64,000 nt of DNA from Octopus bimaculoides (Eukaryota): contig NC_068981.1 in the NCBI RefSeq assembly GCF_001194135.2, forward strand, positions 49,548,218 to 49,612,217. Reading direction: 5' to 3'. This document shows positions 1-64,000 of the stretch, in pieces (position 1 is the stretch's first letter; every line of letters starts with the position of its first letter). Under the pieces are notes generated by a model that was not told the DNA's origin, made no database searches, and saw nothing but the letters and a program-made list of their open reading frames with translations. The position numbers and the translations under genes were made by a program.

Positions 1-5
1 ATATA

Positions 6-41
<36 letters not shown>

Positions 42-428
42 TGTATGTATGTATATACTTATTGGAATATGTGTATGTTAGTTTACAATAGTAAGTAGTT
101 AGATCTCGAAATTTATCGATCATTGCCAATACAATGTATAATGTATGAAGATCTGATTAAGTAAATACGAACAGGATTTGAATCCATCCCCAAAGTTATA
201 ATTTGTACGTCTTTCAAAACTTATTAGTGGATTAGTGGATAGATTACCTCTTAAATTAGTTCTTTTCGTTGCATTTTAACTTTTTATCCAATAGTGGATA
301 ACCGAATTTCGGATTGCATTATCGGTTATCTCTCAGGATCACACATGATTTATACCATTCAAGCATGCATGATAACACACACAACACTATCATGCACATA
401 TTCATTTATAATATAATGTATTATGATG

Positions 429-466
<38 letters not shown>

Positions 467-990
467 CTTATACATATGTCTTATCTTAACGGAGAATCAT
501 TTGGTAGGAAGCATTTAGCGAAATTGTCTGAGTTAAATAGTTATCAGCTTGTATTAACGTGGATGCCCCACCGCTTATCAATTTAAAGTAATAATCATTA
601 CGATTCGTGGATTCATCGTAAACAATACTTAGCTTGAAAGACAATCATTTTCCGCAGCCATTAAAATATTTCTGACAAAAAATATAATAGCAATACATTT
701 GGTAGATTCCAGTTTGACGAAACATGAAAAAAAATATGTATATTGGCAACATCGTAGCATCAGTTTTTTGTACCGGCGTGTTAAATCATAGATTGTTACA
801 ATCTGTCACAGCACGCTAACGCCTGAATTCTACTTGCAATGGAAAATAACAATGCATGATTGGCATAATGTCAATGATTTTTGAAAAATACAAATTTATA
901 TTTACAAAATATATTTCTATATATTATTCTCTGACAGCGCCATGAAAATCCTACTTACATAATGCAACGTGTTCTTTGATAGTTTATATA

Positions 991-1040
991 GCTTATAGGT
1001 CTCAACTACAGGACGCTTATAGGTCTCAACTACAGGACGC
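991..1040 (+). repeat. 24-bp perfect tandem duplication
   Basis: GCTTATAGGTCTCAACTACAGGAC at 991-1014 and 1015-1038. Confidence 0.95.
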
Positions 1041-3378
1041 CCTCGACAATTTCTCATCGTCCTTATTGACGCTGTTAACGCTATAATTGAAATGTCGTTA
1101 ATCCCAGGGTAAAGTACAGAGTGAGTTTGTTTCTTCATATCCAACGGTGCTATAAGTATTTGAAATGATGTATGGGTACAATCGCCTTAAGCGTGTTCGT
1201 TACATATAACTAGATGGAGAGGAGTTTGGACAAGTTAACGAGTAAGTTTGCCAGTCTTACTCAGAAGTAGAAGCTCTCCTTCAAAGTTCGGTAAACTCTG
1301 ACTGATATCTACACTGACAGTTGTGTCTGCCCAGGTTCCCGTGCGACTGGATTGAAGCGTCTCCCCATGCGCTTTTGTGCAATGTGTGCTTCAATATTCA
1401 CACACTCGAATTACAGTTCAGAGCCACTACATCGAGATCGAGGTATGCTGTGGGTAAATATGTGCAGGCATGTGCTGAGGTAGGAGCAACTTCAGTTGTT
1501 CCTCGAAGATGAGTAGATAAAGTAGCGGTTTGTAAGGCGCGTTTTCTCAGATTATCTCTTTGGTCGGGCAAGGTTAAAGAAGGAGCACAGGACACTTGAG
1601 ATCGTATCTAGCGTGCGCAGTTCCCATCGCCCCCATTCAGCTAAGCTATCGATGGAGTTTCCTCTTTGGAATAGTTTGGACTAAATCCGTGAACGTCAGT
1701 GTAAATCAAGTGGCTAATATGTTCCCGAGATTGTGGGATTGTAGCTCATGCAAAATTTCCCCAAATTCCCAAACTGGAAGCGCTATCGCTGGACATTGTC
1801 TTCTGGAGATCAACGCTAGAGACTGCTGAAAGTTTCGAGATGCGCATAAAATGAAACGGTTGTGTTCGCACTTTTTGATTTGCCGATTATTACTGACTTT
1901 AAAAAGTTATACATGCTACCATGATTAAATTGAAAATGAATATCAAGTCAGACCAGACTGAAGATCATCCCATCGGATTTGACCAGGTAGAGAGATATAT
2001 TCTTACACACATACACATATTTTATATGTGAGTGTACGTGTGTGTGCGGGTGTATGCGTGTGTACACATGTGCATGCGTGTATCACACCAATGGCCAACC
2101 GATATGCAAGGGATTTATCTAATACATAGAACGAAGAAAAGGTAGGCCTCATATACAATCAAGCCCTCTATATTGATACTGATATATGTGTGCAGGTCAT
2201 GTATCAGTCTCGGCACACTCCTAACTCAGTGCTATATTGACTATTTTCCTTTAACATGAATCTACGCAGTTCTAAACCACTGATGTGTAAGCTAAATATA
2301 TGAAGTGTTAATATGAATTCGAACACGTCTCATCGTGTCACAAGATATGACACGTTTTCGTATCACGCACGACTGATTTGACTTTGTACATATACTTAAC
2401 ACTACAAGTTCAAGTTTCATAATGAAGTAGAACCTAGATTATCAATAAATGCATGATTCTGTATTTTCCACGTAAGACAAGATTGTTATATATTAATTGT
2501 TCAGTAGGCTACTGCGATATTTTTGAATAAATAGTTGCCAAGGAGCCAGAATATGTTTGCCTATCGATGACAGGTTGTATGAAGATGATTCATCGTTAAC
2601 GGATGCAATACTTTAGTCAATATATATACAAACCACTCTATCCGCTTAGTAAGATTTGTTAATTTGATTACATGTGAAATTATTTTTCCATTTAATATTG
2701 AAAGGAAAATACTATAAATTGTCAGGAGATTTAAAACTGCTTTTGTAGTGAAGACCAAAGCTAAGAGCATATGTGGCAATCAATTTTAGCTTTCAAACAA
2801 TACGGTGTCCACGCACAGATTTTAAACGATACATAAAATTAATGGGCCTCTAATCCAATTCACATGAGAAATATGAGACACAAGCATATTATATACGAAT
2901 AACAACTAGCTTTTAACAAAAGTAGTGGCTACAATGCTGTGCGTCAGTCAATATTGCAAAGATTCCCTATACAGTTTTATGCATCAAGTAGGCTTGCCAT
3001 CAAAACAATAATGGTGAAATCGCTCGGTGATAATGAAAATGCAAATATACATACATGTATTTGTATACGCCTACGAATAAATCTGAAAGCGCATGTATTT
3101 TCTTACATATATGTACTATGAACTGCATATACGTAATATAGTATAGGTTCTGAAAGTTATATAGGCTATCATATATGTAATCTATACACAATCGTACGCG
3201 CATATATCTATCTGTAGGTATGTTCAAACACACACACACACACACATACACTCACAAAGCGCATACGCACACACACTTGCATACAAATATATATATTTCT
3301 ATATATATATGTACACGTAGGTTTATATTGACACAGAATTGTATATGTGTGTATCTGTGTGTACATACACACGCACAT

Positions 3379-3420
<42 letters not shown>

Positions 3421-5636
3421 NNNNNNNNNNNNNNNNNNNNNNNNNNNNNNNNNNNNNATATATGCATACATTTATACATATATACATACATATACATGTT
3501 AATATGTGTATACACGTGTTTCCGTGTGTATATGTGCACACAATATTCATCAGTATAAGAGCAAAAACGTCACTGAAATAACGTTTGAATAGTTGATATT
3601 AATCTTATTCTACCAAATAAAGCTTTATGTATTAAAGCTGTATCACTGAACGGCAGGATGTATGTGTGAAGTTCTCTTTCTTTCCCTCACCACTCTCCTA
3701 CTCTATCAATGCATCAAACCGCTTGTTTAGTCAGCCAAGTAGCCCAGAGAGATATCCACTTAGCATATATGATAAACGCATAGAAGTCATAACTTATTAG
3801 GCTCCTGTGCGTACTGAAAAGCTCATTTACTTGTGTTCAACTAAGGAAGTTTGGTTGATATACACAATCTCTCAATTTCTCGGTAGTATCACAATGCAAA
3901 CTTAGATAATAAAGATCTGAAATTGCATGACCTACCCACAGGAGAAAATGCACCTCCACTTATTTATTTATTTATTTTCAATCTATAATGGTCATCTCAA
4001 ACTACCTCACTTTCTCTATCTCTTTTACTCTGTTACAGCTTATGTATATATATGTAACCTCACACACAAATGCATAAATATATAGTCATTAGTGTATACA
4101 TATACACATATACATGCATATGTGTGTGTGTGTGAGTGTGTATGCTGTATAATATGTATGTATGCACATATTTATGTGTGTATGTATGCATGTATGTATG
4201 TATGTATGTATAAGTGTGTATGTTTCTATGTTGTATGTGTAAATACGTCCACATAATTTTGCGTGTAATAAAGTATAACAGCACGACACGCATACATATT
4301 TACTGAAGAGCCAGCCATACATCCATAACTCGCATATATGAGGCAAACTTTCTATTAGCATATGGTAAAATCAACAGGGGTAAGCTACGAATACAGAAAA
4401 GGTTCTTTTAAAACCCAAATGAATAACCACCTCATTACTGATTTCCAACTTGAAAGATGTAATTTATCAACATCTAACTCATCGGATTTTATCCACTTTT
4501 TAAATGAGCGATTACAGTTATTACATTAACATCATCATATTAACAATACATGGTGTGTAAAAAATGAAGGACCAAAACTATATTAGTCATTCATTACCAT
4601 TATTTCGTTTGTTTTGCTTTGTTTTTTAATGTCGGAAAACTTACTCCATATAAATATTTGAATGCCTTTGCTACGCATAAACTTTGTGAAATAGCCAATT
4701 GATAATTATCAGTGAGTTGTTGTACAATATGTATTGTTCTTACTGTAGAATATCTTGCTTAAGGTGCGAGAGGTTTGTAATATATGCATAAACAGATGTA
4801 CGTGCAACCATATTCTGAGTTCCTTGGCAACTATATATTTAAAGACATCGCAGTAGCAATTGAAATACACAGAACCATGCACATTAATGCATTAATGTAG
4901 ATTTCACTGAATAAGTCTGTGTTAGAAAATAGAATACGTTAATCACAATCATATGAAACGTGGAATGAATCGAAACTTGTACTTTCATATATCATCTAAA
5001 TTTTGCTAGCGGTTGCAAAACTCAAACGCCAACGTCTCTTTAGTGAAGCTACGTGTGTGATTCTTATTAGTTTTTCCATTAGCTACTAATACATGAATGG
5101 CATTACAGTAGTAGATTTAGAGTAATATTTACAAGGGTATACTAATTGGGTTCTAAATTCATTACTAGCGATCTTTTAAGCCAATATATCTAATGAACAT
5201 GTCGCCAATCAACATAGGGCATTTACAATTCAAGTAAAACCACTTTATAATGACTGAAATTGCCCTAATGAATAACATTGATGCAAACTTCACAATCGAT
5301 GAGTTGACACCAAAAGATTTCTTAGGCGTGGTTTTTATCATTGTGAAAGCACATGACGCTATATATTATCATGTCAACACCATTAAGGCAACAAAATAGT
5401 ATTTATCTATGTATCTATATGTCTGTCTATTTATCTATTTTTCGATCAATTAATAAGTATGTGCGTGAGTGTGCTTATGTGTATATTTATATGCGCATAT
5501 ACTTGCGTGTGCCTGTGTGTGTGAGTGTGTGTATGTGTACATGTATGCGAATGGTAATAGATAGACAGACAGAGAAAGAGGCACTTATTTAAATAACACA
5601 TTTTACGGGAACTCTATCAATATCTATGTGCATGTA

Positions 5637-5850
5637 AGGCGGCGAAATGGCAGAAACGTTAGCACGCCGGACGAAATGCTTAGCAGTATTTTGTCAGTCT
5701 TTATGTTCTGAGTTCAAATTCCGCCGAGGTTGACTTTACCTTTTATCCTTTCGGGGTCGATAAATTAAGTACCAGTTGCGTACTGGTTCGATGTAATCGA
5801 CTGGCCCCCTCAACAAAAGTTTCGGGCCTTGTGCCTAAAGTAGAAAAAAA
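5637..5850 (+). mobile_element. tRNA-derived octopod-type SINE (family A), well preserved
   Basis: GGCGGCGAAATGGCAGAAACGTTAGCACGCCGG head, B-box-like GAGTTCAAATTCC (5710-5722), CCTTTCGGGGTCGATAAATTAAGTACCAG body and an A-rich tail. Homologous copies occur elsewhere in the window. Confidence 0.85.
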
Positions 5851-6256
5851 TATATGTGGCCATGTGTGTCTGTGACTATCTCTGTACTTGTATATAAGCT
5901 TGTGTGTATTTATGCATGTATATATGTATATATGTATTTATGTATGGATGTATGTAAGGGTGGATGGATATTCACGTATGTTATAGTTGCACAGAAAATG
6001 TTACCTTCATCGGATATATAAGTAAACTGCAACATGCGCATATGCGTGTTCGTGTGTACGTTTTTAAGTGTGTCACTAAACATCTAGCCTATCGTATAAC
6101 ACATGGACCCTAGAGTGTAAGACATAAACTACTTTAGTTTTTACGCTCTTTCCATATGACAGTTAAAAAAATTAATGACTGGGCTATTCTTGAGTACGTA
6201 AACACCGAGACGTTGGTTATAACCATTGTATAATAAATGTCTAAAATATGTGTGCA

Positions 6257-6329
<73 letters not shown>
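6257..6329 (+). repeat. (TATC)n microsatellite abutting an N gap
   Basis: Direct reading. Confidence 0.95.
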
Positions 6330-7860
6330 NNNNNNNNNNNNNNNNNNNNNNNNNNNNNNNNNNNNNNNNNNNNNNNNNNNNNNNNNNNNNNNNNNNNNNN
6401 NNNNNNNNNNNNNNNNNNNNNNNNNNNNNNNNNNNNNNNNNNNNNNNNNNNNNNNNNNNNNNNNNNNNNNNNNNNNNNNNNNNNNNNNNNNNNNNNNNNN
6501 NNNNNNNNNNNNNNNNNNNNNNNNNNNNNNNATATATATATATATATATAGTATCAGTAATACCCGTCATTTACTGCTTCTCGGATGAGATGCTATATAG
6601 AAGAAGAGGTTTACAGAATCTAGTTGACTGCGAATGCACTGAAAATGATGCAGGTCAAGTGGAACACCCATTTGTCAACTTTTCTTTTGACATTTGAGTA
6701 GGCCGTGTGCCGAAGGAGAATTGAAAGATTCAGTTTAGAATCTGGACGAAGGTGAGTCTACCACCACAAATTTAGGTTTACTCGTCCTGTATCTGTGTGT
6801 TATACCAGACGAAACATATAATAATACAAGTAGGACAAAGATAGACTTGATGTTGCAATCAAGCAACTATGAGTGTTCGAACTTGAGTTTTTTTAATGCT
6901 CACGGCAAAAGAAAATGGGATAGGAAACTGCAACGGCTTAATTTGGAATGGAAATTATATAGTATAACTGGTATGCGAGGAACAAAGACGGTGTCACCCT
7001 CACCACAATCCGTAAGAATATATGCCTCAGTTCAGTTGTACCATAGCATAATTTTGGATAAACAAACGAAAAAAGACACAAACATACAGATGATCTCTCT
7101 TATATATATACATATANNNNNNNNNNNNNNNNNNNNNNNNNNNNNNNNNNNNNNNNNNNNNNNNNNNNNNNNNNNNNNNNNNNNNNNNNNNNNNNNNNNN
7201 NNNNNNNNNNNNNNNNNNNNNNNNNNNNNNNNNNNNNNNNNNNNNNNNNNNNNNNNNNNNNNNNNNNNNNNNNNNNNNNNNNNNNNNNNNNNNNNNNNNN
7301 NNNNNNNNNNNNNNNNNNNNNNNNNNNNNNNNNNNNNNNNNNNNNNNNNNNNNNNNNNNNNNNNNNNNNNNNNNNNNNNNNNNNNNNNNNNNNNNNNNNN
7401 NNNNNNNNNNNNNNNNNNNNNNNNNNNNNNNNNNNNNNNNNNNNNNNNNNNNNNNNNNNNNNNNNNNNNNNNNNNNNNNNNNNNNNNNNNNNNNNNNNNN
7501 NNNNNNNNNNNNNNNNNNNNNNNNNNNNNNNNNNNNNNNNNNNNNNNNNNNNNNNNNNNNNNNNNNNNNNNNNNNNNNNNNNNNNNNNNNNNNNNNNNNN
7601 NNNNNNNNNNNNNNNNNNNNNNNNNNNNNNNNNNNNNNNNNNNNNNNNNNNNNNNNNNNNNNNNNNNNNNNNNNNNNNNNNNNNNNNNNNNNNNNNNNNN
7701 NNNNNNNNNNNNNNNNNNNNNNNNNNNNNNNNNNNNNNNNNNNNNNNNNNNNNNNNNNNNNNNNNNNNNNNNNNNNNNNNNNNNNNNNNNNNNNNNNNNN
7801 NNNNNNNNNNNNNNNNNNNNNNNNNNNNNNNNNNNNNNNNNNNNNNNNNNNNNNNNNNNN

Positions 7861-8206
7861 AACGGGCTGATTACTACCTAGCTCAGATACCAGGAAACCC
7901 CAAAATGGCTGAAGTTCAAAAGATAGTGCTCATGGGAACTGCCCATATCCTATGTAAAATACTGTCTATGTGATCTCAAATTTTAAAGCAAACATAATTT
8001 TCTTATGGTTTCTTAAACATTCACTTGAACAAAACTGTACAAATCCAAATATATGGTACCCTAGGCATAACACCTACATGAACTTTTAACTTGTTGTCTC
8101 TTGAGGTCTCTGGGTGAGACTTGGATCCAACTTGTACAAATGCAAAACAAAAGTCAAACATAAAATAATAATAATAATAATGATGATGATAATAATAATA
8201 ATAATA
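7861..8206 (+). mobile_element. R4/Dong-clade (RLE) non-LTR retrotransposon, 3' end with (TAA)n tail
   Basis: 7863-7973 translates RADYYLAQIPGNPKMAEVQKIVLMGTAHILCKILSM*, matching the QK(I/S)xLLGTAxILRKVL C-terminus of R4/Dong ORFs. A ~190-bp 3' UTR and a (TAA/TGA)n tail follow. The upstream part is lost in the 7117-7860 gap. Confidence 0.8.
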
Positions 8207-8299
8207 AATAGACACATACATAATAGATTCCCTTGAACCATTCACATTTATTTTGATAGACAAACAAACGAGCTGTCACAGAAACGGACAGAATCTCTA

Positions 8300-8317
8300 T
8301 TATATATATATATATAT

Positions 8318-8358
<41 letters not shown>

Positions 8359-8706
8359 GGAGAGAGTGAGAGGGAGAGAGAGAGAAAAAGAGTGAGAGAG
8401 AGAGAAAGAGTGAAAGAGAGAAAGAGAGAGCGAGGTTACAAAAGTGACAGAGAGTGCTGACTATCATCGCTCTTACTAAGGATAATAGTTGATTTATCTC
8501 AAAGTCACAAATGCACTGTCTAGCAAAAGCGGTGCCACACACCACACTCGGTCACTTTTGTGACCTCTATTAATTTTACCTAATAAGCCACCTTTTTTTA
8601 ATTTGTTATATATGTATGGTGCGGGTGTTTGTGCGTATGCATACGTGTGTAAATATATTTGTAAATAAATACATGTGAGTCTGTGTACGATTGTTGATTT
8701 ATCTGT

Positions 8707-8778
<72 letters not shown>
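8300..8778 (+). repeat. (AT)n/(GA)n and (TG)n microsatellites
   Basis: Direct reading: AT/GA at 8300-8430 and TG at ~8705-8778. Confidence 0.9.
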
Positions 8779-8780
<2 letters not shown>

Positions 8781-11700
8781 CATCGACACATGCACGCGCA
8801 TATCGGCATAAGAGTTTAGAGAATCCGAAAGATCGTCAAATAGTTCTTTCTTCTTAGCAGATAATTCTATAAATAATAGTGTATAAATATTGCATCAGGA
8901 AACCATTTGGATAAGATTTGGTTGAAGGCTGCTACTTCACCTTACTTCTTGAGCAAGCATCACAAATGTATTTTATTTAGATTTACTGTCGTTGGACTGT
9001 AACCACATATCGATACAATCTTGAAAGCTGTTATAGATGTAACTGAGCCGATTCCATATTCTAATTCTGTGCAGTTTGCTCAAACATTTTCTGTCGAAAT
9101 GCTTGCTTAAGGGTGTATAAACGAATATCTCTTTTTCCTTTTATATATATATATATTTTTGTTTGTACTTTTTGTGCTAAGAGTTCGAAAGGCCAGTAAA
9201 CAAGGAAAAACAGTAAGTGTGCTGGGCGTGAGGCCTTGCCTTTATTCTCCGACTCGTTGCACTCTAAGAGCAACGACTGGAATGGAAATTGAGTCACGTT
9301 CCACCATCGAAAATTGCTAACATATCTTTTCGGTCAAACGTGGGTGATATAGTGAAAAACATATTTTCATACAGTTATTCTGGTTGTCTTCCTTCAAGCA
9401 TATTTTACTTGTACAAGTATGTGCATATTGTACACATGAAGGGTGAATAATCACCAGTGTACAATGTTCTATTCACAAACACAGACACACTTATGATAAT
9501 GTTGTGCGCGCGCGTGTGTGTGTATGTGACAAAGTGACTATTGGAGACATTATCGCAGAATACATTATCATTTATTTTTAGAAGGTAAAATTTGAAGGTT
9601 CATCTTAGTTACCTTTGCCAGAATATCAGAGAGTGTCAAAAGGTCTATATGTAACATGGAAGCACCTGTCAATATTGTCTTAGTAATCTTAAAAATATCA
9701 TATATGTGTGCATGTGTGTGTTTGCAGTTTGTGCGTTTCCGTGTGTGTGTGTGTGTGTATCTGTGTGTGTGTGTGTGTGTGTCTCAGTGAGTGTCTGAGT
9801 ATGCGTGTGTGAGTGTGTGGGTGCGCGTGTGTACATGTGTTTGTATATGTGTGTGTTGCTTATTTTGGTGTGTGTTTGTGTGTGTGTGTCTGTGTTACTT
9901 ATTCGGGTGTTAATCAATAATGGTTGGAATTAATTTGCAAAAGCAGACGCAGTGTACGAAAATAACAACGAGTTTTATAACATTTAATTATAGTTTGTTA
10001 TGCCACAAAAAGTAAACATGAAAATTAAAGTGATATTTTAATTAGTCAGCATTTCCTAATTAGTTAATTGCTTAAGCATTGAAAACCACTTATATAATTT
10101 ATTCATTAAATGCTTCTCATAAGTAAGTAATATTTCTAAATATATCTTGTTTTCTAATATCAGAAAATATATATTCACTAAAATACAGTTTCTTACGTTG
10201 TAATTCGCTCATAATTAGCACCAGCTTGAAGTTATTCTCCGAGGAATAAACTTTTGAGCCTTCATTTTCAATTATAGAGTCACGGAAAATTCGTTCCTAG
10301 ATGTTAGTATCGTACAATAATTAATGAAATGCAAAGTTCAACTCATTGGAATGGCTAGAGCTTTCATTTCATTAACTAGTCATTTGTATGTCGGATCAAA
10401 TAGTAACACTTGCGCCTTTCAATTGCATATATTTATGTTTTTATTCACCAAGTTATTATTTATTTTGTCTTGGAATTATTAAAATGCATTATATCAGATG
10501 CCTTTTAAAACGTATGATACTATAACATTTAATATGCATTCACGTGTTTCCATTCTGTGTTTAACGGTATTTTTTTTCTTCGTTAAGCAATTGCTCATAC
10601 GTTATCTGCTCCATAAACAAATTATTTTAACATACTTTACTCCTGGTTACAATATTATTGTCCATTAGATTCCTTTACATAGCTGACACTCAAGGACGTA
10701 ATTCAAACGTTTTTGCCACTTGAAAACATGCACTTATACACAAAGGCACAAACACAGATATGTATGCAAGCATTTATATATGCTTACATGCATACATACA
10801 TGCATGTATACATACATATACACATACTTTCATACATATACACATACATACATACAAACAATCTTACACATATATGTATATACATATATGTATAAAAGTA
10901 TATACTTATATGCGTGTGTGTATATATATGTATGTATATGTGTGTGTGTGTGTGTGATTTGTTTGTGTGTATGAATGTATGTATATACGTATGTATGTAT
11001 GGTTGTATGTATGTATATTGCGTAACTTAGCCCGTCATCCTTTTACGTGATTGAGATTGAAGTAATGTAATTATAACTCTGTCGCGTGATTAGTTGAATG
11101 GAGAGAGAGGAGAAAGTAAAATCAGAGAGAATAATATGATAAGGCGAAGAGTGAGACACAAACAAAGAGAAATAAAAAAAAGGGGAGAGAAGCGTCCATG
11201 CCGTGAGATAGGAGGAACGTAGTATTTATTATGTGGTTTAAAATTTAGTTGAACATGGGAATATAGATAGATTTATATATATAATTATAGCAGAGGGGTA
11301 ATGTTGTGATGTTGAGGTTAAATAAAGTCAGAGAGAGTGGAAAGTGGAAGAGACAGGAGTGAGAGAGGGGAAAAGATGGGGAAAGTGAAAGGAGGGAGAG
11401 AAGGGGAGAGTGGGAGAGCGAGATGATGCTGGTGACTGAGGTGGTTGTGGTGGTGGTGGTGGTAGAGTTGGCAGTAAGAATTGCATAGTGAAAGTGTATC
11501 TTTTTAAAATTTAACTATTTTTTATATCTCCTATTACTTAACGCATGCATATAAGGGAAATCCCGTGAAACATTCACTCTTATTTACGTAGCACATATAT
11601 ACAATTTAACTGAAGATTGTATTCTAAGTACGGGATATCTTTTTTTAATAGCAAAAATTGTAAAATAAGTGTGAATATTTATTTTATGAGTACTGTTTAT

Positions 11701-14169
11701 TAAGACTATAAAATTCTGCATGAAGTATATAAAGTGTATATATAAAATACATCAAGTAATAATCGAATTCCAATTTCTTTCTCTTATGTCTTTTATTCAG
11801 ATACAACACAGGCAACGCTTTCAGGTTTTGGGGATAAAGTTTTCAGAAATAACCTGACAGGTTACCCATTAATTCCTTGAAATATTCACGGGTCCCGCTA
11901 GTTCGAATAAGCACTTAAATACTTACTCGGTAACGTTAGATAATGTTTATGGTGTACACTAGATCGACTGGAAGACAATGAAAGAGTGAGGGATATTGTG
12001 GACATTAAAGGTGAATGGAAGAGAATGAAATAAATAACAATGATTCTCACAATTCGATGTATTCTGCAGGACTTATAAAACGGGTAGTAAATGACGTTAA
12101 ATTCGAAACACTCTAAATACAGGTAGTAAATATCGTGGTAGATACATAACCAGTAGTTAACGGATAGAGACACTGGCAATTTAGACACGTCGTGAGAATT
12201 TCCAAAAGCGAAGTGCTGAAATCATAGGGTCACATGAAAATAACAGAAATATACACTTCAACTCAGTTGTCAAGTTTAAGTAGATAATGTCGGTCAAAAG
12301 AGTTTGAGTGGTTAATTATTCTATGCTGAGCTGGCATCAAATTTCCTAGATTTAAGAATTTAAGGCGTAGTTTTGAAATATCTTGATAGGCTTTTGGAAG
12401 TGTTGGGCTTTACTGCGGAGGTTGAGTACGAGCTTGCAAGTAATGATTACTTAACCAAACGCAGTCCTGCTGAGTTTTTATGTTTTGTTTTTCAGCACTT
12501 GCACAGCGTTTGCTCAGCGCATGCTCTGAGTACAATGGGTTCAAGTTGAGTCAATGTCGGTTGTGGCTGGAAATCAGGCTTGCAAATTATTTGTAATTGT
12601 ATTCGTGGAAATGTTCGTGATATAGAGCATGAGATTTTGAAAGGCCCGGGATGTGATTTTATAGGCGATATTGAGTGATGTACCAAGAAACCGAACGCAT
12701 TTATCTTTTCTGAGAAGAAATTGAAAAATATATTGGAGAGGCAGAGAAACGAAAGTCCATATTCATTGAAACTTAGAAATAGTAACTGCTTATCATTTTA
12801 TCGACTACTTTCATATTTCTTTAGTCAGCCGGCTTTCTTATAAACTTGCATTTAAGTGTATATGATTCACAGATGGAATATATAAAATATTATTAGGCGT
12901 ATGTACTTTGTCGGAAATGTCTTATTTACTAGATAATTTGGCTGTTTCTTTGTTAAGAAAATGTGCTTGATATGAAACACAATCTTATGCAATCCGACAA
13001 AAGGACGTGATGCTAAGAATTTCTTCTCTATTTGGTAAAACAAACTGACCTCAAAGCATGGCAATTTTCTTTATCTATTTTCGTGACAAAAGGAGGCTAC
13101 AAAAGTCCAAATACTTAGAAATAACATTTAACATGATAAAGAATGAACCAGTATTGAAAATATGTGTCCTTTCTATCAAATACTCATTGACATTATTGTT
13201 TGAACAATGACAATGTAAAAGGAATAAAACTTACGCAGTTTCTTTCAAAGGAACATGCCTTTAATGAGTGATATTCTGAAAACCACAAATGCTATCAGTG
13301 AATATCATTTCTTACGAAATATGTGAGTGTATATACTAAACGTTTATGCACGTATATATGAGAGCGCGCCTGTCAGGTCAGTGCATATGTGTGTATGTAT
13401 CAATGCGTTTCGCTTTCACCCTCCTGTTCCACTCTCTCTTTCTCTTTCTCTATGTTTCTCTCTCAATCTCTTATTCTGTGTATGTTGCAAACACAAGAAA
13501 CAGTTGAAACAATATTAATTAGATTAGCTTAACGCCTGATGAATGAATAAGAGCAAGTAAGTGCATTGAAGTTCAGAGTGCAAGTTATTCGTGTATTTAG
13601 ACAGAGAATCGTTTTATACAGAGTAAAACAACACAAAAATAGGGAACAATTAATTGTTTTTCTATAAAAATTCATTTTGTAGAGTTTAGAGGAAAACTAA
13701 AGGCATAAAAACACACAATTTTTATTTTTCATTTGCATAATAGCCACAGGGGAGATAATTCATCGAAAATTATGGATTACCTCTTCTTGTTTGTGTGAAA
13801 TTATTCTGTACGTCGTGAACTCATTACATATACTTTAGTAGGTATGGTCTATGCTCGTTACATGCTTGTGTATGTGCACGTATGCATAGATGTCTGCATC
13901 AACAGTGTCAGGATGAATTTGTGTGTGCAAAGACAAGTATATTTATGTATGCATGTCCAAACATACGATGCTTCTTTAGTTTTATTCTTGAGAGAGTTCG
14001 AGCTGGTCGGTAACAAAGAGGCAGAAGTCTTTGTGTTACGAGAATTCCCGGTGTTTGTAAATATGTGGTTGAGGTGTGTTGGTTGAACTACCGTTTTATG
14101 AACCTTAGTGTGTGCCTTTATTCACATAAGAAGCTCAGACGGAGAATTTTAGTATACGATTCTGGGAAT

Positions 14170-14235
<66 letters not shown>

Positions 14236-14374
14236 TGTGTGTGTGTATGTATATATACTCATTTTACTCATTTTAATATCTGGATGCTATATAAACAATA
14301 TAGAAACACACACGCATATATATTTGTGTGTGTGTGTGTGTGTGAGTGTGCTTAAAAGTCCCTAGCTTCAAGGG

Positions 14375-14700
14375 TACCACGAAATAATGAGTTCTTTTAT
14401 ATGGCTCAGAGTTATTGAAAGACCGCTGGAAAAAGTGTGTGAATCTGCGAAGGGAGTGTGTTGTATACGCGTGAATACATGCAGTGAGGTGAATGCACCT
14501 GTTAACTGAAAGAGTGTAGTGTTTGAGTTCGTCAGTATTCAATGTTGAAGTGACTTCCGTTCCGCATTGTCGACGAAATTCTCGAGCACCCATGTATACA
14601 GATATCCGAAAATTAAGAGATATTGCGTAGAATGATCGGCAAATCACAAAACTGGGGGCAACTAGGGAATGAAGAAGGTGTTCATGAAAACGCAAGATGA
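14375..14700 (+). mobile_element. Mariner-family transposase fragments, decayed
   Basis: 14415-14465 reads LKDRWKKCVNLRRECVV (mariner C-terminal LxxRWxKCVxLxGDYVE-like). DIRKLRDIA*NDRQITK near 14600-14655 resembles the HTH region. Confidence 0.5.
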
Positions 14701-15459
14701 GCTGGTCAGATAGCGGCCGATCAGTCTCTCCGAAATATATAGATGTCGTATATTTTATACACTAAATACATTTTGAAGTACAACATGTGATGAAGTTTGT
14801 TACAGACAAAAATGTAAAGAATTCTGAGAAAACAGGTGATGTAAGAAATATCACGCGGAAAACGTTGATAATCAAGTCGAAATTCTATTCAATAAAGCGA
14901 GCTTACCGATTAAGTCAAAGCCGATAACTATTAAAGCTATTAGTCTTATTATCTTAATAAGTAATGTATATTTTAAATGCTACGCTATGAATATATATTT
15001 TGCGAATATTGTAGTATCGTTATGTTTACTATATCGCATTAATTAAACGGCTTGCTAGTGTAACCAAATATGCTTTTTTATAAAGGATTTACTGATTTTA
15101 ATATCATCTGAATATTATATAAACACAATATACAAACACACACGTTTATAAACAGGGAAGGGGGAAAACCTTGAGACTAAATTCTTTGATAAAACCAGCG
15201 GATATTTCTGATAACATTCAATAAAGTAATTGGTGTGGGGAAAATTAATAATGATGTTTATCTTACTCTATCATCACTGATATACAAGGCAACTCACAAG
15301 GGATCTGTAGCTAAATAATTGATCACCCTTATTTGATCAGTATTTATCTCTGTATGCATGAGTAAACCTGACTAAAACTCTCTGGTAATTCAGGCTATCG
15401 CACAGGTTATAGTAACTTTTATCGTCTAACTTTATCGTTTAACTATTTTAAGGAATTTT

Positions 15460-15690
15460 TGATGATGTAATAATAACAAAAACAACGATGATAATGATGA
15501 TGATGAGGAGGAGGAGGAGGAGGAGGAGGAGGGGAAGTGCAGTAGGTGGATGATGATGATGATGATGAAGATCATGATGATGATGATGATGATGATGATG
15601 ATGGTGGTCATGATGATTATCATGATGATCATGATGTTCATGATAAAAATAATATAATATTAATAGTAGTAGTAATAGTAACAACAGCGT
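15460..15690 (+). repeat. Compound trinucleotide microsatellite (GAT/GAG/TAA/TAG)
   Basis: Direct reading. It generates spurious poly-D/H/I/L ORFs. Confidence 0.9.
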
Positions 15691-17832
15691 TTTTTCTTTT
15701 TTCCATAATGGCAACAACTGACACCATATTATCAGTAAAAATTACAAAAAAATGCTGGGTTTTTCGTAGAGTATACTAGGAAATGTATAAAAAAGTGTGA
15801 AATTTGACAAATGATGGGGCACCATAAACGCAACATTAAGAAGAAGGCTCATTGAAACGTTCCTACACCTTCGTATTATTGTATCATGAAATATGCGCTT
15901 GGCTTGGGCAAATCGCTTATTAGAGAGTTTTTCTTGCCACTGACGTATTGTTTGCAATGCTCTTTCATTAGACCCCGTCTAAACGTCTACGTAGTATCTC
16001 TCTGCCATACTATTATCTATAGCTGTATATTTGCTGATTCTAACCAACGCTAATTTATGTTTCTGTTGTTCATGCTGTTGTTGCTGCATCGGCACTTATA
16101 TCTATTTTTGCTTGTATTCTTGCTGCTGGTTTTAGCTTGATCTTATCGCCGGTGTGGTTGTTCGTATTTTTCATGCGCAGTTACTTTTTTTACTCTCTTT
16201 TTTTATTGTTTTTACCTAATGTAAGGTCTTTTTTATGCTATTATTTTGTATATAGATTTTTTGTACTGTTGTTGCTGGTGTTGTTGCCGACGTCGCCGTC
16301 ATCGTCGTGGTTGAATGATTGAATGGTTTTCGTCCTCGCATAAATTGCCCGTTTAGTTTCGAGTTCGTGATTGCTGGAATAGTTTTCTGTTTCTCATCCT
16401 ACTTGTTCGTTCTCATACTAAGTACTTTTGAGTTTGCTTTGCGGGCAGAGGTAAGAAAAGAGTTTGCTTGGAATGTCTTTGCTTTGCTGTAATTGCAGCT
16501 GACGTTCGTGGTATTGGTGAGGCCTGTTTGAAACTCTTTTCCGAGTAGTGTTTAACAGTACGGTTTCTGCAGTTGGCACACCCCCTATTCTTCTGGATGA
16601 AGCGGCGGAGTTGTTTCCTGTAAAGCTAAAGAATCGCCGCACTTTTTTGTTTACCACTGTAGATTTAAAAGCTTCAGGGAGTCCACTTTGCACCTTGTGC
16701 AGCACATAGGCTGCCCCACTGCCACCAGTAATGGTATTCCTTTAAAATCCTCGAAAACTACATGATCTTGGAGGTCTGGTAGTTCTTCAGGTGCAACGAA
16801 CATGCAGAACACTTGGTCAGGTCCTGTGAAATAAAACCTCATTTATCCGATGTATGCAGGAATTGTTATAAGCTTTTGCCCTAATCTTATTAATACTTAT
16901 AAGAGAATCTGTCCCACGCTGTCAAACTGTTGCTAAGAAACTTAGTGCTAATCACTTAGTTTGCAATCGATCAATTTCTGGATAAATTATCGTCATCCCT
17001 CTACGCTTGATAAACTTGCAGATTCTTCGTTTTTTGTTTTATTTACTGTTTTATGTGGTACACACCAAATCCGGATCGACTTGTATAACATACAGAGTCT
17101 GTGTTTTTCACAGGACTGATGAAAATGTATTTTCCTGTTCCTATGCGACAGCATCATTCTTATCATTATTATTGGTACTTTGTTGCTGTTTTTGTTATGG
17201 CTGTTGCTCTTAGCGATGTTCAATTTAGTAACAGTTCAGTCTTGCATACATATTCTGGAGAACATTTTTTTTTTCGCATATTCTTTGAAATAAGAAAATG
17301 ATAAAATTTGTATACGAGAAACTCTTAACAGCCTATTTCTCAACATAAAGGAAGATACAAAGGAAAAATCTACAAAATAGAAAAGAAGATTTGTTTCTCG
17401 GATTTAATTGATAAAAGAAAAATGGAAAATTCTCATCGGAGTGTAGAGTTATAATTTCTGGAATTTAAAAGAATCTACTTCGGGCGTGAATTTCCCCTTT
17501 ACATACACACAACAATACCCACAATAACAACATGCGTAACAATAAAAAAACAACGAAGACAATTAAAGAATAAGGATGAAAATTGTAACATATGCTGACT
17601 GTCGATTATATCTGAATTTCTGTGCTTAGCCGCACTGTGTTTTCGATTCCCCAAATACATATAAACTTCATCCTTACCTTATTTGATTTTCAAACATAAA
17701 GATATGTAACTTAATAAATCAGGATATTCACAGTTTTGCCATCTTATTGACTTACATAGAGTATATCTACCCCTCTCAACAAAAAAATATGGATATCAAG
17801 ATACATATATACATAGATATATATGTACATAT

Positions 17833-17872
<40 letters not shown>

Positions 17873-18984
17873 NNNNNNNNNNNNNNNNNNNNNNNNNNNN
17901 NNNNNNNNNNNNNNNNNNNNNNNNNNNNNNNNNNNNNNNNNNNNNNNNNNNNNNNNNNNNNNNNNNNNNNNNNNNNNNNNNNNNNNNNNNNNNNNNNNNN
18001 NNNNNNNNNNNNNNNNNNNNNNNNNNNNNNNNNNNNNNNNNNNNNTATATATATATGAGCATGCAACAAACGTATATATGTCTTTAAAACAAGTTAATTT
18101 TGAACATTTGCATGTCATTCAATAACAGAAATTCGAATGAGTGTATATGTGTATGTGTGTATGATTGAGTTATCGATTGTGTATATATGTGCGCATGTGC
18201 ACGCGATTAAATGTTTGTGTTTACGATAATGATATCTGTTCGCAATGTAATTTTCCAAATTTCAGTTATAACAACCCTATAGTCAGATAGAAATTCTAAG
18301 GAAATCCCATACATGTATAAGAAATATCTAATTACTAAGATTAGATTCGTGATTTTCTTATTAAAGCTCACAGTTTCAGTAATAATATGATTCGTATTTG
18401 AAAAGAAACTTGTAATCACCGTGGAAATTGCGTGATAAAGATTATTCCTATAAACACTTAAAGGACTCTCGTTCCTTTTTCTGTACATTATTTTTTTTTA
18501 ATATGAACATTCAAAATACCATCTCCATCATCCACCTGCGAAAGAATTTGAACTGCAGCTAATAAATATGGACTTAACTCACTGTGAATGACCCATATTG
18601 AAGGACACCTATTGCTAGTTTTAATATTCCCGCATATAGCACCACTATTTTATTATATTGAGAACTGTACGCATATATGCACCACATGATATGTTGAAAA
18701 AGCTAGTGGGACCATGTATTTTCAAGTATTAATTAGTTTCATTTGTATCAATATTATCACTACAAATAAATATTAGTTAAATGTTTATTCATTTTAAACC
18801 AAATGCATTCATAACACCATCATCCCCACAGAATATTTGTCCAGCATACGGGAACGGCTTGACTTTATTGCACTGTATTAATATTAACTATGCGACATGT
18901 TCAATTAAATACGACCGTACAGGTCACTGACATTTAATATATTTGTCACCAATAAGGCTGGCAAGATCAATAACGCATCGGAAA

Positions 18985-19137
18985 ATGTCCTAGAGTTCAA
19001 ATACCACAAAGGTCAAGTTGGTCTTTTATGCCTTCGAGGTTAAAACAAATAAATACCAGTTATGTACTGTGAACGAGGAAAGTGACTATTAAGTATACTG
19101 CGAAAAATCCAACTATTGTGCCTACAGTAGAAAAAAA
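18985..19137 (+). mobile_element. Family A SINE, decayed
   Basis: GAGTTCAAATACC..AAATACCAGTTATGTACTG..TTGTGCCTACAGTAGAAAAAAA matches the copy at 5637. Confidence 0.6.
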
Positions 19138-20645
19138 TTGATCATCAATACTTCGAGTAATAATAATAAAGTCAGAAAAAAATATTAAAAGGTAACACTT
19201 ATTAGGAATATCAGACAAATCAATTCACTGAAATAGAATAAGTTTGCGCAATAATTATTTCATTTCCATAAAAGCAGAAACATATATAATTTAGATCTGC
19301 TAATATCATGTTCTTTTAGGAGCAAATGTATGACTTCATAATACTGTGCAAATTCGGATTGTCTCTATCACTGATGGTAGACGTATTTCAATATCGATTT
19401 TCGAAGATGCTATCACATGTTTCGATGTAAAATTTTGGGTTTCTATGTCAACTTCCATAACATACTTTAGAACATCAGAGTTGAGTTTTGCAAAAGTGCC
19501 CAAGGTTTGTAGATCTTAAAATTTAGTCTACTGCATGGTTTGATCAAGTAACGCGGTACACCGGCGTTTCAGCTATAAGCAAATTGCAGTTATTTATTAT
19601 GTTGCATTCATTATCTGTATTATTGTAGCAATACTGTACAGAATAAGTTACGTTTCCTTTAGATTATTAGGTGCTTTCTTCCATAATATTATTTGGCTAT
19701 GTCACCTACTGTATTCCATAATGCTAAATGATATTTTGTTAAATTGAACACAATTCCTCCATTAGACACGCAATCTATAACATTTTTGCAATCAGAGGAG
19801 GTGTATATATATATATATATATATATATANNNNNNNNNNNNNNNNNNNNNNNNNNNNNNNNNNNNNNNNNNNNNNNNNNNNNNNNNNNNNNNNNNNNNNN
19901 NNNNNNNNNNNNNNNNNNNNNNNNNNNNNNNNNNNNNNNNNNNNNNNNNNNNNNNNNNNNNNNNNNNNNNNNNNNNNNNNNNNNNNNNNNNNNNNNNNNN
20001 NNNNNNNNNNNNNNNNNNNNNNNNNNNNNNNNNNNNNNNNNNNNNNNNNNNNNNNNNNNNNNNNNNNNNNNNNNNNNNNNNNNNNNNNNNNNNNNNNNNN
20101 NNNNNNNNNNNNNNNNNNNNNNNNNNNNNNNNNNNNNNNNNNNNNNNNNNNNNNNNNNNNNNNNNNNNNNNNNNNNNNNNNNNNNNNNNNNNNNNNNNNN
20201 NNNNNNNNNNNNNNNNNNNNNNNNNNNNNNNNNNNNNNNNNNNNNNNNNNNNNNNNNNNNNNNNNNNNNNNNNNNNNNNNNNNNNNNNNNNNNNNNNNNN
20301 NNNNNNNNNNNNNNNNNNNNNNNNNNNNNNNNNNNNNNNNNNNNNNNNNNNNNNNNNNNNNNNNNNNNNNNNNNNNNNNNNNNNNNNNNNNNAAAAAAAA
20401 AAAATAAAAAAAAAACTTGCTATAGAATTTTATTTCATCTAAGCAAGATTTTAATAAAAGTAAATATGCAAATCCTCAGCCGTCAATGCTATCACTTATA
20501 AGCGTGTGTCCATGGTTAATTTGCATATGAAAAGCACCTACTGGCCCATTTCCTCAAACAACTTCCGTTGTTTTGACTGTGGCATATTGAGCCGCAATTC
20601 TCTCGCTTTCTCACTCTCTCCCCTCTATCTACCCCTCTATCCCTA

Positions 20646-20687
<42 letters not shown>

Positions 20688-21412
20688 ATCTCTGTTACCC
20701 TCCTCCTACTATCACGTGGTCCCTGACGACCTAAGGTGATGTCATTCTTTTGTTGGTTGCCTTCGACCACATTGGACACGATTCTTTGTGCTCCTCGCCC
20801 TACCCCCTCGCGTGTCTATAGTCCTTTAGGACAATTTTCATTTCTCCTTCAGGTTACCTACTTTTATCCTGTCTTGCAGCCCTAAGGCTTTTTGTTGTAT
20901 ATTTATTATAAGTATTAATTAGTGTCTTCTTGTGGCCCTAAGCCTTTATTCTGTTTATTGTTTTGTTATTTGTCCGTCCATTATCGATCTCGTAGTATTA
21001 TTAAAAACATATTCAAATCTACATATTGTATCGGTTACTTTTATTAATACTCTTAAATGAATTATTTCAATATGTTTTTAGTTTATTAAACACATTCGTT
21101 TCAAACAAATCTTTCTGCGTAAACAACACAGTTGCTAAGAATAGCATTTTCATATAGTGAAGATTTTCAAAAAAAATTGTTATGAAACACAGCAACCCTA
21201 TATGGATAGAACACTAGTAAATATTCGTATAAAGATTTTTCATATAATAAATAGAATGTAAGTCTTCGAATATGTGTTTAGTATATCAAAATTACAGTCC
21301 AATACTAAAATAAATATATTGCGATGGTAAAGTGAATTTGCAACTTGCACCATGATCAATATCATATTCTTAAGTAAGAAGGACACAACATTTCGAGACA
21401 TTTCGAGACCTG

Positions 21413-21483
<71 letters not shown>

Positions 21484-21575
21484 GTATCTATGTCTCATAC
21501 AAAAATGTATGTATGTGTATAGGAATATACACGCACACATATATATATTATATATATTATATATATGCATATAGA

Positions 21576-21627
<52 letters not shown>

Positions 21628-22193
21628 CATATATTAACTGACAAAATGAATAAGTGTGAATCTATGAATTAAAGTTGAGAAAGTTGTTTTCGATATAAAC
21701 GGTATTACTGTGTTCATACTACACACTACTGGGATTGACAATGGTTAGAATTAATAACATTTGAAGCTACAATCGCAACATTTTTATCACGTGTAGATTA
21801 AGAAACTAGAGGAAGTGTGTATTAATTAAATCATTATAGTGAATATAACGGTGATCATAGGCGAGGCATGTCACATGCATAAGAGTGTGGGCAACAGTTA
21901 ACGTTTATAATCTCTTCCCGACAGCAAAAGAAGCAATAAATCCTAGGTTAAAGAATCTGTCATTGTTGAAAAGGAAAAGTCTCAATATTAACAAATAGAT
22001 AGTATGAGAATAATATATTACTGACTATAACAGAGAAGTCATGCAATGAAAGCTGTCTTCTGATATAATTGGATATCAACTTGGATTTACAATTCTCAAG
22101 TTTTCACTTATTCAGAATTGAAATTCTGCACATCATGTGATACCTTAGGGGATAAGTTAACATTAATCACCATACATTGTGTATATGAATTCC

Positions 22194-22240
<47 letters not shown>

Positions 22241-23477
22241 CATACCTATGTACGTCACAGATAGAGAGTAGAGAGTGAGTCTGGGATAGCATATGTGCGT
22301 GCGTGCGTGCGTGTGTGTGTTCAAAGATGGTAGAGAAAGAGGGAGAAATGAAAAGAAAGATAAAGGATAACGGGAAGAAAAAGAATGATGGTGCAATAGA
22401 TTGCTTTTGACAGAATGTTATATTATTGCGTTGTGTTGCGGTATAAAATATATATTACCCACTGAAATATTTATAAATTATAAATATGCGGAAATATATA
22501 TATACCTCTACATGCGCAAGCATCTTCACTACAAAAGTGAAGCGGATAATACTCTCACAAACATACACATAATTTGCATATACTTAAATATACGTATGGA
22601 ACTAAACTACATTTTAAATATAACTGATTATACTATTTCCATATTCTGGTTCTGAATTACTGGACTGATGTTAAAATGTATTTCAAAATGTTTAGTATAA
22701 TTTCTGTAGATAAATTACGTTAACTCATAGCCAGTTAATTTACATTAAAAGAAGTTACCGGTCAAGGCAAACATATGTGTCTGTGTGTATGTATGCATAC
22801 ATGCATGTATGTATGTGTTTATGTATGTATGTATGTATGTATTTATTATGCAGGTATATATGCATATATAGCCGATTATTTCAGTTTAATCGATACTCTA
22901 ATAGATACATCCAGGTGTATTAATATACCACATATTAATTCATCTGTATTCACGAATTTAGATAGAAATATATAATTTCAATATGTGATATATATTTTTA
23001 ACAAACGCGTACATAAGTACGACGAAGTAAAATGCTTTCAAACAGATGGTAATAACAATGCAGTATTGCATGCTAGATAAGTATAAAGTGTTAAAACTTA
23101 ATCTCATTCATAAAGTTTTCAGTCGATTGACGGTCGAATTGTTGTATAACAGTCAAAATACAAACATCAAAGTATATAGAATATATGTAATATTTAGCAA
23201 TTTTAACAGATGAAAATATTTTAACGCTATAAATTTTGAAAATCAATTAATTTGAATCATACATTGTCACTGAACCGGACATGGATGACGTCAAAACAAT
23301 TTATATTACACAGTAATATATAGCATTCATTACGTTCGTAGAGCGAAGTTCGAGATAATCGTTTACATACATACATACATACACGCATACATACACACAC
23401 GCATACGTGCATACATGGACACATACATACATGCACACATGCACACATAGATGCATACATGCAAAAGGCAAATAAAC

Positions 23478-23523
<46 letters not shown>

Positions 23524-23676
23524 GTATATGTACAAACGAAAGAAGGGCAACTAGCAAATTTATTTCAATTTTCTTGTTTGGATCAAAACAGTTTGATTCA
23601 AATTCATAGGGACGCTTGAATTTCAAGCGTGAAGGTAGTCATCGAATTTCAATGAAACTGTTTTTTATCCATACAG

Positions 23677-23762
<86 letters not shown>

Positions 23763-23766
<4 letters not shown>

Positions 23767-23914
23767 AAGGGCTTCTTTCAGTTTCCGTCTAGCAAATCCG
23801 TCGGCCCGAGGCTACAGTAGAAGACACTTTCCCAAGGTGCCGCGCAGTGGGATTGAACCTGGAACAATGTGGTAGGTAAGCAAGCTACTTACCAAACAGT
23901 CGCTCCTGCACCTA
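23763..23914 (-). mobile_element. Octopod-type SINE family B, head, antisense
   Basis: Reverse complement TAGGTGCAGGAGCGACTGTTTGGTAAGTAGCTTG..GGTTCAATCCCACTGCGCGGCACCTTGGGAAAGTGTCTTCTACTGTAGCC..GACGGAAACTGAAAGAAGCCC, running into (AT)n. Confidence 0.8.
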
Positions 23915-23949
23915 TATAATCAAACCAACCGTCGATATGGGTTTCTTTT

Positions 23950-24900
23950 ACGCTGATCGGAATGGTTTCAGAATCTAAGCAACCAGTTATATTCACCAGT
24001 GTCACTGACCATTTTCTTTAAGATTAGCTGATTAGTTATGTAAAACCTTCTAAAAGTCTTTGCAAACAGTGATGAAACTTTCGAAATATTTTGAGAAAAT
24101 GAGAATTTTCTCCTTAAGAGAAAGCAAGACATAGACCATTATGACACAAATGCATTTGACAGATATTACCTCTATTTTAACCAAATATCCTCGTACGGAA
24201 TTATTTCTATATCCTACTTCATTCTTTTGATTAAAAATTAGGCCTAACGAAAATTTTAATACACCTACACCATCCTAATGCCTTAATCTTTAAATATCGT
24301 TGATTATTAATTATATTTAATGCTATATATCATTTGTAGGTTAGTCCCCAATCCACTAGACTTTAGGATTTTACCTTTTATTAAGTATATTTCTCTGCTT
24401 CTTTAACCTCTTTTTCAAATATTTTTCCTCTTGTTCTTTATTTTGCATTTTTTTCATGTTCCCTGATCTGTATAGATTCCATACGCTTCGATGCTAATAC
24501 AGTGTTTAGTCTACGAGAAGCTCGCTTTAACTCGCTTAAAAGAGTGAGCATAAATTTTTCTTTATTTCATAATTTTTTAATGAACTCTGCAGAATATTCT
24601 GACTCGACAAGTCTGATTCTTTTAAAATGATCTTCATTCCTCCCTCTTCTTAATTCTTTCTTTTTGTCATTCATTTCTGATTCACTCCCTCTTCCACACT
24701 TCACGAACATTTTATCACTGTACATCCCAACACATTTGTTAATATGATTATTTCTAACTAAACTTCGTTAGTCCTCCCCTTTCTTCCATTTCTTGTAGAC
24801 GTTTGCAGACACTATAATGCTGTTGCACTGTTACATTCATCATAAACTGCCATTGTTTACTTCTGACGAAAAAACAACTTCAAAGCGTATCTTGATTTTA
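23950..24900 (-). mobile_element. Possible very old LINE fossil
   Basis: Minus strand KIFEKEVKEAEKY..KVKS*SLVDWGL resembles ITEEEVKEAI..GKSPGLDGL, followed by a GYRNNS (GFRKGRS-like) remnant. Highly decayed. Confidence 0.3.
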
Positions 24901-25339
24901 TAGAGGTTTCATGCTTATATGTGTTCATTGTTTGCTTTATTAATTTTTTTCTGCTTCTTTGATGCGTATTACTACATCGGTATTCACACCCTTTCTCGTC
25001 ATAAATTTTATTCCATCAAATAGTCGCTGAAATTTTCAAACAGCAGAAGTACTACTTAGGAGAAATTTCGCTTCAGTTGCTATCATTTGGTTTAGTATAT
25101 ANNNNNNNNNNNNNNTATATATATATATATACATATATATACAAACACACATACATATATATATACATTCATATGTATATTCATACATATATATATATAT
25201 GTGTGTGTGTGTGTTGCATTTTAAATAATATGATATAATGCCACCTGCATGTTTGTCCATCTATTATCTTTATACATACACATATGATATAAAGCATTCA
25301 CGGTAAGAAGACGCTATCATGATTCAAGGAAGAGTCCCA

Positions 25340-25835
25340 CCACCACATGATTCTCTACCACATGGTTCTCCACCACATGGTTCTCCACCACATGGTTCAA
25401 TAATGAGTCCCACTACGTGGCAATATTAGGCAAGCGTCTTCCACTATAGCCTTAGGCTTACCAAGTCGTTCTAAGTGGATATCGTAGAAAGGAACTGATA
25501 GAAGCCCATCATGGGTGTGTGTCTGCGTGTGTGTGCTTGTGTGCATATGTGTATATGTGTTTGTATGTGTCTGTGTACGTGCGTGCGTGGATCTTTCTGT
25601 TTATGTTTGTCCCGTACCACGATTTAACAGTGCTGAGCATGGCCGGAGTCTAACGACTGAAAGAAATGACGGAGAACATATACTTTTATACTTTCATACT
25701 TTTAGTGGAAGAAATCGACCACTGGACTTAATTTTTTGTAAGCCTGATACTTATTCTATCGCCTCCTGTGCCGAACTGCTAAGTTACGTGGACGTAAGGA
25801 CAGCAATATCAGCTGTAGGCGATGGTGATGAGAGA
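25340..25835. mobile_element. Tail-to-tail pair of family B SINEs (25340-25670 plus; 25679-25835 minus)
   Basis: Plus copy: CCACATGGTTC..GTCCCACTACGTGGCAA..AGGCAAGCGTCTTCCACTATAGCC..GAAGCCC..GTGCTGAGCATGGCC..GACTGAAA. Minus copy: GAAATCGACC..GTAAGCCTGATACTTATTCTATCG..GCCGAACTGCTAAGTTACG, which is the reverse complement of the tail at 59105-59298. Confidence 0.7.
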
Positions 25836-27829
25836 TATAGATAGACAAACATGGAGACAATTTGTTTAATTTCAACTGATAGTTGAATTTAAACAAATAG
25901 AGAGATCCACATCGTCTTCCTGCAAGTCCTGCTTATTGCATGTAGCTTAGTGATGAATATTTCAAAACTTAATGTGTGTTGAGTTCTTTGTAACAGATGT
26001 ATATCAATACCTGCTTTGACAGAGTATAAGTTACTAGACTAAAATATTGAGACAGCAGTGAGTTAGAATATTTTGAATATACATCCCTAATATACATACT
26101 CAAAGTGTAAAGTGATACTGTATTCAAGCCATAAGACTCTCTCTGAAGGACGAACGCGCGTACAACTTGACTGTACTCGAATTAATATAAAGCTGTAAGC
26201 TCTTCCCTTGTTATACACACTTGATTGTTAGAAAATCATTGTGGAAGAAGCAATAACGATGTGATATGTCTTTTTCGGAAACAATAAAAAACTGTACGAA
26301 CATATTTTATTAAGTCGATGTAAAATTATCAATATAAAAGTTCGAGTTAGTTTATCGATCGATCTGTAAAGGAAAACATTTAATTAATCATCGAATTTAA
26401 GTGGCACTGACTGGGTCATGAATCTGGACATCAATACTTGGTATTTAGAACGTTTGTCGCTTAGGATTATCGATTATCATTCTTGACCCTGTACAAGATC
26501 AAAAGGTGTCAAGCAAGCCTGTTAAAATGAGCTTCAATTTATTTCCTTTAAATCAGAGTAAAATAACGTGTTACGCATAAATTACATTCAGACGAAATAG
26601 CTTTGTTTAAGGGAACAATATAAAAGCAAAGAAACATGTACTTTGAAAATATTCATATGCTTTCAAATCAGTCTGTGGTATAATGAGAATGGATATGTTA
26701 GCAGACTTGATTAACATCAACGGCTATACATGTGGGTATTTCGACTGACTGGCTTCACGTAACAATATTGGAATTGATTACATTAAACTTTACAGGATTA
26801 ATAATAATTTTCTGAAAGAGTAGAATTATAATTGAATCTGCTGAATGTGAGTGAATATTAAAGAAACCACTAGCAACGATGTATGAATTAATGTCAGACA
26901 TGTCGGCCTAGTTAACAGAAATCTATAATCTGCTCTCGTAAAAAATACACTATTACCATGGAATTGTGTGTGTTATATTTAATTTCACTAAAAACTATTA
27001 ATGTGTATAAGCCCATATTTTTTCACTTAAAACAAATAATTAGTAGGGTGTACCAGCGATTTGGGTATTGAAATGATATACTTAGTGTATATTGGAGAAA
27101 AATCTATACATGCTCTTAGCTATTTATATTACAGGATATATACTAAGCAGTGTAACGCAATAAAGAAATTGTCTCAATGAATATATTACGTTGTTTAAAC
27201 TAATACAATTCAAATGACCACTGCAAAAATTCTACAAGCAATTAGCATTCAATAGAGTTTCATGATTTTCTCACAGAGACAATAAATTGGTGACAAGTAC
27301 TAAGAATACGTATGTATCAGATATGCCAAAATACCCATCGATTTCATTATAATTGTATCTATAATTATTAAATTAAATATTAAAAAAAATAGGAAATGTT
27401 ATTTGTAGAAGAAAACATGGCCTGATCGTTAAAATATATATTTAAGAATGATTAATTATAGCACATTTATCCAACTTACCAATGTTTACACTATGTTAAT
27501 ATAACTATCTCTAATGTATACAGAGAAACCAATGAAAGCAAAAAGTTACCATTAAGTTGATTGGTTAAACACAATATAATATTGTCATTTGTTTTTGTAC
27601 AACAAATGATGAAGCTCACGCGCAAAAATGTGAAAGCGCAGTCATCTGGTGTAATATTTTGCCATCTTATGACGAATCGTGCAATGAAAAAGCATCTTTA
27701 TTCGCATTTATACTAAAACGGTGTCTCTTGAGGATGTTACTCCATTCTCTTGTTTTGGCATTGTGAAATACATAAAAATATGACGACTTTACACAAGAAA
27801 TCTGATTGTATTATGAAACAGGAATAAAA

Positions 27830-28022
27830 GGGAGCAAGCCGGCAGAATCGTTAGCACGGCAGAATCGTTAGCACAGCAGAGAAAATGCATTCGTTCATTT
27901 CATATTCGTTCAACTTACGTTGAAGTCAATGAAACGATTACCAGTCGATGATAGGGGTCGATGCAATCGATTTTCCCTCACCTCCTCTGAAATTTTAGGT
28001 CTTGTGCCTATAGCAGACAAGA
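27830..28022 (+). mobile_element. Family A SINE, decayed, with a 17-bp head duplication
   Basis: GGCAGAATCGTTAGCAC x2 (27841-27874), GGGGTCGATGCAATCGA, and TTTTAGGTCTTGTGCCTATAG. Confidence 0.65.
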
Positions 28023-28324
28023 GGACTGTGAAACATGCATTAAAAATTGTTATGAAGAATACATAAGCTTTACAAAAGTATTAAAGATTAAACTGATGTG
28101 TGAGTATAGGAAAGTAAATATAGAGATCCGCAGATTCGTATGTTTAGCAACTTATCTATAACCATCCAACTTATAGGGTATATTTCAACGTTTTACGGAA
28201 AGAGTTGCCTGTCGTTTCAAACATAAAAATATTAAAAAAACAAATGAAATACAGGTTCAAACACTACAATATCATGTATAATCAAACATCTTAAAACGTA
28301 CACACACACATGTATGCATGTATG

Positions 28325-28384
<60 letters not shown>

Positions 28385-28412
28385 TATGAGTGTGTGTGTG
28401 TGTGTGTGTGTG

Positions 28413-28820
<408 letters not shown>

Positions 28821-29659
28821 TATACACACATGTATTTATACACACACACACCACGCGCTATGTTGATACAAAGGATAACATTCCCCATAAGTATCATGTA
28901 AGACGTACTTTATGCTACTTGTCGGTTGGTCGTTGTGATAATGTTTGAGACAGGATTTTTATTACCATACTGCAATGAACTGAGGTGTTCATGTGTGTAT
29001 CATGTTGGTTAATGTCTGTGCAGCATTTGAAATCTTTTTGTCAAGCACTTAGTGGAAATAATATGTAAAAATGCATGCTAAAATAAAATAGAGGTTGATA
29101 TCACAAAATAGTGATGTGTATAAATACAAGCTTGTTATCAGTTCAAATATGCCTGAGGCACATTTGATGTCGTAACGAAAAAAAAATTGCTGATGGTGTA
29201 AATCGGCGCTCCTTAACGGAATAGTTGGACGCATGCATTTCGGAGTGCGCATATCCCATCATCTGCAGAAACACTGCGTACACATATGCATATATGTATA
29301 TACTCAAATACATATGCATATGAGTTATATTTTTCTATTCGCACACACATATATTCAAATACATACATGCACAAACTTGTCCTCTGTTACACACATACTT
29401 ACGTATGTTCTAATATAGGTGTGAATGGTAGGGATTTTACAGGTACGTAATGAATAAATAATTAAATACTAGAAATTCCCAGCTGGCGGTAGACTTAAAC
29501 AGCGAAGCTGTGTAACAGCTCCACTTAGCAGTGTACTAGTCTTTTGGGGAGTGTACGCAGTTAAAAGCATTTAGGTCAAGCTTCCCTTCGAGCAACTGGA
29601 CCTGAACACTGCATTTTCCCCTGAATATCTCTCAATCAACCTCTCTTTCTTTTGTTCTG

Positions 29660-29700
<41 letters not shown>

Positions 29701-29835
29701 NNNNNNNNNNNNNNNNNNNNNNNNNNNNNNNNNNNNNNNNNNNNNNNNNNNNNNNNNNNNNNNNNNNNNNNNNNNNNNNNNNNNNNNNNNNNNNNNNNNN
29801 NNNNNNNNNNNNNNNNNNNNNNNNNNNNNNNNNNN

Positions 29836-29870
<35 letters not shown>

Positions 29871-29886
29871 GGGAGAGAGAGAGATA

Positions 29887-29918
<32 letters not shown>

Positions 29919-29961
29919 AAGAGTTAAATAAATAGACAGACAGACGGATAGACGGACACGC

Positions 29962-29994
<33 letters not shown>

Positions 29995-30149
29995 CGTAAA
30001 TAAATGTCGTCCAGCTGGAATGTAAGTATTCCTGAATAGGCATTTCTGATTCAATGAGCTTCGTCAGCAGCAAGTATGCACTGGCATCCACATTTTAACA
30101 AACCTCCGCTGTTACCGCTAAAGTAAAACCGTGGCAGTAAAATCGCTAA

Positions 30150-30460
30150 CGTTGCAGTCAGGTGATTATATGTGGTAGAAGTAGTTTTGGGTGAACTGGC
30201 ACGGATCCTCGTGAACGAGCTCGTTCAGTCGATCATTATTCACCTGCTGTAAATGTCTCCTGTAAAGTCGAGAAACTATGAGGTCGAATTTTCCATCCTC
30301 AAGTGTGAACGTTCTTCTCCAGTTGTTCCAGTGTTAACACCTCCATACTCAACAAAATTTTCTTCAATGGCTTCGGCAAATTTGATACAGCAGTGAAATC
30401 GAAGCAAGTCAGGTGTCGAAAATCTTAGATTCTATTCCGAACACGATCGCCATACATCTG
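30150..30460 (-). mobile_element. Mariner-family transposase N-terminal (HTH) fragment, decayed
   Basis: Minus 30246-30181 reads QVNNDRLNELVHEDPCQFTQNY (mariner EVDNDRLxELVExDPRQSTRELA-like), preceded by TGEERS..LEDGKFDL. Confidence 0.7.
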
Positions 30461-31829
30461 AAAAACGATGAAAGGCAGTCAAATTCAAAGGGTAAAACCA
30501 AAAGTTGTAGTGGAAGAATAGAGCTACAGAAATCATTAAATAGTACGATCAAATGTTTTTCGTTTTAAATTCAAAAGATGTAGGAATTAAATGAACGAAT
30601 TTATCTGACAGCCCAATGTATGTACGCGTGTGTGATTGTGTAAGCATATATATATATATGCATATATCTGTATATTTATACTTGTTTTGGATACAATTAT
30701 GCATATCTATAGAGGTATGTGTGTGAGTATATGTATATATTCATGCATATAAATATATATACATACATGCACATACGCACATACATATAAAAATACCTAG
30801 TCAGGTAAAGCGAATCTAGGTATGTAGCTATGTAGACTGCTAGCAATAAAACAGTTATACTTTTAACTTATTTTCAGTTTCGAGTCAAAGATTAAAGTAA
30901 AATAACATAGTTCGATTTATGAACAGATTCAGAAATATCCGAAGTTATCACCGAACTGAATTTTTATTATCAAGTTACTACCTTAATTCTATTAGAGTAA
31001 ATCCATCTATAAAGAAACTGTGTATATCTCGACACAAGACCAAAAGAATAACAATATCTTTAAACTTCACATTAAAATACAATGCTAGTGTTGTATAATC
31101 ACTCACAGAAAATTAAACTAAGTTGGAATGGAAAGTGTCCTTATGCAGAATGAACCATATCATGCCAGCCGAATTTTAAATTTGAATGACAAAAGCTATG
31201 AAAGAAACTCTAGTCTTATTTTCGGTTGTCAAAGTATTCAGAGTCATTGGATGAGAACATTTTTTCTCTTTTTACTAGACAACGGAGAAAGATTATATGT
31301 ATGTGGTGAAGGAATAACTAGGATGAAGACATCGGATCTTGTAATATTCTCGGGTTCAATACGGAAAAGAATTCTACTGAAAGTACCGTTACTAGATTTT
31401 GAAATATCTCTGTTCACTTTATTAGATTATATTGTATTGTAATAATAGGAATCTAGAAGCAGATCAACAAAAACATTTAAGCACAAGGATTGACGAATAA
31501 CATTAAATTCGGTTTGATTACCTCTGATGGTTGTTATTCAAACATAATATAGCTCACATTTATATGTATATATGTATATGTATACACCTGTATGCATATT
31601 ACAGAAAAGAGCAACGCATCAGTTCCTTACGGCTGTTTCTGTAAAGAGGCAACGAAATCCTCCATGCCATCTCTATCACTTCAGTGTTCTGTAGGGGTGC
31701 GCAGATAAAGTGTGGATGATGAGTGTGCTTCTAGACTTCTTCAGAGGGTCTAAGTGGTGAGGAGTGCTAATACATATAATAAACAGTTAACAATAGCTAC
31801 AGTATATTTGTCATTATTAAAAAGGGCAG

Positions 31830-32330
31830 TAAAAGAATAGGAGCAAACATGAGACTGTGCGAGAAGTACAACTTATCCAAATGAATTAGGTATAAGGATA
31901 GGAAATAAGCTACAAACTTACCGTGATGTATTTCTGGATCTATGTTACTTCGTCCAATGGTGGACAGGTGAGTATAGTCGTTCTTGGGATGAGTTTTTAT
32001 GAAGTGCGAATTTAGGCAGTAGTTCACATTATGTTTACATAGAAAATCACATTATGTTTGCATAGAAATATATTGGTGGATGTGGATAGAAATATATTGG
32101 TGGTCCGTGTTACTGAGGTGAGATTTCATATGTAAAGTACCAGCTAGTAGGTGCAACGTTGCGGTAGGTATGGTATAAACAGCCTATGATGGTGAACCCA
32201 TCATGGGAGAATTTGGTATATAAGTGTACTAATGAGAGTAAGGAACTAGGTGGTGACTAAAGTGCGGTGTTAGTGTTCGTTATTTTGTAGCCGATCAAGA
32301 AGTCTGAATCCCTATGTGTAGTGGGGTGGA
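31830..32330 (+). mobile_element. Decayed R4/Dong C-terminal (RLE) fragment
   Basis: Remnants RLCEKYNLSK, VSIVVLG, KYQLVGATLR*VW, EPIMGEFG and SAVL..IL parallel WKLCEKY / PDIVVL / EKYQDLARELRRIW / PIVIGALG / QKSALLGTAxIL. Multiple frameshifts. Confidence 0.45.
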
Positions 32331-32387
32331 GGTAATAGTCAGTCCTACAACCTACTTTGTCGGCGATTTTTTTTTTGAAAAACATGT

Positions 32388-32434
<47 letters not shown>

Positions 32435-33240
32435 NNNNNNNNNNNNNNNNNNNNNNNNNNNNNNNNNNNNNNNNNNNNNNNNNNNNNNNNNNNNNNNNNN
32501 NNNNNNNNNNNNNNNNNNNNNNNNNNNNNNNNNNNNNNNNNNNNNNNNNNNNNNNNNNNNNNNNNNNNNNNNNNNNNNNNNNNNNNNNNNNNNNNNNNNN
32601 NNNNNNNNNNNNNNNNNNNNNNNNNNNNNNNNNNNNNNNNNNNNNNNNNNNNNNNNNNNNNNNNNNNNNNNNNNNNNNNNNNNNNNNNNNNNNNNNNNNN
32701 NNNNNNNNNNNNNNNNNNNNTATATATATATATGTATGTATGTATTTTGATAGATAGATAGATAGATAGATATTCGTTATTTCTAACAAATCTAGTGGCA
32801 GCACTAAATTTAAATAGCGTTCTGTGTATTCTACTTGACAATGTAAATATATCATGAAAGCGTAAATTTGCTGCAGTATCCGACCTGTGATAATTTTTAT
32901 AGACACTGTGTGCTCAGAAACACAGAATATATTCGAACATTGGTAGTGGACGATAATCGGCCAGCAGTCGGTGAGAATACTAGATTCATATTTCTGCCTT
33001 GTTTTTTCTTTTTCTTTTTTCTTTTTTTTTTTGTTTTCGGCAACATATACGTATTTGCAGGTGCATAGTATGAGGAGAAACTTCGATATAGAGCAAGAGG
33101 GAAAAGTTTGGAAGTAAAACAATAGAAAGAAGAGTTGCATCCCTTTAGTTGGCATGTTTAATTCCAAATGAAATAATTTTAATAAATATAAAATTTCGGT
33201 CGACTTTCTTTGCCGAAATGAGGGCAGCCCATCCTCTCTT

Positions 33241-33247
33241 TATAAAG
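33241..33247 (+). promoter_or_regulatory. Possible TATA box upstream of the candidate UTR exon
   Basis: TATAAAG followed by an ATG-free stretch leading to the 33492 donor. TATA-like words are common in AT-rich DNA, so support is weak. Confidence 0.2.
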
Positions 33248-33431
33248 CAGGCAGTCTCACAAAATTCGGCCTTCTTTCCGCTGATTTATATTACACCAGC
33301 TACTTTAATTCTGGGTCCGACATAATTTAAATTTTGATTTCGACAAGCAGAAAAGGCACACATTTCTTTTGCATCTTCCTTTTTTGCATTCCACCTTGTG
33401 ATTTCCGTTCCGCTTTTTCTTTTGCCTATAG

Positions 33432-33492
33432 TTCTTTCTCTCTCGCTCTCTCGTAGACGTACGTTTTCCCCCATTTATTATCTGATCTGGAC
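33432..33492 (+). other. Candidate non-coding 5'-UTR exon of the 35.1-kb gene (5' boundary uncertain)
   Basis: Consensus donor AC|GTAAGTAT at 33492/33493. Polypyrimidine acceptors end at 33431 (TTTTCTTTTGCCTATAG) and 33456. There is no ATG between 33248 and 33492, and the next strong acceptor I noticed is the coding exon's at 35072. Confidence 0.35.
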
Positions 33493-35102
33493 GTAAGTAT
33501 GTCACCTAAAGGGAATCATGTTCTTTTAGATTTTTTCATTTTTTTTTTTTTTTTTTTTNNNNNNNNNNNNNNNNNNNNNNNNNNNNNNNNNNNNNNNNNN
33601 NNNNNNNNNNNNNNNNNNNNNNNNNNNNNNNNNNNNNNNNNNNNNNNNNNNNNNNNNNNNNNNNNNNNNNNNNNNNNNNNNNNNNNNNNNNNNNNNNNNN
33701 NNNNNNNNNNNNNNNNNNNNNNNNNNNNNNNNNNNNNNNNNNNNNNNNNNNNNNNNNNNNNNNNNNNNNNNNNNNNNNNNNNNNNNNNNNNNNNNNNNNN
33801 NNNNNNNNNNNNNNNNNNNNNNNNNNNNNNNNNNNNNNNNNNNNNNNNNNNNNNNNNNNNNNNNNNNNNNNNNNNNNNNNNNNNNNNNNNNNNNNNNNNN
33901 NNNNNNNNNNNNNNNNNNNNNNNNNNNNNNNNNNNNNNNNNNNNNNNNNNNNNNNNNNNNNNNNNNNNNNNNNNNNNNNNNNNNNNNNNNNNNNNNNNNN
34001 NNNNNNNNNNNNNNNNNNNNNNNNNNNNNNNNNNNNNATATATATATAGCATGGTTACATACGTGCATAAGTATTATGAGTGTTAGTGTGTGCTTCCTTA
34101 GGAATTGTTACATCTAATTTGAAATGTTGCAGATTCTGCGTCTAAAGTGACAGACTTACTATTTAGTTTAATAGTGTGCATATTATAATATTTATTAAAA
34201 TATTCAAACCAGTGTTTACTGAAATAAAATTATCTTTCTTCTAACGTTGCACTTAACACATATAAATTTTCCTTCCTACAAATCGGCAAACATACATTTA
34301 GCTTTATTTCAAGTATCACCGCATTCAGTGGTATACTAAGTCGAATCTTATCGCCGATTCATAACACTCAAACTTCTTTCAGCTGGTTGTATATAAAACA
34401 ACACAAACAGTGTCTTTAAAAATATATCTAAATTGAATTAACTTTTACTTTATAGCCATGGATTGTTCTCACTGGAAACGTTGAATACTGTGTTTATTAA
34501 TATTTCACTTGACAGGTTAAATGTAGCTACCTAAATTAAGTTTAATAATTCAACTGCTCTTAAGGTTACAAAGCTTGTTTGGAGAGATTTTATCACGGAC
34601 TCAGTCTAAAGCAGACGCAACGTTTAAATACTGCAGATGACCTTACAGAGGTCTAGCCTATACATATATGTATGTATATNNNNNNNNNNNNNNNNNNNNN
34701 NNNNNNNNNNNNNNNNNNNNNNNNNNNNNNNNNNNNNNNNNNNNNNNNNNNNNNNNNNNNNNNNNNNNNNNNNNNNNNNNNNNNNNNNNNNNNNNNNNNN
34801 NNNNNNNNNNNNNNNNNNNNNNNNNNNNNNNNNNNNNNNNNNNNNNNNNNNNNNNNNNNNNNNNNNNNNNNNNNNNNNNNNNNNNNNNNNNNNNNNNNNN
34901 TATATATATCCTAAACCGTTATATGCAATAACAGTTTTGGGATAGTTTGTAAGACACTTGTTGTTTACTAATGTATTTTTAGAATTTTTTTTTATTCTTA
35001 TACATTACACAACTTTGTTAATGCTATATGACGCACTCTGAATAATATTTATATTTCTTTTTCTTTTTACAGAAAGTGCCTGTCACTAAGGTTGTTAATC
35101 GG

Positions 35103-36325
35103 ATGCGTGTTCCCATGACGACGAAGGCTTTTGAAGTGCTATTATGGCTACAAACTGGCCTCGTTCTAGCCGTGGCAGTTGTGCTGCGGGTGACGTCGGC
35201 CGAATGCAAATTCCCCAGTTTTATGCACACGGAGCAGAATGCTTGGGTACGAGGTTACGAAAAAGGTGACCGATTTGTGGCGTACTTTCAAGATGGTATT
35301 ATGAAAGCCAGTAGTTGTCGCGATCGACAATGTACACGATACGAAAGAAAATGTATAGAAGAGTTCCCTAACGGTAAATATATAGCATCTCACATAGAAA
35401 TTGCTCATTCGACCAGTTATGTTTGTATGGAATTCTTGCGTCGAGGTGAAATCATTGTTCAGCTAAAACAATCAGAAATATCTAAAACGAATTATCCAGA
35501 ACTTTGTAATACGTTAATGTTAGATATGTGGCCATTAGTACTGCTAGAAAAACTACTTGAGCACAAAGTTAGCTGCCCATTCTCAGGGGGTTACAATTTA
35601 CAAATGTTTGATAGCAGTGGGTCTGCGCTATGCCGTGAAGAAATAGTTCCTATTAGGCTTGAAAGTGAATGTGAATCTGGAGAAGGTATGATGATTCATT
35701 TTAGAACGAAGGCTTGTATACACAAAGATTTAAATATGGAAGTAAAACAGAAATTATATTGTCTTGCACATTGGAATGAAGGCCCGTTCAGATTCATCAT
35801 TCTTCGAGAAAAAAATCGACGCGACCATATCTGGTCTCTACGAGTAAAAGAGCCTGTTAATGAAATCAAAACCGCAGCTTTATTCATGGTGCCTGTCTGT
35901 GACACTGGGGAAGAAATTACTCAAACGAAAATGTATCTGGAATTGAAACTTGATAAGTATGTGGTGTCAACAACCTGCGCCGACGAGTTCAAAGATTGTG
36001 CACAATACGTGCAGTTTTGTGATTCAGGGTATCGCCAACATTGCTCAAATTCATGTCGAGACTGTCGTCAAGACGTAATTAAATTATGTCCGTTTTCTGA
36101 GCGCTTGCGTAGCACTTGGGTGCAAAGCATGAAAAAAAATAAGCAACTCTCCATAAATATCACACATTACCAAATCTCTATTCAAACTCTTGGGATGTTT
36201 CACTGTCTAGTTGCCAAAGGTAAAAGTACACCAGATAGTGATGTTCTTTTACAATTGTTCCAGAATGGATGTTACCCAAGATACACATGTCTTCAAATTG
36301 AGAAAACAGCACCGTCAGTTATAAG
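35103..36325 (+). CDS. First coding exon of a secreted/extracellular Cys-rich repeat protein (signal peptide + APCDD1-like/DUF704x-like beta modules + ShKT-like motif); gene continues 3'
   Basis: 417-codon stop-free, non-repetitive frame (35076-36329). A strong acceptor TTTCTTTTTCTTTTTACAG precedes 35073. The first in-frame ATG at 35103 (alternative 35115) is followed by hydrophobic VLLWLQTGLVLAVAVVLRVTSA|EC, i.e. signal-peptide-like. The donor AG|GTAAAT follows 36325 (phase 2). Modules start with CKFP (35205), CPFSGGY (35574) and CPFS (36087). Family assignment is by eye only. Confidence 0.85.
35976..36065 (+). other. ShKT (ShK-toxin-like) six-cysteine motif within the CDS
   Basis: CADEFKDCAQYVQFCDSGYRQHCSNSCRDC = C-x6-C-x6-C-x7-C-x3-C-x2-C, with the C-x-D start and the terminal C-x3-C-x2-C typical of ShKT domains. 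Confidence 0.7.
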
Positions 36326-36894
36326 GTAAATATTCATTTCTGTTTCACTCATTGACATAAATGTCTACTATGAAAATGATTACACATTTAATTTAAATAT
36401 TTGTCCTAAACATAATAAATACTCCTAATAAGAAAAATAGCAAAAATAACAGCAGTAATAAAATATAATTACTGTAATTAATATCATTTTGATAACTTAC
36501 ATACGAATTTCGGAAACTAATGACGACACCCACAAATTTCGTGGCAACCTTAACTTTTGTACTAGAATGGGCCTTATGTTATCATCTTCAGAAATCAGAA
36601 AACAAATTAAGCATGTGTACTTATCGATAATAATAAGAAGAAGAACTACCCATGAGGATCCCACGGTTATTTTGAAAATTGTATGATGAAATTGGATATT
36701 TTTCTGAAAGATTTGATTGTTATGAAGATGTGAAAATCCTCATAAACAGCACTGATGGGTAAATCAGTCAACCAATTAATCAATCAATCAATCAATCAGT
36801 CAGTCAATATGTTTATATGTCTCCCCATCACTCTATTTGTCTGTCTATCTACCTACACATCTAACTATTAGTCTATCTACCTACCTAGATGTAT

Positions 36895-36962
36895 ATCTAC
36901 CTACCTACCTACCTACCTACCTACCTACCTACCTACCTACCTACCTACCTACCTACCTACCT
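36895..36962 (+). repeat. (CTAC)n microsatellite
   Basis: Direct reading. Confidence 0.9.
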
Positions 36963-37249
36963 GCGTACCTATCTATCATCCTAGCTACCTATCTCTTAGT
37001 CTCTAATAATATAGATCTTCTCTTTCGCGATTTCCTTTTCTATTCCCGTTTCTTTCTGTGTTTCCCTTTCTCCACTTCATTTCATTTTCTTTATATATAT
37101 ATATCTTTTCATTCGAATCATAACTTCCCTTGGTGACGTAAGTGAAATACACGTAAAATAACAGGCAAGATTAACTGAATAATGTTGCCATAAACTCTTC
37201 TCTTCTACGTGACGACACGTAGTTGTATATAGTTTTTCTTGCTTTTATG

Positions 37250-40200
37250 TTACACGGCATTGAAGTTCTAATCTGCTAAATTGAGCATCTTGTAGCATCT
37301 CACTCCGGGGTCTGACAACTAATTTTAATCTCTTGCAGTTTAGGGCCTTTATGCACTTAAACAATACTCTTTCTACTTTCGTATTGAAGACATCTTTGGG
37401 TGTTTTGTAGAAATAAAGATGATTTCTGCACAATATTTAACCTCAACAATTTAAGATCAATCTTCACAAAGTTTAATTTCAGACTGGTTTTCAGACTTCT
37501 TTTTAGGAAGGCTCAAAAATAACCGGCAGGTACATGAATTGTCTAATGTCTTGTTTCCGAAATTTCATACCTCAGCTTGGTATAATACTCTGCTTCTTGA
37601 TTACAGTATCAGATGATCATGACACTCTAATTACAGACTCAACAATTTTATCACCATCTTTACTGTCCGGACTTTATTTCAATCTTCTCCTTCCAGTTTA
37701 TATAAAAAAGCTCCATAAACTTGTTTTATCGTTTTCTGTGCATGCACAACGAAACCTCTTACAAAAATCTTATAGCAACAGTATTAGCATACCTAAGCAT
37801 TTGTACTGATTTGGGTCTAACTGTAGTTCCTCTGATGCAAGATGAGCTATAATATCATTTCTATTATCGTACATTCTAAAATGCTATATATCATTCTCTG
37901 AATCTAATTTACGTTTCAGTTTATTTTCTATGACGCTGTAATAATTTCCTTCATCTCTTCCTTCAAGAGTCCTCTCTTTAAACAAACTCATCTAGACGTG
38001 TGACACATTATCGCATGCATTTTTAAAACACACTGAATGGAGAAAATTTACTTGGAAGTTTTGTTTCTTTTTCGCTTCATGTCACTATTTATTTTAATTT
38101 GATCTCATTAACACTAATTATATCACTAATTATCATCTCTTGAAGAATGACTGGGTAATGTTTTCTCTAGAACTTCAGAATTTATATTAGTAAACCCTTG
38201 TTTCTCTCTCTCTCTCTTTGTCGCTTACTCTCTGCTTTTTCTAGTATAAACGGATTACAATGGATTACGGTTGCCTATTCCTGTGGAGTGTAAATATTGT
38301 TATCATCGGCTTTTTATTTTTATTCTTAAATTCTTCATTTTGCCTCTCAGTGTTTCCTCTTCACTATTTTATAAGGGGTTATACATCGCTTGTAAATTAC
38401 TGGCAAATCCATTTGCATTTTAATCAAAGGTTGTACAAAATGATAGTTTACCAAGGACGTCTTGTATTTAAACAATTTTGCTTTTGTCATCTGCTAGTAA
38501 TCCGAGATACACTCATTTCAGGATTTAATATTCGAGGCATTATCTAGATCCATTTCAGTAATGATGTTTCCTGCTTCATTTCTGTCAAAGAAATTTTCTA
38601 ATTTTCAAATGTCATCCCGATTTCTCTATAGATATTCTTACAGAAAATCTAGTTGATAATTGTACTTTCCATAAAGTTTAAATTTCTCATGAAAAAAGAT
38701 TTATTTTTCCTGAGTAAATGTCGTTCCTTAGCTTGTTAAGAATAATTGTCAAATTTGTTAGACACTGTAAATAGGCTAACTGTACTGTCCGATGTTGAAA
38801 TGCAGTTTCTAACAGACATAGCATTTTCTTCGAGATCTTGAAGATTTCTGGACAAAACGTGATTCATACACCTTCCTTTTATCGATCCTCACAGTCTATG
38901 AATTAGTCGTTCTACATCTTCCACTTATTCAGACTATCTTATCGATCTTTAATTGGCTTTTCGTATATTTCCTCATTTTCAGACGCTTTTTTGTGTCCAT
39001 CACACATTGAATATATCATATATACATATTAGCATATCTTTTTCCACAATGTTCACAGTTAAGAGATTTTACACAAGGTATCCACCCGGAACTAGTCGGA
39101 GATATCAAGCAACGTTTCTTTTCTATTTGTCTTACAATAGCAGGCAATCACATTGTTACATCATATGTTGAAATACACTCATTTAGATTTATCAATATGT
39201 TTCACAGAAATTTGTTATATTCTTTCAGTCCGTAACCATGGAAAAAGTATGGTTCAGTTACATTTCTTATTACTACCTATCTGATACCGCTTTCATATAT
39301 TTGCTTTCATAATGGTAAAAGCCATCTGCGCATCAACATATTCATCGTAATTTTCTACTTCGTTTACCAACTATATTTTATCAGCGCATCTGGCATGCTT
39401 TCCTCAACTACGCTTCCACGCCAGTTCCTGTCTTCAACATTCCAAATTACGTCATCAATTTTCTTATTTCTTACATGCCCATCAAATAAATCACTCCGCT
39501 CCGATTGAAGAAACGCTTTTGATAGTAGAAATGGATGATTTTAATGCTTTTAGTTCGAATAACGTCGGCCACAAATTTTGTTTTCTCCCTCCTGTTAAAG
39601 TAAACCTATCACAAAATTGATGTTGCTCGCACACGATGTTTTAGTGTTTCGATAACTGTTTTGAACCCTCTTTCCTATCTGGGATTTATGTCTTAGATAT
39701 GCCCTTGCACCTTTTTAGCATTTTTCCATAGCCCTTTGGACCATTCTTCTATGCAGCGCAAATATTTACGTAATGTTTTAATATCCGTCTGCTTTCCTCT
39801 ATTTCTTTCCAAACACTTCACCTACTAAAATTGAAGCGGATCTGACCAAGTCCCTTGTTTCCGTTACATCTTTTAGCCCATTCTTCTATGCGACGCAAGT
39901 CTTAACGCAAAGTGTTAATATTGCCCTCAGTTCTCCGCTTCCATCATGCCCTCTGATTTCCTCATTCTGCCCTCTGATTTCCTCTTTTTCATTCCAACCA
40001 GTTCACCTACTAAAATTGAAACAGATCTGATCAAGTCCCTTGCCTCAGTTCGATCTTTTGTTAAAATGTATTTCAGAATCTCATCAACTTTTTGGGTCAC
40101 GCGTTTCACATTGTAGCAGTCGAAGCTTCTCAAATTCACCGGCTTGCTCTCTGTTCTTGTAACTATTATAGCATCGAGTTTTATCCAGAGCTTTCTCTAA

Positions 40201-40975
40201 TTCTGAGTCATATCTTCTCGTAATTCAGTTGTCCCCACATTATATTGATTGGCCGACCGTTCCTCAATTACATCTTCTCCTTGCTTACGCATTCGCTGTT
40301 CTACACCTACATTATCCACTTCAAGGTTATTATCACTACGGAGGATTTTCCTGATTGTCTGAATTTGGCATTCATTGAGAAAGCCTCTATTCAGTACTAT
40401 TCTTGTGTGATTCATGAGCCCATTTTCAGTAATCTGGAACATACACAGCAATTTCCAAAGTTCTAATAATTTTTTTCCCACAGCTCAATATTTCTCTTTG
40501 TCGTTGTCTACCAAGCCTTGCTCACAGCACTTAATCGCCTTTTTGTTCATATAAACAGACCACTGGCGTTTGCGAGCATGTTGCATAATTCGACCAGTTA
40601 AAGGACTACGACTGGATGGAATCTGATCTTCCAATCTACTGCCCTCTGAGGGGCACCTGCCAGGTGCGGTAGATTTGGTGTCTTGGACATCAAGAGTAGT
40701 CATCCCGTGCGTGACGTCATTTGGGTTGAAATTGTCAATATTGCAAATAATGAGAATGATTTTACAGGATTTGCTCCTTGGATGTGTTTATCTGAGATTT
40801 TCATGTAAAGGGCTACCCTAAATACAATACCAGCTCCAATTTGGCTGCCGACCAAGGCTTTGGGACGCCAAGTTCGACCTTTGTAAATTGCCATAGGCCT
40901 CTCTGAGACGCAGAGGTTACAGCGGCCTATTTTGGGCATGGGTGGCACCAGTTTCACATGGGCAGCCGCATAGAG
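37250..40975 (-). mobile_element. Near-full-length, heavily decayed R4/Dong-clade LINE
   Basis: Minus-strand fragments occur in the expected order: RKRQWSVYMNKKAIKC..GKKLLELWK..MFQITENGLMNHTRIV (40.2-40.6 kb); ILKYILTKDRTEARDLIRSVSILVGELVG (40.0 kb); RIDKRKVYE, CLTNLTIILNKLR and FMEKFKLYGK (RT, 38.5-38.9 kb); GLLKEEMKEIITAS and FRMYDNRNDIIAHLAS (decayed zinc knuckle, 37.8-38.0 kb). Many stops and frameshifts. Confidence 0.78.
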
Positions 40976-41264
40976 AACTACACTATCTTAACTGTCCTTA
41001 TTCTGCGGTGTAAGGTGTGATTTGAAAGAGATGTAACTACTCTTTCTATAATGCCAAATGACTTCTCAGAGAGTCCATTGCTAACTTGAAATCTTCGGTG
41101 GACAAATTCAGCATATGAAAACTCAATACGTTGCTTTTGTCCTTACTCCTATAGCTAAGGTGTTTTTATCGTTGTTTTTGTGACTAGCTATGTTCACTAG
41201 TCACAGGATCCGAGTGTGGTGGGTTGGTTGGCTGGCTGGCTGGTGTTACTTCCTGTGTTATTGA

Positions 41265-41326
41265 TGTTGTTGCAGTTGTTGTTGCTGTTGTAAATGTTGC
41301 TGTTGTTGCTGTTGTTGTTGTTGTTG

Positions 41327-41379
<53 letters not shown>

Positions 41380-41460
41380 TATCTCCTTCCCGAAACGGCT
41401 GGCGTCGTTCCAAAGTTTGAAACTATTGTTGTTGTTGTCGTTGTTGTTGTCATCACCGTT
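41265..41460 (+). repeat. (GTT)n/(ATT)n compound microsatellite
   Basis: Direct reading. It lies ~350 bp beyond the 5' end of the antisense Dong fossil. Confidence 0.9.
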
Positions 41461-41499
41461 GTTCTTATTGTCCAACTGACCCTATGACCATACATAATA

Positions 41500-42150
41500 A
41501 ATCATATTCAGATTTTTTTCATGTTTACTTGATAGGGAAGTACAAATGCTCTGCTAAAATCAGCGACTCCAGTGTGAATCTGGGAGAACTCTTGTACAAC
41601 AAATGTATTCATACTTATGCGCTGCACTATATGGAGAACATATGTAATACCATCACGGCCAGACATATTCGTAGTGACATTGATACATGGCTTGCGTAAG
41701 CTGGTTCGCAAATTGTCGGAATATGCTGCAAGCTGATTTGACCTCCAACAACAACTCAATGGCTCTGCAAAAATATCCACGAATTCTATAAAACTACCTG
41801 TGAGATAATCATTGTATGATCCAGAAGGAAACCATTCAGATAGTCAGGTGCCTTGCGTAGGCCCTAATTTTTCAAGCTTGTTAGTAAACGCCACAAGAGT
41901 TTCTAGTATTTAGAAGAGGATGTGAATAATTTCCCTAAATATATAGTCGTGACTATATTGCTTTTGCTACCTCAGATTCCAAAGTGTGATAGATCATAGC
42001 TACGGAGAATATCCTTTGTGTCAGCAAATGTAATTGCCTTGTCATAACAGCCTGTAGCATAAGGATTCGTATATAACTGAATTTCAGGAAGTGGGTGGTG
42101 TATTTTTTGAAGTCAGGATCAATTAGACTCTGCGAGTTAAAGTAACACAC
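41500..42150 (-). mobile_element. Decayed non-LTR reverse transcriptase fragment (clade uncertain)
   Basis: Minus ORF 41508-41780 contains MSGRDGITYVLHIVQRI..HTGVADFSRAF (RT motif resembling GR(S/G)T..DFSKAF). EVAKAI lies upstream. Confidence 0.45.
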
Positions 42151-42712
42151 GGTTCACTTGTACTGAAGTGAAGGCGATGGAAAGGCTAGGAAACATATGG
42201 CTAGTGTGAAAAATATGCAAGTCCATTAATTATGAAAGTAAAGATATATTAATTCCTAAATACGAAGTATCTTCGTCTTCTCAACTGGGTGTATATAAAA
42301 TATTTCTGACAGAAAGCTTGAAGAAGCCGAAGAAGACAATCGTAATACATTTCTGATGGAGATACTGGGATTAGGACGACGTTAAATTGTGAACAAAAAT
42401 TGAGGTCTATTAGAAAAACTGCACAAGTCCAAATTTGTTGAAAACATTACAACTCATGGGATCCAGGTAGCCTCAAGTTTACGCAGACACTAAGATACCT
42501 GCTTCCTGTTTGGCTGAATTCGCAGAATATGACAGTAAACAGTGTTGGAGGCGGGTGAAACATAGACAGGCCTTAATCTAAATAGACATAGATTTATTAA
42601 GTTTTTACTTCTGCGATCGAAGTAATTATTATATTTGTCTTGTGTTTCAATTATTTAACTTGCTTTAAGCTGCATTACGAATTTCGCACACATACATCAT
42701 CTTCATTTCCCC

Positions 42713-42768
<56 letters not shown>

Positions 42769-43143
42769 NNNNNNNNNNNNNNNNNNNNNNNNNNNNNNNN
42801 NNNNNNNNNNNNNNNNNNNNNNNNNNNNNNNNNNNNNNNNNNNNNNNNNNNNNNNNNNNNNNNNNNNNNNNNNNNNNNNNNNNNNNNNNNNNNNNNNNNN
42901 NNNNNNNNNNNNNNNNNNNNNNNNNNNNNNNNNNNNNNNNNNNNNNNNNNNNNNNNNNNNNNNNNNNNNNNNNNNNNNNNNNNNNNNNNNNNNNNNNNNN
43001 NNNNNNNNNNNNNNNNNNNNNNNNNNNNNNNNNNNNNNNNNNNNNNNNNNNNNNNNNNNNNNNNNNNNNNNNNNNNNNNNNNNNNNNNNNNNNNNNNNNN
43101 NNNNNNNNNNNNNNNNNNNNNNNNNNNNNNNNNNNNNNNNNNN

Positions 43144-43202
<59 letters not shown>

Positions 43203-43243
43203 CGTATAGATGTAATTTTGTACATATACGTACGTATATATGC

Positions 43244-43276
<33 letters not shown>

Positions 43277-44151
43277 TTATTTATATTATTATATGATTGT
43301 ACGCAACTCATCCTCTTCCAAGTAGGAATTATCTTAATAATTCTGTTGCGCATTGTATACGAACTTTATACACTTTCGGTTTTCTCTGATTCTCTGTCAT
43401 ACTTTTACTTCCTCTCCTCTCCCATATTCCTACCCCTTGCTCACGTGGCTCCTACGTGACCATCGGCTATCTTTCTCTCTTCTCCTAACTTCTGTTTCTT
43501 TCTTTCTCTCCGTTGTAGCTGAAACAATGAAGACGTGTTCTTGTCTGTCTCCTGTCCAAGCTTGATTTATGCGTTCGCCACCACAACATTGATTAGGCCT
43601 AACAGCCCTTCCTCTTTATTTTCTCTGTCCGTTTGTGATATCAAATTTGCTCCTTTTATTTAATTTGCTTTGCGGGAGCAACTGTTTAATCGATAGCATA
43701 TATTGTTGTTAAATGTTTGAAATACGAGAATACGATAGTAGAAAAACAGCTATCAACTGATAAAAGGTCGTTCTTTATGCTGTTTGTCTTAATTTCCATT
43801 TGTGTCTTTCGTTGTTAGAAAAAATAGTTCATATTCCATGTACTCGTACTTCGTATTTTTTGTTGTACACGTTTTGTTGCCCATATATATATANNNNNNN
43901 NNNNNNNNNNNNNNNNNNNNNNNNNNNNNNNNNNNNNNNNNNNNNNNNNNNNNNNNNNNNNNNNNNNNNNNNNNNNNNNNNNNNNNNNNNNNNNNNNNNN
44001 NNNNNNNNNNNNNNNNNNNNNNNNNNNNNNNNNNNNNNNNNNNNNNNNNNNNNNNNNNNNNNNNNNNNNNNNNNNNNNNNNNNNNNNNNNNNNNNNNNNN
44101 NNNNNNNNNNNNNNNNNNNNNNNNNNNNNNNNNNNNNNNNNNNNNNNNNNN

Positions 44152-44202
<51 letters not shown>

Positions 44203-44559
44203 GGTGTGTTGGGTAAGACTAATCATCAGGGATCATGTAGCTATTGCTATCTCTACAACTCTACAAATTCTTCAGTTATTATATATTGTTTGATCACGTT
44301 TTTTGATAATTCCTAAGAAGGACACAAGTCAATGCACTTATGTAGCAATCAAAAATCCTTAAACCTGAAGTTTGACTCCTATATTTCACCGCTAGCGTTG
44401 CTATTGTTATTTCTTTACCTCCACTGTTTCCAGTTTCCTTTTCTCTACATAATAGCCTTTAAGTTGATATGGTCAATTTTCCTTTCACTTTTCGCATGAC
44501 AATCTAGAGCACGATATTTGTTTTAGCTTTTAGCCTCTTCCCAATTTCTGTTGATCATT

Positions 44560-46760
44560 GTTCTTGTTTCCATAATCTGTCGTTTCTGGCTTTGTTTTGA
44601 TTTGTTGCTTCTTTTTAAGCCAGAAAACAATTTTTGTATTGATGTATCGTAGGTATTCCTATTAATTTTCTATCACTTTTACGAGATACTTTTAGTAGCC
44701 TTACAGCGAATGAATTATATTTTCGAGTTGCATAAGGCTCCAACCTCCATTTACGTGATGTAAATACAATCATTTTGCTAGATCTTATGTTGTGTAGTCT
44801 AAATGTCGTCATTACTCTGTGTTTTTTCTTAGTAGTCTTGTTAGTTTGTTTAGAACATTAGCCGTTAACATATTACAGGAGCATCTAAAATTTGTTTGCC
44901 TGTTAAATTTTAGAATTAGCTCTGTTTTAGACATTATTATAAAGAGTCTATAATATTCTTTCTTAATAATTTCTTTCGTGTGCTTTGTAGTAGTTCATTC
45001 ATTGTTACGTATTTATATGTATTTGGCGATGATAGCAAAATATTAATGCACTAACGTAATAGTTATACTGCACACACTTCAAGATGGCCTCGACATATTG
45101 TTCTTATTAGAATATCATAAAACTGTTTCTGGTAAATTCATGTACTGCCAGGAGTTATATTTCGAATTTTATTATCTTCAGCACACAAACATAGTTGATT
45201 GTTCTAACAGAGCATTTCGTTCAGAGTTCACTTGAGTGTAATCTGTTGCTTAAAGGTAACCCTATTAGAGAGAAAAGAATTGACGACTGAGAGACCCAAT
45301 AGAATATTTCTTTTCTAAAGGGTAAACGATTTATATTTTCATAAATCCGTATTCTGCTTGTATTTTCAAAATTGAATGCTATTTATATGTGGACGTTTTT
45401 GGCCAGGAAAACTGTCAACATACGATTGCAGTCAATTTATGTCATGCTCAGATCTTTTACCGTCGCATTCTTTTTGTTCGTATGTGATTTTGCAGCATTA
45501 TTCGTTCGTATGAGACTTTGTAACATAATTTGTGCTCTTCCGGAAACGTTGTTTTTTTCTATTCTATGTCTGTCTCTAGTATTTAGAGTGGCTATTTAAT
45601 TATTCTTGTGAATGAAATTGACTTCCACCACGGTAAGCCAGTCCGATGGTGTCTCTGATTGTGCCAGTTTCACATTAAAATTTGTTAGATCTTTAAAAGC
45701 GCATTTCAATGTGTTATTCAGTTCTGAAAAGGTATCATCACCTACTGTTGTTTCTACTTATTTTATATATATATTATATGTATTACAATGTTGTTATATT
45801 TGTCAATGATTGTTCAGATACTGCATCAGTGGTTTTGAGTTTTAGAATTGAAAGACTATTAACACGCGTAGAGAAGCTCATATACTAGTAAAGTATTATA
45901 CTTACAATGTTTCATACTAAGAGATCAACTTATGGATAATCCTAAACATTTACAAGTACAAGACTTTCTAAGAATAGTAACAGAACAAAACTTGAAACCA
46001 GACGGACTGTGGCAATATTGAATTGACAAGTGATAACTCTACACTGTTATGAACAGTGCTTTATTAATTCAGAGAGATTTTGACCTTCCTCACCAGCTCC
46101 ATCATTCGTTAGCTGAGATGGGTTATCTGCGAAAGAGAATTAGCAGTACTTGTATCATGATTATAGGGAAATGAAAAGTCATTAGGTTGTGTGCTCCGGT
46201 ATTATTTTCTAAAATATAAAATTTAGGCTTATAATTCTCTATAACTTATTGCGAGTATTCGGTAAATCATTTTATGATTTGCCATATGCATAAAATGTCT
46301 TAACATTTAGGTTTTGCTGCACAGCTCGATAATGAACATTGAGAAGTTGATATTTTCATTTTGCTGCACTCAGATAAGTATAGACATATCTCCGTGCGAA
46401 TATTTCACTCCGGAATTCGATACATTTAACACAATCATATTTTACGTATTACTTTATTAATTGGTATGTCGTCAACTGAGTGTATTGTTTTATTAGTCAG
46501 TAAACTGCGTAATAATTGTTCTCCTTTTTGAGAAAGAAAATTAATGATGACCATTCGGATTAATGTTTCGTAGAAAGATATTTCTATGAGATATTTACAG
46601 GCTTTTATAATTGTTGGCAACATTCTTTGATAGTGTGTTGGTGCAAATATGTATGATATATATCTCCTAAAGTATTGTCTTTATGAATTCTGTTTATGTA
46701 TCGCTGCTCAAGAGGAAATGTTGAAAATCTCTTTCGACGAATTTTCTTAATTACTTCTTC
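44560..46760 (-). mobile_element. Very old R4/Dong-clade LINE fossil (RT region)
   Basis: Minus-strand remnants are ETPSDWLTV (~45.65 kb), DLSMT*IDC (LSMAWIDY-like, ~45.44 kb), PFRKEIFYWVSQSSILF (RRGIFQGDSLSPLLF-like, ~45.3 kb), EIIKKEYYRL..KTEL (~44.95 kb) and LYLHHVNGGWSLMQLEN (RLYxPRKxGGRGLIQLE-like, ~44.75 kb). Boundaries are approximate. Confidence 0.6.
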
Positions 46761-47463
46761 GAAATAGCTATTATTATTCTTGAAATATGTTCATGTTAAG
46801 ATATAACGTTAAAATAGTTCGTCGGGACATATTTTATTACGTCAATCTCCTTTCATTACTCTGTATATTACGAACGCTTTAAGAAACTTTTGTTTCATCT
46901 TTAATTTCATCGAAGGAGCTACTGACAACTTTATAATAAAACTCATACTAGAATGATACTTTCATCTATCAGGTGTGAGCATTTCAAAATTGTAGGCCTG
47001 TAACTTTGTACAAAAGTAGTTAACCAAAATTAAATGCAAATTATCATTTCACTGATTATTAAATAATCAACCACCAACATTCTCCGATAATTAACTCCTA
47101 AAGAGACTGTTTCGTTGTACACCTACCGCTGCTACTGCTACAACAATCCCCCCTTATTGTTTGTGATAGTCAGTTGCATATCAGATCCATTAAGACCTAT
47201 TCGTTCCACAGGAATACAATAATTTTATGTACATCTTCTTAGTAATATGATCCATCCACATTAATATGTGATCGAAAGTAGAACTAAGAAACTAATAAAC
47301 CGCATCAATTCCTTTGAACAAGTCACATTTTACCACTATGCTAATATTCTTATGCTGAAGTATCAAATAAGTTGCATACCTGTATGTGTATATATATAAG
47401 ATTCCTTGCTACATTTATACTGTATATACTAAAGAATATATAGGTATAATTATAAGCGTTAGT

Positions 47464-47648
47464 AGGGGTGGTGAGCTGATAGAACCGTTACTGCGCCGAA
47501 CAAAAGAACAATGATGCTTAGTAGCATTTCTTGTGACTATTTACGTTTTGAAATCATACCTTTGAGGTCGAATTTGTTGCGCACAGAGAACAACGTAATC
47601 GACTAGCACCTTCCACTAAAATTTCAGGTTTCATGTCTCATAAAAAAA
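47464..47648 (+). mobile_element. Family A SINE, decayed
   Basis: GGTGGTGAGCTGATAGAACCGTTA..ATGCTTAG..GAGGTCGAATTTG..GTAATCGACTAGCACCTTCC..AAATTTCAGG. Confidence 0.6.
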
Positions 47649-50600
47649 TTATCGTAAGTTGCATTAAATACTTTCGATGTCGGATATGCAAAAGACAGTG
47701 TCTTGCCAAATTCTCATGAAAAATAACGGCCATCCCTCAACATCTACTTTTCTGACACCAGATATTTAAAAAAAAATTATTCAGGTTATTTTAAGTAATG
47801 TCGTATCCTCCCAAATAATCAAGGCTATTCATGAAAATTTCATGTACACAATCTTTAAATGTTCAATGTCTACAATTCTTCTAAAGTTTAGATTTATTCC
47901 TGACAAGCAGGCATGTGCTGCTGTATCCAGTGCTATGTATGTTAATTTAGCATCATTGACATTTCCTCCCAATCGTGTTTGTCAAGGTGGGAGGTATTAA
48001 ATTAATGAATTCTAATAGATTATATGCAAGGCGTTATACAGACAACAGATAACATGTAAATGGAAGGAAAACCATCGAAATACTATTGAAAATAATTTTT
48101 AGCATTTACTTGAAAAGTGTTATCAGTTTGACTTTAAAATTAATGAAGTAGTTATTTTAATGAAACGCGTTCATTAGGGCCAGGTGGGCTCTGAAACTTA
48201 TAATGAAACTGAAATCTTCATAGCACCTTATCAAATTAAAACAATTTATATCATTTTAGACATAAAGTTTATTTTTTATTCCTCTGTTATTTTAACGGTA
48301 GCAGTCGTTCTCCTTTTGCAATGTTGTGTCATGGTATTCCCAAGTTTTAAGCCATTATATTAGCTTTCCACTTTTCTGATAATGACCCTATCATCTTCGT
48401 ATTGGAAGAAAGTTAAATTTGTCAGATTGAAAGTACGAAACAGAACGTGACTAACCACATCATATTTTGAATAGTGGTCACTTTTTGATTACTCACTCAC
48501 AGTAATTATACGTACATAAATACATGCAGTATGTGTAACTCTATGACACTCTTTCTCTCTCTCTCTTTCTTTCTCTCTCTCTTCTTTCTCTCTCTCTCTC
48601 TCTCTCTCTCTACCTCTCAATATAACTGAGATGCTAATATAAGTAAATTAATACATACATAGATGCATACATAGAAGCACACACACGTATGTACATGAAT
48701 ACTTATATACATACAAACGCATACCATTTTCTCAAAGTGACTCGCACTAACATCCTTTTCAAAGGAAATGACTAAGGAGCAAAATTGTTAACCACTCAGC
48801 CAGGCTTTGCACTCTCAATTGATATTTTCTACGAGATTTACTACCATTATCTGTTACAACAATTTGAGTTTTATCGATATTTATAATGCAATTTTACAAC
48901 TTATCGATTCAATGTCCTCTCTTCTGCCCCAATTTCGGATAATTAAAGCATTCGTTAATGTGAAACTTTAAACTAGAAGCAAGCCAGGGAAAATGTAGCA
49001 GAAAAAAAGAAATAAATTCTCAATTGAATTTTGCTCTTCAAAGTATGTTAAAATGGAGTATATTATAGATAATTGGAATAAAATAACGACCAAAAATATT
49101 CTAAATATATGTAATAAAACAAGAGTATCACTTTTTAACATCACTGATGCATATTTCATTTTACATGCCATGGTTGTTAATGCTCAATAAAATGGCAAAC
49201 TTACTTTTCCTCACAAATCACTGTTTACATTATTTTCAATTAATTTTATATTTTTAACTGTAGGTTACCTCCTTGAAATTTTCAATGTTTAAATTTTATA
49301 CAACAATAAATAATTTAATAAATATACTCTCTAGAAGTAAAATATCAAAGGGAACCGCAGATATAAAAATTGCTTTAGTATTTTGATCATTTAAAATAAC
49401 TCCATAGGTAGAATGTTGCAAGTTTATAACCCAATAAATGAGAAAATGGTACATGCATCCCATAACAAAAAAAATATTGTTTTCACTGTGGATTAAAACC
49501 AGTTTTGATTAGACCTAGTAAATTGTATTAGTTTTCTCCGCACGTATGACAACACGTGAAATAATTACTGCTCACGTACACTTTGCGCATGTGATCTCAG
49601 TCTAAACGAAACGCAGGAAAAATAGAGGATGTTTGGAGTACTGTATATCTGTTTTGAAAATGTTACAGAATAAAATTTGTGTAGAATGTAGAGATGTATT
49701 GACAATTGGAACACGACGACTATACAAAAGTTGGATTCCTTTCAATAATCTGAAGAATGCCTGTTTTGGCTGACATGCAGGAATTTAAGTCGCTTCAGAA
49801 ATGCTGAATTTTATTTCTATGTAAAGAAATTAATTTGATTTTTTAACGAAAGTTTGCAATTTATTGACTGTTTAGAATATATTTCATTGTAGTAATATCT
49901 TCTGGTATGTGTTGCTGTTGATCGCTGGTAAAAGATTCAGTTTGACAGTACCTATTCATGTTATAATATTCCAGTTTTATAGAAGTTTTGCAGAAATGAC
50001 ACGTAAATGGTTCCAGTATAACAGGGGTTAAATTGTGTAGAGGTTTTGCATCGTATGTTAGGAAACGTTTCGAGCGAATTGAATATATTGCCAATAATAT
50101 CTAGAAGAAAGTATACTGGGGTTAATTAGGAATGCGGAATACTTCTAGATTGATTGCATTTTGAACGAAACAAACCCATCATTGAACAATTTACGATACA
50201 TTTTGTAGAAATATTTAACTAAATGCAATGAGACTAATGAAATGTGGAGAACTACCTGGTACATAACGTATGAAAACAAAACTACTATACCTTTGTCTAT
50301 TAGTGTCTTCCTTAACTATTCTACTTTATATGAACCAACTATCCATTTGGTTTTCCTAGTCTACTAATACAAATATGTGTGTTAATTCATTTATAGATAT
50401 ATGTTGAATGCTCTACAATGGCCGATACTCTAACTGGAGATAGAAATGATGTAGAAGCTGATCGATAATTTCTATATTTAATCCCATTGTCCAAATTTGT
50501 CACATTATTCCACACTATTTCTACGTAAGAATTTCATTCAATATACACATGTCTATCCTCTATAGTTGCCTAACACTATCTCAATGAGCCTGGTAGTTTA

Positions 50601-51147
50601 GGTAGATGAACAACAAAACGTTCGTGGTAAGATCAACTTTGTAACGACAAGGTTCCAGGATCGCTTGTAATGCATGGCGTCATGTGAAAATGTTCCGTTT
50701 CTATATCTTCGAGTGAAATTATATGAGAATGAACTGCTTAGACGGGAACCGTGTAGAAATTTAGCTGGGGGAGTGTACAAGCACTTAGAAAGCTACGACC
50801 ATGTGACGCTGTGGCACTAATTTTTGCCGGAGAATTACACGAATTGAATAGCAAGCAATTTAGTTACTTCAACAATAGTATCTTCACCGTCGTTCAACTA
50901 AGATCCATCGCCATACTATCTTCCATACAATGGAATTCCTTTTTGGCTGGCCTTCTCAACCAAGCCCTAGATCAGAATGAGCTGGCTGCTGGGGCAATCT
51001 TCTTTCAATCCCGCCAAGTCAAATGGGTCAAAGCTGAGGGAGCGTATATATATACTCCCAAGTAATTTGCCACCTAAAACAATTATCTAAAGTATGTGAG
51101 ACTTTACCAAGTCATATTCACTAACATCTGACTGCTAGGTGTACTGT

Positions 51148-51178
<31 letters not shown>

Positions 51179-51867
51179 NNNNNNNNNNNNNNNNNNNNNN
51201 NNNNNNNNNNNNNNNNNNNNNNNNNNNNNNNNNNNNNNNNNNNNNNNNNNNNNNNNNNNNNNNNNNNNNNNNNNNNNNNNNNNNNNNNNNNNNNNNNNNN
51301 NNNNNNNNNNNNNNNNNNNNNNNNNNNNNNNNNNNNNNNNNNNNNNNNNNNNNNNNNNNNNNNNNNNNNNNNNNNNNNNNNNNNNNNNNNNNNNNNNNNN
51401 NNNTTTTTTTTTTTTTTTTTTTTTTGTCTCTGAGTTGTAACAGAAAATCCCCTAGTAATTTTGCTGTCACGATTGTAACAGTTGGGATTTTGACGCCGCA
51501 ATGCTTTTCCATTCCGATTGTGTCTTTTAATCCTCGGTGGAACAACTGCAATCTAAAAAAAATATGGTATTCAAAACCCTTCAAATTTCTTACCTTATCA
51601 TATATTGCCTCTTGTGTTCTCACTTTTACCATCCGCTCATAATCTGCTGAAAATAGAAAATAGTCAATATCATTGCAAATATCTCTGTGGTTCACCATTG
51701 TTTTACACTGGACATGTACAGATATACGAGTCTATAAGAAGGGGAGTATGTATTCTTCTTGACCTTTGCTCTCCCCTTAGTCACAAATGACGTAAATTAT
51801 CTTATACTGTGTTGAAATACATTGGCAAAATATTGGTAAACACAACTAACAGTGCTTCAAACTAACC

Positions 51868-51964
51868 TTGTGTTAACAACAAACAAGATGAGGTACAACA
51901 TCCATCAAATGTAAATAATGTAAATAATGTACATAATTCCTCATCTATTAAATATAGTAGTGCA
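51868..51964. repeat. Terminal fragment of an interspersed repeat (possibly Penelope-like)
   Basis: GTTAACAACAAACAAGATGAGG..AATGTAAATAATGTAAATAATGTACATAATTCCTCATCTATTAAATATAG is recalled as a common octopus repeat end. This was not verifiable within the window. Confidence 0.3.
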
Positions 51965-52530
51965 TTATTTTCGGCCCTAAACGACAAGCACACTTGGGAA
52001 TGTGATAATCCCCGTCACTTTTGTTGCCCCGCGTTGAATTTAATTATACATTGGAGTTTTTTTAATTATATTATGTTAAATGCGAGTGCTAAGCTGAGTT
52101 TTGATGGTATTGTTAAGCAAGTGGTTAAAATTGTTCGTATCAAAAGCTACAGAATATTGATTCATTTTTATGCGCTTTAAATTATTGCAATTGTAGTTTA
52201 CAGTATCCTGGGTGTTTTAAAGTTTTCATTTTCTGATTTTCTTGTGTGAGTATGTGAACTGTACAACTTCGAAATCTTTTGTTAGAAGGAGATTTTCTCA
52301 TCTATAGTTCGTGTTAAATATTAACCAGAAAAGTGTACTTATATGATTTACATGAACAGCTTTCATAAAACAAACTGCTAGTCTGAATAAGTTTCAAATT
52401 AATACGGCAGAAAAAGTCATCCAATTTTGTAAAGAAATATTCATACGAAAACATATCATTACAAAACATTGGGAAGCCAACCTTTGCATTGTGACATAAC
52501 AACATCATCAACAACAAAACAATGATATTC

Positions 52531-52727
52531 CTTTCTATTGTAAGCACAAGGCCTGCAATGTGGGGGCAGGGGGATAGTCGATTACATCAACTCCAGTGCT
52601 TATCGACCGCAAAATGATGAACAGTAAAGTCGACCTCGGCGGAATTTGAACTCAGAACGTAACGACGAGCGAAATACCGCTAACTATTTCGTGTAACGTG
52701 CTAATAATTCTGCCAGCACGCCTCCTT
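52531..52727 (-). mobile_element. Family A SINE, antisense
   Basis: Reverse complement of the family A consensus: AGTCGATTACATC..AAAGTCGACCTCGGCGGAATTTGAACTCAGAACGTAAC..AATTCTGCCAGCACGCCTCC. Confidence 0.85.
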
Positions 52728-52736
52728 AATAATAAC

Positions 52737-52771
<35 letters not shown>

Positions 52772-52798
52772 TAATAGTAATAATAATAATAATAATAA
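52728..52798 (+). repeat. (AAT)n microsatellite between a SINE head and a Dong LINE
   Basis: Direct reading. Confidence 0.95.
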
Positions 52799-53953
52799 CC
52801 CCACAACCGGAATATTCCAACAGATGGCCATCCATGCTCGTCATCAAATAACCAAAAGAAAAAGAATGAAAAATGGTCTAGGGAAGATCATAAAGAAGTT
52901 CTTACAGCTTTCTACCATGCCATATATTTCCCTACAGATAAATCTAATACTGTACAAACCTACTTAAACTGGAGACAGAAACACCTTGAAGTAAGACCCT
53001 ACATAGACAGTAACAAACTTGCCAACGTCAGAAGAAACATTATGAAAAAAAATTACTAACTGAAGTANNNNNNNNNNNNNNNNNNNNNNNNNNNNNNNNN
53101 NNNNNNNNNNNNNNNNNNNNNNNNNNNNNNNNNCATACAGAAATCGACGCAACAGAACTACATGATCTAAAAAATCAAATCATGATTGAATGGCTGAAAA
53201 TTAAAGAAACCAGTATGAATGAACGCGACACTCTCCCCAAAATTCGCAATTCGAACCAAAACCTGAAAATAATTGGTAAAATCCGCCTTGCACTTAAGGA
53301 TATAATTTCAGCTAATGATGTTGATATTACAGATCTCAACCACCTGTACTGTGCATCCGCAAAAATCTCAACGGTTCTATGTGGTGAAAAGATTAGAAAA
53401 CGACAACACTCCCACAAAAACCCTTCTTGGCAACAGCGCATTCAACACCAAATTAAGCTACATAGATCTGACATAGAATGTTTGAAAAACCTTAAATTTG
53501 ATAAGAGTATCAAACCTACAAAGACCCAAAAACTAAAGAAAAAATATAATGCGAAAACCATAGTTGACATTGATACCACCATAGAAACCATCAAGCAAAA
53601 GGTATGTGCTAAAGCTGCCCGTATAGCAAGGTATGAAAAGCGTGTTAGATTCTTCCGAGATAATAACATGTTGAAAAATAACCCCAAAACTTTCTACAGG
53701 AAGATAAGGAAAACACCAGTAACAATAAAGTCTGTCCCATCAAAAGAAGAAGTGCAAGAATTTTGGAATAAAATCTGGGCAGAAGATAAAGCACACAATG
53801 AAAAGGCCCCTTGGATTGATAGAATATCTACAGACCTAGACTCCTTAGAGGAGCAAATGTGGGAGGGGGTCAAGGTAGAAGATATACGATCTGCTCTCAG
53901 GATGTCAAGCAAATGGAAGTCTCCAGGAAAGGATAACATTCCTAACTTCTGGT
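52799..53953 (+). mobile_element. R4/Dong-clade non-LTR retrotransposon, N-terminal/pre-RT part, relatively young but frameshifted
   Basis: KWSREDHKEVLTAFYHA..WRQKHLEVRPYIDSNKLANVRRNIMKK, then ORF 53182-53953 with PSWQQRIQHQI, KQKVCAKAARIARYEKR, NPKTFYRKI, EFWNKIW and KWKSPGKDNIPNFW, which is the run-in to the R4 RT domain. Frameshifts occur in A-runs near 52870 and 53050. It is cut by N gaps. Confidence 0.88.
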
Positions 53954-55679
53954 NNNNNNNNNNNNNNNNNNNNNNNNNNNNNNNNNNNNNNNNNNNNNNN
54001 NNNNNNNNNNNNNNNNNNNNNNNNNNNNNNNNNNNNNNNNNNNNNNNNNNNNNGATAGATAGATAGATAGATAGATCGTTCGATAGATAGATAGATAGAT
54101 AGAAAGCTAGCTAGCTAGATAGATAGATCAAAATTATTGCACTCAAATTCGTTAGTACGCTGAGTTTCAAGAGTAATGCTAGTATTCAGCCATTTTGAAT
54201 TCAAATTCAGCATTCACATTCAAAATAGCTGAAGACTAGCGTCACACTTGACACTCGGAGTACCATCGAATTTGAATGAAACTGTTTTGATCCATACATG
54301 CAATTCCCAAGATGTTTTTTTGGATGCCCTTCTTCTCGTTTGTCCACTCACTCGTAGATGTGTGTGTTTGCGTGTGTGTGTGTGTGTGCGCGTGTGTGTG
54401 TGTGTGCGTGTGTGTGCGTATGTGCGCGCACGATCGTGTGTGTGTGTGCGAACGTGTGTGAGAGTGTATATATGTGACTCTCTTTGTGCGTTTATTTCAA
54501 TGACATTTTACAATCGAAGATTTTCAGATTTTACTATCATTATATTCATAAAACCAAGAAATAATATATTGATCGATTAAAGCTCACTATGTAGTGGATC
54601 ATATCGAATTTGAAAAATCATTTGGAAACGTTTGCCAACATTTTGAATAATTGTTACTTTCACAGATTCAGTAATTAATGCTATCATTAAATCCCCTGGG
54701 TAACGCTGTTGTAATAATGCTTAAATTAGGTGTCAACAAAAAAATATATATTAATACGAAATTTTTATAGAACACATTTATAACTAAATATAGCCATATA
54801 TGTTACTTTTTTGGACAGCTTCTCATATTTTTTATTCTCTTCAAATCTGTTGAGAATAATTACTTTCAGATTAGTTTTGTCAAATATGTTTGCTAGACTT
54901 TTCTTGAAATAACCTCATTTTAAATTAAATGTTTCTTTTTATTTATCATGTCTACAAGGAAATGATATAAATCAATTTGTTTGGAAAATAGAAACGACAG
55001 ATTTAGTGTATTAAAAAGAGTTGATTTAAAATAGCATTAATAGTGCACACTACATGATAGTAACTAATTATATCAACACATGTGACATGGAAAACATGAA
55101 AGAAAACAAATTCCAGCTGTGATACTGTATCTCAGAGCAAATTTTTCTTGTAATTCAAGAGAAATCTGTTTCGGTGGTGTACAGGAATTGGATGATGCCG
55201 ACGAAATCGTATTATTAAAAATAAGATTCCAGGCGGTATGTGTTTTTTTCTGCAGTGCATTGAATGTATAATAAGTGTTACGGATAAACTGGTTCTAAAT
55301 ACACAGCCGCCGTGTGAATGACGACATATTCATATCTCTTTCACCTGCATATTGCATATTAATAGCGTAATACAGAGACAGACACATTGACAAGCATATA
55401 ATATATATATATATATATATATATANNNNNNNNNNNNNNNNNNNNNNNNNNNNNNNNNNNNNNNNNNNNNNNNNNNNNNNNNNNNNNNNNNNNNNNNNNN
55501 NNNNNNNNNNNNNNNNNNNNNNNNNNNNNNNNNNNNNNNNNNNNNNNNNNNNNNNNNNNNNNNNNNNNNNNNNNNNNNNNNNNNNNNNNNNNNNNNNNNN
55601 NNNNNNNNNNNNNNNNNNNNNNNNNNNNNNNNNNNNNNNNNNNNNNNNNNNNNNNNNNNNNNNNNNNNNNNNNNNNNNN

Positions 55680-55712
<33 letters not shown>

Positions 55713-55719
55713 TGTATAT

Positions 55720-64000: not shown

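Follow-up and report, generated by a model that had tools for sequence, protein, structure and literature searches.

The question raised by this 64,000-nucleotide stretch of Octopus bimaculoides DNA (hereafter, the window) is what kind of protein its single long open reading frame specifies, a sequence-only reading having proposed a secreted modular protein in which a ShK-toxin-like (ShKT) domain had been inserted between beta-rich repeats of the APCDD1 type. An ORF scan of the 64-kb window showed that the frame at 35076-36329 on the plus strand (417 codons) was the sole long frame free of N and, as the genome has a G+C content of about 32%, chance could not plausibly leave a frame open over 417 codons. 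Translation from the ATG at 35103 gives 408 amino acids, in which all of the motifs quoted in the earlier reading are present (ECKFPSFM, YVCMEFLRRGEIIVQLKQS, CPFSGGY, LESECESGEG, CLAHWNEG, CPFSERLRSTWV and CYPRYTCLQIEKTAPSVIR). Our best overall explanation, with a probability of roughly 0.85, is that the locus encodes part of a conserved, cysteine-rich cell-surface glycoprotein of 662 amino acids from a lophotrochozoan family with the domain order DUF7043-DUF7042-ShKT-DUF7043/7044-DUF7042/7045.

Comparison by tblastn showed 100% identity over 408 aa between the exon translation and residues 1-408 of the O. bimaculoides protein XP_052822410 (LOC106881850, 662 aa), which bears out the cephalopod origin suggested earlier; identity was 84% with a Sepia (Acanthosepion) pharaonis protein and 31-38% with full-length relatives. 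Codon 408 is split by a phase 2 intron, the in-frame TAA (36327-36329) that closes the mechanical ORF lies inside the splice donor, and beyond residue 408 the protein continues with YRLGRS... in XP_052822410 and in two other protein models. The 408-residue protein described previously is thus a real translation but amounts only to the N-terminal part of the 662-aa product, the remainder being encoded beyond the window: the second coding exon (YRLGRS...) gave no tblastn match within the 64 kb, even at E 10, and is located either over 27 kb further downstream or inside a gap filled with N. For the junction between exon 1 and exon 2 we rely on the RefSeq models and on full-length Sepia transcripts among the cluster members. 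At the other end, an O. vulgaris gene model aligned in frame with the window from 35070 on, and the acceptor-like site at 35060-35072 points to an upstream 5' exon that is probably untranslated. We are highly confident that 35103-36325 is the first coding exon of LOC106881850, with the identity and architecture described here (Table 1). The gene is already known, being present in RefSeq, with its domains in Pfam and a ShKT label in UniProt for its orthologues.

Table 1. Features of the LOC106881850 locus within the window (coordinates count from the first base of the window; D1 to D3 are the all-beta domains in order).
Feature	Coordinates	Strand	Basis and remarks
Polypyrimidine tract and AG, putative 3' splice site (ttttcttttta-cAG)	35060..35072	+	Sequence read directly
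Translated portion of the large first coding exon	35103..36325	+	Residues 1-408 of the 662-aa LOC106881850 protein; tblastn and ORF list
Signal-peptide-like N-terminus, aa 1-33	35103..35201	+	Hydrophobic core LVLAVAVVL; cleavage-like TSA/EC before the conserved C-x-F-P motif; heuristic
D1, Pfam DUF7043, aa 32-139, all-beta meander	35196..35519	+	E 1.7e-16, 60.9 bits vs cutoff 27
D2, Pfam DUF7042, aa 155-268, all-beta	35565..35906	+	E 5.5e-10, 39.7 bits vs cutoff 27; holds CPFSGGY and RLESECE
ShKT-type six-Cys module CADEFKDCAQYVQFCDSGYRQHCSNSCRDC, residues 292-321	35976..36065	+	Linker from unit 1 (D1+D2) to unit 2 (D3+D4)
D3, aa 327-408, the initial three quarters or so of another DUF7043-like domain	36081..36325	+	Homologous to D1, interrupted by the intron
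5' splice donor GTAAAT	36326..36331	+	Sequence; exon boundary AG/GTAAAT, last exon base 36325

The membership of the DUF7042 and DUF7043 families suggested by the sequence-only reading was upheld by Pfam (39.7 and 60.9 bits, respectively, against a cutoff of 27), and the signal peptide it had proposed corresponds to a signal-peptide-like N-terminus by hydrophobicity heuristic (Kyte-Doolittle 10-aa maximum of 3.1), with an N-terminal hydrophobic stretch also present in 103 of 130 relatives. The AlphaFold2 (AF2) model gives D1 seven strands at pLDDT >90 and D2 a pLDDT >95. The part of D3 inside the window fell slightly short of the DUF7043 cutoff at 25.9 bits and scored 19.5 bits against DUF7044; extended into exon 2 it reached 39.8 bits for DUF7043. 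The match covers profile positions 5-77 (of 104) within the window, and exon 2 is needed to carry it as far as position 99. A fourth domain, D4, encoded by exon 2, matches DUF7042 (Pfam, E 1e-3), and the same exon encodes a Ser/Thr/Pro-rich stalk followed by a C-terminal hydrophobic tail with no cytoplasmic part. Profile-profile alignment with hhalign matched residues 33-290 with residues 325-565 (98.8%, E 4.7e-17, 212 columns), D1 with D3 (97.9%, E 3.3e-13) and D2 with D4 (E 1.5e-8). D1 and D2 were ruled out as mutual repeats (probability 1.2%). The earlier observation that the third module echoes the first, with the ShKT segment between beta-rich units, holds, whereas the second module is not a repeat but the second half of unit 1. 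By these sequence comparisons, the ectodomain is a tandem duplication of a unit of about 250 aa made of two different all-beta domains (D1+D2 and D3+D4). DUF7043 was matched in 70 of 71 relatives, and in the collinear full-length alignment of 130 sequences 28 Cys, Gly, Trp, Glu or Pro columns were conserved at 90% or more.

The six-cysteine motif between the units occupies exactly the position given for it in the earlier reading. Its cysteines (C292, C299, C306, C314, C318 and C321) are spaced C-6-C-6-C-7-C-3-C-2-C, and about 6-7 residues on each side separate the module from the large flanking domains; in ShKT domains the disulfides connect C1-C6, C2-C4 and C3-C5. As an isolated 41-aa piece, the octopus module fell under the Pfam ShK (PF01549) cutoff (15.6 vs 20.9 bits, E 0.024), and ShK was not reported at E<=1 on the whole 408-aa protein. 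Among homologous modules searched in isolation, 57 of 124 matched Pfam ShK at E<=0.01 (best 2.4e-8), as did 15 of 71 full-length relatives searched whole, and the octopus module (15.6 bits) is more divergent than most in the family. A profile of the module family searched against the PDB matched solved ShKT structures exclusively (best E 1.8e-4), the match spanning the whole of C1-C6, and the AF2 model shows short helices in this region (pLDDT 91-95). The ShKT-like assignment is supported at the level of the family by these sequence profiles, although the octopus module taken by itself stays below the Pfam cutoff. Across 130 relatives, drawn from cephalopods, bivalves and gastropods as well as from a brachiopod (Lingula) and a nemertean (Lineus), each of the six cysteines is conserved at 90% or more. 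A strict regular expression recovered the cysteine pattern in 125 of 153 relatives, and a loose one recovered it in nearly all those of full length. The conservation pattern thus marks the module as an old part of the family rather than a new gain, and because the same architecture is already annotated and widespread, the novelty proposed for the insert does not stand.

Solved or described embedded ShKT domains (PF01549; MMP23 2k72, astacin-ShKT and CAP-ShKT proteins) are likewise six-Cys modules of about 30 aa ending in C-x3-C-x2-C, and most of them are accessory modules of bigger secreted-pathway proteins (PMC6409789), as is the module of the octopus family. The latter differs in being internal, between repeat units, rather than C-terminal, in being single-copy and in having no Lys-Tyr dyad; the partnership of DUF704x domains with ShKT is not among the architectures described in the literature searched (PMC6409789). 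Exon shuffling of the module was considered and rejected: in Physella, one and the same exon carries the module together with the last part of D2 and the first part of D3, and shuffling is further disfavoured by the single exon encoding the N-terminal 408 aa in octopus. Cephalopods carry D1-D2-ShKT-D3 on one exon, in contrast with about 10 coding exons in the Physella gene.

Clustering at 50% yielded 426 family representatives, 192 of them with E<=1e-30. The named members (Octopus, Acanthosepion, Mya, Physella, Nucella, Ostrea, Pinctada, Batillaria, Plakobranchus, Elysia, Lingula and Lineus) were lophotrochozoan in every case sampled, and a further homologue search with a 71-sequence profile returned 6 proteins, one of them new (Elysia). 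The octopus protein is a member of the Pfam DUF7043/DUF7042/DUF7044/DUF7045 family (PF23070, PF23069, PF23071 and PF23073), and its relatives LOC115219228, Mya LOC128233008, Physella LOC131956645, Lingula LOC106152138 and Lineus LOC135493212 have the same domain order and conserved cysteines, with the ShKT position, length class (600-750 aa) and C-terminal tail equal to those of LOC106881850. The label 'ShKT domain-containing protein' stands in UniProt on the orthologues from Octopus vulgaris, Pinctada and Elysia; a literature search on DUF7042-7045, the loci and the accessions found no papers.

The AF2 model of residues 33-328 (pLDDT 95.3, pTM 0.91) is all-beta apart from the small helical ShKT module. 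Foldseek against the PDB gave no match for this model at E<=1e-3, and the only high-probability local matches among the 50 listed were barrels of the calycin type, namely nitrophorins (lipocalins) and avidins, at TM <=0.40. Nitrophorin matches had TM scores of 0.37-0.40, an rmsd of 6-7 A, a probability of 0.95-0.98 and a weak E of >0.05. Calycin barrels (nitrophorins and siderocalin; avidins) gave the best local match to one beta domain, which spans about 120-140 columns at a probability of 0.95-0.98, yet with TM <=0.40, E >0.05 and 8-15% identity this is best taken as a resemblance rather than as membership. The full-length model (pLDDT 71.7) gave only meaningless global Foldseek matches (TM about 0.09), a search of BFVD returned nothing, and the whole-family sequence-profile search of the PDB returned only a chance match to CLK2 (E 0.5).

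At the C-terminus of the octopus protein a hydrophobic segment runs to the very end (...YVITVMSVLFFLIPLVCVPA), and by hydrophobicity heuristic such a segment is present in the last 45 aa of 118 of 130 members, nearly all with 10 or fewer residues after it. We infer that a GPI anchor, or at least a tail anchor, holds the protein at the outer surface of the plasma membrane; to judge from this GPI-signal-like tail, which leaves no cytoplasmic part, the full-length protein is probably not simply secreted, contrary to what had been supposed. The layout after the signal peptide is unit 1, the ShKT linker, unit 2 and then the stalk and hydrophobic tail. Such a protein could act as a binding protein or co-receptor whose barrel-like beta domains hold a ligand, possibly a hydrophobic one, as the weak likeness to barrels of the lipocalin and avidin types would suggest, while the ShKT module might work as a stiff spacer, a hinge or a surface for protein contacts rather than as a potassium-channel plug. 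As the calycin resemblance is weak and no PDB match was found at E<=1e-3, ligand binding by a surface receptor is put forward tentatively, at somewhat less than even odds. A bolder and unlikely extension would be that lophotrochozoans possess GPI-anchored receptors with four beta-barrel-like domains without a close solved relative, which capture hydrophobic or lipid-modified signals and so resemble APCDD1 in action while being unrelated to it, the invariant ShKT linker setting the geometry between the binding units.

Whether the family is instead a very distant invertebrate counterpart of APCDD1, with two tandem lipid-binding surface barrels sequestering lipidated ligands such as Wnt, turns on how far the likeness extends. 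APCDD1 (8E0P, 8E0R and 8E0W) is a cell-surface protein whose ectodomain is likewise built of tandem Cys-rich, beta-rich units; the two share the layout of signal peptide, homologous tandem units, stalk and membrane anchor, and each resembles lipocalins weakly (PMC10193966). A short G-x-W-V-S-like motif also opens the units in both, although this is not significant. Against common descent, the Pfam APCDDC profile found no match, either in the window protein (threshold E<=1) or in 71 relatives (threshold E<=0.01), a PDB profile search at E<=10 returned no APCDD1, and six sub-profiles aligned by hhalign with the 8e0r APCDD1 ectodomain sequence reached a probability of at most 1.2%, compared with 97.1% for the control of ABD1 against ABD2. 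No APCDD1 chain was among the 50 Foldseek matches listed for the pLDDT-95 model. Each octopus unit comprises two distinct beta domains of about 7-8 strands, whereas a single barrel carrying a helix-loop insert makes up the APCDD1 unit; APCDD1 lacks a ShKT module and, unlike the octopus protein with its tail lacking a cytoplasmic part, is anchored by a type I transmembrane segment followed by a cytoplasmic tail (PMC10193966). We consider this relationship very unlikely, and the APCDD1-type label of the sequence-only reading is not retained.

Two further possibilities would make the product soluble. The first, a salivary or venom component in which the ShKT module blocks potassium channels like the sea-anemone peptides and the beta modules act as carrier, draws on the true ShKT relationship of the module at family level, on the ShKT peptides and CAP- or M12-ShKT proteins made in the salivary glands of a blood-feeding snail (PMC6409789) and on the anchorless 408-aa protein that an unspliced transcript would yield because a stop directly follows the donor. 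The Lys-Tyr dyad required for block of the channel pore (PMC6409789) is, however, absent from the octopus C3-C4 loop (DSGYRQH), and KY occurs between Cys3 and Cys4 in just 7 of 121 family modules, which also speaks against the channel-modulating role suggested earlier. The full-length protein carries a membrane-anchor signal, and only 6-7 residues on either side set the module off from its large neighbouring domains. Bivalves without venom, a brachiopod and a nemertean have all kept the family, in each case with one and the same embedded module; a toxin is accordingly highly improbable. That same TAA, which would end an unspliced message at residue 408, equally suits a functional soluble isoform, which would arise through retention of the intron or use of a short alternative 3' exon and would act as a secreted decoy of the anchored form. 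In the O. vulgaris model CAI9714987, exon 1 is followed by an exon of 30 aa whose position in the window is 38589-38678, and versions of 408 aa and 404 aa occur among cluster members from read assemblies. The exon nevertheless ends within D3, so that a 408-aa product would carry a truncated domain; the short database entries are explained by an old split annotation (408 aa + 267 aa); and the 30-aa end yielded no domain match, its identity with the O. vulgaris model being 87%, compared with about 99% for exon 1. A soluble isoform is thus highly improbable, and the 662-aa cell-surface glycoprotein is preferred.

As a sequence feature the exon is ordinary and opens no long-standing question. What the glycoprotein brings into view is a large lophotrochozoan family with a predicted structure of pLDDT 95 and no convincing solved relative, in which the ShKT domain serves as a fixed internal linker rather than as a terminal accessory or toxin. 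The size of the family, its confidently predicted structure and this use of ShKT as a linker therefore make the protein a reasonable target for structural genomics or for studies of tissue expression in octopus.

The 408 residues read from the ATG at window position 35103 carry all of the motifs cited in the sequence-only reading, including the six-Cys stretch at exactly the position it gave, and were 100% identical to residues 1–408 of Octopus bimaculoides XP_052822410 (LOC106881850, uncharacterized, 662 aa), while the orthologues in O. sinensis and O. vulgaris differ from them by two substitutions. A search at a threshold as loose as E 10 found no match in the window to the other 254 residues of XP_052822410 (YRLGRSIEWPL...VCVPA), so the window holds the first coding exon only; codon 408 is split by the intron (phase 2). 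The coding part of this exon, 35103–36325 on the + strand, lies in the sole long N-free ORF of the window, the limits of which are splice signals and not the gene end, the mechanical stop being the TAA within the GTAAAT donor (Table).

Table. Coordinates of the LOC106881850 exon, its domains and other features in the window
Feature	Residues	Window position	Strand	Evidence
Acceptor-like tttcttttta-cAG		35060–35072	+	sequence read
417-codon ORF		35076–36329	+
D1	32–139			Pfam DUF7043, 60.9 bits (cutoff 27)
D2	155–268			Pfam DUF7042, 39.7 bits (cutoff 27)
Six-Cys stretch (ShKT module) CADEFKDCAQYVQFCDSGYRQHCSNSCRDC	292–321	35976–36065	+	translation read
D3, in-window part	about 329–408			Pfam DUF7043 25.9 bits, DUF7044 19.5 bits
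D3 extended by exon 2	about 329–437			Pfam DUF7043, 39.8 bits
D4	within 409–567			Pfam DUF7042, E 1e-3
Donor AG/GTAAAT		36325/36326	+	sequence read
Mechanical stop (TAA)		36327–36329	+
Short intronic exon		38589–38678	+	87% identity with C-terminal 30 residues of CAI9714987
294-codon ORF		53182–54066	+	Pfam, insignificant matches only
N gaps (examples)		7117–7860, 19830–20392, 33559–34037, 34680–34900

The window is eukaryotic draft-genome sequence, AT-rich (about 30–35% G+C) and interrupted by 17 N gaps, nearly all bordered by microsatellites that are TA-rich or of di- and tetranucleotide type (translations YIYIYI, SLSLSL, CVCVCV). With two gaps no more than 1.6 kb away on the 5' side of the exon, part of the promoter or of any 5' UTR exon may be hidden. 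Elsewhere, the 294-codon ORF (end ...KWKSPGKDNIPNFW) reaches an N gap and looks like the stretch just upstream of the reverse-transcriptase domain in ORF2 of a non-LTR retrotransposon.

Short database versions of the protein stem from two sources: an older O. bimaculoides annotation, in which the gene was split into one protein of 408 aa from exon 1 and another of 267 aa, A0A0L8IA96, from exon 2, since merged in the current RefSeq into the 662-aa protein; and the O. vulgaris model CAI9714987 (461 aa), which joins exon 1 to the short intronic 30-aa exon in place of the real second coding exon, its 30-aa end probably reflecting either an error of gene prediction or a truncated minor isoform. In UniProt, ‘ShKT domain-containing protein’ is already the name of the 461-aa O. 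vulgaris entry, and ‘DUF7043 domain-containing protein’ that of the Acanthosepion orthologue.

The sequence-only reading was accurate in what it observed and its domain guesses were largely good (DUF7043 and DUF7042, Table). D3 spans the in-window part and exon 2, so the exon boundary interrupts it. When the family alignment of 130 sequences was cut into sub-profiles and these were compared by hhalign, aa 33–290 matched aa 325–565 (98.8%, E 4.7e-17, 212 columns), D1 matched D3 (97.9%, E 3.3e-13) and D2 matched D4 (95.5%, E 1.5e-8), while D1 vs D2 (1.2%) and D3 vs D4 (1.4%) were not significant. The ectodomain therefore arose by tandem duplication of a ~250-aa unit with two domains (unit 1, D1+D2; unit 2, D3+D4); the proposed echo of module 1 in module 3 is borne out, and module 2 makes up the rest of unit 1 rather than repeating module 1. 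The ShKT module is placed exactly between the units, with only about 6–7 residues between it and the last D2 strand (aa 278–285 of the model) on one side and C329, the first D3 Cys, on the other.

Assignment of the octopus six-Cys module as a divergent ShKT domain was accepted at the family level, although the module by itself falls short: Pfam ShK gave 15.6 bits (E 0.024) for the isolated piece, under the 20.9-bit cutoff, and no match in the whole 408-aa protein. Conservation of the six Cys is 90% or more across 130 relatives, and ShK matched 15 of 71 full-length relatives (best E 1.1e-6) and 57 of 124 isolated modules (best E 2.4e-8). A profile of the 124 modules returned only ShKT-fold entries from all PDB sequences, among them ShKT-Ts1 (1.8e-4), aurelin, AcK1 and the ShKT domain of MMP23, with C1 to C6 covered in nearly every match, and AlphaFold with a deep alignment modelled the stretch with short helices (pLDDT 91–95).

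Exhaustive HMMER searching of 1.84 billion cluster representatives (E≤1e-3) found 426 relatives, 192 of them at E≤1e-30 and most of 600–750 aa. Named members were from cephalopods (three Octopus species, Acanthosepion), bivalves (Mya, Ostrea, Pinctada), gastropods (Physella, Nucella, Batillaria, Plakobranchus, Elysia), a brachiopod (Lingula) and a nemertean (Lineus). A strict ShKT pattern occupied the same site (about residue 290–320) in 125 of 153 sequences, and a looser one was present in nearly all full-length relatives. The fusion is thus older than the split of molluscs, Lingula and Lineus, and the ShKT ‘insert’ belongs to the ancestral make-up of the family; the suggestion of a newly gained module falls, the architecture being widespread in molluscs and the Pinctada and Elysia proteins already named ‘ShKT domain-containing protein’. 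The Physella acuta orthologue (JAPYMB010001166.1, 2001–12473) has about 10 coding exons whereas cephalopod residues 1–408 form a single exon, a difference that points to introns lost in the cephalopod lineage or gained in the snail. No trace is left of the module as an exon-shuffled unit; in Physella a single exon encodes it together with the last part of D2 and the first part of D3.

The full-length structure model (pLDDT 71.7, ShKT region <50) gave meaningless Foldseek matches. A model of residues 33–328 from the 130-sequence alignment (pLDDT 95.3, pTM 0.91) shows, in order, D1 with seven strands, a short helix-and-loop connector, D2 with eight strands and the ShKT module. No Foldseek match to this model in the PDB reached E≤1e-3; the best local matches were nitrophorins, which are lipocalins (probability 0.95–0.98, TM 0.37–0.40), avidins, LolA and a MoaF protein with two barrels.

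The N-terminus resembles a cleavable signal peptide, with a hydrophobic core (LVLAVAVVL) and TSA/EC ahead of the conserved C-x-F-P. Free secretion, as first proposed, is not supported by the full-length protein, in which a Ser/Thr/Pro-rich stretch is followed by a hydrophobic end (...NRKNTYVITVMSVLFFLIPLVCVPA) reaching the last residue; 118 of 130 members have a hydrophobic segment in their last 45 aa, nearly all with no more than 10 residues beyond. GPI-attachment signals classically show such a hydrophobic C-terminal segment with few residues after it, and the tail is a putative signal of this kind. The description that suits the product best is that of a surface glycoprotein tethered to the membrane.

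That the protein is a remote counterpart of APCDD1, the repeats of which were also brought up earlier, is improbable. The likeness is one of layout only, Cys-rich beta units arranged as a tandem pair on a membrane anchor, with a vague lipocalin resemblance in each (PMC10193966). The APCDD1 ectodomain, taken from the PDB sequence set (which contains 8e0r, 8e0w and 8e0p), scored no more than 1.2% against any of six family sub-profiles by hhalign, while the ABD1–ABD2 repeat of APCDD1, as positive control, reached 97.1%. Pfam APCDDC matched none of 71 members, the family profile found no APCDD1 match among PDB sequences and no APCDD1 chain was among the 50 Foldseek PDB matches listed; kinship is therefore unsupported. 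A soluble 408-aa isoform is a shade less credible, the short entries being accounted for by the old split annotation. Least likely of all is a channel-blocking salivary toxin, because block of K+ channels by ShKT requires a Lys-Tyr dyad (PMC6409789) that is absent from the octopus module (C3–C4 loop, DSGYRQH); just 7 of the 121 family modules compared have KY within this loop, which is 4 to 12 residues long.

The identity and architecture of the LOC106881850 product can be regarded as highly probable: a secretory-pathway protein with a tandem-duplicated all-beta ectodomain, a conserved ShKT linker and a C-terminal tail signal. Its mechanism is a more tentative matter, and to the following reading we give a probability of about one in three. 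The product would be a GPI-anchored binding protein or co-receptor, the barrel-like domains of which would hold a ligand, possibly hydrophobic, while the ShKT module, as a spacer, may set the spacing or orientation of units 1 and 2, or give a contact surface. The gene is already annotated and its family known; the remaining value lies in that family, which is large, functionally uncharacterised and broadly conserved across lophotrochozoans, to which every named member sampled belongs, and in a confidently predicted fold to which no solved structure is closely related.
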